From assembly GCF_965230055.1 (NCBI RefSeq), contig NZ_OZ245939.1: 64,000 bases of DNA. One strand, 5' to 3'. The position numbers and the translations under genes are program-made. Of this stretch, positions 1-64,000 are shown one piece after another. The notes under the pieces were generated by a model, which was not told the DNA's origin, made no database searches, and saw only the letters and a list, made by a program, of their open reading frames with translations. Origin of the DNA: Hoeflea sp. GTDB lineage: Bacteria > Pseudomonadota > Alphaproteobacteria > Rhizobiales > Rhizobiaceae. The stretch's first letter is position 1. Each line of letters opens with the position of its first letter.

Positions 1-2
1 AC

Positions 3-332
3 GATGTTGCATCGGTCTGTCAGGATGCGCGGGTTACGATTGCGCCCGAACTCGAAGCTCGGCTGCTCAATCGCTATGTCGATGATCGGAAATCCTCCGA
101 TCGGGCTTTCGACGAGGCGGCTTTCCGCAAGGTCTACGCGATCATGGCGGTGCAGCGCGCTTCGAAGATTCTCGGGATATTCGTCCGGCTCGACCAGCGG
201 GACGGGAAGCCCGCCTACTTGCGCCATCTGCCCCGCATCGAGGATTATGTCGCGCGTTCGTTGCGGCATCCTGCGCTTGAGCCCTTGCGCAGTTGGTTCA
301 CACGCGTTGGTATTGTCGCCACCGAATCATAA
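3..332 (+). CDS. C-terminal part of an AmgK-like aminoglycoside-phosphotransferase-family sugar kinase (probably the TsaE-AmgK fusion); begins before the window
   Basis: Open frame from position 3: DVASVCQDARVT...AVQRASKILGIFVRL..RDGKPAYLRHLPR, typical of the AmgK C-terminus; directly upstream of murU. Confidence 0.8.
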   Translation, partial: DVASVCQDARVTIAPELEARLLNRYVDDRKSSDRAFDEAAFRKVYAIMAVQRASKILGIFVRLDQRDGKPAYLRHLPRIEDYVARSLRHPALEPLRSWFTRVGIVATES

Positions 333-345
333 ACCGGGCCAGTCA

Positions 346-1080
346 ATGCGCATCCATTCCGCCATGATCCTTGCCGCAGGCCTCGGGACCCGCATGCGGC
401 CAATCACCGAGACCGTGCCGAAACCGCTGGTCGAGGTGGGGGGCAAGCCATTGATCGCCTACAGCCTGGAGGCGCTTCACGAGATCGGTATCTCCAGCAT
501 TGTCGCCAATGTGCACTATCTGGCGCCTGTTCTGGTTGACTGGCTTTCCGGTTGGTCGCGTGCAGACGTCGTGATCTCCGATGAAAGCGATGAGCTTCTG
601 GATTCCGGTGGGGGCGTCGCAAAGGCCCTCCCGCTTCTCGGAAATGACCCGTTTTTCGTCATGAACGCCGATACGTTCTGGTGCGAGGACCCCGCGGCCG
701 GGCGCAGCAATCTCGCCCGCATGGCTGAGGACTTCGATCCCGCCCGCATGGACATCCTGATGCTGACCGCGCGGCCAGACCAGGCCACCGGACATACCGG
801 CCGGGGTGATTTTACCATCGATGCGGATCGACGCCTCGCCCGTTTCACCGGAAGCGGCGAACCGGTGATATATGCCGGCACGCTGATCATGAGTCCGCAT
901 ATTCTCGGCTCCCTCACAGAGCGCCGGTTCTCGCTCAACCGCTGTTTTGACGCCGCAATTGCGGGGGGCCGGCTGTTTGCTGCGCCGCTCACCGGACACT
1001 GGCTGACCGTGGGAACGCCCGAGGCGATCGGCGAGGCGGAATCAGCCATGGCGGATTACGCCAACGGCCGCCCTTCGTGA
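346..1080 (+). CDS. murU: Nucleotidyltransferase, MurU-like (MurNAc-1-P uridylyltransferase)
   Basis: AMILAAGLGTRMRP..KPL NTP-transferase motif; ATG at 346; amgK-murU-addB synteny. Confidence 0.85.
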   Translation: MRIHSAMILAAGLGTRMRPITETVPKPLVEVGGKPLIAYSLEALHEIGISSIVANVHYLAPVLVDWLSGWSRADVVISDESDELLDSGGGVAKALPLLGNDPFFVMNADTFWCEDPAAGRSNLARMAEDFDPARMDILMLTARPDQATGHTGRGDFTIDADRRLARFTGSGEPVIYAGTLIMSPHILGSLTERRFSLNRCFDAAIAGGRLFAAPLTGHWLTVGTPEAIGEAESAMADYANGRPS

Positions 1081-4000
1081 CCCGCGCCGCGCCGCGTTTG
1101 GTCACCATCCCGCCGGGCGCGCCGTTTCTGCGTGTTCTGGCCGACCGGATATGTTCGGGCGACCTTGTCGACGGTCTCCGGTTTCGCAAGGACGATCCGC
1201 TGTCCCTTGCCCGTGCGACGGTTTTCGTGCCCACGCGGCGAGCCGCAAGGGTGCTTCGCTCGGAGTTGACGGACAGGATCGGTCTCGGCTCGGCAATCCT
1301 GCCGGTGATCCGGCCGCTCGGAGAGACCGATGAAGATACCGGTTTCTTCGACCCCGCGGACCCCGAGACGCTGGCACTCGATCCGCCGATCCCGCAAACC
1401 GCTGCCATGTTGCGCCTCGCCGACCTGGTACTGGCCTGGAAGGAGGCGCTTCCGCGAGCCGTTCTCGACCATCTTGGCGGTGCGCCGCTCGTCGCTCCGG
1501 CAAATCCGGCCGATGCGATCTGGCTTGGGCGCAGCCTGTTTGATCTCATTCAGGCGGTCGAGACCGAGGAGTGCGACTTCTCAGCCCTCGACACGGTGAT
1601 GACCGAGGACCTGCAGCAATGGTGGCAATTGACCCGCGAGTTCCTCGCCATTGCCCGGAGCTACTGGCCGGAATTGCTTGAGGAAATATCGAGATCCAGT
1701 CCGGCGCGCCACCACAACGCAATGCTCGATGTCTTCACCCGGGCGCTTGCCCAAACGTCAGCCGACCGCCCCGTCATCGTCGCCGGCTCCACTGGGACGC
1801 GGCCGGCAACCGCACGGCTGATTGCCGAGGTGGCGCATATGCCCAAGGGTGCGGTCGTTCTCCCGGGGCTTGACCACGCAATGCGCGAGACGCACTGGAT
1901 CGAACTTGCACGGGCGGCGGCCGCAACGGATGCACCGGGTTCGCCCGCGGCTTTCGATGCCACCGTGCGCAGTCATCCGCAATATGGCTTGCTGCGTCTT
2001 GTGCAGGGCTGCGGACTGGATGTGCAAGGGCTTTCCGATATCCCGGAGATCGCCGAGCCGGACTCCGCCATGCAAGTGCGGCGTGAGGCGGTCTCTGCCG
2101 CGCTCCTGCCCGCCGGCGCCACCGAAGCCTGGGGACAGCGCGGTTTCCTGCCGGATGCGAAGCTGCTCCAACCTGCTTTCGAACAGGTGTCACTGATCGA
2201 GGCGGCCAATGAACGGGAGGAGGCTGCGGCCCTGGCTGCCGCCATGCGTCTCGCACTGGAACCGGGACCGGCCACCCCGGAACCGGTGGTCGCGCTGGTG
2301 ACGCCGGACCGCAATCTTGCCCGCCGGGTGGTGGTGGAGTTGCGACGCTACGGGATCGAGGCCGATGATTCGGGTGGTACGCCGCTGACGTCGAGTCCGC
2401 AGGGCAGCCTGGCCCGCCTCACGGTCAAGGCTGCCTTCGCTCCCGGCGATGCCGTGGCGCTGGCCGGATTGATCAAGCATCCCCTCGCCCGCTTCGGTTT
2501 TGACAAGTCTTCGGCAACCCGGATGGCCGGCGTGGTGGAACGCATCGCACTGAGGGGCAGCAGCGGCGAAGCGGATGTCGATCAGCTTGAAACGCTCGTG
2601 ACCAGCCGCTCCGGCAACCGCGAGGACCGCCACGCGCCTGAATGGCTCGGCAGGATCTCCGGGGATGAGGCCAGCGGGGCCCAGGAGTTTGCAGAAAGGG
2701 TATCAGCGGCACTCTCGCCGCTGACATCAATTCTGCTCGATGTTTCGGGTCGGAAGCTGACTGACGCTGTCGCGATCGGCCGCCTCGCCGGATTTACTGC
2801 GGACGCGCTCGAACGCATTTGCGCTGACGAGACCGGGGATACGGGCCTCTTGTGGGGCGACGAGGCCGGCGAGGATCTGGCCGGCCTTCTGCTCGAAACC
2901 AGGGACAGCGGCGCAACCCTTGCCATCACCGGCCATGAATGGACCGGTGCGCTTGAAGCCTTGATGGCGAGCCGCATGGTCAAGCCCCGCGCCGGCGGTC
3001 ATCCGCGTGCATTCATCTGGGGTGCGCTTGAGGCCCGCTTGCAGCATGTCGACACGATCCTGCTTGGCGGATTGAACGAGGGCGTGTGGCCTCAGGCCGG
3101 ACGTGAAGATCCGTTCCTTTCCCGATCGATGAAGGCGGCCATCGGGCTGGAGCCGCCGGAGCGGCGCATCGGCCAGGCCGCCCATGATTTCCAGATGGCC
3201 ATGGGTGCACCGAATGTGGTGCTGTCGCGGGCGCACCGCTCCGGCAAGGCGCCCACGGTCGCTTCGCGCTGGTTGCAAAGGCTGCTCGCAGTCATCGGGC
3301 GTGAAACCGGAAAGGCGCTCGCCGGCAGGGGCGATGCCCTGCTCGAACATGTCCGGGGACTGGACGAGGCCGATCCGATCCGTTCCGCCGTCCGGCCCGA
3401 ACCCAAGCCTGCGGCTGATCTGCAGCCCCGAAGCTATTCCTTTTCGGAAGTCGCAACCCTGCGACGCGACCCATACGCGATCTATGCCCGCCGGGTCCTG
3501 CGCCTTGATCCGCTGGAGCCGTTTCTTGCCGATCCCGGTCCGCGCGAGCGCGGCACCTTGTATCATGCGATCCTCGAGGAACTGGTTGGCTCACATTCGC
3601 CCGAAGAGCGGAGCATGGGGGCGCTTCGGGAGATCGCAGACAGGCATTTTCGCGATGCCGGCCTGCCCGGTGCGACCGCGCTTGTCTGGCGCTCCCGGTT
3701 TGAGAAGGCTGCGCAAGCCATTGTGGACTGGGAGGCGGAGAACGCCGCCACCTGTTCAGCCTCCCGGGTCGAAGCAAGGGCGAGCCTGGAGATGCCGGCC
3801 GCCGGAATTCGCCTGACGGGCATGGCCGACCGCATTGACTTGCGGGCGGATGGTTCGGCCTGGATCATCGATTACAAGACCGGCGGCGCCCCTACGCGCA
3901 AGCAGGCCCGGATCCTTCTCGATCCGCAACTGGCTCTGGAGGCCCACGCCCTGCACCATGGCGGGTTCGCCGATCTCGGCGAAAGGCAGGTGTCGGCACT

Positions 4001-4283
4001 GCTCTATCTCCGCCTGACCGGCAAGGATCCGTTCGCCGAACGTGTCGATACCGATCCGGAGAACCCCGGAAAGGCCGAGTTTCTGAGCCCGTCCGATCTC
4101 GCGCTGAGGGCAGCCGATGAACTGACCCGGCTTGTCCTTCTCCTGAAGAGCGGAAAGCGCGGCTTCCTGTCCCGTGCAATTCCGCGCAGCGCCCGGGATT
4201 TCGCGGGAGACTACGACCATCTGGCACGCGTGGCGGAATGGCAGACGGCCATCGATTCGGAGGCGGGAGACGGCGATGAGTGA
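1077..4283 (+). CDS. addB: Double-strand break repair protein AddB
   Basis: 1068 aa; VPTRRAAR motif, C-terminal PD-(D/E)xK nuclease (RIDL..IIDYKTG); GTGA overlap with murU stop. Confidence 0.95.
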   Translation: MTRAAPRLVTIPPGAPFLRVLADRICSGDLVDGLRFRKDDPLSLARATVFVPTRRAARVLRSELTDRIGLGSAILPVIRPLGETDEDTGFFDPADPETLALDPPIPQTAAMLRLADLVLAWKEALPRAVLDHLGGAPLVAPANPADAIWLGRSLFDLIQAVETEECDFSALDTVMTEDLQQWWQLTREFLAIARSYWPELLEEISRSSPARHHNAMLDVFTRALAQTSADRPVIVAGSTGTRPATARLIAEVAHMPKGAVVLPGLDHAMRETHWIELARAAAATDAPGSPAAFDATVRSHPQYGLLRLVQGCGLDVQGLSDIPEIAEPDSAMQVRREAVSAALLPAGATEAWGQRGFLPDAKLLQPAFEQVSLIEAANEREEAAALAAAMRLALEPGPATPEPVVALVTPDRNLARRVVVELRRYGIEADDSGGTPLTSSPQGSLARLTVKAAFAPGDAVALAGLIKHPLARFGFDKSSATRMAGVVERIALRGSSGEADVDQLETLVTSRSGNREDRHAPEWLGRISGDEASGAQEFAERVSAALSPLTSILLDVSGRKLTDAVAIGRLAGFTADALERICADETGDTGLLWGDEAGEDLAGLLLETRDSGATLAITGHEWTGALEALMASRMVKPRAGGHPRAFIWGALEARLQHVDTILLGGLNEGVWPQAGREDPFLSRSMKAAIGLEPPERRIGQAAHDFQMAMGAPNVVLSRAHRSGKAPTVASRWLQRLLAVIGRETGKALAGRGDALLEHVRGLDEADPIRSAVRPEPKPAADLQPRSYSFSEVATLRRDPYAIYARRVLRLDPLEPFLADPGPRERGTLYHAILEELVGSHSPEERSMGALREIADRHFRDAGLPGATALVWRSRFEKAAQAIVDWEAENAATCSASRVEARASLEMPAAGIRLTGMADRIDLRADGSAWIIDYKTGGAPTRKQARILLDPQLALEAHALHHGGFADLGERQVSALLYLRLTGKDPFAERVDTDPENPGKAEFLSPSDLALRAADELTRLVLLLKSGKRGFLSRAIPRSARDFAGDYDHLARVAEWQTAIDSEAGDGDE

Positions 4284-7200
4284 AGCCGGCGGAACCGACG
4301 TCATTTCCCAGACGACCCTGAGACAGAACCGGGCGGCGACCCCTTCCCTGTCTGCCTGGGTGTCGGCCAATGCAGGCTCCGGCAAGACCCATGTTTTGGC
4401 CCGGCGGGTCATCCGCCTCCTTCTGCGCGGCGCCCGGCCTTCGGCCATCCTGTGCCTGACCTACACCAAGGCAGCTGCTGCGGAGATGTCGAACCGGGTC
4501 TTCAGGACCCTGGCGGACTGGGTGCTGCTCGATGATGCGGAACTGACCGGGCGACTGGCCGAGCTTGAGGGCGAAAAGCCGGAGGCCGGGCAATTGATCC
4601 GGGCGCGGCGCCTGTTTGCCACGGCGCTCGAAACCCCTGGCGGATTGAAGATCCAGACAATCCATGCCTTTTGCGAGGCAGTGCTGCACCGCTTTCCGCT
4701 CGAGGCCAACATTCCCGGCCACTTCTCGGTGCTGGACGATGACAAGGCGGCCGAACTTCTAGCGGAAGCCCGCCGGGAACTGATGTCGACGCAATCCTTC
4801 GAAACCGATCCCGATCTTGCCGAAGCTGTCATGCAGGCGCTTGAGACCGGAGGCGAGGCCGGCTTCGACAAGCTGCTCGCCGGTCTTTACCATCGCAGGC
4901 GCGAATACCTTGCCTTTCAGGCCGTTGCGGGCGACGCGAACGGGGCCGCGGCCCTGATCCGCGGGGCCCTCGGGCTCGAGGCGGAAGAAAACGAAGCCGG
5001 CATTGTATCGCGCGCATGGCCGCTTGATGCGCTTCCGGTCGACTATGTCAGGGACGTTCACGAATTTGCCGCCTCCGCAAAGTCCGCCTCGCGGGCATTT
5101 GACTTCAGCTACGGCATTCTCGCGGTTCATTCCCGGTCCGGCTCCGATCCCGCGGCGCGGCTTGATCTGCTGAAGCAGGTGTTCTTTACGAAGGGCGGAT
5201 CTCCGGCAAAACTGGGGAGTGTCGCCTCAAAATCGGTTGCGGAACGATTCCCGGATTTCGGGGAACGCGCCCAGAATGCGCAGGAACAGGTCATTTCGGT
5301 TTTTGATCGCCTCGCCCGCCTCAAGGCTGCGGGGGCGTCGATGATGGCCTATCGACTGGCGCGCCGCTACGTCGGCGGATTTACGGCGCTGAAGTCCCGC
5401 CAGGCGCTCCTCGATTATGATGATCTGATTGCCGCCACTGCGGCCCTGCTTGAAAAGAGCGGTGCAAGCGCGTGGGTTCACTACAAGCTCGATCAGGGGA
5501 TCGATCACATCCTCGTGGACGAGGCGCAGGACACCGCTCCCTTGCAGTGGAGTGTCATCGGAAAGCTGTCCGAGGAGTTCTTTGCCGGCGAAGGAGCCCG
5601 GGCCTCGACCCGAACGATTTTTGCCGTTGGAGACGAAAAACAGTCCATTTACTCTTTCCAGGGCGCGAGGCCTGAACGCTTCGCGCAGGAGCGCAGGAGC
5701 ATGGAAACCAAGGCCAGATCCGCTGAAGCGGACTTCGAGCATGTTCCCTTGCGGGTTTCGTTCCGATCGTCCTCCGAGGTGCTCAAACTGGTCGACCATG
5801 TCTTTGCGTCCGATGATGCACTGCGTGGCATGGGGGAAACCGGCGAACCGGTAATCCATGAAACGGCGCGTAGCCGTGCGCCGGGACAGGCTGAACTGTG
5901 GCCGATGATCGCCAAACAGAAGGTTGAGGACGAGGAAGACTGGACCGCGCCGTTTGACGATGTCCCGGAAACCGCGCCCGCAGCGCAGCTGGCGCGCCGC
6001 ATTGCCGATGTTCTGGGGCAATGGATCGGCCGCGAGACGATCGAGGACCAGAAGACAAAAAAGCTGCGGCCGATCACGGCTGGTGACGTGCTGGTGCTGG
6101 TGCGCAAGCGCGACGGATTTGTGCCCACGCTTCTGCGCACGCTCAAGGCGCGCACAGGCATCCCGGTGGCCGGGGCCGACCGGCTGCGCCTGACCGATCA
6201 CATCGCGGTTCAGGATCTGGCAGCCCTGGGACGGTTCGTTCTGCTTGAGGAGGACGATCTTTCGCTTGCCGCCTTGATCAAAAGCCCGCTGCTTGATCTC
6301 GATGAGGACGCCCTGTTTGAACTGGCCGCCGGCCGGTCCGAAAACGCGTCCGTCTGGCAACATCTCTGCGAGCTGGCCCAAACCTCATCGCGGTTCGCCG
6401 CCGTCCGCGAGCGTCTGGTTCGCTGGCGGGACATGGCCGGATGGCTGCAACCGCACGATTTCTATGCCCTGGTGCTCGGCCCCGAAGGAGGCCGCCAGGC
6501 CTATCTTTCGCGCCTTGGCCACGAAGCGGGCGATGTTCTGGACGAATTTCTCGGCCTCGCGCTGGATCACGAGCAGGCAGGCGTGCCCGGCTTGCAGGCA
6601 TTTCTGGCCATGCTGGAAACGGATTCGCCGGAGATCAAGCGCGAAATGGAAGCAGGCTCCGGCGCGGTCCGGATCATGACGGTGCATGCCGCCAAGGGGC
6701 TGGAGGCGCCGGTGGTCTTCCTGGTCGATTCCGGCGGCGAGGCGGCTCAGAGCAGTCACGAACCGAATCTGTGGCTGCTGCCACAGGCTTCCGCGTCGGC
6801 TCCCGACATGCCCCCCGTGCCCATATGGCTTCCCGACAAGAGTTTCCACAACGGCGCCACCGAACCATTGCGCGAGGCAGCCAGGGACCGGGCGGAAGAG
6901 GAATACCGGCGGCTTCTATATGTCGGGCTCACCCGTGCCGCCGATCGGGTGGTGGTCTGCGGGTACCGTGGCGTCAGGGAAGCAAGGTCGCCGACATGGC
7001 ACAGTCTTGTCGCAGCAGGTTTCGAGCGTGCGGCGCAATCCGGCAATTACGAGATCAGCGAGATCGAACGCTTTGAAGACTCCCTGCCCTTCAAGGTGGT
7101 GCGGATGCAGCGGACCGGAGCGACGCTCGCGCTGGCAGGTGAGAAAATCGCGCAGACCGGGCTTGGATCCGGATCGCCCGCCTCCGTACCGCTGACGCCG

Positions 7201-7836
7201 CTGGAGCCCCCGAAACGACTTCCGCGGCCGCTTGCCCCTTCGGGTGTAAGTGCTGTTCTGGAAGATAGCATCGAGCCGCCTGTGCGCTCGCCATTCGCGG
7301 ATAAACCATCCGGCTCGAGCCTTGCGCTGGAGCGCGGCAGCATGATTCACCGGTTGCTTCAGGTTCTTCCGTCGCTTGATCCGGACGGACGAGAGGAAGC
7401 GCTGGGCCGGTATCTCGGGCGTGCGATGCCCGGGTCCGTCACCACGGAGAGGGATCTTGTCGCGCAGCAGGTTCTCTCGGTGATCAACGATCCCGAGTTC
7501 GCAGCGGTTTTCGCATCTCCGGGAGAAGCGGAAGTCTCTGTGATGGGGACGCTACGGATCAATGGCGAGGAACGTGCGGTTTCGGGCCGGATAGACCGGC
7601 TTGCGGTGATGGAGGACAGTGTCCTGATCGTCGACTACAAGACCGGGCATGCGCCCGGGCCAAGCGGTTCGGCGCCGGAAAGCCATGTCTCGCAGCTTGC
7701 GGTCTACCGTGCGCTCCTGGCGCCCTTGTACCCGGATCGGCGCATCCAGGCGGCACTGGTCTATGTCTCTGCACCGCTGCTGATGGAGATCCCCGATACG
7801 GTGCTCGATGCGGCAATCGCGGCAATTGATAGCTGA
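4276..7836 (+). CDS. addA: Double-strand break repair helicase-nuclease AddA
   Basis: Walker [46 protein letters not shown]-terminal [13 protein letters not shown]. Confidence 0.95.
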
Positions 7837-7851
7837 GACGAGCCGAATACA

Positions 7852-7880
7852 CTTGAATACCGCCGCCCGAATCATCACAT
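7852..7880 (+). promoter_or_regulatory. Candidate trxA promoter (CTTGAA-N16-ATCACAT; sigma70/RpoH-type) with a GANTC site in the spacer
   Basis: Resembles the alphaproteobacterial CTTG-N17-CTATAT promoter, about 40 nt upstream of the trxA ATG. Confidence 0.4.
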
Positions 7881-7918
7881 TGTGGGCATCCAAGACAGAT
7901 CCCAAAGGAGTGCCGGTC

Positions 7919-8242
7919 ATGGCAACCGTGAAAGTAGACAGCGCCAATTTTCAGAGCGAAGTTCTGGAATCAGATGTGCCGGTCGTCGTTGATTTCTGGG
8001 CCGAATGGTGCGGCCCCTGCAAGATGATCGCCCCGAGCCTTGAGGAAATCTCCAACGAGATGCAGGGCAAGGTGAAGGTCGCCAAGGTCAATATTGACGA
8101 GAATCCGCAGATCGCCACCCAGTTTGGCGTCCGCTCGATCCCGACCCTCGCGATGTTCAAGGGCGGATCGGTTGCAGACATCAAGGTCGGCGCCTCGCCG
8201 AAGACGGCCCTTTCGAGCTGGATCAGCGGCGCGGTCGCCTGA
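7919..8242 (+). CDS. trxA: Thioredoxin
   Basis: WCGPC active site; AAGGAG RBS. Confidence 0.97.
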
Positions 8243-8282
8243 TCCGGCGCAAGCCTGTCCCGTCTTCGGGGAGAGAGATCAT

Positions 8283-8313
8283 GCCCGTCCGGCAACGCCG
8301 GGCGGGCTTTTTT
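8283..8313 (+). terminator. Intrinsic terminator after trxA
   Basis: gcccgtccggc-aac-gccgggcgggc stem followed by a T6 tract. Confidence 0.85.
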
Positions 8314-8349
8314 ATTGCCGGTTCGCGATGGAAATGCGCCGCTTGCCGC

Positions 8350-9696
8350 TCAGGCCGGCGGCGTCCCGTTCTGCGCCAGCACATGCCCCAGCAGATAAAG
8401 TGATCCGCCGATGAGAATGCGTGGCGGTCTTTCGAGCCGGTTCCAGTTCCCAGTGATTGCAGCGATTGCCGCCTCGACGCCGGGGGCGGATTCCGCCGGC
8501 AGCCCGGCTTCGTCGGCCGTATCGGCGAGGAACTCGGGATCGACGCCGGCATCCGAACCGGGGACCGGAACGGTGAACACGTGCCGCGCAATGCCGGCGA
8601 AAGCCTCGAAATAGCCCACCGGATCCTTGGTGTTGATCATGCCCGTGATCAGGAACAGCGGCCTCGGGTCCCGTTCCTCGAGATTGGCCATGGCTTCGGC
8701 GATCACCTGTCCTGCGCCCGGGTTGTGCCCGCCGTCGATCCAGATCTCCACGTCTTCGGCGGCGGCCTGCTGCAGCTTGCCGCGCGGCAACCGTTCAAGG
8801 CGGCCCGGCCAGGAAACCGACAGCAGCGCTTCGCCGAGCGCCGCCTCGTTGAGTTCGAAGCCGGCGGCCTTCACCGCGCGAATGGCGGCGGCGGCGTTCG
8901 ATTGCTGATGCCGGCCGGCAAGCCGCGGCAATGGCAGGTCGATCAGTTCTTCGTCGTCCTGGTAGGCGAGCCGGCCGTTTTCCTGCTGGGCGATGTAATC
9001 CTGGCCATACACATGGAGCGGGCACCTCAGCCGTTCGGCAATGCTCACAAGCACTTCTCGTGCCGTCTCTTCGGGCTGCTGGCCGATCACCACGGGAACA
9101 CCGGGCTTGATGATGCCGCCCTTTTCCGCCGCAATCAGTTCGACCCGATCCCCGAGATAGGCCTGATGGTCGAGTGAAATCGACATGATGATCGAAACCG
9201 CCGGATTGTCGATGACATTTGTCGCGTCGAACCGGCCGCCGAGTCCGACCTCGATGATTGCCGCATCCGCCGGGTGCTCCGAAAACAGGACGAACATCAC
9301 CGCCGTCAGGATCTCGAAAACGGTGATTGTCTCACCACGATTGGCTTCCGCAACGCGTCTCACCGCATCGGCAAGCACTTCGTCGGCCACAAGCCGCCCG
9401 CCGCCTTCGGCCCCGAGCCGGTAACGCTCGTGCCAGTTGACCAGATGCGGCGACGTGTGAACATGTGTGGTGTGGCCGTGGGCCTCGAGAATGGCGCGGC
9501 AGAAGGCGCCGGTCGATCCCTTGCCGTTCGTGCCCGCGATGTGGATCACGGGCGGCAAGCGCAAATGTGGATCGCCCAGCCGTTCCAGAAGCCTGGCAAT
9601 CCGGCCGAGCGACAGGTCAAATCCCTTGGGATGAAGCGCCATCAGCGCTTCGATTTCCCGTTCGGCCTGAGATATCGCCGATTCTTCCACGCTCAT
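8350..9696 (-). CDS. folC: Bifunctional folylpolyglutamate synthase/dihydrofolate synthase
   Basis: IHIAGTNGKGST, EVGLGGRFDATN, WPGRL, IDGGHN; start MSVEES at 9696. Confidence 0.95.
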   Translation of the reverse strand: MSVEESAISQAEREIEALMALHPKGFDLSLGRIARLLERLGDPHLRLPPVIHIAGTNGKGSTGAFCRAILEAHGHTTHVHTSPHLVNWHERYRLGAEGGGRLVADEVLADAVRRVAEANRGETITVFEILTAVMFVLFSEHPADAAIIEVGLGGRFDATNVIDNPAVSIIMSISLDHQAYLGDRVELIAAEKGGIIKPGVPVVIGQQPEETAREVLVSIAERLRCPLHVYGQDYIAQQENGRLAYQDDEELIDLPLPRLAGRHQQSNAAAAIRAVKAAGFELNEAALGEALLSVSWPGRLERLPRGKLQQAAAEDVEIWIDGGHNPGAGQVIAEAMANLEERDPRPLFLITGMINTKDPVGYFEAFAGIARHVFTVPVPGSDAGVDPEFLADTADEAGLPAESAPGVEAAIAAITGNWNRLERPPRILIGGSLYLLGHVLAQNGTPPA

Positions 9697-9745
9697 GGAT
9701 CCTGTCTTGGCCACCGGCCTGGGCGCGGTGTCGGGGTGGTGCGGC

Positions 9746-10678
9746 TTACTGCGCGGCCTCGGCGGAGGCAGGTTCGGTTTCCGCCGCCTCTTCCGGAGCC
9801 GGTGCGGGCAGGGCCGCGGGCGCCGGTGCGTCCAGCTTGAGGAAGATGCGCAACAGCCGAGAAACCGTTTCCGGAAGATCATGGCGATGAACGACCATGT
9901 CCACCATGCCATGTTCGAGGAGATACTCGGATGTCTGGAAACCTTCCGGCAGCTTTTCCCGGATCGTTTGCTCGATAACTCTTTTGCCGGCAAAGCAGAT
10001 CTCTGCGCCCGGCTCGGCCAGGTGCACGTCGCCCAGCATCGCATAGGATGCCGACACGCCGCCCGTCGTCGGATTGGTCAGGACCACGATGTAGGGAAGT
10101 CCAGCTTCCTTGAGCATTTCCACCGCGACGGTGGTGCGCGGCAATTGCATCAGCGACAGGATTCCCTCCTGCATGCGTGCGCCACCCGAAGCCGGGAACA
10201 TCACGAGCGGGCAGTTGCGTTCGATTGCGGCCTCGAAAGCCTCGATGATTGCCTCGCCTGCGGCAATCCCGAGGGAGCCGCCCATGAACGAGAAATCATG
10301 CACGCAGGCAACGATGTCGACGCCGCGCACCGCGCCGTAGGCGGAGACCACCGAATCCTCGAGACCGGTCTTGGTGCGGTTGTCGCGCAGGCGGTCTGTG
10401 TACTTCTTCGAATCGCGGAACTTGAGCGGGTCCTGCGGCACCTTCGGGGCCGGAAGCATTTCGTACTTGCCGTCGTCGAACATGTGCTTGAGCCGGGCTT
10501 CGGCCGACATCTTCATGTGGTAACCCGAGGCGGGAATCACGAAGTGGTTTTCCTCAAGGTCGTTGTGGAACACCATTTCCCCGGTTTCGGGGCATTTGAT
10601 CCAGAGGTTCTCGGGCACCTCGCGACGGCCGAGCATCGAGTTGATCTTGGGCCTGACGTAATTGGTGATCCAGTTCAC
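9746..10678 (-). CDS. accD: Acetyl-CoA carboxylase carboxyltransferase beta subunit
   Basis: [43 protein letters not shown]. Confidence 0.97.
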
Positions 10679-10745
10679 TGCAAAGTCTCCGGTTTGTCTC
10701 GGCGTGGCCGAATCTTCATGGCGCCAAGATTATCATGTGGGGGTG

Positions 10746-11585
10746 CTATTCGGCCGGTGCAAGCCGCGCGTCACGCACACCGGTTGCCAGACCGCGCACC
10801 ATCGTTGCCACGCTCTCCACCGTGTCGCCCGTTGCCTGCCCCGCGGAGGTCAGCGTATTGGCGATCTGGTTGACGATGGCGGTTCCGACCACGACACCAT
10901 CCGCGGATTTTCCGATGGCGCGCGCCTGCTCGGCGGTCTTGACCCCGAAGCCGACGCAGACCGGCAGATCCGTGTGGCTCTTGATCCGGTCCACGGCCGT
11001 GTTCACCTTCGAGGTGTCCGCGATGGCGGAGCCGGTAATGCCGGTCATTGAAACGTAGTAGACGAAACCGGACGTGTTGCTCAGGACCCGCGGCAAACGC
11101 TTGTCGTCGGTTGTCGGCGTGGCGAGGCGGATGAAATTCAACCCGGCTTCAAGCGCGGGAAGACAGAGTTCCTCGTCCATTTCCGGCGGCAGATCCACGA
11201 TAATCAGGCCGTCGATGCCAGCATCCCGCGCATCGGAAAGAAAGCGCTCAACACCGTAGATGTAGATCGGGTTGTAGTAGCCCATCAGCACGATCGGGGT
11301 TTCGTTGTCGCCCTTGCGGAAGTCGCGTGCCAGATCCAGCGTCCGGGACAGTGTCTGCCCGCCCTTGAGCGCGCGCTGGCCGGCCATCTGGATCGCTGGG
11401 CCGTCGGCCATCGGGTCCGAAAACGGCATTCCCAGTTCGATCACGTCCGATCCGGCGCCGGGCAGCGCCTGCATGATTTTCAGCGACGTGTCGTAGTCCG
11501 GGTCGCCGCCCATGAAATAGGTCACCAAGGCAGGCCGGCCCTCGGATTTGAGCTTCTCGAAGCGTGTATCGATACGTGTTGTCAT
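10746..11585 (-). CDS. trpA: Tryptophan synthase alpha subunit
   Basis: [30 protein letters not shown]; start MTTRID. Confidence 0.97.
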
Positions 11586-11587
11586 GA

Positions 11588-12808
11588 TCAAAGCTCCACG
11601 CCGAGAATCTTGCCGACGGTGAAGATGTCCTTGTCGCCGCGGCCGCACAGGTTCATCACGATCGTCTGGTCCTTGCCCATCTTCGGGGCGCGTTTGATGA
11701 CTTCTGCAAGGGCGTGGGAGGGTTCGAGCGCGGGGATGATGCCCTCGAGCCTTGTCAGCAGCTGGAAGGCTTCGAGCGCCTCCTCGTCCATGACCGGAAC
11801 ATACTCGACCCGGCCCGACTCCTTGAGCCAGGAATGCTCCGGCCCGATGCCGGGATAGTCGAGGCCCGCCGAGATCGAATGGCCTTCCTTGATCTGCCCG
11901 TCGTCGTTCTGCAGCAGGTAGGTGCGGTTGCCGTGCAGAACGCCCGGGGCGCCGGCGGTCAGCGAAGCGCAATGCTCTTCGCCGTCGAGCCCCTTGCCGC
12001 CGGCTTCGACGCCGACGATCTGGACATCCTTGTCGTCGAGGAACGGGTGGAACAGCCCGATGGCGTTCGAGCCGCCGCCGACGGCCGCAACGAGCATGTC
12101 GGGCAGCTTTCCTTCGGCTGCGAGCATCTGTTCGCGGGTTTCCTCGCCGATCACCGACTGGAAGGTGCGCACCATCTCCGGATAGGGGTGCGGGCCGGCC
12201 GCGGTGCCGATCAGGTAATAGGTGTCGTCAACATTGGTCACCCAGTCGCGCAGGGCCTCGTTCATGGCGTCCTTCAGCGTGCCGTGACCGGACGTCACCG
12301 GGTTGACCTTGGCGCCGAGCAGCTTCATCCGGAACACGTTCGGCGCCTGCCGTTCGACATCCGTGGCCCCCATGTAGACCTCGCAAGGGTAGCCGAAACG
12401 CGCCGCAACGGTTGCCGATGCAACGCCGTGCTGGCCGGCTCCGGTTTCGGCGATGATCCGGGTCTTGCCCATGCGCTTGGCGAGCAGAATCTGGCCGACG
12501 CAATTGTTGATCTTGTGCGAACCGGTGTGGTTGAGCTCGTCGCGCTTGAAATAGATCTTCGCGCCGCCCAGGTGCTCGGTCAGCCGTTCGGCGAAATAGA
12601 TCGGCGACGGCCGCCCGGTATAATGGGTGTTGAGCTGATCGAGCTCTGCGCGGAATTCGGGATCAGCCTTCGCCTTGGTCCATTCCTCTTCAAGCTCGAG
12701 GATGAGCGGCATCAGTGTTTCGGCGACAAAACGGCCGCCGAAAATGCCGAACATGCCCTGCTCGTCGGGGCCGGTGCGAAAGGAATTCGGATTGGTTGGC
12801 TGATTCAC
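11588..12808 (-). CDS. trpB: Tryptophan synthase beta subunit
   Basis: [33 protein letters not shown]; probable GTG start at 12808 with GGAG RBS. Confidence 0.97.
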
Positions 12809-12828
12809 TGCATCTACTCCCAAGAACG

Positions 12829-13494
12829 TCACATACGTGCGTCTGAAACTGCCTGGACAAAGGCATCCATCATGGCGGTGTCCTTGACGCCGGGCGCGCT
12901 TTCCACGCCCGAGGAGACATCAACGCCCGGCGCGCCGCTGATCCTGAGCGCCTCTGCGACATTGTCCTTCGTCAATCCACCCGAAAGCATGTAACTAGCG
13001 GACCCGTCAAGCGATGAAAGGTCAAGCCCGGCCAGCAGTCTCCAGTCGAAGCTCACGCCGTTGCCGCCGGGAAGGTCCGAGCCTTTTGGCGGTTTGGCGT
13101 CAAACAGCATCCTGTCGGCCACGCCTCTGAACGGCTCGATCGCCATGAGGTCCTCAGCATTGCGGACGGACAGGGCCTTCATGACCGGAAGACCGTAACG
13201 TACCTTGAGTACGGACAGCCTCTCCGGCGTCTCCGCCCCGTGCAATTGCAGCCAGTCCGGCTTCATGGTTTCGACAATCCCGTCAAGGGCATCATCATCC
13301 ATGTTGACGCTCACCGCCACGGTCTTCAGGCCGCGATCACGGGCGAGACCTGCAAGTGCGGCGGCGGTGTCGACGGAGACGTTGCGCGGGCTCTTTTCGA
13401 AAAAGATGAACCCCGCCATCTCGGCGTCGAGATCCGCAGCGCGATTGACCGCTTCCGGCGTGCTCAGCCCGCATATCTTGATCGGTATTGTCAT
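12829..13494 (-). CDS. trpF: Phosphoribosylanthranilate isomerase
   Basis: [28 protein letters not shown]. Confidence 0.95.
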
Positions 13495-13560
13495 GGCGGC
13501 TGACGTCGCACAAAACGGCGCGAGAGTCGAGGCGGCGGGTTGTCCCAACCCGGGCCCGGT

Positions 13561-14307
13561 CTAAAAGCTTATGGCGAACAGTCCAGAGCCGTTCTGCTTG
13601 AGCCAGCGCTTGCCTTCGTCGGTGCGCGGGCACAGCCACCGGCAGGTCGCCCAGAACTCTGGACCGTGGTTCATTTCCTTTAGATGCGCCACTTCGTGGG
13701 CGGCGAGATAGTCGATGACGAAATCCGGCGCCATCGCGATCCGCCACGAGAAAGACAGGTTGCCCTCCGATGTGCACGACCCCCAGCGGCTCTTCGTGTC
13801 CTTGTAGGATATCGACCGGTACGGTTTTCCGAGCGTCGTTGCATGCATGCCGACAAGCCGCTCCAGTTCCTGCCGCGCGGTGCGCTTGAGATGATCGGCC
13901 ACGCGCCGTCCGGCATGTTCGGGAAGACCCGAAACCATCAGGGTGGGAACGCCGTCGATCTCGCGCTCTTCGGCCAATCCCCTGAGCCTGCCTGTGAGTT
14001 CGATGCGGTGTTCGACCCCGCGGATGGAGATCTTGCCAATGTCCATAAGTGGACCGGCATCGGTTACCCGCGCGAGCCGTGTCATAAGCCAGCCGTGATG
14101 GCGCGTCAGAAAGGCATCGATCTCGCGTGTGGGTATGCCGCGCGGAACCGTTAGCTTCAGGGCCTGTCCGCCCGGCTCGATCCTGAGCGTCATTCGGGTC
14201 GCACGCGCATTCTCGCGGATGGTCAGCGGCAGCGCGCGGCCATTCACCGTGACGCTGTCAGGCCGCGGCGTAGCGGGTCTCGAAAGGGTGCGGGCGAGTC
14301 CGAACAT
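13561..14307 (-). CDS. M48/SprT-like (YgjP) zinc metallopeptidase
   Basis: KSRWGSC..G.LSFSWR, YLAAHEVAHL (HExxH), NHGPEFW. Confidence 0.9.
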   Translation of the reverse strand: MFGLARTLSRPATPRPDSVTVNGRALPLTIRENARATRMTLRIEPGGQALKLTVPRGIPTREIDAFLTRHHGWLMTRLARVTDAGPLMDIGKISIRGVEHRIELTGRLRGLAEEREIDGVPTLMVSGLPEHAGRRVADHLKRTARQELERLVGMHATTLGKPYRSISYKDTKSRWGSCTSEGNLSFSWRIAMAPDFVIDYLAAHEVAHLKEMNHGPEFWATCRWLCPRTDEGKRWLKQNGSGLFAISF

Positions 14308-14364
14308 ACAAGGTCTTCTATCCGATTCGCACCCGTGGCGGCCTGTTTTCGGTGCGGCGGGAAA

Positions 14365-14393
14365 CAAAAACGGCGCCCGCGATGGGGCGCCGT
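14365..14393 (-). terminator. Intrinsic terminator after the DUF2852 gene
   Basis: acggcgccc/gggcgccgt stem; A-tract on + strand is a U-tract on the - strand. Confidence 0.75.
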
Positions 14394-14417
14394 GTTGACG
14401 TCGTGCTGATCTGGAAA

Positions 14418-14849
14418 TCAGCCGTCGATCTCAGGGACAGAGCCGCCCTTCTTCTTGGTCTGGCCTTCCTGGCGCTTGGCCATGAACTGCTCGAACTCTT
14501 CGCGATCGCGCGCCATGCGCAGATCACGCATGTGCTGGTCGAATTCCTTGCGCATCTCGTCGAGCCGTTTGCGCTCTTCGTCGAGCCGCGAAAGCTCGCT
14601 GTCGCGCCATTCGTCGAAGGCCACGTTGCCGCTGCCTGCAGCAAAGCCCTGGCCGCTCTTCTTGCGGAAGGCGCAAGTGAACTCGTCGGTGGCGCGGTTG
14701 ACGTCGGCCTTGAACGCATCAAGGCGGTCGCCCCAGATGATATAGGCGAGCATGGCCAGACCGAGCGGCCAGAAAACCATGAAACCAATCACCATCAGCG
14801 CAATGGTTGCCGGCGTCCAAGCGGGGCGGATCAGTGCGGTTTGTGTCAT
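14418..14849 (-). CDS. DUF2852 family membrane protein
   Basis: One TM segment (IGFMVFWPLGLAMLAY) then SGNVAFDEWR..L.RL.EE..DREEFEQFM, characteristic of DUF2852. Confidence 0.85.
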   Translation of the reverse strand: MTQTALIRPAWTPATIALMVIGFMVFWPLGLAMLAYIIWGDRLDAFKADVNRATDEFTCAFRKKSGQGFAAGSGNVAFDEWRDSELSRLDEERKRLDEMRKEFDQHMRDLRMARDREEFEQFMAKRQEGQTKKKGGSVPEIDG

Positions 14850-15011
14850 CGGGTATACCTCATCTCTTCGATGGGAAGCGGGGATCGTTTCCTAGTGAAT
14901 TCGATGTGGTATGAAACTGCCGCCGATTCAAGAAATGCCCCGAAAGAAACCGGCAAATTCTTGTTTTTTAATGAAAATATCGGACTGCTAAAATGCCGGA
15001 TGATATCCCGA

Positions 15012-16295
15012 TCACCCGGCCTTGCTGTCCTTCACCAGCTTCGGCCGGCTCTTCCCCGCCCGGTTTGCCTTGCCGTGTGAGCGGATGAAATCGAGGATGC
15101 GCGGCGCAATTTCGGCGCGGTATCGCGAGCCGTTGAAGACGCCGTAATGCCCCACCTTCGGCTGCACGTAGTGATGGCGCATGTCGTCGGGAATGTTCGT
15201 GCAGATGGTCTGCGCCGCTTCGGTCTGGCCAAGGCCGGAAATATCGTCGTTCTCGCCCTCAATGGTCAGCAGCGCGACATTGCAGATCTTGCTGGTGTCG
15301 ACCCGCTGGCCGCGATGCATCATTTCGCCCTTGGGCAATGAATGCTTGATGAAAACGGTGTCCACGGTCTGCAGGTAAAACTCTGCGGTCAGATCCATCA
15401 CCGCCAGGTACTCGTCGTAGAAATCGCGATGCCGCTCGGCCGAATCGCCGTCATCCTTGACGAGGTGCAGGTAGAAATCCTTCTGCGCGATCATGTGGCG
15501 GTCCAGGTTCATGGTCATGAATCCCGAAAGCTGAAGAAATCCGGGATAGACCTGACGGGTAAAGCCGGGCAACGGCCACGGCACCTGCATGATGACGTTG
15601 TCCTCGAACCATTCCAGCGGCTTGTTCTGGGCCAGCTCGTTGACGCCCGTGGGATTCTTCCTTGTATCGATCGGCCCGCCCATCAGCGTCATGGAGGAGG
15701 GGGCAAACCGGTCGCCGTTTTCCTCCATCACCGCCACCGCGGCCAGCACCGGCACCGAAGGCTGGCAGACAGCCATCACATGGGTGTCGGGACCGAGCGC
15801 ATGCAGCATCGAGATCACGTAGTCGATATAATCGTCGAGGTCGAAGCGGCCCTCTGTGACCGGAACCATCCGCGCATCGGTCCAGTCGGTGATGTACACC
15901 TCCGCCTTGGGCAGCAGGGCCTCGACGGTACCCCGCAGCAGGGTGGCATAGTGGCCGGACATCGGCGCCACGATCAGGATCTTCGGATCCGGCCGGTGAC
16001 TTGCGGGCAAAGTCCGTTCGAAATGGATGAGATCGCAGAACGGCCGCGACCAGACGACCTTCTCATGCACGGATACGGGACCGGAGTCCAGCTTGGTCGT
16101 GTTCAGGCCGAATTCCGGCTTGCCGTAACGCCGGGTCGTGCGTTCGAACAGCTCGAAGCCGGCGGCCACGGCGCGGCCGTAGGGCGTGTGCGAGATCGGG
16201 TTGACCGGATTTCGGAAGGCCAGCCGCATTGCATCGGCATAGGCCCGCATGGGCGCCATTGCTGCGTGGTTAAGCTCATACATCTGGTAGAACAT
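15012..16295 (-). CDS. phaZ: Intracellular polyhydroxyalkanoate depolymerase
   Basis: MFYQMYEL, LIVAPMSGHYATLLR, AVCQPSVP (catalytic Cys), GPIDTR, VGHYGVFNG. Confidence 0.93.
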   Translation of the reverse strand: MFYQMYELNHAAMAPMRAYADAMRLAFRNPVNPISHTPYGRAVAAGFELFERTTRRYGKPEFGLNTTKLDSGPVSVHEKVVWSRPFCDLIHFERTLPASHRPDPKILIVAPMSGHYATLLRGTVEALLPKAEVYITDWTDARMVPVTEGRFDLDDYIDYVISMLHALGPDTHVMAVCQPSVPVLAAVAVMEENGDRFAPSSMTLMGGPIDTRKNPTGVNELAQNKPLEWFEDNVIMQVPWPLPGFTRQVYPGFLQLSGFMTMNLDRHMIAQKDFYLHLVKDDGDSAERHRDFYDEYLAVMDLTAEFYLQTVDTVFIKHSLPKGEMMHRGQRVDTSKICNVALLTIEGENDDISGLGQTEAAQTICTNIPDDMRHHYVQPKVGHYGVFNGSRYRAEIAPRILDFIRSHGKANRAGKSRPKLVKDSKAG

Positions 16296-16424
16296 CAAAA
16301 ATCGCCCCTGTATTCGGCAAGCGCCGTATTCGCAAAGCGAACCGGCTGCCATCATACGCCCGGCTTCCTTGTACCGGACTGACCGGTTGCGCCGGGTAAA
16401 CCGGCAATCAGCGTAGCATGCTTT

Positions 16425-16471
16425 TGCTGCATAGCAACAAAAACGCCGCGCAAACCCGTTGCTTCGCAGCA
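16425..16471. promoter_or_regulatory. Candidate PhaR operators upstream of phaZ
   Basis: TGCTGCATAGCA (16425-16436) and TTGCTTCGCAGCA (16459-16471), both with a TGC-N3-GCA core, 130-175 nt upstream of phaZ. Confidence 0.55.
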
Positions 16472-16756
16472 CATGGATAAGAAACTTTCAAAAAATCAGG
16501 GTGTTGCTGGCCCTGTGGCCAACAAGCCCGGGCATTGGTTTGTGGCAGGGCTTGTACTGGCGCGGGATAAAACCGGTCATGCAGCCGGACACCGGCGACT
16601 CATGCCGTGCGGACCCGAAGGGGTTTTCGGGGCAAGTACGGGCGTTCCGGCCGGGCCCGTCATCAATTGTCGCTATTCATGGCCCGAATCTGGGCTTACC
16701 CCGCGCCCCTGTTCCCGGTTAAGTCAAAACGCAGACAGAATTCCGGAGCGCAGGCA

Positions 16757-17959
16757 TTGCAACCATTTGGCGGCAGTTTCACCCAACAGGAAGGTCTTGG
16801 CGAGGACGTGATAGACGCGGTTGCAGATGTGCTCCGGTCCGGCCGTCTGCATCGCTACAACACGGCCCCGGGAGAAGTCTCAAGAGTCGCGTTGCTCGAA
16901 AAAGCCTATGCCGCCTACCAGGGTGCCCGTTATTGTCTGGCTTGCGCCTCAGGCGGCTATGCCATGGCAATCGCGCTCCGCGCTGCGGGCCTTGAGCCCG
17001 GAGAGACCGTCCTGACCAACGGCTTCACCCTTGCGCCCGTCCCCGGAGCGATCGTCTCCGCAGGCGGAAAGCCGCTTCTGGTCGAAATCACCGATGACCT
17101 TGTCATCGATTTCGAGGACCTCGAGCAAAAGGCGGTTTCGAGCCAGGCACGCTTTCTGCTCCTGTCCAACATGCGAGGCCATCTGGCCGATATGGAACGG
17201 CTGGATGAGATCGTCCGTAAACTCGGACTGATCCTGATCGAGGACTGCGCCCACACGATGGGGGCCTCTTGGAACGGAGTGAAAAGCGGCAATTTCGGAC
17301 TTGCAGGGTGTTTCTCCACCCAGACCTACAAGCATCTCAATTCGGGCGAGGGCGGATTGCTGACTTCGAACGACCCGGAATTCATGGCCCGTGCCATCGT
17401 GCATTCGGGATCCTACATGCTCTATGAGCGCCATGGCGCGGCGCCGGAGCGGGAGGTTTTCGAAGGGATCCGCCTGGACACGCCGAACATGTCCGGGCGC
17501 ATGGACAATCTGCGCGCCGCCGTTCTTCTGCCGCAACTCGACCGTCTCGACGAATCGATTGGGCGCTGGAACCAGCGCTACCGCACGGTTGAAGCCGGCC
17601 TGGCGGGTGTTCAGGGCCTCGTTCTTCGCCATCGGCCGCAGAAGGAGCATTTCGTCGGTAGTTCGATCCAATTCCGGATCCCGGGTCTGACCTCGGAACG
17701 TGCGATGGAATTCGTCTCCGATGCGGGCAGTCTCGGGGTGGAACTGAAGTGGTTCGGTGCCGACGCACCGGTTGGATTCACCTCCAACCATCACAGTTGG
17801 CGCTACGTTGACCCGCAGCTGCTTCCCGCGACCGACACGGTTCTTTCAACCCTGTTCGACATGCGTTTGCCGTTGACTTTTTCGCTTGAGGATTGCCGTC
17901 ATGTGGCCGCGATCATCGCCCATTGCGCAGAACGGCAGCTCCTGGCCAGAGCCTCCTGA
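16757..17959 (+). CDS. DegT/DnrJ/EryC1/StrS family PLP-dependent aminotransferase
   Basis: LIEDCAH, FSTQTYKHLNSGEGG (Schiff-base Lys); probable TTG start at 16757 after GGAG. Confidence 0.85.
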   Translation: MQPFGGSFTQQEGLGEDVIDAVADVLRSGRLHRYNTAPGEVSRVALLEKAYAAYQGARYCLACASGGYAMAIALRAAGLEPGETVLTNGFTLAPVPGAIVSAGGKPLLVEITDDLVIDFEDLEQKAVSSQARFLLLSNMRGHLADMERLDEIVRKLGLILIEDCAHTMGASWNGVKSGNFGLAGCFSTQTYKHLNSGEGGLLTSNDPEFMARAIVHSGSYMLYERHGAAPEREVFEGIRLDTPNMSGRMDNLRAAVLLPQLDRLDESIGRWNQRYRTVEAGLAGVQGLVLRHRPQKEHFVGSSIQFRIPGLTSERAMEFVSDAGSLGVELKWFGADAPVGFTSNHHSWRYVDPQLLPATDTVLSTLFDMRLPLTFSLEDCRHVAAIIAHCAERQLLARAS

Positions 17960-17962
17960 AAA

Positions 17963-17993
17963 CTGGCAATGCGGAGCGGCCAAACTGGCCCTA
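17963..17993 (+). promoter_or_regulatory. Candidate TauR direct-repeat operator upstream of xsc
   Basis: AAACTGGCAAT and AAACTGGCCCTA 22 bp apart; the same motif recurs upstream of tpa and tauA. Confidence 0.6.
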
Positions 17994-18045
17994 GAGCCTT
18001 GCATTGCGGATGTGGATGGTAGCGCGCAATCAAGAGGAGTGTCCC

Positions 18046-19830
18046 ATGCCCAGAATGACCACCGAGGAAGCTTTCGTCAAAGTTCTCCAGATGCATGGTA
18101 TCGAACATGCCTTCGGCATCATCGGTTCGGCTATGATGCCGGTATCGGACCTGTTCCCGAAGGCGGGAATTACCTTCTGGGACTGTGCTCACGAGACCAA
18201 TGCGGGTCTGATGTGCGACGGTTTCATTCGTTCCACCGGCAAGATGGCCATGGCGATCGCCCAGAACGGCCCCGGCGTCACCGGTTTTGTCACGCCCGTC
18301 AAGACGGCCTACTGGAACCACACCCCCATGCTGCTGATCACCCCGCAGGCGGCCAACAAGACCATCGGCCAAGGCGGTTTCCAGGAAATGGAGCAGATGC
18401 GGCTGTTTGCCGATTGCGTCTGTTATCAGGAAGAGGTGCGTGATCCCTCCCGTATTCCCGAAGTGCTGAACCGGGTCATCATGAAGGCATGGCGTGGATC
18501 GGCGCCCGCGCAGATGAACATCCCGCGCGACATGTGGACCCAGGTCATCGATGTCGAGCTCCCGCAGGTGGTCACCTTCGAACGTCCCGGCGGTGGAGAG
18601 GAAGCCATTGCAAAGGCGGCCGAACTCCTGTCGGAGGCGCGATTCCCGGTTATCCTGTCGGGTGCCGGCGTTGTGCTTTCCGGTGCGATCCCGGATCTGG
18701 TCAAGCTTGCCGAGCGGCTCGATGCCCCGGTCTGCTCGAATTACCAGCATAATGACAGTTTCCCCGGTTCGCACCGTCTGGCGGTCGGCCCCCTCGGCTA
18801 CAACGGCTCCAAAGCAGCAATGGAGTTGATCGCAAAGGCCGATGTCGTGCTGGCGCTTGGCACACGGCTCAACCCGTTCTCCACATTGCCTGGCTACGGA
18901 ATCGACTACTGGCCCAAGGATGCGAAGGTCATCCAGGTCGATATCAATGCCGACCGGATCGGCCTGACCAAGAAGGTGACTGTCGGCATTGAGGGCGACG
19001 CCACCAAGGTGGCGCGCGCGATCCTTGCCCAATTGACCGACGGTGCCGGTGATGCGGACCGCGATGAGCGCAAGAACCTGGTATCTCTGACCAAGTCGCG
19101 CTGGGCGCAGGAACTGTCCTCGCTCGACCACGAGGAAGATGATCCGGGGACCGTCTGGAACGAGGAATCCCGCAAGCGCGACGCCGATCTGATGTCGCCC
19201 CGTCAGGCTTGGCGGGCCATTCAGTCGGCATTGCCCAAGGACGCAATCATTTCCTCCGACATCGGAAACAATTGCGCCATCGGCAACGCCTATCCGACCT
19301 TCGAGCAGGGCCGCAAATATCTCGCGCCCGGCCTGTTCGGGCCCTGCGGCTACGGGTTTCCCTCGATTCTCGGCGCCAAGATCGGCCAGCCCGACGTCCC
19401 GGTGGTGGGTTTTGCCGGCGACGGCGCCTTCGGTATTTCCATGAACGAGATGACTGCCTGCGGCCGAGATGAGTGGCCGGCAATCACCATGGTGATCTTC
19501 CGCAACTACCAGTGGGGCGCCGAAAAGCGCAACACGACGCTCTGGTACGACAACAATTTCGTCGGCACCGAGCTCGATCGCGACACTTCCTATGCGGCAA
19601 TCGCCGAGGCCTGCGGCGCCACCGGCGTGGTTGTCGCGAGCCAGCAGGCGCTCACCGAGGAACTCGGCAAGGCCGTCGAGCGGCAGATGAAGGACGGCGA
19701 GACAACCTTCATCGAGGTCATGCTCAACCAGGAGCTGGGCGAGCCGTTCCGCCGGGATGCGATGAAGAAGCCTGTGGTCGTCGCCGGTATCAGCCGTGAC
19801 GACATGCGCCCGCAGCAGGGCGCTGTTTGA
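18046..19830 (+). CDS. xsc: Sulfoacetaldehyde acetyltransferase (ThDP-dependent)
   Basis: MTTEEAFVKVLQMHGIEHAFGIIGSAMM, GDGAFGISMNE, NYQWGAEKRN; taurine cluster context. Confidence 0.96.
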   Translation: MPRMTTEEAFVKVLQMHGIEHAFGIIGSAMMPVSDLFPKAGITFWDCAHETNAGLMCDGFIRSTGKMAMAIAQNGPGVTGFVTPVKTAYWNHTPMLLITPQAANKTIGQGGFQEMEQMRLFADCVCYQEEVRDPSRIPEVLNRVIMKAWRGSAPAQMNIPRDMWTQVIDVELPQVVTFERPGGGEEAIAKAAELLSEARFPVILSGAGVVLSGAIPDLVKLAERLDAPVCSNYQHNDSFPGSHRLAVGPLGYNGSKAAMELIAKADVVLALGTRLNPFSTLPGYGIDYWPKDAKVIQVDINADRIGLTKKVTVGIEGDATKVARAILAQLTDGAGDADRDERKNLVSLTKSRWAQELSSLDHEEDDPGTVWNEESRKRDADLMSPRQAWRAIQSALPKDAIISSDIGNNCAIGNAYPTFEQGRKYLAPGLFGPCGYGFPSILGAKIGQPDVPVVGFAGDGAFGISMNEMTACGRDEWPAITMVIFRNYQWGAEKRNTTLWYDNNFVGTELDRDTSYAAIAEACGATGVVVASQQALTEELGKAVERQMKDGETTFIEVMLNQELGEPFRRDAMKKPVVVAGISRDDMRPQQGAV

Positions 19831-19874
19831 GAACGGGGGAAGCCGGGCCGGGAGCCTCTGCGGATGCAGGGGCT

Positions 19875-21338
19875 CTAGAGCCTTTCGATGGCGTCGGCGA
19901 TGATATCGATCCCGGCGGGGATCTTGGCGCTGTCGATGGAAGAGTAGGCAATCCGGTAATAACGGTTCCCGTCTTCCGGGTTGGCAAAGAAGAAATGGCC
20001 GGGCTCGATTAATACGCCCCGCTCCCTGACCGCACTGGCCAGGGCACGGGCGTCCATACTTTCGGGCGTTTGCATCCAGAAACTTGAGCCGCCCGAGACG
20101 TCCGCGCCGGCGATCTGAAGGCCGCGCCGGTCGATGGCGTCCTGCATCACCTCGCGCCGCCGCCTGTAGGTTTGCCCCATGCGTGCGACAAGCGCATCGA
20201 AATGGCCGAGCGACAGGAAATTCGCGACCGTGCGCTGAAGGTGGCCCGGCGGATGCCGCACCACAACCATTCTGAGTGCCCGGGCCTCGCGGATGAAGGT
20301 TTCGGATCCGACGATGTAGCCGAGCCTCAGACCGGGAAACAGCGATTTCGAGAACGAACCGACATAAATCACCCGGCCCTCCTCATCGAGCGACTTGAGC
20401 GCCGGCGCCGGCGGATGGAGAAACGACATCTCGAACTCGTAGTCGTCCTCGACGATCAGGAAATCGTGCCGCGCGGCCATTTCGAGCAGTTCCTGGCGCC
20501 TTTCGAGCGGCATCGTCACGCTGGTGGGGCAATGGTGGCTCGGCGTGGTGAAAACGACGTCCGTTTCCGGCGGGAGAGAATCGAGACACATGCCGGAATG
20601 ATCCACTGGCACGTTGACGACATTGCAGCGCGCCAGATTGAGCGCTGCGCGCAGCCCCGGATAGCCCGGGTTCTCCATCACTGCGGTCCGGCGTTGGTTG
20701 AGCAGCACCTGTGCGGCCAGCCACAGCGCATTCTGGCCCCCCATCGTGATCAGGATCTGTTCGGGCTTGGCCTGGATGCCGCGCCGCGGCAGGGTGTTGA
20801 GCGCGATGTACTTGATCAGCTCCGGGTCGTCGCGTTCGTAGCTGTCGGCGGTGACGGCCTCGAATTCGCGCTTGCCCAGCGCCTGGAGCGCGCATTGCCG
20901 CCAGTTGCTGTGATCGAAGATCTTCTCGTCGGCCTGCCCGTAGATGAACGGATAGGGGTAGCTGCGCCAGTCGACGGGCTTTTCGACGAGCACCTGTCCG
21001 GAATAGCGTTGGGCAATGGCCCTGCCCCAGTCCACCGAATCCGATGTTACCCCGCCAAGCGATTCAAATCGCGTCCGCTGCGGCGCGGTCGGCGAGACAT
21101 AATATCCCGACCGGCCCTTCGCGATCAGGTAGTCGTCGGAGACCAGTTCGCTGTAGGCCAGTGTCACCGTGATGCGGCTGATGCCGAGATGAGCCGCAAG
21201 CTTCCGGCTGGACGGAAGCTTGGCTCCGGGATTGAAACGTCCCGAAAGCACGCCCTCGCTGATCATCCGCTGGATCTTCTGCTGCAGCGTGCCTTCGAAT
21301 TTCGGGTCGAGAAAAAACGTGTCTATCGGGATCGACAT
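19875..21338 (-). CDS. tauR: MocR/GntR-family PLP-dependent regulator TauR
   Basis: N-terminal wHTH (LPSSRKLAAHLGISRITV) plus aminotransferase-like domain (SFSKSLFPGLRLG); lies between xsc and tpa. Confidence 0.9.
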   Translation of the reverse strand: MSIPIDTFFLDPKFEGTLQQKIQRMISEGVLSGRFNPGAKLPSSRKLAAHLGISRITVTLAYSELVSDDYLIAKGRSGYYVSPTAPQRTRFESLGGVTSDSVDWGRAIAQRYSGQVLVEKPVDWRSYPYPFIYGQADEKIFDHSNWRQCALQALGKREFEAVTADSYERDDPELIKYIALNTLPRRGIQAKPEQILITMGGQNALWLAAQVLLNQRRTAVMENPGYPGLRAALNLARCNVVNVPVDHSGMCLDSLPPETDVVFTTPSHHCPTSVTMPLERRQELLEMAARHDFLIVEDDYEFEMSFLHPPAPALKSLDEEGRVIYVGSFSKSLFPGLRLGYIVGSETFIREARALRMVVVRHPPGHLQRTVANFLSLGHFDALVARMGQTYRRRREVMQDAIDRRGLQIAGADVSGGSSFWMQTPESMDARALASAVRERGVLIEPGHFFFANPEDGNRYYRIAYSSIDSAKIPAGIDIIADAIERL

Positions 21339-21465
21339 AAAGACATCCAGCCGGTTTTGGCCAGCATATCCTTGAGCTTGCCGCTTAGGAAGGGCCGCCC
21401 GGATCGCGCCGACGGCCTCGCGGGCGGCGGTGACAGTCGGGGATGCCGAGGCCCCCGTCGTTCGG

Positions 21466-22860
21466 TCAGCCGAACACCCGCTTCAGCGCCTGGTCGACGC
21501 TGTCGGTGATCCGGTCGATATCGTCGGCCGTGGCGATCAGCGCCGGGCTGAAGCAAAGCGTGTTGTTGAACCCGGGAAGCGACCGGTTGGTCGCACCGAT
21601 GATCACGCCCTGCGCCATGCAGTCAGCAACCACCGCCTGGACCTTCTTCTCCTCGGCCGGTTCGCGGCTTGTGCGGTCGGAGACGAGCTCTGCACCGACG
21701 AACAGCCCCTTGCCGCGAACATCTCCGATGACGGCGTGCCGTTCCTGCAGCGTGCAAAGATTGTCCATCATCCGTGCGCCCATTGCTTGCGTGTTTTCGA
21801 TCAGGTTCTCATTCTCGATAATCCGCATGTTCTCGAGCGCTGCCGCCGGACCGGCCGCGCATCCGCCAAAGGTCGAGATATCGCGAAAATAGGACATTGG
21901 ATCGGAAGCATCGTCCTTGAACTGCTCGAAGACGGCTTCCGTCGTCACCGTGCAGGAAATGGCCGCGTAACCTGAAGCAACGCCCTTCGCCATGGTCACG
22001 AAATCCGGTTGGATCCCGTAATGCTGATAGCCGAACCATTCACCGGTGCGGCCCACTCCGCACACGACCTCGTCGATATGCAACAGGATATCGTACTTGC
22101 GGCAGATCTCCTGGACCCGAGGCCAGTAGCCTTCGGGAGGGGTGATGACGCCGCCACCCGCAGTGATCGGCTCCAGGCAGAGCCCGCCCACGGTATCGGG
22201 GCCTTCGCGAAGGATGACCTCTTCGATCGCGTTGGCGGCGGCTTCGCCGTAGCTCTCGGCGTCCGGGTACTGGCTGCGGTATTCGAGGCAATGCGGAACC
22301 ATCACGAAGCCCGGCGCCATCGGCCCGTACTGCTCGGCGCGCTGCGGCTGGCCGCCGGCCGAAAGCGTGGCGAGCGTCGTGCCGTGATAGTCGCGGTCGC
22401 GGTAAAGGATCTTGTATTTCCGGCCGCCATGATGGCGATGCGAGATCTGGCGGATCATCTTGAAGGCCTTCTCGTTCGCCTCCGAGCCGGAATTGGAATA
22501 GTAGACCCGGCTCATCCCCGGCATCTTTTCGATCAGTTTCTGCGCGAACAGGGCGCCCGGAATGGAGCCGGCGCTGTTAGCGAAATAGTTCATTTTCACC
22601 AGCTGGTCGCGCACAGCATCGGCAATGCTCTCGCGCCCGTAGCCTACATTGACCGTCCAGACCCCGCCGGAGACCGCATCGAGGTGCTCCTTGCCGGTCG
22701 CGTCCCAGACGCGCATGCCGCGGCCCTCGACCATGATGCGGGGATCGATCGTCTCAAACGGCTTGTGCTGGATGAGATGATGCCACACATGGCTCCGGTC
22801 GGCATCAATGACGGCCTGGATGTCGTTCGGCTGGATCTGGGACTGCATCGGAAAATTCAT
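21466..22860 (-). CDS. tpa: Taurine-pyruvate aminotransferase (class III)
   Basis: LDAVSGGVWTVNVGYGR, SGSEANE, DEVVCGVGRTG, MAKGVASGY; divergent from tauABC. Confidence 0.9.
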   Translation of the reverse strand: MNFPMQSQIQPNDIQAVIDADRSHVWHHLIQHKPFETIDPRIMVEGRGMRVWDATGKEHLDAVSGGVWTVNVGYGRESIADAVRDQLVKMNYFANSAGSIPGALFAQKLIEKMPGMSRVYYSNSGSEANEKAFKMIRQISHRHHGGRKYKILYRDRDYHGTTLATLSAGGQPQRAEQYGPMAPGFVMVPHCLEYRSQYPDAESYGEAAANAIEEVILREGPDTVGGLCLEPITAGGGVITPPEGYWPRVQEICRKYDILLHIDEVVCGVGRTGEWFGYQHYGIQPDFVTMAKGVASGYAAISCTVTTEAVFEQFKDDASDPMSYFRDISTFGGCAAGPAAALENMRIIENENLIENTQAMGARMMDNLCTLQERHAVIGDVRGKGLFVGAELVSDRTSREPAEEKKVQAVVADCMAQGVIIGATNRSLPGFNNTLCFSPALIATADDIDRITDSVDQALKRVFG

Positions 22861-22935
22861 GGCTGGCCTCTTTCCTTGCGAGGGCGGCGGAACACGCCCC
22901 CAACCTGACAATCACTTCGGTTCCGGTCAATCCGA

Positions 22936-22967
22936 TAGGGCCAGTGATTTCCAACCCGTAGAGCCAG
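22936..22967 (-). promoter_or_regulatory. Candidate TauR direct repeats facing tpa
   Basis: On the - strand, CTGGCTCTA and CTGGCCCTA 23 bp apart. Confidence 0.65.
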
Positions 22968-23023
22968 CGTTTCCGCCGCTCCAATGGTTGCACCGCAACG
23001 CTAATTCATGCCGCATGTGCGAA

Positions 23024-23055
23024 CTGGTACAGTGGACTCTCCGGAATTGGCGCTA
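23024..23055 (+). promoter_or_regulatory. Candidate TauR direct repeats facing tauA
   Basis: CTGGTACAG (23024) and TTGGCGCTA (23047) 23 bp apart, upstream of a TTGACG -35-like hexamer at 23091. Confidence 0.45.
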
Positions 23056-23216
23056 TGGGTTTGGCCCATTGATTGTTCGACTTTAAACCCTTGACGCCAT
23101 AACCAAAGTTCAACAACGTCAAAGAAAAAACGGGAACAGGGCCGTGCGTGCAAGCGCTTACGGCAAATTGTGCAGCGCAAGCCGGGCTATCCTGGCATTG
23201 GAAAAGGGAGTGTCAC

Positions 23217-24209
23217 ATGAAACTCGCAACGAGAATGTCCTCATTGCTGGCCGGTATCGCCATGGTTGCGGCGGCATCGGCTGCCAAGGCCGAGGAAATC
23301 ACCGTCGCCTACTTCCTGGAATGGCCGATGCCGTTTCAGTACGCCAAAGCCAAGGGACTTTACGACGAAGCCCTGGGCATGAAGGTCAACTGGAAGTCCT
23401 TCGACGCGGGAACCGCAATGTCGGCTGCGATGGCTTCCGGCGACGTGCATATTTCGGTCAGCCAGGGCGTGCCGCCTTTCGTCGTCGCCACATCGGCCGG
23501 TCAGGACCTTCAGGTCGCCGACATTGCCGTGGTCTACAACGACAACGACAACTGCGTCGTCAAGGCCGAGCTCGAAATCGACAAGGACAGTGCCAAGGAA
23601 CTTGAAGGCAAGAAGGTGGGCGTGCCGATCGGCACCGCGGCCCATTACGGCTTCCTCAAGCAGATGGAATATTTCGAGGTCGATGTCTCGACCATGGAAA
23701 TCGTCGACATGGCTCCGCCGGATGGTGCGGCCGCCTTTGCCCAGGGCAGCCTCGACATGGTGTGCGGCTGGGGCGGCTCCCTGCGGCGCATGATGGAGCA
23801 CGGCAACGTGCTTCTTACCGGCGCTGAAAAGGACGAGATCGGCATTTCCGTCTATGACGTGACCTCGGTTCCGGCTTCGTTCGCCGCCGAGAACGGCGAT
23901 ATCCTTGCGAAGTTCCTCAAGGTCACTGCCGACATGAACGCCAAGTGGCTCACCGACAAGGAAGAGATGCTTCCCGTCATCGCCAAGGACGCGGGCATGT
24001 CCGAAGAAGATGCCGCTGCAACGCTGGACGGTTTCCAGTTCCCCACGGTCGAGGCGCAGCTCTCCGACAAGTGGCTCGGCAAGGCGACACCCGAATTCCT
24101 CAAGGGTGTGGGCGACTTCTTCAAGGAGCAGGGCAACATCCCGTCGTCCCGCGACAGCTATGACGCTGCGGTCAACACCAGCGCGCTGGAGTCCGCCGCG
24201 CAGATGTAA
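23217..24209 (+). CDS. tauA: Taurine ABC transporter substrate-binding protein
   Basis: Signal peptide ending AKA/EE; SFDAGTAMSAAMASG, GTAAHY, DMAPP; GGGAG RBS. Confidence 0.9.
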   Translation: MKLATRMSSLLAGIAMVAAASAAKAEEITVAYFLEWPMPFQYAKAKGLYDEALGMKVNWKSFDAGTAMSAAMASGDVHISVSQGVPPFVVATSAGQDLQVADIAVVYNDNDNCVVKAELEIDKDSAKELEGKKVGVPIGTAAHYGFLKQMEYFEVDVSTMEIVDMAPPDGAAAFAQGSLDMVCGWGGSLRRMMEHGNVLLTGAEKDEIGISVYDVTSVPASFAAENGDILAKFLKVTADMNAKWLTDKEEMLPVIAKDAGMSEEDAAATLDGFQFPTVEAQLSDKWLGKATPEFLKGVGDFFKEQGNIPSSRDSYDAAVNTSALESAAQM

Positions 24210-24233
24210 GCCGCTTCGGCTGAAAGACCAAAA

Positions 24234-24261
24234 GGCGGTCCGGCCTCGTGCCGGGCCGTCT
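24234..24261 (+). other. Intercistronic stem-loop between tauA and tauB (possible mRNA stabiliser)
   Basis: ggcggtccggc...gccgggccgtc inverted repeat with no U-tract. Confidence 0.45.
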
Positions 24262-24296
24262 GCCCGGCAGTCCTATTCCCCGTGATTGGAGCAAAG

Positions 24297-25103
24297 ATGG
24301 GCGATCTGGTTATCGACCAACTGTCCATGCGCTTTGATCTGCCGAATGGCGGATCGGTACAGGCGCTCAAGGACGTATCCCTCAATCTTGCCAAGGGCGA
24401 ACTGCTCTCGGTTCTCGGCCCGTCCGGCTGCGGCAAGACCACCCTCCTGAACATCGTCGCGGGCTTTCTCGCCCCTACCGGCGGCACGGTTTCGCTCAAC
24501 GGCCAGACTGTCACCGGACCCGGCGCGGAACGCGGAATGGTGTTCCAGCAGGGCGCGCTTTTCGAGTGGATGAGCGTGCGGCGGAACATCGCGTTCGGGC
24601 CTGACATGGCCGGAAAGCCGGCTTCCGAGACCAAACCGATCGTCGACAGGCTCTTGCGCATTGTCGGCCTGCAGGATTTCGGCGACAAGATGATCTACGA
24701 GCTCTCAGGCGGCATGCAGCAGCGCGTGGCGCTGGCCCGTTGCCTCGCCAATGATCCCGACGTGATCCTGATGGACGAACCTCTCGGGGCGCTTGACGCA
24801 CTCACCCGCGAGAAGATGCAGGGACTTGTGCTCAAGCTCTGGAAGGAAACGGGCAAGACCATCATCCTTATTACCCACTCCGTCGAGGAAGCGCTGCTTC
24901 TGGGCGAGCGGCTGCTGGTGATGGCGCCGCGGCCGGGACGGATCCACAAGGAATACCGGCTTCCGTTCGCGGAAATGGGCGTCGGCCAGGATCTCAGGAC
25001 CGTCAAGAAGGTGCCCGAATTCGGAGAGCGCCGCGAGGAAATCCTCGGCATGATCTGGGACATGGAAGAAGAAATCATGGGCCGGCAGGAGGAGCCGGCA
25101 TGA
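24297..25103 (+). CDS. tauB: Taurine ABC transporter ATP-binding protein
   Basis: GPSGCGKTT, LSGGMQQRV, LMDEPLGALD; ATG 24297 after GGAG. Confidence 0.92.
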   Translation: MGDLVIDQLSMRFDLPNGGSVQALKDVSLNLAKGELLSVLGPSGCGKTTLLNIVAGFLAPTGGTVSLNGQTVTGPGAERGMVFQQGALFEWMSVRRNIAFGPDMAGKPASETKPIVDRLLRIVGLQDFGDKMIYELSGGMQQRVALARCLANDPDVILMDEPLGALDALTREKMQGLVLKLWKETGKTIILITHSVEEALLLGERLLVMAPRPGRIHKEYRLPFAEMGVGQDLRTVKKVPEFGERREEILGMIWDMEEEIMGRQEEPA

Positions 25104-26368
25104 TCGTCCTTCTGATCTACATTGCGCTCTTTGCAATCGCCTATATCGCCTATCGTGCCTGGGACCGCTCCCGCGAGCACCTGCATGACTTTTCGAGCCT
25201 CAAGACCGTTACCTTCGGTGACGAGAGCGCCGTCTCGGCCAACCGCTTTGCCTCGGTCGTCTCCGTGGTGGCGCTGTTCGCGATCTGGGGCGCCTTCACC
25301 GGCTCGGTGATCACGCCGCTGCATGCCCCCGGACCGTTCGTCGGTGACTCGAGCTTCGAATACACGGCCCGGAACGCGGCCGGGGACACCGACGATGCGA
25401 CCGTTGCAATCCGTGTCTACCGGGTGGGGGAGGAAGTGCCCCTGCCTGAAGTCAGCGAGAATGCGGATGGTTTCGCGGTCGACGATGCCCTCAAGATCGG
25501 CGCCTGGCGTTCGAGCCTGAGCCGGCCCTACGAGAACGACACCGGCGGCAACGAGGACGGCTATGCCATCGTCGCCATCAACGGCCAGCCGATTGCGCCG
25601 GGCGAAACGGTTCCCTTCGCCGATGGCGAGGTGACCATGACATCCAAGGGCAGCCTTTCCATCCGGCCGGAAACCGGCTGGCAGATGGAACCGATCTGGC
25701 TGCCCGCGCCCGAGGCCGTGGTTTACAGGCTCGGCGAAATCGCCACCGAGGGCTACAAGAACTTCTCGCTCTGGGAACATCTTGGCTATTCGCTCGGTCG
25801 CGTGATCGCGGGCTTCCTGCTCGGCTCGATCATCGGCATCCCGCTCGGCTATGCCATGGGCCTGTCCAACTGGTTCCGCGGCTGGTTCGACCCGATCGTG
25901 GAATTCATGCGGCCGGTTCCGCCTCTGGCGCTCATCCCGCTGATCATCATCTGGTTCGGCATCGGCGAGGAGGGCAAGGTCATTCTGCTGTTCCTGGCGG
26001 CGCTGTGGATCATGACGATTGCCGCCCGCGCCGGCGTGTCGGGTGTTCGCATATCCAAGGTGCATGCCGCCTATTCGCTCGGCGCCTCGAAATCGCAGAT
26101 CCTGCGGCACGTCATCGTCCCCAATTCGCTGCCGGAAATCTTCACCGGCGCGCGGGTGGCCATGGGCGTGTGCTGGGGAACCGTGGTCGCCGCCGAACTG
26201 GTGGCCGCGGATCGCGGCGCGGGCATGATGATCGTCAACGCCTCAAAGTTCCAGCTCACCGACATCGTCATTCTCGGCATCATTCTCATCGGGATCATCG
26301 GCTACGGCATCGACATCCTGATGCGCATGGCCGAAAAATGGCTCGTGCCGTGGAAGGGACGGGGCTGA
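25100..26368 (+). CDS. tauC: Taurine ABC transporter permease with an inserted Ig/cadherin-like periplasmic module
   Basis: TauC/SsuC core (LPAPEAV, MRPVPPLALIPL, AAYSLGAS..VIVPNSLP, AELVAA) plus an insertion of about 115 aa; ATGA overlap with tauB. Confidence 0.9.
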   Translation: MIVLLIYIALFAIAYIAYRAWDRSREHLHDFSSLKTVTFGDESAVSANRFASVVSVVALFAIWGAFTGSVITPLHAPGPFVGDSSFEYTARNAAGDTDDATVAIRVYRVGEEVPLPEVSENADGFAVDDALKIGAWRSSLSRPYENDTGGNEDGYAIVAINGQPIAPGETVPFADGEVTMTSKGSLSIRPETGWQMEPIWLPAPEAVVYRLGEIATEGYKNFSLWEHLGYSLGRVIAGFLLGSIIGIPLGYAMGLSNWFRGWFDPIVEFMRPVPPLALIPLIIIWFGIGEEGKVILLFLAALWIMTIAARAGVSGVRISKVHAAYSLGASKSQILRHVIVPNSLPEIFTGARVAMGVCWGTVVAAELVAADRGAGMMIVNASKFQLTDIVILGIILIGIIGYGIDILMRMAEKWLVPWKGRG

Positions 26369-26398
26369 ATCTTCATCGCGGACCAGGTCTGCCGCAAT

Positions 26399-26431
26399 AA
26401 AAAACCGCCGGCGAGAGCCGGCGGTTTTCTT
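26399..26431. terminator. Bidirectional intrinsic terminator between tauC and gyrB
   Basis: A6-ccgccggc-gaga-gccggcgg-T4CTT between convergent genes. Confidence 0.9.
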
Positions 26432-26476
26432 GTTTGAAGCAGGGAAGGCAGTCCGCAGACGGGACTTCGCCGGGCC

Positions 26477-28981
<2,505 letters not shown>

Positions 28982-29161
28982 TCAGGATATAGGTATTGGC
29001 ATGCGAAAGCCAAATTTGCGCCCCGTTTTTTCAGTGGACTGCAATACGTTGAGAGCACGGGTCTCAGTGCCCGGCAAAATACCCGCTCCGGACGGACTGC
29101 AAATCTACGTTTACCGGTCAGCCGGAAGCGCTGTTTGGCATCTGCATGCAGATTGATCAGG

Positions 29162-29980
29162 TCACAGGCAAACCAGCCAGATCGCACTTGCCCCTGCGTT
29201 GTTGCCTGCCGGCACAAACTGGTTCCAGAGTTCGCATGTGACCGTGTGACAGCCGGCTTCAAAGGGGATGACATTGGACAGCACCCACTGTTCGCCGACC
29301 GGTCGGCCCATGGCATCATTTTCGGAAACCCGGGCTTGGAGGGTTTTGCCGCTTGGCGTTTCGACCGTCACGTTCACCCAGTCATCTATCCCGAACGGCT
29401 TGGTACCAATGGGATCGATGCTCATGACGACCCTGGAGCCCGCCTTTGGCACATGGAGTTTGACCGTCCGCGTCAGGAACGGCCCCGGTCTTGCCATATG
29501 ATGGCCTGAAATTGCCTGTGTGACTTGAACCCGGGTTTTGCAATCGGGGTCCTCTTCAGGCGGCGGCGGGCAGTCATTATCGACATGTTGAACAAGAAAC
29601 ACCGCGGTCGATCCGTAGTTGGGACCCGGAGGCGCATAGTGGCTCCAGAATTCAAACCGCAACCGCCAGAGCCCGGGTTGAAACGCGATCACATTGCTGA
29701 GCACATACTGCTCGCCCAGGGGCTGGTCGTGATGGTCGTTGTGGTTGATTTCGCTTTCGATGGTCCGCCCGTCCGGACCGGTGGCTGCTATTCGGATGAA
29801 ATCGAGAACGCGTGCGGGAATATGGCCCAGCGGATCGGACGACACCACCAGCGATCTCATTTGCGGCGATACCTCGACACTCAGTTCTTTGGAGAAGAAC
29901 ATGTGGTTCGAAGGTCCGTGAGAAAGGTTTATCGGTGGCGAAATCAACAAATTTCCGGCACCAGAAAGTGTTTCAACCAT
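29162..29980 (-). CDS. Hypothetical protein (272 aa) made of two tandem homologous beta-rich domains
   Basis: GGAGGG RBS before ATG 29980; internal repeat GEQYVLSNVIAF / GEQWVLSNVIPF; many A/T-ending codons. Confidence 0.8.
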   Translation of the reverse strand: MVETLSGAGNLLISPPINLSHGPSNHMFFSKELSVEVSPQMRSLVVSSDPLGHIPARVLDFIRIAATGPDGRTIESEINHNDHHDQPLGEQYVLSNVIAFQPGLWRLRFEFWSHYAPPGPNYGSTAVFLVQHVDNDCPPPPEEDPDCKTRVQVTQAISGHHMARPGPFLTRTVKLHVPKAGSRVVMSIDPIGTKPFGIDDWVNVTVETPSGKTLQARVSENDAMGRPVGEQWVLSNVIPFEAGCHTVTCELWNQFVPAGNNAGASAIWLVCL

Positions 29981-30141
29981 GGATATTCCCCCTCCGAAAC
30001 ATGATCGATGATCGATCATATCATGAAGAGCGGAATCCGAAAGGAAGAATATTCAGAAACCGTACAATGATGCTTTCGTCACATGCTTTGAAATTGACCT
30101 TGCGATTTCCGGCATTAACTCCGATGTGAAAGGATTTGCCA

Positions 30142-31536
30142 ATGGATATGCCAGTTCGGCCTTTTGTCCCGCCGGCGCCGGTTCCGCGCGACACCCCGCC
30201 CTCTCGTTTGGAGATCATGCGCACTGTGATGCGCAATCCGCTGGAGCTTTGGGGAGAACCGTCGTTCCGGCTGAAATGGATGAAGACGAAGTTCTTCAAC
30301 GAGCGAACGCTGATCGCCAACCATCCGGGTCTGGTCCGGCATGTACTGGTCGACAACGTGCAGAACTACAGCATGGCCCGGATCCGGCAACTGATCCTGA
30401 GGCCTATCCTGCGTGACGGGCTGCTGACCGCCGAAGGCGATATCTGGAAACGCTCGCGCAAGGCCATGGCTCCCGTTTTCACGCCCCGGCACGCCAGGGG
30501 CTTTGCCGAACAGATGCTGGAACAGTCGCTGGCGTTCAAGACGAGATATGCCAGGGCGGCTGACGAGGGCGAGGTCCGCGACATTGCGGTCGACATGACC
30601 GAACTGACCTTCGACATCCTGTCGGCGACGCTTTTCTCCGGCCATGTTGCAGGCACCGAGGAAGAGTTCGCAGGCGATATCGAGCGCCTTCTGTCAACCA
30701 TGGGAAGGGTCGATCCGATGGATCTGCTCAAGGCGCCGCGCTGGATTCCGAGGGTCCGCAGGATGCTGGGGCAGGGTGTGCTCGCCAAGTTCCGGAACAT
30801 CGTCAAGCAGACGATGGCCAATCGCCAGGCCATGATGCGCGATGATCCGGACAATGTTCCCGAGGATTTTCTCACCCTCCTGATCCGGTTGCACGGACCC
30901 GGTGGCCTTACGCTCGACGAGATTGAGGACAACATCATCACCTTCATCGGCGCGGGCCACGAGACCACGGCCCGTGCGCTTGGCTGGACGCTGTACTGTC
31001 TCGCCAACTCGCCGGAAGACAGGCAAAAGGTCGAAGCCGAGATCGATGATGTCGTTGCCCGGGAGCCCGATCCGGTCAAATGGCTCGACATGATGCCCTG
31101 GACGCGGGCCGCCTTCGAGGAGGCGATGCGGCTCTATCCGCCGGCGCCGTCGATCAACCGCGCGGCGATCCGGGATGATACCTGGCAGGATGAAACGGGC
31201 GAGACGGTCACCATCGAAGCGGGCACCACGGTGCTGGTGATGCCCTGGACCCTGCACCGCCATACGCTTTTCTGGGATCGGCCGGAGGCCTTCATGCCGT
31301 CCCGGTTCCTGCCCGAAAACCGCGGCAGCATCGATCGTTTCCAGTATCTGCCCTTCGGCGTCGGCCCCCGGATCTGCATCGGCGCGACCTTTGCGTTGCA
31401 GGAGGCGGTCATCGCGCTGGGCGCGCTGCTGTCGGAATTCCGTTTTGATTGCGTCGCCGAGACCCGGCCCTGGCCGGTGCAGAAACTGACCACTCAACCC
31501 GACGGCGGTCTGCCGATGCGCATCAGCCGGAGATAA
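30142..31536 (+). CDS. Cytochrome P450
   Basis: I-helix AGHETT, ExxR (EAMR), FMPSRF, heme motif FGVGPRICIG. Confidence 0.96.
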   Translation: MDMPVRPFVPPAPVPRDTPPSRLEIMRTVMRNPLELWGEPSFRLKWMKTKFFNERTLIANHPGLVRHVLVDNVQNYSMARIRQLILRPILRDGLLTAEGDIWKRSRKAMAPVFTPRHARGFAEQMLEQSLAFKTRYARAADEGEVRDIAVDMTELTFDILSATLFSGHVAGTEEEFAGDIERLLSTMGRVDPMDLLKAPRWIPRVRRMLGQGVLAKFRNIVKQTMANRQAMMRDDPDNVPEDFLTLLIRLHGPGGLTLDEIEDNIITFIGAGHETTARALGWTLYCLANSPEDRQKVEAEIDDVVAREPDPVKWLDMMPWTRAAFEEAMRLYPPAPSINRAAIRDDTWQDETGETVTIEAGTTVLVMPWTLHRHTLFWDRPEAFMPSRFLPENRGSIDRFQYLPFGVGPRICIGATFALQEAVIALGALLSEFRFDCVAETRPWPVQKLTTQPDGGLPMRISRR

Positions 31537-31538
31537 AG

Positions 31539-31639
31539 CAACGCCAGGAAAAGTGGGTGCCGGTTTTCCGTCCGGCGTTGCGCCGGGAAATACACCAACG
31601 CCAGGAAAAGTGGGCGCCGGTTTTCCGTCCGGCATTGCG
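31539..31639. repeat. Two tandem copies (57-bp period) of a 44-bp palindromic Rhizobiales intergenic repeat (Bru-RS/RIME-like)
   Basis: caacgccaggaaaagtgggYgccggttttccgtccggcRttgcg at 31539-31582 and 31596-31639. Confidence 0.85.
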
Positions 31640-31781
31640 CGGGGAACACCCCGATCTCAGGGAGAATGCGCGACGGATATCGGTTGCGCGAACGCACAAG
31701 CCGATGGCGCGGCGCTGAAAAGCCAAGTATGACGGCGAAGGAACCGGCGGGGGCCGGATTGCGAGCGGGCAGGTCTCTTTC

Positions 31782-33785
31782 ATGGCATCTCCTCTTTTTC
31801 TGGGAATCGATACGGGCGGGACCTACACCGATGCTGTCCTCTACAGCGAAAGCGAGGGCATTCTTGCTTCGGCAAAGGCGCTGACCACCCGTCACGATCT
31901 TGCGGTCGGCGTTTCCGAGGCGGTGGAAACGGTACTCGCCCGCTCAGGCGCTCTTGCAGCCCGCATATCCCTGGTTTCGCTGTCGACCACTCTTGCCACG
32001 AATGCGCTGGTCGAGGGCCAGGGCGGGCGTGCGGCGCTTGTCATGATCGGCTTCGGAAAGGACGATCTCGACCGGGACGGTCTTGCAGAAGCGCTCGGCA
32101 ATGATCCCGTACTTTTTCTCCCGGGAGGTCACGATGTCCACGGGCGCGAAACGCCGCTCGATCTCTCCTTGCTCGAGCAGAGACTCGCGACCCTGCCGAC
32201 GGAAGTCTCGGCCGTGGCCGTCGCGGGATACTTCGCGGTGCGCAATCCGGCCCATGAAGTTGCGGCACGGGATCTGATGCGGTCGCGGACCGCCCTGCCC
32301 GTAACCTGCAGCCATGACCTCTCATCGCGCCTCGGCGGACCGCGTCGCGCCCTGACAACCTTGCTCAATGCCAGGCTCATATCGATGGTCGCCCGGCTGA
32401 TCGACGCGACTGTCGGTTTTTTGAAACGGGCCGGTATCAATGCTCCGCTCATGGTGGTCCGTGGCGATGGGGCGCTGATCTCGGCCTCGGAGGCGCTGCT
32501 GCGGCCGATCGAGACCATATTGTCCGGGCCGGCCGCCAGCCTTGTCGGCGCGCGCCATCTGACCGGTCTTTCCGATGCGGTCGTCTCCGATATCGGCGGA
32601 ACCACCACCGATGTGGCGGTGCTCGAAGGCGGCAGGCCGCGGCTCGATACGCAAGGGGCCACCGTGGGCCGCTACCGGACGATGGTCGAGGCTGTCGCGA
32701 TGCACACTTTCGGTCTCGGCGGAGATTCGGAGGTGAACCTGGAGGAGACGGGGCTCGATGCCCGGCTGACGCTGGGGCCCCGGCGCCTGATGCCGCTGAG
32801 CCTGGCGGGCCACCTTTGCCCGGACGTTGTGCTCAAGGCGCTCGAGAGGCAGTTGCGGGCGTCCTTCTCCGGCAGGCTGGATGGCAGGTTTGCGCTCAGG
32901 ACGGGTCTTCCCGATGCCTTGGCTGCGGGTCTGGCGGCACAGGAAGCGGCACTTTATGCCCGCATCGGCGCCGACCCCGAGCCTCTCGACTCCGTTCTGA
33001 CCGGGACCTCCCAGCGCGCCACTCTGGACCGGCTGGTATCAAGGGGCCTGGTCCTGATCGCGGGCTTCACGCCATCCGACGCAATGCATGTGCTTGGGCG
33101 GCAGTCGCAATGGAATGTTCAGGCCGCCCGGCTCGGCGCGGAACTTTTCACCCGGCGCAAGACCGGGTCGGGCAATACGATCGCCCCGACGCCGGCCGAT
33201 CTGGCCGAAATGGTGTCGCGCCGGCTGACAAGGCAAAGCGCAGAAGTCATCCTGACAGCGCTGCTGGCCGATCAGGAAGTCAGCGGCGTCGAACCGGCAC
33301 GTTCGGTTGTCATTGACCGCGCTCTCGAGCGGACCCGGGGTTTCGTGCGTTTCGCACTTTCTCTTGACCGGCCACTGGTTGCCCTTGGCGCCTCCGCGCC
33401 GGTTCACTATCCGGCCATTGCCGATATGCTGGATGTCGAAAGCTTCGTTCCGGTCCATGCCGGTGTTGCCAATGCCGTGGGTGCCGTCGTCGGGCAGGTC
33501 CGCAAGACGGCGGTCGCATTTGTAACCGAGCCCGACGAGGGCCGGTTCTCTGTCAATGGCGGGGGCGAAACGCGGATCGTCTCCGACCGTGAGGAAGCCT
33601 TCGCACTCGCCCGGGAGATCGCCGCGTCGGAGGCGAGCAGGTCCGCCCTCGAAAGCGGGGCTGAAACCCCTGTCGTCGAAAGCTTCGAGCAGGTCTCCAT
33701 GCCGGTCGTTGACGGGCATGAAACCCTGGTCGAAGCCCGCTTCACAGCGATTGCTTCGGGCAGACCGCGCATTGCCGGTCATTGA
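31782..33785 (+). CDS. Hydantoinase/oxoprolinase A-type (N-terminal domain family) protein
   Basis: LGIDTGGTYTDAV, LSGPAAS, DIGGTTTD, ANAVGA. Confidence 0.9.
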   Translation: MASPLFLGIDTGGTYTDAVLYSESEGILASAKALTTRHDLAVGVSEAVETVLARSGALAARISLVSLSTTLATNALVEGQGGRAALVMIGFGKDDLDRDGLAEALGNDPVLFLPGGHDVHGRETPLDLSLLEQRLATLPTEVSAVAVAGYFAVRNPAHEVAARDLMRSRTALPVTCSHDLSSRLGGPRRALTTLLNARLISMVARLIDATVGFLKRAGINAPLMVVRGDGALISASEALLRPIETILSGPAASLVGARHLTGLSDAVVSDIGGTTTDVAVLEGGRPRLDTQGATVGRYRTMVEAVAMHTFGLGGDSEVNLEETGLDARLTLGPRRLMPLSLAGHLCPDVVLKALERQLRASFSGRLDGRFALRTGLPDALAAGLAAQEAALYARIGADPEPLDSVLTGTSQRATLDRLVSRGLVLIAGFTPSDAMHVLGRQSQWNVQAARLGAELFTRRKTGSGNTIAPTPADLAEMVSRRLTRQSAEVILTALLADQEVSGVEPARSVVIDRALERTRGFVRFALSLDRPLVALGASAPVHYPAIADMLDVESFVPVHAGVANAVGAVVGQVRKTAVAFVTEPDEGRFSVNGGGETRIVSDREEAFALAREIAASEASRSALESGAETPVVESFEQVSMPVVDGHETLVEARFTAIASGRPRIAGH

Positions 33786-33947
33786 TTTGTTCCAAATAGT
33801 ATAAAATCATTTGCACCTTAGATGAATTGACAGGGCAACGCCGCGCGGGTGAGGGTTCGGTCAAAACAAGACCGGAGCGCCGGTGCCTGGACGCTGCGCT
33901 CGTGCGGCAGTCGATCGCCCCGGACCGGAACATGGGAGAGAGTGAAC

Positions 33948-36104
33948 GTGAAGAGAATTGAGACCGACGGCCTGAAGATCAGCGCCGACCTTCATGAATT
34001 CATCGTCAGTGAAGCACTGCCGGGAACCGGTGTCGAGGCGGCTGACTTCTTCCGGGCGCTTGGGAGTGCGGTGAGCGAACTTGCGCCAAAGAACGCCGCC
34101 CTGTTGGCAAAGCGTGACGAGATGCAGGAAAAGATCGATGCGTGGCACCGTGAAAATGGCGCCCCGGTCGATCTCGATGTCTACAAGGATTTCCTCCGAT
34201 CCATCGGATATCTTCTGCCCGAGGGCGGTCCGGTTCAGGTGTCCACCGAGAACGTCGATCCGGAGATTGCACTTATTGCCGGACCCCAGCTCGTGGTGCC
34301 GGTGATGAATGCGCGTTTTGCCCTCAATGCGGCCAATGCCCGCTGGGGTTCGCTTTACGATGCGCTCTATGGCACGGATGCGCTGGGCGACCTGCCCGCA
34401 GGCGGCGGTTACGACGAAGAGCGCGGCGCGCGGGTCATCGCCTGGTCCAAGTCCTTTCTCGACGACAGTGTACCGCTCGCCGGCGGCAGGTGGGCGGACG
34501 CAACGGGCTTCGATTTCGAGAATGGCGAACTGAAGATCGAGACCGCCTCCGGCGAGACCACGCTGGCCAATCCGGCGCAATATGCCGGATTCAAGCGCGA
34601 GAACGACCATGCCTACCGGCTCTATTTCACGACCAATGGCCTGCACACGCTGGTATTCGTTGATCCCGACAGCATGATCGGCAAGACCGATCCGGCAGGC
34701 ATCGGCGACATCGCCCTGGAATCGGCCGTCACCGCTATCATGGATTGCGAGGATTCCATCGCCGCCGTTGATGCCGAGGACAAGGTCATCGTCTACCGCA
34801 ACTGGCTCGGGCTGATGAAGGGCGATCTCGAGGAGGAGGTCACCAAGAACGGCAAGACCTTCACGCGCAGGCTCAAGGGTGATGCCGAACTCACCACCCC
34901 AGATGGCAATCCGGTTTCGCTGAAGGGCCGGTCGCTGATGCTTGTTCGCAATGTCGGTCACCTGATGACCAATCCGGCGATCCTCGATGCAGACGGCAAC
35001 GAGGTTCCGGAGGGCATCATGGATGCCTTCATGACCGGCCTGATCGCCTTGCACGACATCGGGCCGAATGGCCGCCACATGAATTCGGTCGAGGGGTCCA
35101 TGTATGTGGTCAAGCCGAAGATGCACGGTCCGGAGGAAGTCGCGTTCGCGGTCGAGATTTTCGGCCGGGTCGAGCAGGCGCTCGGAATGAAGCCCAACAC
35201 CATGAAGATGGGCATCATGGATGAGGAGCGTCGCACCACCATCAATCTCAAGGAATGCATCCGGGCTGCGAGCGAGCGCGTGGTGTTTATCAATACCGGC
35301 TTCCTCGATCGCACCGGTGACGAGATCCACACCTCGATGGAAGCCGGACCGATGATCCGCAAGGGCGACATGAAGCAGTCCGCCTGGATTGCCGCCTATG
35401 AAAACTGGAATGTCGATATCGGGCTTGAATGCGGCCTTGCGGGCCATGCCCAGATCGGCAAGGGCATGTGGGCAATGCCGGACATGATGGCTGCGATGCT
35501 CGAGCAGAAGATAGGCCATCCCAAATCCGGCGCCAACACCGCGTGGGTTCCCTCGCCGACAGCGGCGACATTGCACGCCACCCATTACCACAAGGTCAGC
35601 GTGGCCGAAGTTCAGGCCAGCCTGCGCAACCGTGAGCGCGCCAGCCTGGACGATATTCTTTCGGTTCCGGTCGCTCCCAATCCGAACTGGACACCCGAGG
35701 AGATCCAGCAGGAGATCGACAACAATGCCCAGGGGATTCTCGGCTATGTCGTTCGCTGGATCGACCAGGGCGTGGGTTGCTCGAAGGTTCCCGATATCAA
35801 CGACGTGGGATTGATGGAGGACCGTGCCACTTTGCGGATCTCCGCCCAGCACATGGCAAACTGGCTGCATCACGGCGTCGTCAGCCGCGAGCAGATCATC
35901 GAGACCATGAAGCGGATGGCGACAGTGGTGGACGGACAGAACGAAGGCGATCCGGCCTACCGTCCGATGGCGCCGGATTACGATGCCTCGGTGGCCTTCC
36001 AGGCTGCGCTCGAACTGGTGCTTGAGGGCCGGGAGCAACCCAACGGATACACCGAACCCGTGCTGCATCGCCGCCGTCTCGAGTTCAAGGCAAAGAACGC
36101 CTGA
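33948..36104 (+). CDS. glcB: Malate synthase G
   Basis: [59 protein letters not shown]; GTG start after GGAGAG. Confidence 0.97.
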
Positions 36105-36148
36105 CCCATTTGCCGTCGCCGGCAGGCTTCAAGCCGGCCGCTGGAACG

Positions 36149-36184
36149 AAAAACCCGCCGGAGAGGATATCCCGGCGGGTTTTT
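36149..36184. terminator. Bidirectional intrinsic terminator between glcB and the L,D-transpeptidase gene
   Basis: A5-cccgccgg...ccggcggg-T5. Confidence 0.9.
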
Positions 36185-36208
36185 GATGTTCTCGCAGTGC
36201 TTTCGGGT

Positions 36209-36862
36209 CTACTGCTTGACCACGACCTTGGCGTTGCGGCCCGGACGCACGCGATCGTAAAGATCGATGATGTCCTGGTTCATCAGCCGGATGCAGCCCG
36301 ACGATGCCGCGGTCCCGATGGAATTCCACTCCGGGGTGCCGTGCAGGCGGAAGAGCGTGTCTTCGCCGTCTTCGTTGAAGAGATAAAGCGCGCGGGCGCC
36401 GAGCGGGTTTCTCAGCCCGGGTTTCATGCCGTCTTCGGCATAGCGGGCGAGCTCCGGCTTGCGCTGGACCATCTCGCGCGGCGGCGTCCACTTCGGCCAC
36501 TCCTGCTTCCAGGCTATATAGGCGTTGCCTTCCCAGGCAAATCCGGCCTTGCCGACGCCGATACCGTAGCGGACAGCCTTCCGGCCAGGCAGCACGAAGT
36601 AGAGATAACGCTTGGGCGTGTCGACGATGATCGTTCCGGGCTTCTCGCGGGTGCTGTAGTTGACGATCTGGCGATGGTAACGTTTGTCGACGCGGCTGAT
36701 CGGCACGGCCGGGATCGAGTATCCGGCATCCTTCACGCTGCCGTACTCGGCGGTAAAGATCTGGGTGGTCGAGCCCGAACCGCCATCCTGCGAGCTCGAG
36801 CAGCCTGCGAGCGCAAGCGCGGCGATCATGCCGAAAACGGTGAGGAGAAAGCGAGGTGTCAT
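36209..36862 (-). CDS. L,D-transpeptidase (YkuD/ErfK family) lipoprotein
   Basis: Lipobox LAGC; NPLGARALYL, RLHGT..SIGTAASSGCIRL. Confidence 0.95.
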   Translation of the reverse strand: MTPRFLLTVFGMIAALALAGCSSSQDGGSGSTTQIFTAEYGSVKDAGYSIPAVPISRVDKRYHRQIVNYSTREKPGTIIVDTPKRYLYFVLPGRKAVRYGIGVGKAGFAWEGNAYIAWKQEWPKWTPPREMVQRKPELARYAEDGMKPGLRNPLGARALYLFNEDGEDTLFRLHGTPEWNSIGTAASSGCIRLMNQDIIDLYDRVRPGRNAKVVVKQ

Positions 36863-36928
36863 GGGTATCTCTTGTGAAGCGGGGCGATCGCGCCGGATTG
36901 AGTCGCGCGCAACCTGCCACGGGTTATT

Positions 36929-36944
36929 TTAAACAAGTCTTAAC
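36929..36944. promoter_or_regulatory. CtrA binding site (perfect TTAA-N7-TTAAC)
   Basis: TTAA acaagtc TTAAC in the divergent ldt/mmcB intergenic region; GANTC at 36900. Confidence 0.75.
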
Positions 36945-37067
36945 CATGCAACCGGATTTTTCAAAAACCGTACGGTTTGTTCGCGCTTTGTCATCGCGGA
37001 TGACTTTTGTGCAACAAGGCCGCCACCCCGCGTTGCACCGCGCGGCAAGCTGTGGCAGCTACCGGTA

Positions 37068-37577
37068 ATGCCGATCATTTCGCCCCACAATGAAAACCCC
37101 CTGATCGACGGCAGGCAATCCGAACGGGCGATGATGGTGCGTCGAGGCGTCCAGCGACTGTTCACCGACATGCGGCTGTCCCTGATGCCGGAACTCGTTC
37201 TCGCATCGGGCCGCCGCGCAGACCTTGTGGCGATCAACGACAAGGGCGATGTCTGGATCGTAGAGATAAAGACTTCCGTCGAGGATTTTCGCACCGACCG
37301 GAAATGGCCCGATTACCGCATGCACAGCGATCGGCTGTTCTTTGCCACCCATCCGGGCGTGCCGGCGGATCTGTTTCCCGAAGACTGCGGCTTGATTGTT
37401 TCCGACGGCTGGTCAGCCGAGCTTGTCCGCGATGCACCGGAACACAGGCTCGCAGCCTCGACACGGAAGGCGCTGCTGTTGCGGTTTGCCCGCGCCGCAG
37501 CCGACCGGTTGCTGCAGGCCGAGATCACCGCGAATGTTACCAGGGTCGAACCGCGGCACGACGACCCCGAAGCGTGA
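37068..37577 (+). CDS. mmcB: MmcB family DNA repair protein (PD-(D/E)xK endonuclease)
   Basis: E..LASGRRADL..WIVEIKTS..DFRTDRKWPDYR. Confidence 0.9.
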   Translation: MPIISPHNENPLIDGRQSERAMMVRRGVQRLFTDMRLSLMPELVLASGRRADLVAINDKGDVWIVEIKTSVEDFRTDRKWPDYRMHSDRLFFATHPGVPADLFPEDCGLIVSDGWSAELVRDAPEHRLAASTRKALLLRFARAAADRLLQAEITANVTRVEPRHDDPEA

Positions 37578-37655
37578 GTGGCCTCCGGAAGCGGTGGATG
37601 CCGTTTCGATTGCCGGAAAATGACAGGAATTTCAGGAGTTCTGCCCGCGCGGCAG

Positions 37656-38225
37656 TCAGCGTGGCGCCCGTTTGGCGAGGATGCGCTGAAGCGTGCGCCG
37701 GTGCATGTTGAGACGCCGGGCCGTTTCCGACACGTTGCGTTCGCACATCTCGTACACGCGCTGGATATGTTCCCACCGCACCCGGTCTGCCGACATCGGA
37801 TTCTCAGGCAGCTCGGCCCGTTCGCCGGGTTTGCGCGTCAGCGCGGCAAAAACCTCGTCCGCATCGGCGGGCTTGGCGAGGTAATCTATCGCGCCGAGCT
37901 TCACCGCGGTCACGGCGGTTGCGATGTTGCCGTAGCCCGTCAGCACGATGATGCGCGTGTCGTCGCGCCGTTCCCGGATGGCCTCGATGACGTCGAGGCC
38001 GTTGCCGTCCTGAAGCCGCATGTCGACGACGGCATATTTGGGCGCGTGCTGACGTGTCTTCGCCAGGCCCTCGGCAACGCTCTCCGCGATCTCCACGGTG
38101 AAGCCGCGAACCTCCATGGCGCGCGCCAGGCGCCGCAGGAAAGGTCCGTCGTCGTCAACCAGAAGCAGCGATGCATCGGGCCCGATGGCCTGCATCTCGA
38201 TGTCATTTGCCGGGTCACTGTTCAT
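37656..38225 (-). CDS. actR: ActR/RegA/PrrA redox response regulator
   Basis: Receiver domain (LLVDDD, VDMRL, GYGNIATAV..K) and Fis-type HTH RWEHIQRVYE.C.RNVSETARRLNMHRRTLQRILAKRAPR; start uncertain (38225 or 38195). Confidence 0.95.
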   Translation of the reverse strand: MNSDPANDIEMQAIGPDASLLLVDDDGPFLRRLARAMEVRGFTVEIAESVAEGLAKTRQHAPKYAVVDMRLQDGNGLDVIEAIRERRDDTRIIVLTGYGNIATAVTAVKLGAIDYLAKPADADEVFAALTRKPGERAELPENPMSADRVRWEHIQRVYEMCERNVSETARRLNMHRRTLQRILAKRAPR

Positions 38226-38263
38226 ATTCACCTCGGAGGCGTTAAATTCGTCGCCCACCCGAT

Positions 38264-39622
38264 TTAATGCGTTTTCGAGATATATCCAGTTCCAACCGGC
38301 GCGTTCTGGCGTTTGACGGCGCCGAAAAGGTCCATTTTCTCCCGTGGCCAACTCACGTCCACCCTGGCGCCGCTTGCAGGAGCGGACTGGTTGGTGAAAT
38401 GAAGGCTCGCGCCAGAGCGTTCGAGAAGCGTCTTGGCAATGAACAGGCCAAGGCCAAGCCCCCCGGCCTTCTCACGATCCATGCGGTTCCGGCGGTTCAT
38501 GAACGGCACACCGATCTGGGCCAGAACGTCAGGTGCAAAACCCGGCCCGTCATCTTCGATTGCGATCCTGACCGTGGCCGCGTCATGCGACACTGTGACA
38601 GTGACCTTTTCCCGGGCGAAATCGACGGCGTTTTCGATCAGGTTGCCCAGCCCGAACATGATTCCGGGATTTCGGCGCCCGACAGGCTCCTTGTGTTCGC
38701 TTTCCTCGCCAACCACCTCAATGGCGATCCCGAACTCCCGGTGCGGCGCGATCGTCTCCTCGATGAGCGAACCCAGGGGCAGCCGCGCCATGTGAACCTC
38801 GTCCTGGGTCGACAATGTCGTCAGCCGCCGGAGAATGTCCCGGCACCGTTCGCTCTGGCTTCGGAGCAGCATAAGGTCGTCGGCAAAGCGGGGGTCGCTC
38901 GCCAGCGCCTTCTCCATCTCGCGCGCGACCACTGAAATCGTCGCCAGCGGCGTCCCGAGTTCGTGCGCCGCTGCGGCCGCCAGCCCGTCGAGCGCCGAGA
39001 TGTGCTGTTCGCGCTGCAGCACCAGTTCCGTGGCAACAAGCGCATCGGCAAGCTGACTGGCCTCGGCCGACACCTGGTAGGCGTAGACCGCGGCGAAAAC
39101 ACTGGTCGAGACGATCGCGATCCACGCCCCGGCGATGAGGAGGAACGGTACCTCGAAATTGCTATCGGGATACCATGGCAGGGGGAGCGAGTAGAATGCG
39201 AGCAGCGTCACGGCGGCGACCGAGAGAATGCCGAGTCCCACCGTGTGCCGTACCGGCTGCGATGCCGAGGAAATGATTACCGGGACGCACAGGAGCACGG
39301 AAAACGGGTTGGCGAGCCCGCCGGTCATGAACAACAGCCCGAAAAGCTGGAGAACATCGAAGGAGAGCACAGCCATCGCTGCCAGCGGGGGCAGGCGGTG
39401 GGCGGCCGGAAACCGGACCGAAAGAAAGATGTTCAGCCATGCCGAGCAGGCAATCAGGGCGAAACACAGAGCCTCGTGAAACTGGAACCCGAAGCCATGC
39501 GCGATCACCAGAACGGCGAGGCTCTGGCCGGCGACCGCCAGCCACCTCAGCCGCGTGAGGGTCTGCAGGCGCAGCCGGTGCCTGAGGGAATGATCCTCGA
39601 GAAAGGTCGGAAAAGCACTCAT
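38264..39622 (-). CDS. actS: ActS/RegB/PrrB redox-sensing histidine kinase
   Basis: RLRWLAV, GGLANPF, AAHELGTPLATI, RCRDIL, GLGLGLFIA. Confidence 0.95.
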   Translation of the reverse strand: MSAFPTFLEDHSLRHRLRLQTLTRLRWLAVAGQSLAVLVIAHGFGFQFHEALCFALIACSAWLNIFLSVRFPAAHRLPPLAAMAVLSFDVLQLFGLLFMTGGLANPFSVLLCVPVIISSASQPVRHTVGLGILSVAAVTLLAFYSLPLPWYPDSNFEVPFLLIAGAWIAIVSTSVFAAVYAYQVSAEASQLADALVATELVLQREQHISALDGLAAAAAHELGTPLATISVVAREMEKALASDPRFADDLMLLRSQSERCRDILRRLTTLSTQDEVHMARLPLGSLIEETIAPHREFGIAIEVVGEESEHKEPVGRRNPGIMFGLGNLIENAVDFAREKVTVTVSHDAATVRIAIEDDGPGFAPDVLAQIGVPFMNRRNRMDREKAGGLGLGLFIAKTLLERSGASLHFTNQSAPASGARVDVSWPREKMDLFGAVKRQNAPVGTGYISKTH

Positions 39623-39664
39623 GGCCTGATCTAGCGCATCGCCCGGATCACCGGCAATCGCTTT

Positions 39665-42130
39665 TCAGGACCTGCGCGGTTTGGCCCTGCGTGTGGGATC
39701 GGCCCCGGCCGGATCTTCCGGCCAGGGGTGCCGCGGATAACGTCCGCGCATCTCGCTGCGCACATCGGCCCACGACCCTTTCCAGAATCCCGGCAGATCA
39801 CGTGTTGTCTGGATCGGCCGCTGCGCCGGCGAAAGCAGTTCCAGTGTCAGCGGCAACCGGCCGTCCGCGAGGCTGGGATGCCGGGATTCGCCGAACAGTT
39901 CCTGAACCCTTATGGCGACGACGGGCCCGCTCTCCTCGTAGCGGATCGGCAGGCGCGAGCCCGTCGGTGCTTCGTAATGGGTCGGGGCGAGCCTTTCGAG
40001 CGCGGTCTGCGCACCATGACCGCACAGCGAAAGAATCCCCCGGTTCAGCCCGTCGCGGTCAATCTGCCGCAGCGCGGTTATACCGGGCTGAAAGGGCGCA
40101 AACCAGGCTTCGAGACTGTCCAGCAAGGCCTCGTCGGACATGTCCGGCCAGGGTTGCCCGAGGGTCCTGTGAAGAAACCCGATCCGGTCACGCAATTGGG
40201 ACCCGGCGGGCGTGAACGGGATGCAACCGATTCCGAGCCTGCGGATGCCCTGGCACAGCGCCGCCATTGCGGCATTGTCATCCGCATGGGCTATCGGTGC
40301 CTCCGCAAGCGTGATAGCGCCAAGCCGCGTGACCCGCCGCGCCCGCACAGATTGTGCAGCCTCGTCGAAAACGCATTCTTCCGAGGTGGTTGCCCGATCG
40401 GCGAGAAGCGCATCGAGATCCGAGCCCGACAATTCCGCTGCGGCCAAAATGCGCGCCGCCTGCGCCTTGCCGCTGAGATCGGCGACGACGAGGTATTGCG
40501 CTCCGGCAAGACGCTCGCTTTCGTCGATCACTGCGCCGCGTCCGTTGGCAAGCACGAACCGTCCGCGTCCGCCGCGTTGCCTGGCGATACGGTCAGGATA
40601 GGCGGTCGCCAGAAGCCCCGCCGCGGCGGGAACAGCCGGCTCCGATGTCCGGTCCTGGCTGCCGGCGAGGCGTTTTGCCAGCGCCCGTGCGGCTGAAGCG
40701 CGCGGGCTTCTGTCATTCCGGAACCGCTGCCAGCGCGCATCGAGATCAACATCTGTCCCGCCAAGTGCCTGCTCGGTGAGAAGCACCGCAAGTTCGGCAG
40801 CTGCACGGCCGGAACCCGTTTCACGGCCTGCCACCACCATGGCGGCGAGCCGGGGCGGGAGCGCCAGCGCGCGCATCCGGTCTCCGCGACCTGTCAGCCT
40901 TCCGTCCTCGCCGAGCGCGTCAAGCTCCCGCAGCAAATTGCGCGCTTCCTCGATGGATGGGCCGGGCGGAGGGTCGATGAAGCGCAGGCTTCGCGGATCG
41001 GCAACCCCCCAGGCGATGCAGTCAAGCACCATGGCGGACAGATCGCTCGCCAGAACCTGGGGCGTTGCAAAGGCGGGCAGTGCCTTGTGCTGCTCCTCGC
41101 GCCAGAGCCGGACGGCAACTCCGGGCTCGGTGCGCCCGGCGCGCCCGGCGCGCTGATCGGCTGAGGCGCGGGATGCGCGGATGGTTTCAAGCCGCGTGAT
41201 TCCCGTGGAGGGCTCGTAGACGGGTTGCCGCACCAGTCCGCTGTCGATGACGATCCGCACGCCGTCTATGGTGATCGAGCTCTCCGCCACCGGCGTCGCC
41301 AGCACGACCTTGCGCCGCCCTTCCGGCGGGGGACGGATGGCTGCGTCCTGTTCTGACGAACCCAGCCCGCCGTAAAGCGGCTGAACATCCGTCTCCGGCG
41401 GTAACCGGCCTGAAAGCGCCTCCTCCACGCGGCGGATCTCGCCCTGGCCGGGAAGAAACGCCAGTATCGACCCAGGTTGCGAGCGGTGCAGGTCCTCGAT
41501 GGCGCGTGTCATGCAGGCCTCGATCCGCTCGCCGGCGGGACGATCGCGGTATTCGATATTCACGGGATGGCTCCGCCCCAGGCTTTCGATCACCGGGCAA
41601 TTGTCGAGGAGTTCTGCGACCAGGGATGTATCGAGTGTCGCCGACATCACGAGGATGCGCAGATCGTCGCGCAGCCCGGACTGAATATCGAGCGCCAGCG
41701 CCAGTCCGAAATCCGCTTCCAGCGCACGCTCGTGAAACTCGTCGAATATGACACAGCCGATGCCTTCGAGGTCCGGGGAATTCAGTGCCATGCGGCTGAA
41801 AACGCCTTCCGTAACGACCTCGATCCGGGTTGCGGGCGAAACCTTCGTATCGAGACGCATCCGGTAGCCTGCCGTTGCGCCGACCTCTTCGCCCAGCATT
41901 GCGGCCATGCGCCGGGCCGCCGCCCGTGCCGCCAGCCGTCGCGGCTCGACAACGATGATCTTGCCCTCGAGCCAGGATTGCTCGGCCAGCACCAGCGGAA
42001 CCAGCGTGGTCTTGCCCGCACCCGGCGGTGCCGCAAGGACGGCGTTCGGCTGGTCCGCGAGTGACGCGCACAGCTTGGGCAGCACATCGCTGACCGGTAG
42101 AGCTGTATGCCGCTCAGCGATGCTGCTCAT
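39665..42130 (-). CDS. hrpB: ATP-dependent helicase HrpB
   Basis: APPGAGKTT, DEFHER, MSAT, QRAGRAGR, ELLSPAQRPIQTTRDL..FW..SW. Confidence 0.95.
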   Translation of the reverse strand: MSSIAERHTALPVSDVLPKLCASLADQPNAVLAAPPGAGKTTLVPLVLAEQSWLEGKIIVVEPRRLAARAAARRMAAMLGEEVGATAGYRMRLDTKVSPATRIEVVTEGVFSRMALNSPDLEGIGCVIFDEFHERALEADFGLALALDIQSGLRDDLRILVMSATLDTSLVAELLDNCPVIESLGRSHPVNIEYRDRPAGERIEACMTRAIEDLHRSQPGSILAFLPGQGEIRRVEEALSGRLPPETDVQPLYGGLGSSEQDAAIRPPPEGRRKVVLATPVAESSITIDGVRIVIDSGLVRQPVYEPSTGITRLETIRASRASADQRAGRAGRTEPGVAVRLWREEQHKALPAFATPQVLASDLSAMVLDCIAWGVADPRSLRFIDPPPGPSIEEARNLLRELDALGEDGRLTGRGDRMRALALPPRLAAMVVAGRETGSGRAAAELAVLLTEQALGGTDVDLDARWQRFRNDRSPRASAARALAKRLAGSQDRTSEPAVPAAAGLLATAYPDRIARQRGGRGRFVLANGRGAVIDESERLAGAQYLVVADLSGKAQAARILAAAELSGSDLDALLADRATTSEECVFDEAAQSVRARRVTRLGAITLAEAPIAHADDNAAMAALCQGIRRLGIGCIPFTPAGSQLRDRIGFLHRTLGQPWPDMSDEALLDSLEAWFAPFQPGITALRQIDRDGLNRGILSLCGHGAQTALERLAPTHYEAPTGSRLPIRYEESGPVVAIRVQELFGESRHPSLADGRLPLTLELLSPAQRPIQTTRDLPGFWKGSWADVRSEMRGRYPRHPWPEDPAGADPTRRAKPRRS

Positions 42131-42774
42131 GGATCGCCGACCCGGTGAACCTCACCGGCAGCCGCCTGCGCATCTGCCTCGTCGTGGGTGACCAGAACCA
42201 CCGGCAGGCCGGCATCACGAGCCTTTGTGAACACCATCTGCCGGGTCTGGTCCCTGAGGTTTGCATCAAGCTTGGAGAAGGGTTCATCCAACAGCAGCAG
42301 CCGCGGTTGTGACAGCAGCACCCGTTGCAGCGCCACCCGCGCTTTCTGCCCGCCCGACAGCGTGTCGGGATCGCTGCCGCCAAAGCCAGAAAGCCCGGCA
42401 TCCTCGAGCGCCGCCTCGGCCATGGCGCGGCGCCTGCTGCGTCCGCGTACCGCCTGCGGAATCGCGATGGCGATATTGTCGGTGACGCTGAGATGGGGAA
42501 ACAGGAGCGGATCCTGAAACAGGATGCCGGCGTGACGTTGCTCGGCTGCAAGTCCGGTCAGATCCACGCCATCGACACGTACGGCGCCGCTCGCGCTGAA
42601 CGCCGGATCGAGAAACCCGCCGAGATAGGCAAGAAGCGTGGATTTGCCGGAGCCTGACGGGCCCATCACTGTCAATGTTTCGCCCCGGGCCACCCGCGCG
42701 CTGATCGAAACAAGTTCGCGGCCGGCAAGCGCGATCCGCACCTGCTCGAGCACCAGTCCGCGCTCATCGCTCAT
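42127..42774 (-). CDS. ABC transporter ATP-binding protein (YnjD-like)
   Basis: GPSGSGKST, LSGGQKARV, LLDEPFSKLD. Confidence 0.9.
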   Translation of the reverse strand: MSDERGLVLEQVRIALAGRELVSISARVARGETLTVMGPSGSGKSTLLAYLGGFLDPAFSASGAVRVDGVDLTGLAAEQRHAGILFQDPLLFPHLSVTDNIAIAIPQAVRGRSRRRAMAEAALEDAGLSGFGGSDPDTLSGGQKARVALQRVLLSQPRLLLLDEPFSKLDANLRDQTRQMVFTKARDAGLPVVLVTHDEADAQAAAGEVHRVGDP

Positions 42775-42798
42775 GTGACATTGCCCGTTTGGCCACTT

Positions 42799-44505
42799 CT
42801 ATACCCTCAGTCCCCGCCGGTTGCGGAATATCAAGCCGGGCAGGCCCATGGCAATGGCGAAGGCCAGAAACGGCAGCAGGGTCTGCATGAATGCATAAAC
42901 GCCGATCACGCGCCGGTTCCCGCCCGCCGCCAGCGCAACCGCTTCCGTTGTTACGGTGGTCAGGCGTCCCGCCCCGATCAGCACCGTTGGCAGGTACTGG
43001 CCGACCGAGACCGAGAAGCCCACCGCCGCCGCCGTCAGGATGGCCCGGGTCAGCATCGGCAAACGGATGTTCAGAAGCGCCCGCCCGCGGCTGATCCCGA
43101 GACCGGCGGCAATCTGGTCATGGCGACGGTCCTGCGCGCGCCATGGATCGCTGAGAGACAGGAAGACGTAGGGGAGCACGAAAATCAGATGCGCAAGCAC
43201 CAATGCGCCGAAGCTCGCATCGACACCGAGCCATATCGACAGCACCTGGAGGCCGAACATGAACGAGATCTGCGGGACGATCAGCGGCAGATAGATCAGC
43301 AGCAGAGCGCTGCGCCCGCGACCGCGTCCCGTCTCGTATTCCCGCTCCAGGCAGAGGATGGTCAGCACCAGCGCGATCAGCGTCGAAAACAGTGCTACCA
43401 GCAGCGTGGTCATGAGCGGATCGCTCATCTGTGGCAGTGCGCGCATCCATGACCTGAGGGTAAATCCCGACGGCAGCGCATCGGGAAACTGCCAAAGGCC
43501 GGAAACGGACCACAGCGCCAGCACGCCGATTCCGCCAAAGACGGCAAGAACGGAGGCGAGCATGGCAGCTCTTGCCATCAGCCGCAGGGCCAGATCGCTC
43601 CGCAGCCTCAGGCCGTGATCGCGGACGAGTCCGGTGAAAAACCTGCCAAGTCTTTCGATCACGATCCAGGCCAGCAGCGCCGCCAGGGTCACACCCAGTT
43701 GCAGGACGGCGCCGGCCGAGGCGAGAAACCGGGTTTCGAGCGCCGGATCGTTCATCCATTCGATCAGCCGGACCGGCAGCGTCGGAGGCAGGTGCGGGCC
43801 GAGAATGAGGGCCACGTCAACGACCGATGTGGCATAAGCCACCACCGCGAAAACCGCCAGCCGGATCTGCCGGTAAAGCGATGGCCACAGCAGGAAGACG
43901 AAGGCCGATGTCCGGCCGTAGCCGAGCGATCGCCCCAGCCGCATCGTGTCCGCATGCGGTGTCTGAGGCAGGGCTGCGAGCGTAACCAGGAAAAGGAACG
44001 GAATTTCCTTGGCGATGAGCCCCGCCATCATCGAAAGCGCCATCGGATCGTTGATGATGAGTACGTCCGGCGGCTGTTCAAACCCTGTCGCCCAGGGCGA
44101 AACCAGGCGCATGATCATGCCTGACGGCGCGATCAGGAAGGCCAGACCGAATGCGGCGGCTGCATGCGGAACCGACAGCAGCGGTGATATCAGCCGCCGC
44201 ATTTTCGAAAACAGGCGCGTCCCGAGATCGCTGGCCACGAAACCCGCCACTGCAGCGAGCGAGACCAGCGTCGTCACCAGACCGATCAGAATCGAAAGGC
44301 CGGCCGAGCGAGCGATTCCGGGAACCCTGCTCAATTCGCTGAAATGCTCGGTGGTCAGTTGCCTGCCGCCCAGCTCCGGCAGGTATCCGAGCGCAGGCAG
44401 TGCGGTTCCCGCCAGGCCGAAGACCAGCGGACCGAGCAGGATGGCCAAGGTCAAGGGCGGGGCAAACCGCGCCGGACGAACCCTGCTCGCGGTCACTGCC
44501 CGCAA
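42799..44505 (-). CDS. ABC transporter permease, two fused domains (YnjC-like)
   Basis: 568 aa, many TM segments, two EAA-like loops (RSLGYG, AAGLG.S). Confidence 0.88.
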   Translation of the reverse strand: MRAVTASRVRPARFAPPLTLAILLGPLVFGLAGTALPALGYLPELGGRQLTTEHFSELSRVPGIARSAGLSILIGLVTTLVSLAAVAGFVASDLGTRLFSKMRRLISPLLSVPHAAAAFGLAFLIAPSGMIMRLVSPWATGFEQPPDVLIINDPMALSMMAGLIAKEIPFLFLVTLAALPQTPHADTMRLGRSLGYGRTSAFVFLLWPSLYRQIRLAVFAVVAYATSVVDVALILGPHLPPTLPVRLIEWMNDPALETRFLASAGAVLQLGVTLAALLAWIVIERLGRFFTGLVRDHGLRLRSDLALRLMARAAMLASVLAVFGGIGVLALWSVSGLWQFPDALPSGFTLRSWMRALPQMSDPLMTTLLVALFSTLIALVLTILCLEREYETGRGRGRSALLLIYLPLIVPQISFMFGLQVLSIWLGVDASFGALVLAHLIFVLPYVFLSLSDPWRAQDRRHDQIAAGLGISRGRALLNIRLPMLTRAILTAAAVGFSVSVGQYLPTVLIGAGRLTTVTTEAVALAAGGNRRVIGVYAFMQTLLPFLAFAIAMGLPGLIFRNRRGLRV

Positions 44506-44629
44506 CTCCCGGAAAGCATGGTTACCCCCTGTCGGGCGCGGATCAGGTCAGGTCGGTCCCTGGCGAGCAGCGCCCCATCCTTGACAGCCCGATGCGGATG
44601 ACCCGGAAAAGGGCGCGCGGCCACCGGTT

Positions 44630-45862
44630 TCAGTTGGCTGCACCGTAGCGGCGCATCCATTCCCCTTCGATCCGTTCCATCCAGTCGGGATGCGGCTCAT
44701 CGAGCGCTGGGCCGAGTTCATCGGGTTTCAGCGTCGCGACGCCGAGATCGAGCGCATCGAAAGCTGCCCTGTCCTCCGCCGTCAGCTTGTCCATCGAAAG
44801 CACCGTCGGATCGCCCCAGATGGCCGGATCCTGCTTGTGCGCCTGTGCTTCCGGCGAGATCAGGAAATTTGCCAGAACCAGTGCGCCCGCCTTTGCAGCC
44901 GCATTGTAGGGAATGGCGACGAAGTGGGTGTTGCCAAGAGTGCCGCCGGGATAGGTGAACGACCGCACGGTGTCGGGCAATTCACCCGCCGCGATTCCGG
45001 CCGAGGCTTCGGACGGGTTGAAGGCAAAGATGATGTCGAGTTCGCCGTCGGCGAGCTTCTGTTTCATGTCAGGGTAATTCTGCGGATAGGCCTTGCCGCT
45101 GCGCCAGAGGTTGGGATGCAGTTCATCGAGATACGCAAACAGGGGTGCGACATCATCTTCGAAGGTCTCCGCGTTGACCGGCTTTGCGAGCTTGGCGGTA
45201 TCGCTGATGACCTCGGAGAGCACCTGCTTGAGGAAGGAAGACCCGATGAAATCGGGCGGTTGCGGGTAGGAAAACAGGCCCGGATTGGCCTTTGCCCATT
45301 CCAGCAGTTCTGCCGATGACCTGGGCATGCTTTCGGGTGAAGTGCGTGCCGTATCGTGGAAGAACACCAGTTTCGCACCGCCCCACGGGCTTTCCAGGCC
45401 GTCGGTCGGAATTGTGAAGTCGGTCAGGATGGTCGGTTTGTTCTCGTGATCGACGTAGGCCCAGTTCGGCAGGCCTGTGGTCCAGTCCGGCGCCATCAAG
45501 AGGTCCTGGCGCTTCATGGAGGCAAAGTTTTCTCCGTTGATCCAGATGAGGTCGACGGAACCGCCCTCGTCCTTTCCTGCGGCCTTTTCCGCCAGCACCT
45601 TGGCCACTGCGTTTGCGGTGTCGTCGAGCTTGACGTGAACGACCTCGACGCCGTGGCGCTCCTCGAGCACATCGCCGGCCCAGTCGATATAGGCATTGAT
45701 GTTTTCCGACCCGCCCCAGGCATTGAAATAGACCGTCTGGCCGCGCGCCTCCTCGAGAACCGCGTCCCAGTTGCGGGGATCGGGGTCTTCGGCGCGGGCA
45801 GAGGCACTCAGCGCGATCGCCGCGGCCAGGGTGCCGGCAAGCAGGGTCGGAAACTTCGACAT
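44630..45862 (-). CDS. ABC transporter substrate-binding protein (YnjB-like)
   Basis: Signal peptide; TVYFNAWGGS..IN.YI, VDLIWINGENF, YPQPPDFIG, GNTHFVAIPYNA. Confidence 0.88.
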   Translation of the reverse strand: MSKFPTLLAGTLAAAIALSASARAEDPDPRNWDAVLEEARGQTVYFNAWGGSENINAYIDWAGDVLEERHGVEVVHVKLDDTANAVAKVLAEKAAGKDEGGSVDLIWINGENFASMKRQDLLMAPDWTTGLPNWAYVDHENKPTILTDFTIPTDGLESPWGGAKLVFFHDTARTSPESMPRSSAELLEWAKANPGLFSYPQPPDFIGSSFLKQVLSEVISDTAKLAKPVNAETFEDDVAPLFAYLDELHPNLWRSGKAYPQNYPDMKQKLADGELDIIFAFNPSEASAGIAAGELPDTVRSFTYPGGTLGNTHFVAIPYNAAAKAGALVLANFLISPEAQAHKQDPAIWGDPTVLSMDKLTAEDRAAFDALDLGVATLKPDELGPALDEPHPDWMERIEGEWMRRYGAAN

Positions 45863-46014
45863 GGGGCAGTCCTCTCTCATCTGCAAAACGTGCGATCAGA
45901 CACCACAGGGCAGCAGGAGCGTCAATCGCGACGGACAGCTGCAAGCGTCACAATTTGGTGAGTCTCGCGTGTGGTCAGGAGCGTGCATACGTCCGCCCTG
46001 CGGGATGAGGTGTC

Positions 46015-48942
46015 CTAGTGCGCCTCGTCCCAGTTCTTTGCTGCCCGGGCATCGACCTTCAGCGGAACCGCCATGCTGATCGCCGGCATGGCCGCATTTT
46101 CCATGACATCGACGATAACCGGGATCAGCTTGTCCGCATCGCCTTCAGCGGCTTCGAAAATCAGTTCGTCGTGCACCTGAAGCAGCATCTTCGCATCCAG
46201 GCCGGTTGCGGCAACCGCCGGCTCCATGCGCACCATGGCGCGCCGGATGATGTCGGCGGCCGATCCCTGGATCGGCGCATTGATTGCCGCGCGCTCGTTG
46301 AAGGCGCGAACCTGCGGGTTGGACGACTTGATTTCCGGGTAATGGGCGCGCCGGCCGAAGATCGTGGTCACATAGCCCTTCTCCTTGGCTTCCGCCTTGG
46401 TGGCGTCCATGTAGTCCTTGATCCCGGGAAACCGTTCGAAATACTTGCGGATGTAGTCTCCCGCCTCGGACCGCTCAATGCCAAGCTGGTTGGCCAGGCC
46501 GAAGGCCGAGATTCCGTAGATGATCCCGAAATTGATTGCCTTGGCCCTGCGGCGCACGTCCGATGGCATGCCCTCGATCGGCACCCCGAACATTTCCGAC
46601 GCGGTCATGGCGTGAATGTCGATATCGTCTGCAAAGGCCTGCTTGAGCTGGGGAATGTCGGCAACGTGCGCCAGCACCCTGAGTTCGATCTGGCTGTAGT
46701 CGGCGGAAACCAGGACGTTTCCGGGCTCCGCCACGAATGCCGTGCGGATCTTGCGGCCCGCGGCGGTGCGCACCGGGATGTTCTGGATGTTGGGATCGGA
46801 CGAGGACAGACGGCCTGTCGTGGTCGCGGCCATGGCAAAAGAGGTATGAACGCGCTTCGTCTCGGGATGGATGTAACCCGGCAGCGCGTCCGTGTAGGTG
46901 GACTTGAGCTTTGTGAGCTGCCGCCAGTCGACGATGGTTCGCGGCAGCGGATGTCCTTCTGCTGCCAGGTCCTCCAGCACCTGCGCCGATGTCGACCATT
47001 GTCCGGATTTGGTCTTCGAGCCGCCCGGAAGCCCCATGCGCCCGAACAGGATTTCGCCCAGCTGCTTGGGCGAACCGAGATTGAAGGTTTCGCCGGCCAG
47101 CTCATGGGCCTCGGCTTCCAGTGCGGCTGCCCCCTGCGCCAGTTCCCCCGACAGACGTGAGAGGATCTGCCGGTCCACCTGGATGCCGCGCTGTTCCATC
47201 CGCATCAGCACCGGGGCAAGCGGTCGCTCAAGACGTTCGTACACCCGGGTCATGCCCTCGGCTGCAAGCCGCGGCTTGAGCACATGCCAGAGCCTGAGCG
47301 TGACGTCAGCGTCCTCTGCGGCATAGGCGGTTGCCTTGTCGATGGCCACCTGTGCGAAAGGGATCGCATTCCGGCCGGAGCCTGTCACGTCCTTGTAGGC
47401 AAAGGTGCTGTGTCCGAGCCAGCGTTCGGCGAGCGCATCCATGCCGTGACTGCCGCGGCCGGCATCGAGCACGTAGGACAACAGCATCGTGTCGTCGAAA
47501 CTCTCGATGCCGATACCGTGCCGTGCCAGAACCAGCATGTCGTATTTCAGGTTCTGGCCGATCTTCAGAACCGCCGGATCCTCGAGCAGCCGCTTGATCT
47601 CGTCGAGCGCGGCGCGCATGTCCATCTGCCCGGATTGCGCTCCGCCGCCGCCGAGAAGATCGCCGTCGCCGTTGGTGTGTGCGAGCGGTACGTAGCAGGC
47701 TCTTACCTTGAGATCGCCGGTGTCCGGAGCCGCCTGCGGCAGCGCCAGAGAAAAGCCCACGAGGTCGGCCTGCATGGCGTCGAGCGAGGTGGTTTCCGTA
47801 TCGAAGGCGACCAGGCCGCCTTCGCGGGCCGCTTCGCACCAGCTCCTGAGAGCGTCGATGTCGCCGAGAGTTTCATAGGCGCCGGTGTCGATTTTGGCAT
47901 CGACCGCCGCTTCCGCCCGGCGCTGCGCAAGGCGTTTCGGCGTGTCTTCTTCCGAACCGCCGGGCGCCGCTTCGCCGGGATCAAGATCGGGACCGCGCGC
48001 CGCTTCGTTGTGATCGACGGCAATCTTTGCCGCCTCCACTTCAGCGGTTTCGGTGTCGGTGGCTTCGGCCACCCGGCGCGTCAGCGAGGTGAACTCCATC
48101 CCCTTGAGGAAGGCCACCAGCTTCGGCCCGTCGAGGGCATTGAGCACCAGCTCGTCGAGTCCGGCAGGCGGGTCGACATCATCGCGCAGCCGCACCAGTT
48201 CGCGCGAGATGCGCGCCTTGTCGGCAAATTCGATGATGTTCTCGCGGCGCTTGTTCTGCTTGATCTCGCCGGCCCGCTCCAGGAGCGTATCGAGATCACC
48301 GAATTCCTCGATCAGCTGTGCCGCCGTTTTCGGCCCGATGCCCGGGATCCCGGGCACGTTGTCCACCGAATCGCCGGTCAAGGCCTGCAGGTCGATCATC
48401 TTCTCGGGCGGCACGCCCCATTTCTCGATGACTTCGGGAACGCCGATCTGCCTGTCCTTCATGGAATCGTACATCGACACCTGCGGCCCGACGAGCTGCA
48501 TCAGATCCTTGTCCGAAGAGATCACCGTGACATCGGCGCCGGCCTCCCGTGCGAGCCGGGCATAGGTAGCGATCAGGTCGTCTGCCTCGAATCCCTCCAC
48601 CTCGATGCAGGGCAGGTCGAAGGCCCTCGTCGCCTCGCGAATCACTGCAAATTGCGGCACCAGGTCTTCCGGGGGCGCCGAGCGATTCGCCTTGTACTCG
48701 GGATAGAGCTCGTTTCTGAAAGTTTTCGACGAGTAATCGAAGATCACCGCAAAATGCGTTGGCGTCACCCCCACCGAGGTGTCGCGCGCATCCGAAAGCA
48801 GCTTCCAGAGCATGTTGCAGAAGCCCGAAACTGCGCCGACCGGAAGCCCGTCGGACTTGCGCGTCAAAGGCGGAAGTGCATGATACGCCCGGAAAATATA
48901 GCCCGAGCCGTCCACGAGGAAGAGATGGTCACCTTTTTTCAT
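46015..48942 (-). CDS. polA: DNA polymerase I
   Basis: 5'-3' exonuclease LVDGSGYIFRAY, FDTET, TGRLSSSDPN, DYSQIELR, AKAINFGIIYG, LQVHDEL. Confidence 0.98.
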   Translation of the reverse strand: MKKGDHLFLVDGSGYIFRAYHALPPLTRKSDGLPVGAVSGFCNMLWKLLSDARDTSVGVTPTHFAVIFDYSSKTFRNELYPEYKANRSAPPEDLVPQFAVIREATRAFDLPCIEVEGFEADDLIATYARLAREAGADVTVISSDKDLMQLVGPQVSMYDSMKDRQIGVPEVIEKWGVPPEKMIDLQALTGDSVDNVPGIPGIGPKTAAQLIEEFGDLDTLLERAGEIKQNKRRENIIEFADKARISRELVRLRDDVDPPAGLDELVLNALDGPKLVAFLKGMEFTSLTRRVAEATDTETAEVEAAKIAVDHNEAARGPDLDPGEAAPGGSEEDTPKRLAQRRAEAAVDAKIDTGAYETLGDIDALRSWCEAAREGGLVAFDTETTSLDAMQADLVGFSLALPQAAPDTGDLKVRACYVPLAHTNGDGDLLGGGGAQSGQMDMRAALDEIKRLLEDPAVLKIGQNLKYDMLVLARHGIGIESFDDTMLLSYVLDAGRGSHGMDALAERWLGHSTFAYKDVTGSGRNAIPFAQVAIDKATAYAAEDADVTLRLWHVLKPRLAAEGMTRVYERLERPLAPVLMRMEQRGIQVDRQILSRLSGELAQGAAALEAEAHELAGETFNLGSPKQLGEILFGRMGLPGGSKTKSGQWSTSAQVLEDLAAEGHPLPRTIVDWRQLTKLKSTYTDALPGYIHPETKRVHTSFAMAATTTGRLSSSDPNIQNIPVRTAAGRKIRTAFVAEPGNVLVSADYSQIELRVLAHVADIPQLKQAFADDIDIHAMTASEMFGVPIEGMPSDVRRRAKAINFGIIYGISAFGLANQLGIERSEAGDYIRKYFERFPGIKDYMDATKAEAKEKGYVTTIFGRRAHYPEIKSSNPQVRAFNERAAINAPIQGSAADIIRRAMVRMEPAVAATGLDAKMLLQVHDELIFEAAEGDADKLIPVIVDVMENAAMPAISMAVPLKVDARAAKNWDEAH

Positions 48943-49099
48943 GGGCAAGGATTAGCGCGGGGCCGCCGCAACGTCCATCACGGTTTTGAGCTTCACCGCT
49001 GAAAACCCCCGGCGCCCATGCTCACGAAATGGTTACCGATTTGTAATCTTCGGAAATACTTCGTGTCCTTGAAAAGCCACATTCTCCGGACCAAATCCC

Positions 49100-49261
49100 A
49101 CTCATCGGCACTTCAATAAGCCGCTGTCTGGAAATCCCGGCTCGTCCCCCGCCGTCTCCAGACTTCAAGGACAAGGGCCTCCCCCGCCCCCTCTTATGGC
49201 CCTTGTCCGACCAATATGCCGCCATGGCCCTTCCCCTCCGGCCATGGCGGCTTTTCTTTTT
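49100..49261 (+). ncRNA. Small RNA with three hairpins and C-rich loops; probable alpha-r7 (Smr7C) family member
   Basis: Stems ctgga/tccag, ggacaagggcc/ggcccttgtcc, gccgccatggcc/ggccatggcggc; C-rich loops; U-tail; CTTGAA at 49068 upstream; divergent from polA as recalled for alpha-r7; 5' end approximate. Confidence 0.75.
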
Positions 49262-49320
49262 GGCCGGCCCGGTCCTAAGATCGCCGCTTCTGATTCTGAT
49301 CCGGAGCCCCGACCGATACC

Positions 49321-50712
49321 ATGACCGATCTCACCGCAGCCCTTTCCGCCGCCACCGCAAACATGGATGAAAGCCTCAAGCGCCTGTTCGGGCTCCTGCG
49401 GATCGAGTCGATCTCGACCGATCCCGCCTACGCGCCCGAATGCCGCCGTGCCGGACAATGGCTCGTTGATGAACTCAACAGCCTGGGGTTCGAGGCAAGT
49501 CTGCGCGATACACCCGGTCACCCGATGGTGGTCGCCCACCACGAAGGTGCAACGCCCGATGCACCGCATTTCCTGTTTTACGGTCACTATGACGTCCAGC
49601 CGGTCGATCCGCTGGATCTGTGGACCGATCCGCCCTTCGAGCCATCCGTCAAGGAGATTGCGCCCGGCCGCAAGGCGATTACCGGGCGCGGCGCCGCCGA
49701 CGACAAGGGACAGCTGATGACCTTTGTCGAAGCATGCCGCGCATGGAAGGCTGCGTCCGGTTCCCTGCCCTGCCGCATCACCATCCTGTTCGAGGGCGAG
49801 GAGGAATCCGGCTCACCATCGCTCAAACCGTTCCTGAAGGCCAATGCGGAAGAGCTAAAGGCCGATTGTGCGCTGGTCTGCGACACCGGGATGTGGGACG
49901 CCAAAACGCCGGCCATTTCCGTCGGTCTGCGCGGCCTTGTCGGCGAGGAGGTGACAATTCAGGCCGCCGACCGGGATCTCCATTCGGGCCTTTTCGGCGG
50001 CGCCGCGGCCAATCCGCTTCACATTCTTTCCAAAATCCTTGCCGACCTGCACGACGAAACCGGCCGGGTGACGCTGGAAGGATTCTATGACGGCGTGACC
50101 GAAACGCCGGCGCAGGTGCTGGCAAGTTGGGAAAGCCTCGGCAAGACCGCCGAGAGCTTTCTGGGTGAGGTGGGCCTTTCTGAGCCCTCCGGCGAAAAGG
50201 GACGTTCTGTTCTGGAATTGACCTGGGCGCGGCCGACCGCCGAGGTCAACGGCATGTGGGGCGGCTACACCGGTGAAGGATTCAAGACGGTGATTGCCGC
50301 AAAAGCTTCGGCAAAGGTGTCTTTCCGTCTGGTCGGCAAGCAGGATCCCGATCAGGTCCGCGCCGCATTCCGAGCCCATGTCGAGGCGCGGCTTCCCGCC
50401 GATTGCAGCGCCAGTTTCGCCCCGCATGGCGGGTCGCCGGCCATCCAGCTGCCATTCGATTCGCCTGTTGTCACTAAGGCTCGCAGCGCGCTGACCGATG
50501 AATGGCCGAACCCTGCGGTGATGATCGGCATGGGCGGCTCGATTCCGATCGTCGGTGATTTTCAGGAGATTCTCGGTCTGCAATCCATGCTTTGCGGTTT
50601 CGGCCTGACCGATGACCGGATCCATTCGCCAAACGAAAAATACGACCTGACTTCCTTTTCCGGCGGGATTCGTTCCTGGGTGCGGATTCTCGACGCTCTT
50701 TCGAAGAGGTGA
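49321..50712 (+). CDS. M20/M25/M40 family dipeptidase
   Basis: YGHYDVQP, GRGAADDKG, EGEEESGS, DLHSG, HSPNEK. Confidence 0.93.
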   Translation: MTDLTAALSAATANMDESLKRLFGLLRIESISTDPAYAPECRRAGQWLVDELNSLGFEASLRDTPGHPMVVAHHEGATPDAPHFLFYGHYDVQPVDPLDLWTDPPFEPSVKEIAPGRKAITGRGAADDKGQLMTFVEACRAWKAASGSLPCRITILFEGEEESGSPSLKPFLKANAEELKADCALVCDTGMWDAKTPAISVGLRGLVGEEVTIQAADRDLHSGLFGGAAANPLHILSKILADLHDETGRVTLEGFYDGVTETPAQVLASWESLGKTAESFLGEVGLSEPSGEKGRSVLELTWARPTAEVNGMWGGYTGEGFKTVIAAKASAKVSFRLVGKQDPDQVRAAFRAHVEARLPADCSASFAPHGGSPAIQLPFDSPVVTKARSALTDEWPNPAVMIGMGGSIPIVGDFQEILGLQSMLCGFGLTDDRIHSPNEKYDLTSFSGGIRSWVRILDALSKR

Positions 50713-50758
50713 TGCCCGCCTCGATGCAATTGAACGCCGGGGCTGCGGACGAATTTCC

Positions 50759-50773
50759 TTAACCACCCCTTAA
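50759..50773. promoter_or_regulatory. CtrA binding site (TTAA-N7-TTAA) upstream of the class A PBP
   Basis: TTAA ccacccc TTAA about 140 nt upstream of ATG 50910. Confidence 0.7.
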
Positions 50774-50909
50774 ATCGTCGCATTTAGGGTGTTTCGAACT
50801 GGGCTTGCGACGCCTGCGCGGATCGACCCGTGCCGGCTCCGCAGCCATATCGGTTTTCGGATTTCCCGATCCGGAAAAGCATCTGTCTGAAACAGCACCC
50901 GGACCTTTC

Positions 50910-53132
50910 ATGCCGCGCAAGAAAGCCCCAGCAAGCCGTATCGAGCCGTCTTTCGAGAAAAGCCGCTCCAGGCCGGCCAGGCGTACCGTCGCCGACGAAC
51001 GCGTGGCGGGAAAATCGCCGGGGCCGGCCAAGCGGCGCAAAAAGTCGTCGCCGAAACCGCGCAAGGCAAAGGCCCGCACCGGACGCAGCAGGATCGGCAC
51101 GGCTCTTCGCGCGATGGTGTACTGGAGCTTCGTGCTCGCGATCTGGGGCGGCATCGCGATCGCCGGCGTGGTGGCCTATTACGGTGCCCGCATGCCAAGC
51201 GCCGCCACCTGGTCGATCCCGGACCGTCCGCCCAACGTCAAGATCGTGTCGGCGCGCGGCGAGATCATGGCCAATCGCGGGGCCACCGGAGGCGAGGCGC
51301 TGCTTCTGGGCGACATGTCGCCCTATATCCCGGAGGCCGTGATCGCCATCGAGGACCGCAGGTTCTACTCGCACTTCGGCGTCGACCCGATTGGCCTGGC
51401 GCGCGCGATGTTCGCCAATGTGATGGCCGGGCGGATGGTTCAGGGCGGGTCCACCCTGACCCAGCAGTTGGCAAAGAACCTCTTCCTTTCGCCCGAGCGC
51501 ACGATCGAGCGCAAGGTCCAGGAAGTGCTGCTCGCCTTGTGGCTCGAACAACGCTTTGCCAAGGACCAGATCCTCGAGATGTACCTCAACCGTGTTTTCT
51601 TCGGCTCCGGCGCCTACGGGGTCGAGGCCGCCTCACGCAGGTACTTCCGCAAGCCGGCCCGTGACGTGACGCTTGCCGAGGCCGCGCTTCTTGCCGGACT
51701 TCTCAAGGCGCCCTCGCGTCTGTCGCCAGCCCGCAACCCCAAGGGCGCCGAGGAACGCGCACAGGTCGTGCTGGCCGCCATGCGTGAGACCGGGTCGATC
51801 ACCGACCGCGAAATCACCGCCGCCCTGACCAGTCCGCAGGTGCGTGCCAAGAGCTACTGGACCGGGTCCGAGAACTACGTCGCCGATCTCGTCATGAAGC
51901 GGCTGACGGACCTGATTGGTCCCGTGACCGAGGATCTGGTCGTCGACACCACAATCGACTTCCACCTTCAGCGCGAGGCGGAAAAGGCCATTCGCACCAG
52001 TCTCGATGCCGATGGCGCCAAGCTCAATGTCGGGCAGGGCGCGCTGGTGTCCGTCGATGGGACCGGAGCGGTGCGCGCGCTTGTCGGTGGCCGCGAATAT
52101 GCCACCAGCCAGTTCGACCGCGCCACCGAGGCCAAGCGGCAGCCCGGATCCGCATTCAAGCCATTCGTTTATGCTGCTGCGCTCGAACAGGGGCGGACTC
52201 CGCTTTCGGTTCGCAACGATGCCCCGGTGAAGATCGGGAAATGGACGCCGGAAAACTACAACGGCAAGTACCGCGGAGAGGTGACGCTTTCCGATGCGCT
52301 GACTTATTCGCTCAACACTGTTGCGGCACAGCTTGTTATGGAGGTTGGTCCCGGAACCGTGGTCAAGACCGCGCGGCGCCTCGGGATCGAGGCGGACATG
52401 AAGGCCAATGCGTCGATCGCGCTGGGAACCTCGGAGGTCACGCTGATGGAGCTGACCGCGGCCTATGCCCCGTTCATGAATGGCGGCTACAAGGCCACGC
52501 CGCATGTCATTCGGCGCGTCTCCACCGAGGACGGGAAGGTGCTCTACGAAAACGCCTACGACAATCCCCCGCGGGTGATCGACCCCTCGGTTGCCGCCAT
52601 GATGAACCAGATGCTGTTTCGCGTCGTCCAGGAAGGAACAGGTAAGAATGCCCGTCTTGACGGCTGGATGGCGGCGGGCAAGACCGGGACCAGCCAGTCG
52701 TTCCGTGACGCGCTTTTTGTCGGCTACACCGCAAACCTTGCGACCGGCGTCTGGTTCGGCAACGATGACGGCGCGCCCATGAAGAAGGTCACCGGCGGAG
52801 GCCTGCCGGCTAAAACCTGGAACAGCTTCATGCAGGCCGCCCATTCAGGCCTTCCCGTCACCGGTCTGCCCATGGCCGGCCCCCGGCCGCCTGTCGCGAT
52901 CGAGGGGGTGAGCCAGGGCGACCCCGGCGGGGCGGGCGATGATCCGATGGCCGATCTCGTCCGCGACCTGGCGCCGGTGCCGGTTTCCCGTGACGCCACG
53001 AGTGCCACGGGCGGAGGCAGCGGTTCCCGGCCGGTGCCGCCGGCGGATGTCGGCTCGGGCACTCCGCAACCCGGGGCGTTGCCCGAAGCGGGCAAACGAA
53101 CCACGCTGCTCGATATTCTGATGGGGAATTGA
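50910..53132 (+). CDS. Class A penicillin-binding protein (PBP1A family)
   Basis: Basic N-tail plus TM; EDRRFYSHFGVD, QGGSTLTQQLAKN, RKVQE; transpeptidase motifs SAFK, SLN, KTG. Confidence 0.94.
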   Translation: MPRKKAPASRIEPSFEKSRSRPARRTVADERVAGKSPGPAKRRKKSSPKPRKAKARTGRSRIGTALRAMVYWSFVLAIWGGIAIAGVVAYYGARMPSAATWSIPDRPPNVKIVSARGEIMANRGATGGEALLLGDMSPYIPEAVIAIEDRRFYSHFGVDPIGLARAMFANVMAGRMVQGGSTLTQQLAKNLFLSPERTIERKVQEVLLALWLEQRFAKDQILEMYLNRVFFGSGAYGVEAASRRYFRKPARDVTLAEAALLAGLLKAPSRLSPARNPKGAEERAQVVLAAMRETGSITDREITAALTSPQVRAKSYWTGSENYVADLVMKRLTDLIGPVTEDLVVDTTIDFHLQREAEKAIRTSLDADGAKLNVGQGALVSVDGTGAVRALVGGREYATSQFDRATEAKRQPGSAFKPFVYAAALEQGRTPLSVRNDAPVKIGKWTPENYNGKYRGEVTLSDALTYSLNTVAAQLVMEVGPGTVVKTARRLGIEADMKANASIALGTSEVTLMELTAAYAPFMNGGYKATPHVIRRVSTEDGKVLYENAYDNPPRVIDPSVAAMMNQMLFRVVQEGTGKNARLDGWMAAGKTGTSQSFRDALFVGYTANLATGVWFGNDDGAPMKKVTGGGLPAKTWNSFMQAAHSGLPVTGLPMAGPRPPVAIEGVSQGDPGGAGDDPMADLVRDLAPVPVSRDATSATGGGSGSRPVPPADVGSGTPQPGALPEAGKRTTLLDILMGN

Positions 53133-53346
53133 TCCGCCGGAGGCGTCGAATGGTCCACGCGACCATCATCGGCGGACAGCCTGCGAACGCCCTCCGGGTC
53201 ATGTCGATTGCGCGCCGCAGGATGGGCAAGACCCGGTGTCGGAGTTCGCAGATGAAGGAAAAGGGAATGGGGCCGCGAGGAATGGCGATACCCCATAATC
53301 TGCATAAAAAACACGGCGGGACCGTAGAACAGAAGCCCGGGGGGCG

Positions 53347-53375
53347 CTTGCAGTCTCGAAGTGACATTCTTATAT
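53347..53375 (+). promoter_or_regulatory. RpoH (sigma32)-type promoter of dnaK
   Basis: CTTG-N18-CTTATAT, matching the alphaproteobacterial heat-shock consensus. Confidence 0.7.
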
Positions 53376-53534
53376 ACGCCCCAGCGCCACCGGCATGGAG
53401 GCCATCGCAATGGTTTGATGCCGGGGCAGAGGAAACGGGCGGGAGCTCTCGTCCGGTTTTGGTATTGTCCCGTTAGGGGCTGTCAATGGAACGCCTGACC
53501 GGGTCCCGGCAGCTCGCTTCAAGGAGAAAGTAAC

Positions 53535-55463
<1,929 letters not shown>

Positions 55464-55493
55464 TCTGCTTCGATCTCCGGTAAAGACAACAAT

Positions 55494-55519
55494 AGGGCGC
55501 CCTGTCGGGCGCCCTTTTT
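55494..55519 (+). terminator. Intrinsic terminator after dnaK
   Basis: agggcgccc-tgtc-gggcgccct followed by a T-tract. Confidence 0.85.
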
Positions 55520-55625
55520 GCGTTAAGCCTAACAGCAAAGAATGCCGCGCGTTAACTTGAATGTTATGACCGTGCCGTTTTATTGCCTTTTGCCGCAGTG
55601 CGGACCGGGAAGGGGGCAAGTTGCA

Positions 55626-56723
55626 ATGAAGCAGGATTATCGGTTGTTCGGCGCCTGGCGCCTCCTGGCGGCAATGCTGGTGATGGCCTATCACTTCTCG
55701 CATTCCGCACCCGATGCCGAACCTGTCATCGCATGGTTCGAGCACATGCTGCCGCTGCTCGACATGTTCTTCATCATGTCCGGCTTCCTGATTTTCGAAC
55801 ACTACGGCGGCATGAAGAACAACGGAGAAAGCTATATCCGCTTTCTGATCAAGCGGCTTGCGCGGCTTTACCCGCTGCATTTCATCACCTTGTCGGTGTT
55901 CGTCGCCTTCGCAATCCTCGTGCATATGGGCGTGCTGCATTCCCAGGCTGCCGATACCCGTTACAATCTGATGTCCCTGCCCGCCAATCTGCTGCTGCTT
56001 CAGGCCTGGGGCGTGGAATCGGAACTCACTTTCAATTACGTCTCCTGGTCGGTTTCAGGTGAGTGGTTTGCCTATCTGATGTTTCCGCTGGTGCTTTTTG
56101 CCTTCTCTTTCAGGCGCGCCGCGGGTCTGGCAGTCCTGCTGGCCGCTTTGATCGTCTGCCTCGAAGTCGCCGACTCCGGAGCTACCGACAAGTATGATCT
56201 CTGGTTCAACACCAAGGTCTGGTCGGCCTACCGCATCGCCGCGGACTTCGTGTTCGGTGCGCTGCTTTGCGCCCTGGCAAGGAACATAAGGCCGCCGCGG
56301 TTCAGCCAGTGGCTGGCATGGACTGTCCTTGCCCTGGTGTTTGTGGCCATGTTCGCCGAGGCAAACATCTACCTGATCCTCGGCCTGTTCGGCGTTGCCA
56401 TCACGCTCGCGGCGCTGGCTGACAAGGAGGGCGGCTCCGACACCAGCTGGCTCAAGCCTGCCGCACCGGTCACTGCCGTCTCGTTCGGCGTCTATCTGTG
56501 GCATCCGGTGATCGAACTCTTCGCCTATTCCCTGGTCTGGAAGCGGATCGTCGCGACCGAGGATCCGTTTCTGTTCTGGTTCTACATGCCGGTACCGGCA
56601 ATTCTCACGATTCTTGTGGCGATGTACTCTGCACGGCATCTCGAACGGCCGGCCGGCAAGTGGCTCGAATCGACGCTCACGAATGCTCTTGATCGCCGCC
56701 TGGCGGCCTCCCGCGCCGCCTGA
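55626..56723 (+). CDS. Acyltransferase-3 family (OafA/ExoZ-like) membrane O-acyltransferase
   Basis: R..AAMLVMAYH, DMFFIMSGF, RLARLYPLH, WSVSGEWFAY, SFGVYLWH, LERP; about 10 TM segments. Confidence 0.9.
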   Translation: MKQDYRLFGAWRLLAAMLVMAYHFSHSAPDAEPVIAWFEHMLPLLDMFFIMSGFLIFEHYGGMKNNGESYIRFLIKRLARLYPLHFITLSVFVAFAILVHMGVLHSQAADTRYNLMSLPANLLLLQAWGVESELTFNYVSWSVSGEWFAYLMFPLVLFAFSFRRAAGLAVLLAALIVCLEVADSGATDKYDLWFNTKVWSAYRIAADFVFGALLCALARNIRPPRFSQWLAWTVLALVFVAMFAEANIYLILGLFGVAITLAALADKEGGSDTSWLKPAAPVTAVSFGVYLWHPVIELFAYSLVWKRIVATEDPFLFWFYMPVPAILTILVAMYSARHLERPAGKWLESTLTNALDRRLAASRAA

Positions 56724-56763
56724 ACCGGCCTGAACCCTGCGGGGAACGGCCCATTATCTGGCT

Positions 56764-56793
56764 TTCCGGCCCCGTTCGGGGCTGGAATTTTTT
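56764..56793 (+). terminator. Intrinsic terminator after the acyltransferase gene
   Basis: ttccggcccc-gttc-ggggctggaa followed by T6. Confidence 0.7.
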
Positions 56794-56929
56794 CGGTCCA
56801 GTGACTACATGACGCAGTGGGCGGTTGTTCTGCCCTGTCAAGTTCAGTCAGTAACCTCGAGTGTCTACAGTGTCCCCGTGACCTTCCGGTCCAGACGACG
56901 GGCACTCCGGAAAAGAGATAACGGATAAA

Positions 56930-58075
56930 ATGGCCAAGCCAGACTTCTATGAAACGCTTGGTGTAGCGCGTGATGCCGACGAGAAGGAGCTCAAGAGCGC
57001 CTTTCGCAAGCTAGCCATGAAGTATCATCCGGACAAGAATCCGGACGACAAGGAAGCCGAACGCCGGTTCAAGGAGATCAATGAGGCTTACGAGTTCCTC
57101 AAGGATCCGCAGAAACGCGCGGCTTATGACCGGTTTGGCCATGCTGCCTTCGAACAGGGCGGTCCCGGCGGCATGGGCGGCGGCGGCGGATTTGGCGCCG
57201 GGGGCGGCGGTTTCTCCGACATTTTCGAGGACATCTTCGGCGAGATGATGGGCGGCGGACGTGGCCGCCGTTCGGCCGGTGGCCGTGAGCGCGGAGCCGA
57301 TCTGCGCTACAACATGGAAATCTCGCTTGAGGAAGCCTATTCCGGCAAGACGGCCCAGATCCGGGTTCCGACCTCCATTACCTGTGACGTTTGCACGGGA
57401 TCGGGAGCCAAGCCCGGCACCCAGCCGTCGACCTGTTCCACCTGCGGCGGCGCCGGCCGTGTCCGCGCCGCGCAGGGCTTCTTTTCGATCGAACGCACCT
57501 GTCCGACCTGTCACGGGCGCGGTCAGACCATCACCGACCCCTGCACCAAATGCGGCGGCCAGGGTCGTGTGACCGAGGAGCGGTCCCTGTCGGTCAACAT
57601 TCCCGCAGGCATCGAGGATGGAACCCGGATTCGGCTCGCAGGCGAGGGCGAAGCCGGGATGCGGGGCGGCCCCACCGGAGATCTTTACATCTTCTTGTCG
57701 GTTCGGCCGCACGCCGTCTTCCAGCGCGAGGGCGCGGATCTGTTCTGCACGGTTCCGATTTCGATGACCACTGCAGCGCTTGGCGGCAAGTTCGATATCA
57801 CCACCATGGATGGGACCCGCTCGCGCGTCACCGTGCCCGAAGGCACCCAGCCCGGCAAGGAACTCAGGCTGCGCGGCAAGGGAATGCCGGTGCTGCGGTC
57901 CTCGCAGTTCGGTGATCTCTACATCCGCATCACCATTGAGACCCCGCAAAAGCTGTCCAAACGCCAGCGTGAATTGCTGGAAGAATTCCATGAACTCTCT
58001 TCCAAGGAGAACAGCCCCGAATCGGCCGGTTTCTTCTCCCGGATGAAGGGGTTCTTCGACACGCTGACGGATTGA
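56930..58075 (+). CDS. dnaJ: Chaperone DnaJ
   Basis: J domain with HPD, G/F-rich linker, four CxxCxGxG repeats. Confidence 0.98.
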
Positions 58076-58159
58076 CGCGGGCAGTCCCGGCGCTTGCAGC
58101 GCCCGGGGCCGCCGCCGCTTCGAAACAAGGCCCCCGGCCGTCTTGGGAGGATTCCGCGC

Positions 58160-58756
58160 TTGGACAGGAGCTTTTCGAGACGGCTGGCTATGCGGTTTGA
58201 CGACCATTTCCGGTTTTTCAGGTCGTGGATCGACCGGCCGCGCAATGTCGGCGCTATCTTTCCCACCTCGACGATCGCAGCACGCTCGATGGCTTCCGTT
58301 GCAAATCCCGCTTCGGGGCTTCCGGTGCTCGAACTTGGCCCCGGGACGGGTGTAATAACCCGTGCGATCATCGAGCGTGGCGTGGCGCCTTCGAGCATTG
58401 TTTCCGTCGAGTACTGCCCCGAGTTCCACGCCCGGCTGGCGCTGGATCACCCCGACGTCAACTTCGTTCTCGGGGATGCCTTCGATCTCGATACCGCGCT
58501 TGGGGCCATGGGCCGGCAGAAGTTCGATTGCGCCGTGTCCGGAATTCCCCTGCTCAATTTCCCGGTTCCTGCCCGGATTGCCCTCATCGAGGATCTCCTG
58601 GGGCGGCTGCCGCCTGGCCGCCCCGTCGTGCAGTTCTCCTACGGACCGGTTTCCCCGGTGCCTGGGGGCAGCGGCAGTTTCGAGATTACCCACCATGATT
58701 TCGTGATGCGCAACGTCCCGCCGGCCCGGCTCTGGCGGTACAGCCGGCCCGGGTGA
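58160..58756 (+). CDS. pmtA: Phospholipid N-methyltransferase PmtA
   Basis: VGAIFPTS, VLELGPGTG (SAM-binding), SGIPLLNFP, QFSYG; TTG start after GGGAGG; dnaJ-pmtA synteny. Confidence 0.9.
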   Translation: MDRSFSRRLAMRFDDHFRFFRSWIDRPRNVGAIFPTSTIAARSMASVANPASGLPVLELGPGTGVITRAIIERGVAPSSIVSVEYCPEFHARLALDHPDVNFVLGDAFDLDTALGAMGRQKFDCAVSGIPLLNFPVPARIALIEDLLGRLPPGRPVVQFSYGPVSPVPGGSGSFEITHHDFVMRNVPPARLWRYSRPG

Positions 58757-58867
58757 TGCGTCGCGCTCAATGACATCGTCCAGGCATCGCCATTTACCGC
58801 CGTGCTGTCCCATCTATATCTTCCGGACGTCCCCTATCGTTTTCTGCAAAGTCACTACGGAGATCCC

Positions 58868-59455
58868 ATGCCACCGAGAATTCTGGTTATTCCCGGCTCC
58901 AACAGGTCCGGTTCCTTCAATGCGGCGCTTGCTTCGGCAGTTTCCGTTGAACTGGTGCAGCAGGGCGCCGATGTTTCCCGGATTTCGCTGATCGATTACC
59001 CGCTGCCCATCGTGGATGAGAACCTCAAGAATGAATCGGGAATTCCCGACAACGCAATGAAGCTCGGCCGACAGATCGCCGCCCATGATGGCGTCTTTCT
59101 TTGCTGTCCGGAGTACAACTCGTCGATTCCGCCGCTGCTCAAGAACATGATCGACTGGGTCAGCCTGATTTCCCGCGACGGCGACAAGCCCTTAAAGCCC
59201 TGGGCCGGGCGCTATGTCGCGCTGGGCTCCGCTTCGAACGGAAAGTTCGCGGGCATACGCGGGCTCTACCATGTCCGGTCGGTAATGATGAATGTCGGAA
59301 CCCAGGTGATCAGCGAGCAGTGCTCGATCGGTGCGGCTGCAAGCGCCTTTGACGAGTCCGGAAACCTGAAGGACGAGCGCAGCCAGGCGATTCTTTCGTC
59401 CACCTGCCGGTCCCTGATCGCCCACTGCGCCATGGCCACGTCCATGCGCGGCTGA
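58868..59455 (+). CDS. NADPH-dependent FMN reductase
   Basis: GSNRSGSFN, PEYNSSIPPLLKNMIDW. Confidence 0.92.
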   Translation: MPPRILVIPGSNRSGSFNAALASAVSVELVQQGADVSRISLIDYPLPIVDENLKNESGIPDNAMKLGRQIAAHDGVFLCCPEYNSSIPPLLKNMIDWVSLISRDGDKPLKPWAGRYVALGSASNGKFAGIRGLYHVRSVMMNVGTQVISEQCSIGAAASAFDESGNLKDERSQAILSSTCRSLIAHCAMATSMRG

Positions 59456-59603
59456 TGTCTGTCGTCTGGTTCCCCGAAAGGAGCCGGACATGCCGCGCAG
59501 CCACATCTCCTGTTCGTGACACGAGTCTCGCTCCCGGCTCCCTCCTGGGCTATTGCGGTCTTGGCGGCTTCATGCGAGGACCGGACAAACGAAGGGATGC
59601 GTC

Positions 59604-60332
59604 ATGCAGAATGCTGCGCCTGATCAGGAACGCCCTGAACCGCCGATTGCCGATCCGCGACTGATCGTCGGTCTGGATGTGCCCACGATTGCAGAGGCCG
59701 AGACCCGCGTTGAGCAGATCGGCGACGAGGCCGTGTTCTTCAAGATCGGTTATCAGCTCGCCTTTGCGGGCGGGCTGTCGCTGGCGCGCGATCTCAAGGC
59801 CTCCGGCCGCAAGGTGTTCCTCGACATGAAATTGCTGGACATCGACAACACGGTCGCCAAGGGCGTCGAGAGCATCCTCGCCATGGGTGTCGACATGCTG
59901 ACGCTGCATGCCTATCCGAAGGCGATGAGGGCTGCGGTCGAGGCCGCCAGGGGCAGTGACCTTTGCCTTCTCGGTGTAACCGTTCTGACGTCGATGGATG
60001 CCGCAGACCTTCAGGAAGCGGGATATGCCTGCTCGCCCGACGAACTGGTTCTTCGCCGCGCCGAACAGGCGCGAAGCTGCGGAATGGGCGGCATTGTCTG
60101 CGCTGCCACCGAAGCCGCCGCTGTCCGGAGGGTCGTCGGCCCTGGCATGGCCGTCGTCACGCCGGGAATCCGGCCGGCCGGCGCGGATCACGGGGATCAG
60201 AAGCGGGTCATGACACCTGCGGATGCACTTTCCGCCGGCGCCAGCCATTTGGTGGTGGCGCGGCCGATCGTTGCCGCAGAAGATCCTGCCGCCGCGGCGC
60301 GGAAGATTCGCATGGAAATGCAGCCCGCCTGA
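59604..60332 (+). CDS. pyrF: Orotidine-5'-phosphate decarboxylase
   Basis: [39 protein letters not shown]. Confidence 0.96.
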
Positions 60333-60360
60333 GCGCGGGAGCTGGAGGAGCAATCAGATC

Positions 60361-60654
60361 ATGCCCAAGGGATACTGGATCGGACGCGTCGATGTACGCG
60401 ATCCGGAGGCCTACAAGGCCTATGTCGAAACCGCCACGCCCGCCTACAGGGAATTCGGCGCAAGATTCCTTGTCCGGGGCGGCGCGTTCGAGGCGGCCGA
60501 GGGTCATTCCCGCGCCAGAAACGTGGTGATCGAATTTCCAAGCTATGAAGCGGCGAAGGCCTGCTACGAGTCCGAAACCTACCGGAAGGCGCGGGCGATC
60601 CGCCAGGAGGTTTCCGAAGGTGAAATCATCATTGTCGAAGGTTACGAAGGCTGA
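60361..60654 (+). CDS. DUF1330 family protein
   Basis: MPKGYWI, GARFLVRGG, VVIEFPSYE.A..CY.S..Y. Confidence 0.9.
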   Translation: MPKGYWIGRVDVRDPEAYKAYVETATPAYREFGARFLVRGGAFEAAEGHSRARNVVIEFPSYEAAKACYESETYRKARAIRQEVSEGEIIIVEGYEG

Positions 60655-60809
60655 CCGCGGCGTTCGGCCCGGACCCGATCTGCCACAGGCTGTGATTCGC
60701 ACTTCACCTTGGCGCGCTTTTTGACTAAGAGCGTGTTAAGTCACTTGTGCCGAGCCAATTGCCTGACATTGTCGGGCCAAGCGAAAAGATCCTGCCAGGG
60801 AGTGCATCG

Positions 60810-61790
60810 ATGTCCACGCTGAACCAACCCAAGCTCGTAACCGTGTTCGGCGGATCCGGCTTCGTGGGCCGTCACGTGGTCAGGGCGCTTGCGCGCCGCG
60901 GCTACCGGATCCGGGTGGCGGTTCGCCGCCCCGACCTCGCAGGTCACCTTCAGCCGCTCGGCGGCGTTGGCCAGATCGCTGCGGTGCAGGCCAACCTCAG
61001 AAACCGGGATTCGGTGGACCGTGCCGTCCGGGGCGCCGATCACGTCATCAATTGTGTGGGCATTCTCTTCGAATCCGGTCGCAATTCCTTTGATGCCGTC
61101 CAGGATTTCGGCGCGCGCGCGGTCGCGGAAGCCGCCCGCGCAGAAGGTGCCGGGCTTACCCACGTTTCCGCCATCGGCGCTGACCCGGAATCCGGTTCGA
61201 TCTATGCCCGCTCGAAAGCCCGTGCCGAGGCTGCCATTGCCAAGATCGCCCCGGACGCAGTGATCATGCGGCCGTCGATCATTTTCGGGCCGGAAGACGA
61301 CTTCTTCAACAAGTTTGCCGAAATGGCGCGCCTTTCGCCCGCCTTGCCGCTGATCGGCGGCGGCGAGACCAGGTTCCAGCCGGTGTATGTCGGCGATGTC
61401 GCCGAGGCGGTTGCGCGCAGCGTGGACGGCAAGCTCAAGGCCGGCACGATCTACGAACTCGGCGGGCCGCGCGTCATGACCTTCAAGCAGTGCCTCGAGG
61501 AAGTCCTTGAAACCGTCCATCGCAAGCGCATGCTGATGCCGCTGCCGTGGGGACTGGCCTCGCTTGTCGGAAAGCTTGCGTCCCTGGTTCCGTTTATCGA
61601 CCCGCCGCTGACCTCCGATCAGGTGACCCTGCTCAAGACCGACAATGTTGTCTCGGGTGAGGCGGACGCCGATGACCGGACGCTTTCGGGCATGGGAATC
61701 CGTCCGACCACCATCGAGGCCGTATTGCCGTCCTATCTCGGCCGCTACCGGCCGCACGGCCAGTACAGCGGCACGGGCAGCGAGGCCTGA
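60810..61790 (+). CDS. Complex I NDUFA9-like atypical short-chain dehydrogenase
   Basis: VFGGSGFVGRHVV, YARSKA, RPSIIFGPED, FQPVYVGDVA. Confidence 0.92.
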   Translation: MSTLNQPKLVTVFGGSGFVGRHVVRALARRGYRIRVAVRRPDLAGHLQPLGGVGQIAAVQANLRNRDSVDRAVRGADHVINCVGILFESGRNSFDAVQDFGARAVAEAARAEGAGLTHVSAIGADPESGSIYARSKARAEAAIAKIAPDAVIMRPSIIFGPEDDFFNKFAEMARLSPALPLIGGGETRFQPVYVGDVAEAVARSVDGKLKAGTIYELGGPRVMTFKQCLEEVLETVHRKRMLMPLPWGLASLVGKLASLVPFIDPPLTSDQVTLLKTDNVVSGEADADDRTLSGMGIRPTTIEAVLPSYLGRYRPHGQYSGTGSEA

Positions 61791-62572
61791 GCAACGCGCC
61801 GGAGATAGTTCTTGCGGCGCTGGCGCCGCAGGACATCGGCCACTGGGCTGCCTTTTCACTGATAGGTGCCAGCTTCTTCACTTCGGCGCTGACGGCTTCC
61901 GCCGGCATTGGCGGCGGGTTGGCGCTTCTGGCCCTGATGGGCTATCTCGTGCCCGTAACGGCCATAATCCCGCTCCACGGCGTGGTGCAGCTGGGATCCA
62001 ATATCGGCCGGGCCGCCCTTCTTTACAGCCATGTCGCATGGATCTGCCTCGCCGCATTTCTGGCGGGCGCGCTTCCCGGAGCATGGCTCGGCGGGCTCGC
62101 CGTCGGTGCTCTGCCGGACAACGTCCTAAAGGCCGCCCTGGGAATGTTCATCCTTGTGATTACATGGGCGCGCCTGCCGCGGCTGGCGGCCATGAGCCTT
62201 CCGGGCTTTGCCGTGACGGGAGCGATCACCACGTTCCTGACCATGCTGTTTGGCGCGACCGGACCGCTCAATGCCGTGGTCCTGTCGAAAGCCTTTCCGG
62301 AGCGGCTCCGCTTTCAGGCCACGAGCGCCTCCATCATGACCGCACAGCATCTGGTCAAGACGATTGTCTTTGCCCTGTCGGGCTTTGTCTTCGCACCGTG
62401 GGTTCCGCTGATTGCCGCGATGATCCTGACCGGTCTGGCGGGCACCTGGGTGGGGACCCGGATCCTGCGCCGGATGCCGGAAACCCGCTTCCGGCTGGTG
62501 TTCAAGATCTGCCTGACGGTGCTGGCGCTGGATCTGGCCCGCCGGGGTGTTGCCGGAATGGCGCATGGTTAG
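61787..62572 (+). CDS. TauE/SafE family sulfite exporter; probable CTG start
   Basis: AGIGGG, HGVVQLGSN, GATGP motifs; frame open and hydrophobic well upstream of the first TTG (61919); start position inferred. Confidence 0.8.
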   Translation: MSNAPEIVLAALAPQDIGHWAAFSLIGASFFTSALTASAGIGGGLALLALMGYLVPVTAIIPLHGVVQLGSNIGRAALLYSHVAWICLAAFLAGALPGAWLGGLAVGALPDNVLKAALGMFILVITWARLPRLAAMSLPGFAVTGAITTFLTMLFGATGPLNAVVLSKAFPERLRFQATSASIMTAQHLVKTIVFALSGFVFAPWVPLIAAMILTGLAGTWVGTRILRRMPETRFRLVFKICLTVLALDLARRGVAGMAHG

Positions 62573-62588
62573 CAAAGATTTAAGATTC
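62569..62588. promoter_or_regulatory. CtrA-like box (TTAA-N7-CTAAC on the - strand) abutting a GANTC site
   Basis: ggTTAG caaagat TTAA GATTC; one mismatch to consensus. Confidence 0.45.
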
Positions 62589-62807
62589 ACCGGTTTTATT
62601 GAAGCCACGGCTCATTGAGCCCTTGATCGGGGCAGATGGTCCGGCTACATCGCACCCGCTTCTTCGAAAGCGGGCGCCTTCGCATGAACGCGGTGCAACC
62701 GGTTTGCTCGGCAGACCGTTCCTTGAACCGTCGTCCGTGTCAGGCTGGCTGCGCGGATTTCACATTTCGCGCGGCATATCTGGAACGACAAGCCGGGAAC
62801 GATCCAC

Positions 62808-62954
62808 ATGGTGAAGACTGTTGTAACCGCCTTTGCTTTTGCGGTCGTTGTAATCCTGTCCGCTTCGGCATTTGCACCGCGCAGCGTGGCGGATTCCAAG
62901 GGATGCGCGCCTGCCTACGGGGTCGACCCCTGCTCGGTTCAGCCAGGCAACTGA
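62808..62954 (+). CDS. Small (48 aa) predicted secreted peptide with a C-x8-C motif
   Basis: Manual translation MVKTVVTAFAFAVVVILSASAFAPRSVADSKGCAPAYGVDPCSVQPGN*; clear signal-peptide n/h/c regions; below the ORF-track cutoff. Confidence 0.7.
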   Translation: MVKTVVTAFAFAVVVILSASAFAPRSVADSKGCAPAYGVDPCSVQPGN

Positions 62955-63066
62955 ACCTTCTCACCGGAAAATCTCATACCCGCGGCGCGGACACCGTTCC
63001 GGTCTTTCGCATTCGTGAGAACGGCATGTCGAAGCGACGGGCCCCGTCCTGAAGGTGCCTGCTGAA

Positions 63067-63870
63067 CTAAAGCACCCAGAGTCCGACAAGGCCGAGCGCT
63101 CCGACGAGGATGCGCCACCAGGCAAAGGGTGCGAATCCGTGCCGTGAGACAAAGTCCAGAAGACTCCGAACGACAATCACGCCCGCGATAAACGCCAGGA
63201 TGAAGCCCACCACGATGGCGGTCACGTCATCGGAGCCGAGCTTGTCGTAGTTCTTGTAAAGATCGTAGGCGAAGGCGCCGGCCATCGTCGGCATGGCAAG
63301 AAAGAAGGAGAACTCGGCGGCCGATCGCTTGTCCGCGCCAAGCAGCAGCGCGCCCACGATGGTTGCGCCCGAGCGCGATGTTCCGGGAATCATCGCAAGG
63401 CACTGGAACAGGCCGATCTTGAAGGCAAGTGACAGCGGATAGTCCATCACGTTGTCGTATTTCGGCCTGAGCGGCATCCGGTCGATTACCAGGAGCACGA
63501 TCCCGCCAACGATGAGAACGACGCATATCAGGGTGGTGGACTCGAACAGAACCGTCTTGATGAAGCCGTGCGCCATCACGCCGATCACCGCGGCAGGCAG
63601 GAAGGCCAGCAGGATCGCACCGACGAATCTGCGCGCGACGGCACTGCTGGGAAGATCCATTGCAAGCTTCCAGAGCCGGCCGAAATAGACCGACAGAATG
63701 GCAAGGATCGCGCCGAGCTGGATCAGCACCTCGAAACTGTTGCCGGGCGAGTTGAAACCCAGAAAGTGTCCGGCAAGCAGGAGATGCGCCGTCGACGATA
63801 CCGGGACGAACTCGGTCAATCCCTCCAGCAGCCCAAGCAGTGCCGCACCCACAAGTGTCGTCTCGTTCAT
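63067..63870 (-). CDS. uppP: Undecaprenyl-diphosphate phosphatase (BacA/UppP)
   Basis: [44 protein letters not shown]. Confidence 0.97.
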
Positions 63871-63966
63871 TCAGGTGCGCCTTTGTTTTGCCTGCAAGCT
63901 GGGTTATGGGTTGCGAATGTCCGTATCGGCAGAAAATCACATGGTCGGCTGGCGAACCGTGATTCG

Positions 63967-63995
63967 CTTGTCTTGGCGGAGCCCAATCCCTATAG
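63967..63995 (+). promoter_or_regulatory. Candidate RpoH/sigma70-type promoter for a gene beyond the window end
   Basis: CTTG-N18-CCTATAG, divergent from uppP. Confidence 0.4.
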
Positions 63996-64000
63996 CTCTA

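What the first reader, a model, noticed from the sequence alone, without database searches (positions are those of the whole stretch)
25337..25678. Circularly permuted cadherin/Ig-like module inserted in the taurine ABC permease TauC
Seen: between the second N-terminal TM helix (about residues 50-71) and the canonical TauC core (LPAPEAV...) is an acidic, beta-rich segment of about 114 aa: FVGDSSFEYTARNAAGDTDDATVAIRV, a linker, then FAVDDAL..PYENDTGGNEDGYAIVAINGQPIAPGETVPFADGEVTMTSKGSLSIRPETG. Established: VCBS/cadherin-like (Big_9-type) adhesin repeats run AVDD..NDT..ITAVNG..G.VT...G.L.Y.P..GF.G.DSF.YT..D..G.T.TATV.I.V. Here the last third of that pattern comes first and the first two-thirds second. 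Inference: the module is a circular permutant cut at the P..GF loop, which would place both termini together and suit insertion in a membrane loop. It could be a Ca2+-binding docking module for TauA, a dimerisation module or a surface-sensing element. Ordinary TauC/SsuC permeases lack it.
Basis: partly seen in the sequence, partly recalled or inferred. Interest (0 to 1): 0.72.

Follow-up and report, generated by a model that had tools for sequence, protein, structure and literature searches.

The report
Rearranged adhesin domain inside taurine transporter
The membrane subunit of a marine bacterium's taurine uptake pump carries, in a loop facing the periplasm, one repeat copied from a giant adhesin but cut in a shifted register, so that it forms a circularly permuted Ig-like domain; this design is conserved in about 600 or more species and has not been described or tested.

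Summary
ORF 25100-26368 (422 aa) is the TauC-like permease of a tauABC operon that sits beside xsc, a MocR-type tauR and tpa. Two N-terminal helices precede a 114-aa acidic, all-beta module (residues 80-193). The canonical core starts at about residue 196.

- **Permuted order.** In native order only residues 76-104 match Pfam Big_9, at 18.8 bits. With the two pieces swapped the match is 36.2 bits (E 1e-8), and this holds in 25 of 25 homologues.
- **Junction.** A profile of the swapped order aligns with a solved RTX-adhesin repeat straight across the re-joined junction.
- **Origin.** In native order the module aligns end to end with single periods of giant tandem adhesins. It is one repeat period taken in a shifted register.
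- **Fold.** AlphaFold gives one compact beta domain (pLDDT 92, pTM 0.82). The strongest coevolution signal links the two pieces. Foldseek found no significant match, so the fold is not directly proven.
- **Location and spread.** Topology parity puts the module in the periplasm. At least 596 species genomes carry the long form; rhizobial and E. coli TauC lack it.

The function is untested. My best guess is a rigid periplasmic post that docks the binding protein TauA, like the MalF P2 loop. I found no literature on it.

The parts
23217..24209 (+). tauA-like periplasmic substrate-binding protein. The start is taken at MKLATR, followed by a signal-peptide-like N-terminus.
   Evidence: The best NCBIfam match is the taurine ABC substrate-binding protein, at 157.5 bits, below the equivalog cut-off. 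It aligns with E. coli TauA structures (6ssy and others) over its whole length, E 1e-26, with only small indels.
24282..25103 (+). tauB-like ATPase. Its stop codon overlaps the permease start codon (ATGA).
   Evidence: NCBIfam taurine ABC ATP-binding subunit at 283.8 bits, and Pfam ABC_tran. The overlap is read directly from the sequence.
25100..26368 (+). Long-form TauC-like permease, 422 aa
   Evidence: ORF. TauC scores 234.6 bits on residues 196-421, and BPD_transp_1 covers 246-414. The AlphaFold core matches the NrtB/CmpB permeases.
25103..25177 (+). Extra N-terminal transmembrane helix 'TM0' (residues 2-26), predicted N-terminus-out. It is absent from canonical TauC.
   Evidence: AlphaFold helix 2-26. 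Hydropathy peak at 1-19. Positive charges follow the helix (sequence reading). It is missing in S. meliloti TauC.
25196..25234 (+). Nearly invariant motif SLKTVTFGDESAV (residues 33-45) in the predicted cytoplasmic loop between TM0 and TM1
   Evidence: At least 90% conserved at K35-V45 in 82 sequences. The pattern KTVTFGDE alone retrieved 596 confirmed relatives.
25244..25309 (+). TM1 (residues 49-70), equivalent to the first helix of canonical TauC. It runs from inside to outside.
   Evidence: AlphaFold helix 49-67. Hydropathy peak at 53-71. Parity with the cytoplasmic EAA loop (inference and established ABC importer topology).
25310..25336 (+). N-terminal stem of the module (residues 71-79, ITPLHAPGP), highly conserved
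   Evidence: H75, P77, G78 and P79 are invariant in 81 sequences. H75 is coupled with Q195 and W200.
25337..25420 (+). Piece 1 of the module (residues 80-107): the F-G beta hairpin, which is the last third of a Big_9/cadherin-like repeat
   Evidence: Matches Big_9 profile positions 63-88. Strands 82-91 and 97-107 have pLDDT 96-98. Hairpin couplings D83-R105 and R91-T97.
25421..25471 (+). Linker (residues 108-124), variable in sequence but fixed in length. It corresponds to the former inter-repeat linker.
   Evidence: 38% mean pairwise identity. There are 18-20 residues between V106 and A126 in all 81 sequences, against an adhesin median of 14. It is modelled as ordered coil.
25472..25678 (+). 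Piece 2 of the module (residues 125-193): strands A to E, which are the first two thirds of the repeat. It includes the A.DD and ND motifs.
   Evidence: In the re-ordered sequence this piece matches Big_9 profile positions 24 to about 63. Strands are at 129-134, 139-141, 156-160, 170-173, 176-180 and 186-190. The coupling R91-V158 links it to piece 1.
25679..25720 (+). C-terminal stem and the conserved WQMEPIWLPAPEAV segment that starts the canonical core
   Evidence: 87-92% identity. It aligns with S. meliloti GWIKPLFLPSPLAV.
18004..19830 (+). xsc, sulfoacetaldehyde acetyltransferase (context: taurine dissimilation)
   Evidence: NCBIfam score 1038 bits, above the cut-off.
19875..21338 (-). 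MocR-family regulator (tauR-like)
   Evidence: NCBIfam MocR-like matches. It is conserved next to tpa and tauABC in 38 of 80 loci.
21466..22911 (-). Class III aminotransferase (tpa-like, taurine-pyruvate aminotransferase), divergent from tauA
   Evidence: NCBIfam aminotransferase subfamily at 465 bits. It lies next to tauABC in 50 of 80 loci.

Best explanation
**What it is (well supported).** The permease of a taurine-dissimilation TauABC importer has gained an N-terminal extension. It has three parts: an extra helix (TM0, N-terminus out), an invariant cytoplasmic motif, and an insertion of about 125 residues directly after the canonical first helix.
- The insertion is one roughly 104-residue period of a Big_9/cadherin-like tandem adhesin array, taken in a register shifted by about two thirds of a repeat.
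- The F-G hairpin therefore comes first and strands A-E second.
- The former inter-repeat linker, 18-20 residues here, runs back along the domain so that the hairpin completes its own sandwich. This makes a circularly permuted Ig-like domain.
- The cut lies in the E-F loop, so both ends sit together at the membrane-proximal end. The inherited acidic A.DD / ND / DD cluster sits at the distal tip.

**How it most likely works (inferred).** Conserved stems and a family-specific AWRS motif at the base mount the domain rigidly on each TauC protomer. The domain would stand as a periplasmic post roughly 40 A high (estimated from typical Ig-domain dimensions, not measured on the model). I propose that the two posts of the TauC dimer flank the docking site of the binding protein TauA and contact it. 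This would hold or orient TauA at the transporter, as the Ig-like MalF P2 loop does for MalE, and would favour capture of scarce taurine in seawater. The distal acidic cluster probably binds Ca2+ for stability, as in the parent adhesins.
For: **Identity and origin.**
- Native against swapped Pfam and NCBIfam scores.
- An alignment with the solved RTX repeat 36gk_A across the junction.
- End-to-end alignment of the native order with single periods of giant adhesins, for example P0125 at 400-504, 504-608, 608-712 and 712-816.
- All single-copy hits are TauC fragments.

**Single compact fold.**
- AlphaFold gives pLDDT 93-98 in the full protein, and pLDDT 91.9 with pTM 0.82 for the domain alone.
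- The strongest DCA coupling, R91-V158, joins strand F to strand C. T97-V158 and D99-A159 agree with it.
- The ends are coupled (S84-I188, H75-Q195, H75-W200), and so is the distal cluster (D129-N146/D147).
- Five pairs exceed the maximum of every column-shuffled control.

**Periplasmic location.** The helix count from TM1 to the EAA loop fits the established cytoplasmic position of that loop.

**Constraint.**
- Present in at least 596 species genomes.
- dN/dS is 0.12 for the insert and 0.04 for the core.
- TauC-specific invariant residues (A135, W136, R137, L140, K183 and the stems) differ from the adhesin consensus.

**Taurine role.**
- The window carries xsc, tauR and tpa next to tauABC.
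- tauABC is conserved in 76-80 of 80 loci and tpa in 50 of 80.
- R. pomeroyi tauABC mutants fail to grow on taurine (PMC10130141).

Against: **Fold.**
- Foldseek found no significant structural neighbour for the domain (best E 0.28), so the Ig-like sandwich is not shown by a structural match.
- I had no model coordinates and no permutation-aware aligner.
- DCA cannot tell contacts within one chain from contacts in a swapped dimer. It rests on an effective depth of only about 121 sequences, and phylogeny was not controlled.

**Linker.** The linker is longer than in most adhesin repeats, but not uniquely so: about 10% of repeats have 18 or more residues.

**Function.**
- Nothing here tests contact with TauA.
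- TauA shows no matching extra element relative to E. coli TauA.
- The residues conserved specifically in TauC lie at the base of the domain, by my reading of the topology. That points to mounting rather than to a distal binding surface.
- Conservation could reflect only the need for the loop to fold.

**Link to experiment.** I did not verify that R. pomeroyi SPO0676 is of the long form.
Confidence: 0.4

Rival explanations
1. Domain-swapped dimerisation module. In the TauC homodimer, the F-G hairpin of one protomer completes strands A-E of the other. The excised out-of-register repeat would then act as a periplasmic clasp that stabilises the dimer rather than as a self-contained domain.
For: An out-of-register piece of a tandem array naturally pairs a hairpin with a neighbouring domain. 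DCA contacts such as R91-V158 fit intermolecular pairing equally well. The canonical transporter is a TauC homodimer (established for this family; compare the NrtB/CmpB hits).
Against: The AlphaFold monomer closes the domain within one chain with pTM 0.82. The linker is held at 18-20 residues, long enough to fold back. The ends of one module are coupled with each other. From general knowledge of type I importers, TM1 lies at the periphery of the dimer, so the two insertion points should be far apart.
Confidence: 0.1
2. A structural passenger with no role in transport. An adhesin repeat was captured once, became a stable periplasmic loop, and is retained only because misfolding or deletion would disturb insertion of TM1 and TM2.
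For: The module evolves faster than the core: 53-58% against 84% mean pairwise identity, and dN/dS 0.12 against 0.04. Most of its invariant residues are the fold-determining residues it shares with adhesin repeats. Canonical TauC works without it (E. coli and S. meliloti).
Against: It is kept with fixed length and register in at least 596 species across Alpha- and Gammaproteobacteria. A set of TauC-specific invariant residues (W136, R137, L140, K183 and the stems) is not explained by the parent fold. It always co-occurs with TM0 and the invariant cytoplasmic motif, which suggests a co-adapted unit.
Confidence: 0.2
3. A Ca2+- or ionic-strength-dependent regulatory or stabilising element. The inherited acidic cluster binds Ca2+, and folding or rigidity of the post tunes transporter activity or stability in seawater. 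It would not bind TauA directly.
For: The A.DD, ND and DD motifs shared with Ca2+-dependent adhesin repeats are conserved at 86-100%. The net charge is -12. The named hosts are mostly marine genera. RTX adhesin repeats coordinate Ca2+ near these positions (PMC7493085, as listed).
Against: In the parent arrays the Ca2+ sites lie between two consecutive domains, and that geometry cannot be fully kept in a single permuted domain (inference). No test of Ca2+ binding was possible here. Acidity is common in marine periplasmic proteins.
Confidence: 0.2

Closest known systems
MalF P2 loop of the E. coli maltose importer MalFGK2
   Same: Both are large folded domains inserted in a periplasmic loop of a type I ABC importer membrane subunit. 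[quoted passage not shown] It is the best functional analogue.
   Different: No sequence or Foldseek similarity was found. P2 lies between TM3 and TM4 of a heterodimeric CUT1-family permease. This module follows TM1 of a NitT/TauT-family permease that presumably forms a homodimer, so two copies are expected. It is derived from an adhesin repeat and is circularly permuted. Binding to TauA is not shown.
Big_9 (PF17963), bacterial cadherin-like and 'tandem-95' repeats of giant RTX-type adhesins (for example the solved 'RTX protein' 36gk_A)
   Same: Homology is clear. The two share the motifs F.GD.SF.YT..D..G..D.ATV.V.V, A.DD, ND, G.V.....G.L.F.P..G and the repeat length.
   Different: This is a single copy inside a membrane permease rather than tens of tandem copies in a secreted fibre. 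The order of the pieces is swapped, so the native sequence falls below the Pfam threshold. The linker is 18-20 residues against a median of 14. The family-specific residues A135, W136, R137, L140 and K183 replace the adhesin consensus.
Canonical TauC (E. coli, 275-residue model; S. meliloti pSymB, 275 aa)
   Same: The core from residue 196 to the C-terminus matches, with 46-50% identity to S. meliloti. The operon order tauA-tauB-tauC is the same.
   Different: Canonical TauC has a short cytoplasmic tail, then TM1, then directly the 'LFLPSP' segment. It has no TM0, no KTVTFGDESAV motif and no periplasmic module. The window protein scores below NCBI's TauC equivalog cut-off (234.6 against 342).
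NrtB and CmpB permeases of the cyanobacterial NrtBCD and CmpBCD transporters (8wm7, 9ua1 and related entries)
   Same: These are the closest solved structures for the membrane core (Foldseek E 4e-6 to 2e-4, 25-29% identity). They belong to the same NitT/TauT family.
   Different: They are 246-265 residues long and show nothing corresponding to residues 1-48 or 72-200.
Permeases with a fused substrate-binding domain (OpuA type)
   Same: This is another way of keeping the binding protein at the transporter. OpuA appears among the structural neighbours of the core.
   Different: In OpuA the binding domain itself is fused. Here TauA remains a separate gene, and the added domain is an Ig-like scaffold.

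Membership tests
NitT/TauT-family ABC importer permease (TauC) | BPD_transp_1 membrane domain with an EAA loop | tested here: met
   PF00528 scores 94.6 bits on residues 246-414. The model core matches NrtB and CmpB.
NitT/TauT-family ABC importer permease (TauC) | Score above NCBI's TauC equivalog cut-off | tested here: not met
   NF007545 scores 234.6 bits against a cut-off of 342. It is still the best family, ahead of SaoP and SsuC. The protein is therefore TauC-like and not a strict equivalog of E. coli TauC.
NitT/TauT-family ABC importer permease (TauC) | Operon with a TauA-type binding protein and a TauB-type ATPase, and linkage to taurine catabolism | tested here: met
   tauA-like and tauB-like genes lie directly upstream. 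xsc, a MocR regulator and tpa are adjacent. The arrangement is conserved in related loci.
NitT/TauT-family ABC importer permease (TauC) | Transports taurine | not testable with these tools
   The only support is indirect: R. pomeroyi tauABC mutants lose growth on taurine (PMC10130141). I did not verify that the R. pomeroyi permease is of the long form.
Big_9 / bacterial cadherin-like Ig domain | Sequence match above the Pfam gathering score, in native order | tested here: not met
   18.8 bits against 23.6, and only profile positions 63-88 are matched.
Big_9 / bacterial cadherin-like Ig domain | Sequence match above the gathering score after swapping the two pieces | tested here: met
   36.2 bits, E 1.1e-8, profile positions 24-88. 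It holds in 25 of 25 homologues, best E 9.6e-14.
Big_9 / bacterial cadherin-like Ig domain | Ig-like beta-sandwich fold | tested here: inconclusive
   The AlphaFold model is all-beta, with pLDDT 91.9 and pTM 0.82. DCA couplings fit F-G and F-C pairing. Foldseek gave no significant match.
Big_9 / bacterial cadherin-like Ig domain | Occurs as tandem copies in secreted surface proteins | tested here: not met
   It is a single copy in a permease, and the window holds no other copy. All single-copy hits are TauC fragments.
Big_9 / bacterial cadherin-like Ig domain | Ca2+ binding | not testable with these tools
   The acidic motifs are conserved, but binding cannot be computed here.
Circular permutant of a known domain | Two segments match complementary, non-overlapping parts of the parent profile in swapped order | tested here: met
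   Residues 76-104 match profile positions 63-88. Residues 125-193 supply positions 24 to about 63.
Circular permutant of a known domain | Continuous alignment with an unpermuted relative across the re-joined junction | tested here: met
   Profile positions 47-96 align with 36gk_A residues 254-304 through '...PekG|fvGdtsFtYt...'.
Circular permutant of a known domain | New termini adjacent, and the pieces packed into one domain | tested here: inconclusive
   The evidence is supportive but indirect: pTM 0.82 and the couplings R91-V158, S84-I188, H75-Q195 and H75-W200. No coordinates were available.
MalF-P2-like periplasmic docking domain | Folded domain in a periplasmic loop of a type I importer membrane subunit | tested here: met
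   Location follows from helix parity with the EAA loop (plus established topology).
MalF-P2-like periplasmic docking domain | Homology to MalF P2 | tested here: not met
   No MalF chain appears among the PDB sequence or fold hits.
MalF-P2-like periplasmic docking domain | Contacts the substrate-binding protein | not testable with these tools
   No multimer prediction or binding assay was available.

The most novel reading that the evidence does not exclude
The permuted module is a dedicated, Ca2+-stiffened clamp that keeps TauA bound to the transporter through the whole cycle. A three-gene ABC importer would then behave like a system with a tethered binding protein, as an adaptation to nanomolar substrate in seawater. 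Together with TM0 and the invariant cytoplasmic motif KTVTFGDESAV, it might also pass the docking state across the membrane to TauB. It would in addition be a natural case of an insertable Ig-like domain made by excising one period of an adhesin array out of register.
Probability: 0.15. Interest if true: 0.75.

Novelty: new variant of a known kind. Interest (0 to 1): 0.55.

Why it matters
- **Ecology.** Taurine is a major organic sulfur and carbon currency between phytoplankton and marine bacteria. The long-form TauC appears to be the permease of the taurine-dissimilation TauABC in roseobacters, Hoeflea, Roseibium and the Thioglobus group.
- **Transporter mechanism.** If the module docks TauA, it would be a second, independently evolved case of the MalF-P2 principle, in a different ABC family. 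It would give a structural handle on how high-affinity uptake is achieved in seawater.
- **Protein evolution.** It shows a simple route to a circular permutant. Taking exactly one period of a tandem repeat in a shifted register brings both ends to the same side of the domain, so the domain can be inserted into a membrane loop.
- **Annotation.** The native order falls below the Pfam threshold, so the domain is mostly missed or only partly flagged, and the protein is labelled as a generic permease.

Tried and rejected
- **Foldseek, whole model.** It found only the permease core, matching NrtB and CmpB.
- **Foldseek, domain-only model.** Nothing was significant: best E 0.28, with partial low-probability matches to Ig V domains and to a Marinomonas adhesin fragment. 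I treat this as uninformative rather than negative, because Foldseek needs the same strand order. It does mean the fold is not directly confirmed.
- **Model coordinates.** They are not available in the sandbox, so no contact map or permutation-aware alignment could be made. I used DCA instead.
- **Linker length.** I expected a clear lengthening of the linker relative to adhesin arrays. The difference is real but modest: 18-20 residues against a median of 14, and about 10% of adhesin repeats are as long. I do not rest the case on it.
- **A matching element in TauA.** I looked for an extra element relative to E. coli TauA and found only small indels.
- **Pairwise MAFFT with S. meliloti TauC.** It mis-aligns the S. 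meliloti TM1 with the beta strands. Only the part from 'GW..P..LP.P' onwards is meaningful.
- **Protein database search.** The search with the N-terminal 207 aa returned almost only truncated or frameshifted members. Full-length homologues came from the genome collection instead.
- **Literature.** Six searches found no description of this module.
- **Signal-peptide reading of TM0.** Rejected. There is no positively charged n-region, and cleavage would invert the parity with the EAA loop.
- **Other copies.** The window holds no other copy of the module.
Full report
**1. What is at the coordinates**

- ORF 25100..26368 (+) encodes 422 aa. Its ATG overlaps the stop codon of the upstream ATPase gene (ATGA).
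- Residues 196-421 match TauC best (NF007545, 234.6 bits), ahead of SaoP, SsuC and NrtB, but below the equivalog cut-off of 342. Pfam BPD_transp_1 covers 246-414.
- The two genes upstream are a TauA-like binding protein and a TauB-like ATPase.
- Further upstream lie xsc (1038 bits), a MocR-family regulator and a class III aminotransferase in the tpa position. This is a taurine-dissimilation locus.
- gyrB follows on the other strand.

**2. The permuted pattern is real**

- In native order, Big_9 (PF17963) matches only residues 76-104, on profile positions 63-88, at 18.8 bits. The gathering score is 23.6.
- With the pieces swapped (125-193, then 80-107), one stretch covers profile positions 24-88 at 36.2 bits (E 1.1e-8). 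Cadherin_5 and NCBI's tandem-95 repeat also improve.
- I repeated this on 25 diverse homologues. Permuted, Big_9 matches 25/25 (best E 9.6e-14) and Cadherin_5 25/25. Native, Big_9 reaches a best E of 2.2e-7 and Cadherin_5 matches 13/25.
- A profile of the permuted order finds the solved 'RTX protein' 36gk_A at E 2.9e-6. The alignment runs without a break through the re-joined junction (...G.LNF.PekG|FvGdtSFtYTa..a.G.tDdATVtV.V). The native profile gives 15.7 bits on the first piece only.

**3. Where it came from**

- A phmmer search of residues 70-202 in native order against 1.84 billion representative proteins gave 323 hits. There were two kinds: fragments of long TauC, and giant tandem-repeat proteins, for example P0121 (6787 aa, 56 matched stretches).
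- In the giant proteins the native order aligns end to end with single periods. In P0125 these are 400-504, 504-608, 608-712 and 712-816, each starting at 'F.GD.SFEY' and ending at '...LSF.PDAG'.
- The module is therefore exactly one period of such an array, cut in a register shifted by about two thirds of a structural domain. This is the classical duplication-and-truncation route to a circular permutant.
- Every hit with a single stretch also carries TauC flanks. I found no other protein family with a single permuted copy.

**4. Is it one folded domain?**

- AlphaFold2, with an 80-82 sequence alignment, gives pLDDT 93-98 for residues 70-200 in the full protein. The domain alone has mean pLDDT 91.9 and pTM 0.82.
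- Strands lie at 82-91 and 97-107 (F, G). An ordered coil spans 108-128. Further strands lie at 129-134, 139-141, 156-160, 170-173, 176-180 and 186-190.
Foldseek against the PDB gave nothing significant (best E 0.28). Foldseek needs the same order of elements in query and target, so this is what a permutant would give, but it is not positive evidence either.
- I therefore ran mean-field DCA on 171 non-identical family sequences (effective number 121).
  - The strongest coupling of all is R91-V158, between the end of strand F and strand C, that is, between the two pieces. T97-V158 and D99-A159 agree with it.
  - D83-R105, S85-A103 and R91-T97 give the F-G hairpin register.
  - S84-I188, H75-Q195 and H75-W200 couple the two ends of the insert.
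  - D129-N146 and D129-D147 couple the A.DD and ND motifs.
  - Five pairs, including R91-V158, exceed the largest value seen in 15 column-shuffled controls.
- Read against the standard Ig strand directions, these contacts are self-consistent.
  - The FG loop, the BC loop, the start of A and the start of C meet at one end.
  - The cut E-F loop, and hence both termini, lie at the other end.
- DCA cannot separate contacts within a chain from contacts in a swapped dimer, and phylogeny was not controlled.

**5. Location**

- The model and the hydropathy profile give seven helices. These are TM0 (2-26), TM1 (49-67), then after the module TM2 (224-252), TM3 (255-287) and TM4 (290-314). The EAA region (318-340) follows, then TM5 and TM6.
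- The EAA loop is cytoplasmic in all type I importers (established knowledge). The TM1-TM2 connection that holds the module is therefore periplasmic.
- TM0 then has its N-terminus outside. This fits the absence of positive charge before it and the R19, R23, R25, K35 cluster after it (sequence reading).
- S. meliloti TauC (275 aa) goes straight from TM1 to 'GWIKPLFLPSPLAV'. The window protein has TM1, then the 125-residue insertion, then 'GWQMEPIWLPAPEAV'.

**6. Distribution and constraint**

Of these, 596 were confirmed as relatives.
- The best 80 are almost all 418-424 aa (three ORF calls are longer, 442-537 aa). They come from Hoeflea (96% identity to the window), many Rhodobacterales, Roseibium/Labrenzia, Rhodospirillales, and the gammaproteobacterial Thioglobus/Pseudothioglobus group.
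- tauA and tauB precede the gene in 76-79 of 80 loci. tpa is adjacent in 50 of 80.
- Among 1319 plasmid records with a relative of the permease, only 6 have the long form.
- Mean pairwise identity by region: core 84%, stems 71-87%, cytoplasmic loop 75%, F-G piece 58%, A-E piece 53%, linker 38%.
- Among Hoeflea orthologues dN/dS is about 0.12 for the insert and 0.04 for the core. dS is close to saturation for the insert.
- Module length is 109-116 residues. The V106-A126 distance is always 18-20, against a median of 14 (5-95%: 8-19) in 481 adhesin repeats.
- I compared the family with 406 adhesin repeats.
  - Most invariant residues are the shared fold and Ca2+-type motifs: G82, F86, Y88, D98, V106, A126, D129, N146, D147, G162, G176, G184, P190.
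  - A135, W136, R137, L140, K183, G110, G124 and the stems (H75, Q195, M196, P198, W200) are specific to TauC.
  - By the topology above, the AWRS motif lies in the A-B turn at the membrane-proximal end. W136 is weakly coupled to Q195. This suggests a rigid mount on the stems.

**7. Mechanism**

- *Shown or strongly supported:* a single, conserved, periplasmic, adhesin-derived beta module in permuted order, in the permease of a taurine ABC importer.
- *Inferred:* it forms a post roughly 40 A high on each protomer (a size estimated from typical Ig domains, not measured on the model). The inherited acidic cluster sits at the tip.
- *Proposed by analogy:* it contacts and holds TauA. The analogy is the MalF P2 loop, an Ig-like periplasmic domain that binds MalE with micromolar affinity and stays bound through the cycle (PMC6906923).
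- TauA itself shows no matching extra element, and nothing here tests the contact. I put about 0.85 on the structural identity and about 0.4 on the docking function.
- The rivals are a swapped-dimer clasp, a Ca2+-dependent stabiliser, and a tolerated passenger.

**8. Novelty**

- Six full-text searches found no description of this module.
- Public records call the protein 'ABC transporter permease subunit' or 'taurine transport system permease protein'.
- Some precomputed annotations flag a partial Big_9 hit.
- An accessory periplasmic Ig-like domain on an importer permease is a known principle (MalF). New here are the family (NitT/TauT), the position after TM1, the adhesin origin, the circular permutation, and the accompanying TM0 with its cytoplasmic motif. 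I rate it a new variant of a known kind, of moderate interest.

Noticed in passing
window 25103-25234 (TauC residues 2-45): The long form also has an extra N-terminal helix (TM0). Between TM0 and TM1 lies a nearly invariant motif SLKTVTFGDESAV, predicted to be cytoplasmic and more conserved than the Ig-like module. Canonical TauC has neither. AlphaFold confidence is low there (pLDDT 53-65). The motif could contact TauB or a regulator.
   Followed up: partly
window 18004-22911: A taurine-dissimilation cluster lies beside tauABC: xsc (+), a MocR-family regulator (-) and a tpa-like class III aminotransferase (-). No pta was seen in the part I scanned.
   Followed up: partly
window 26395-26435: A G+C-rich hairpin (ccgccggc-gaga-gccggcgg) has an A-run on one side and a T-run on the other. 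It lies between the convergent tauC and gyrB genes and looks like a bidirectional intrinsic terminator.
   Followed up: no
L081 2562-5700 (Ruegeria sp. SCSIO 43209 plasmid NZ_CP065362.1): A 71%-identical long-form permease, with its binding protein and ATPase genes, sits on a 512-kb plasmid. Its neighbours are a LysR regulator, D-cysteine desulfhydrase and an amino acid racemase, not tpa or xsc. The long form may therefore also serve a related substrate.
   Followed up: no
P0183, P0189, P0236 and P0103: More distant family members keep both pieces of the module but differ in loops. One clade has a linker about 10 residues longer (EDGKPLRIPPKPE...) and 'RYGS' in place of AWRS. P0103 has an extra loop after 'NGEE'. 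These natural variants could help map which surfaces matter.
   Followed up: no
one search hit list: The large protein database returned almost only truncated or frameshifted members of this family (lengths 120-363 aa), although full-length genes are common in genomes. This is probably a property of the collection or of short metagenome contigs, not biology.
   Followed up: no
window 16607-17959 and 30136-31536: A DegT/PseC-type sugar aminotransferase-like ORF and a cytochrome P450-like ORF flank the region. They appear unrelated to the finding.
   Followed up: no
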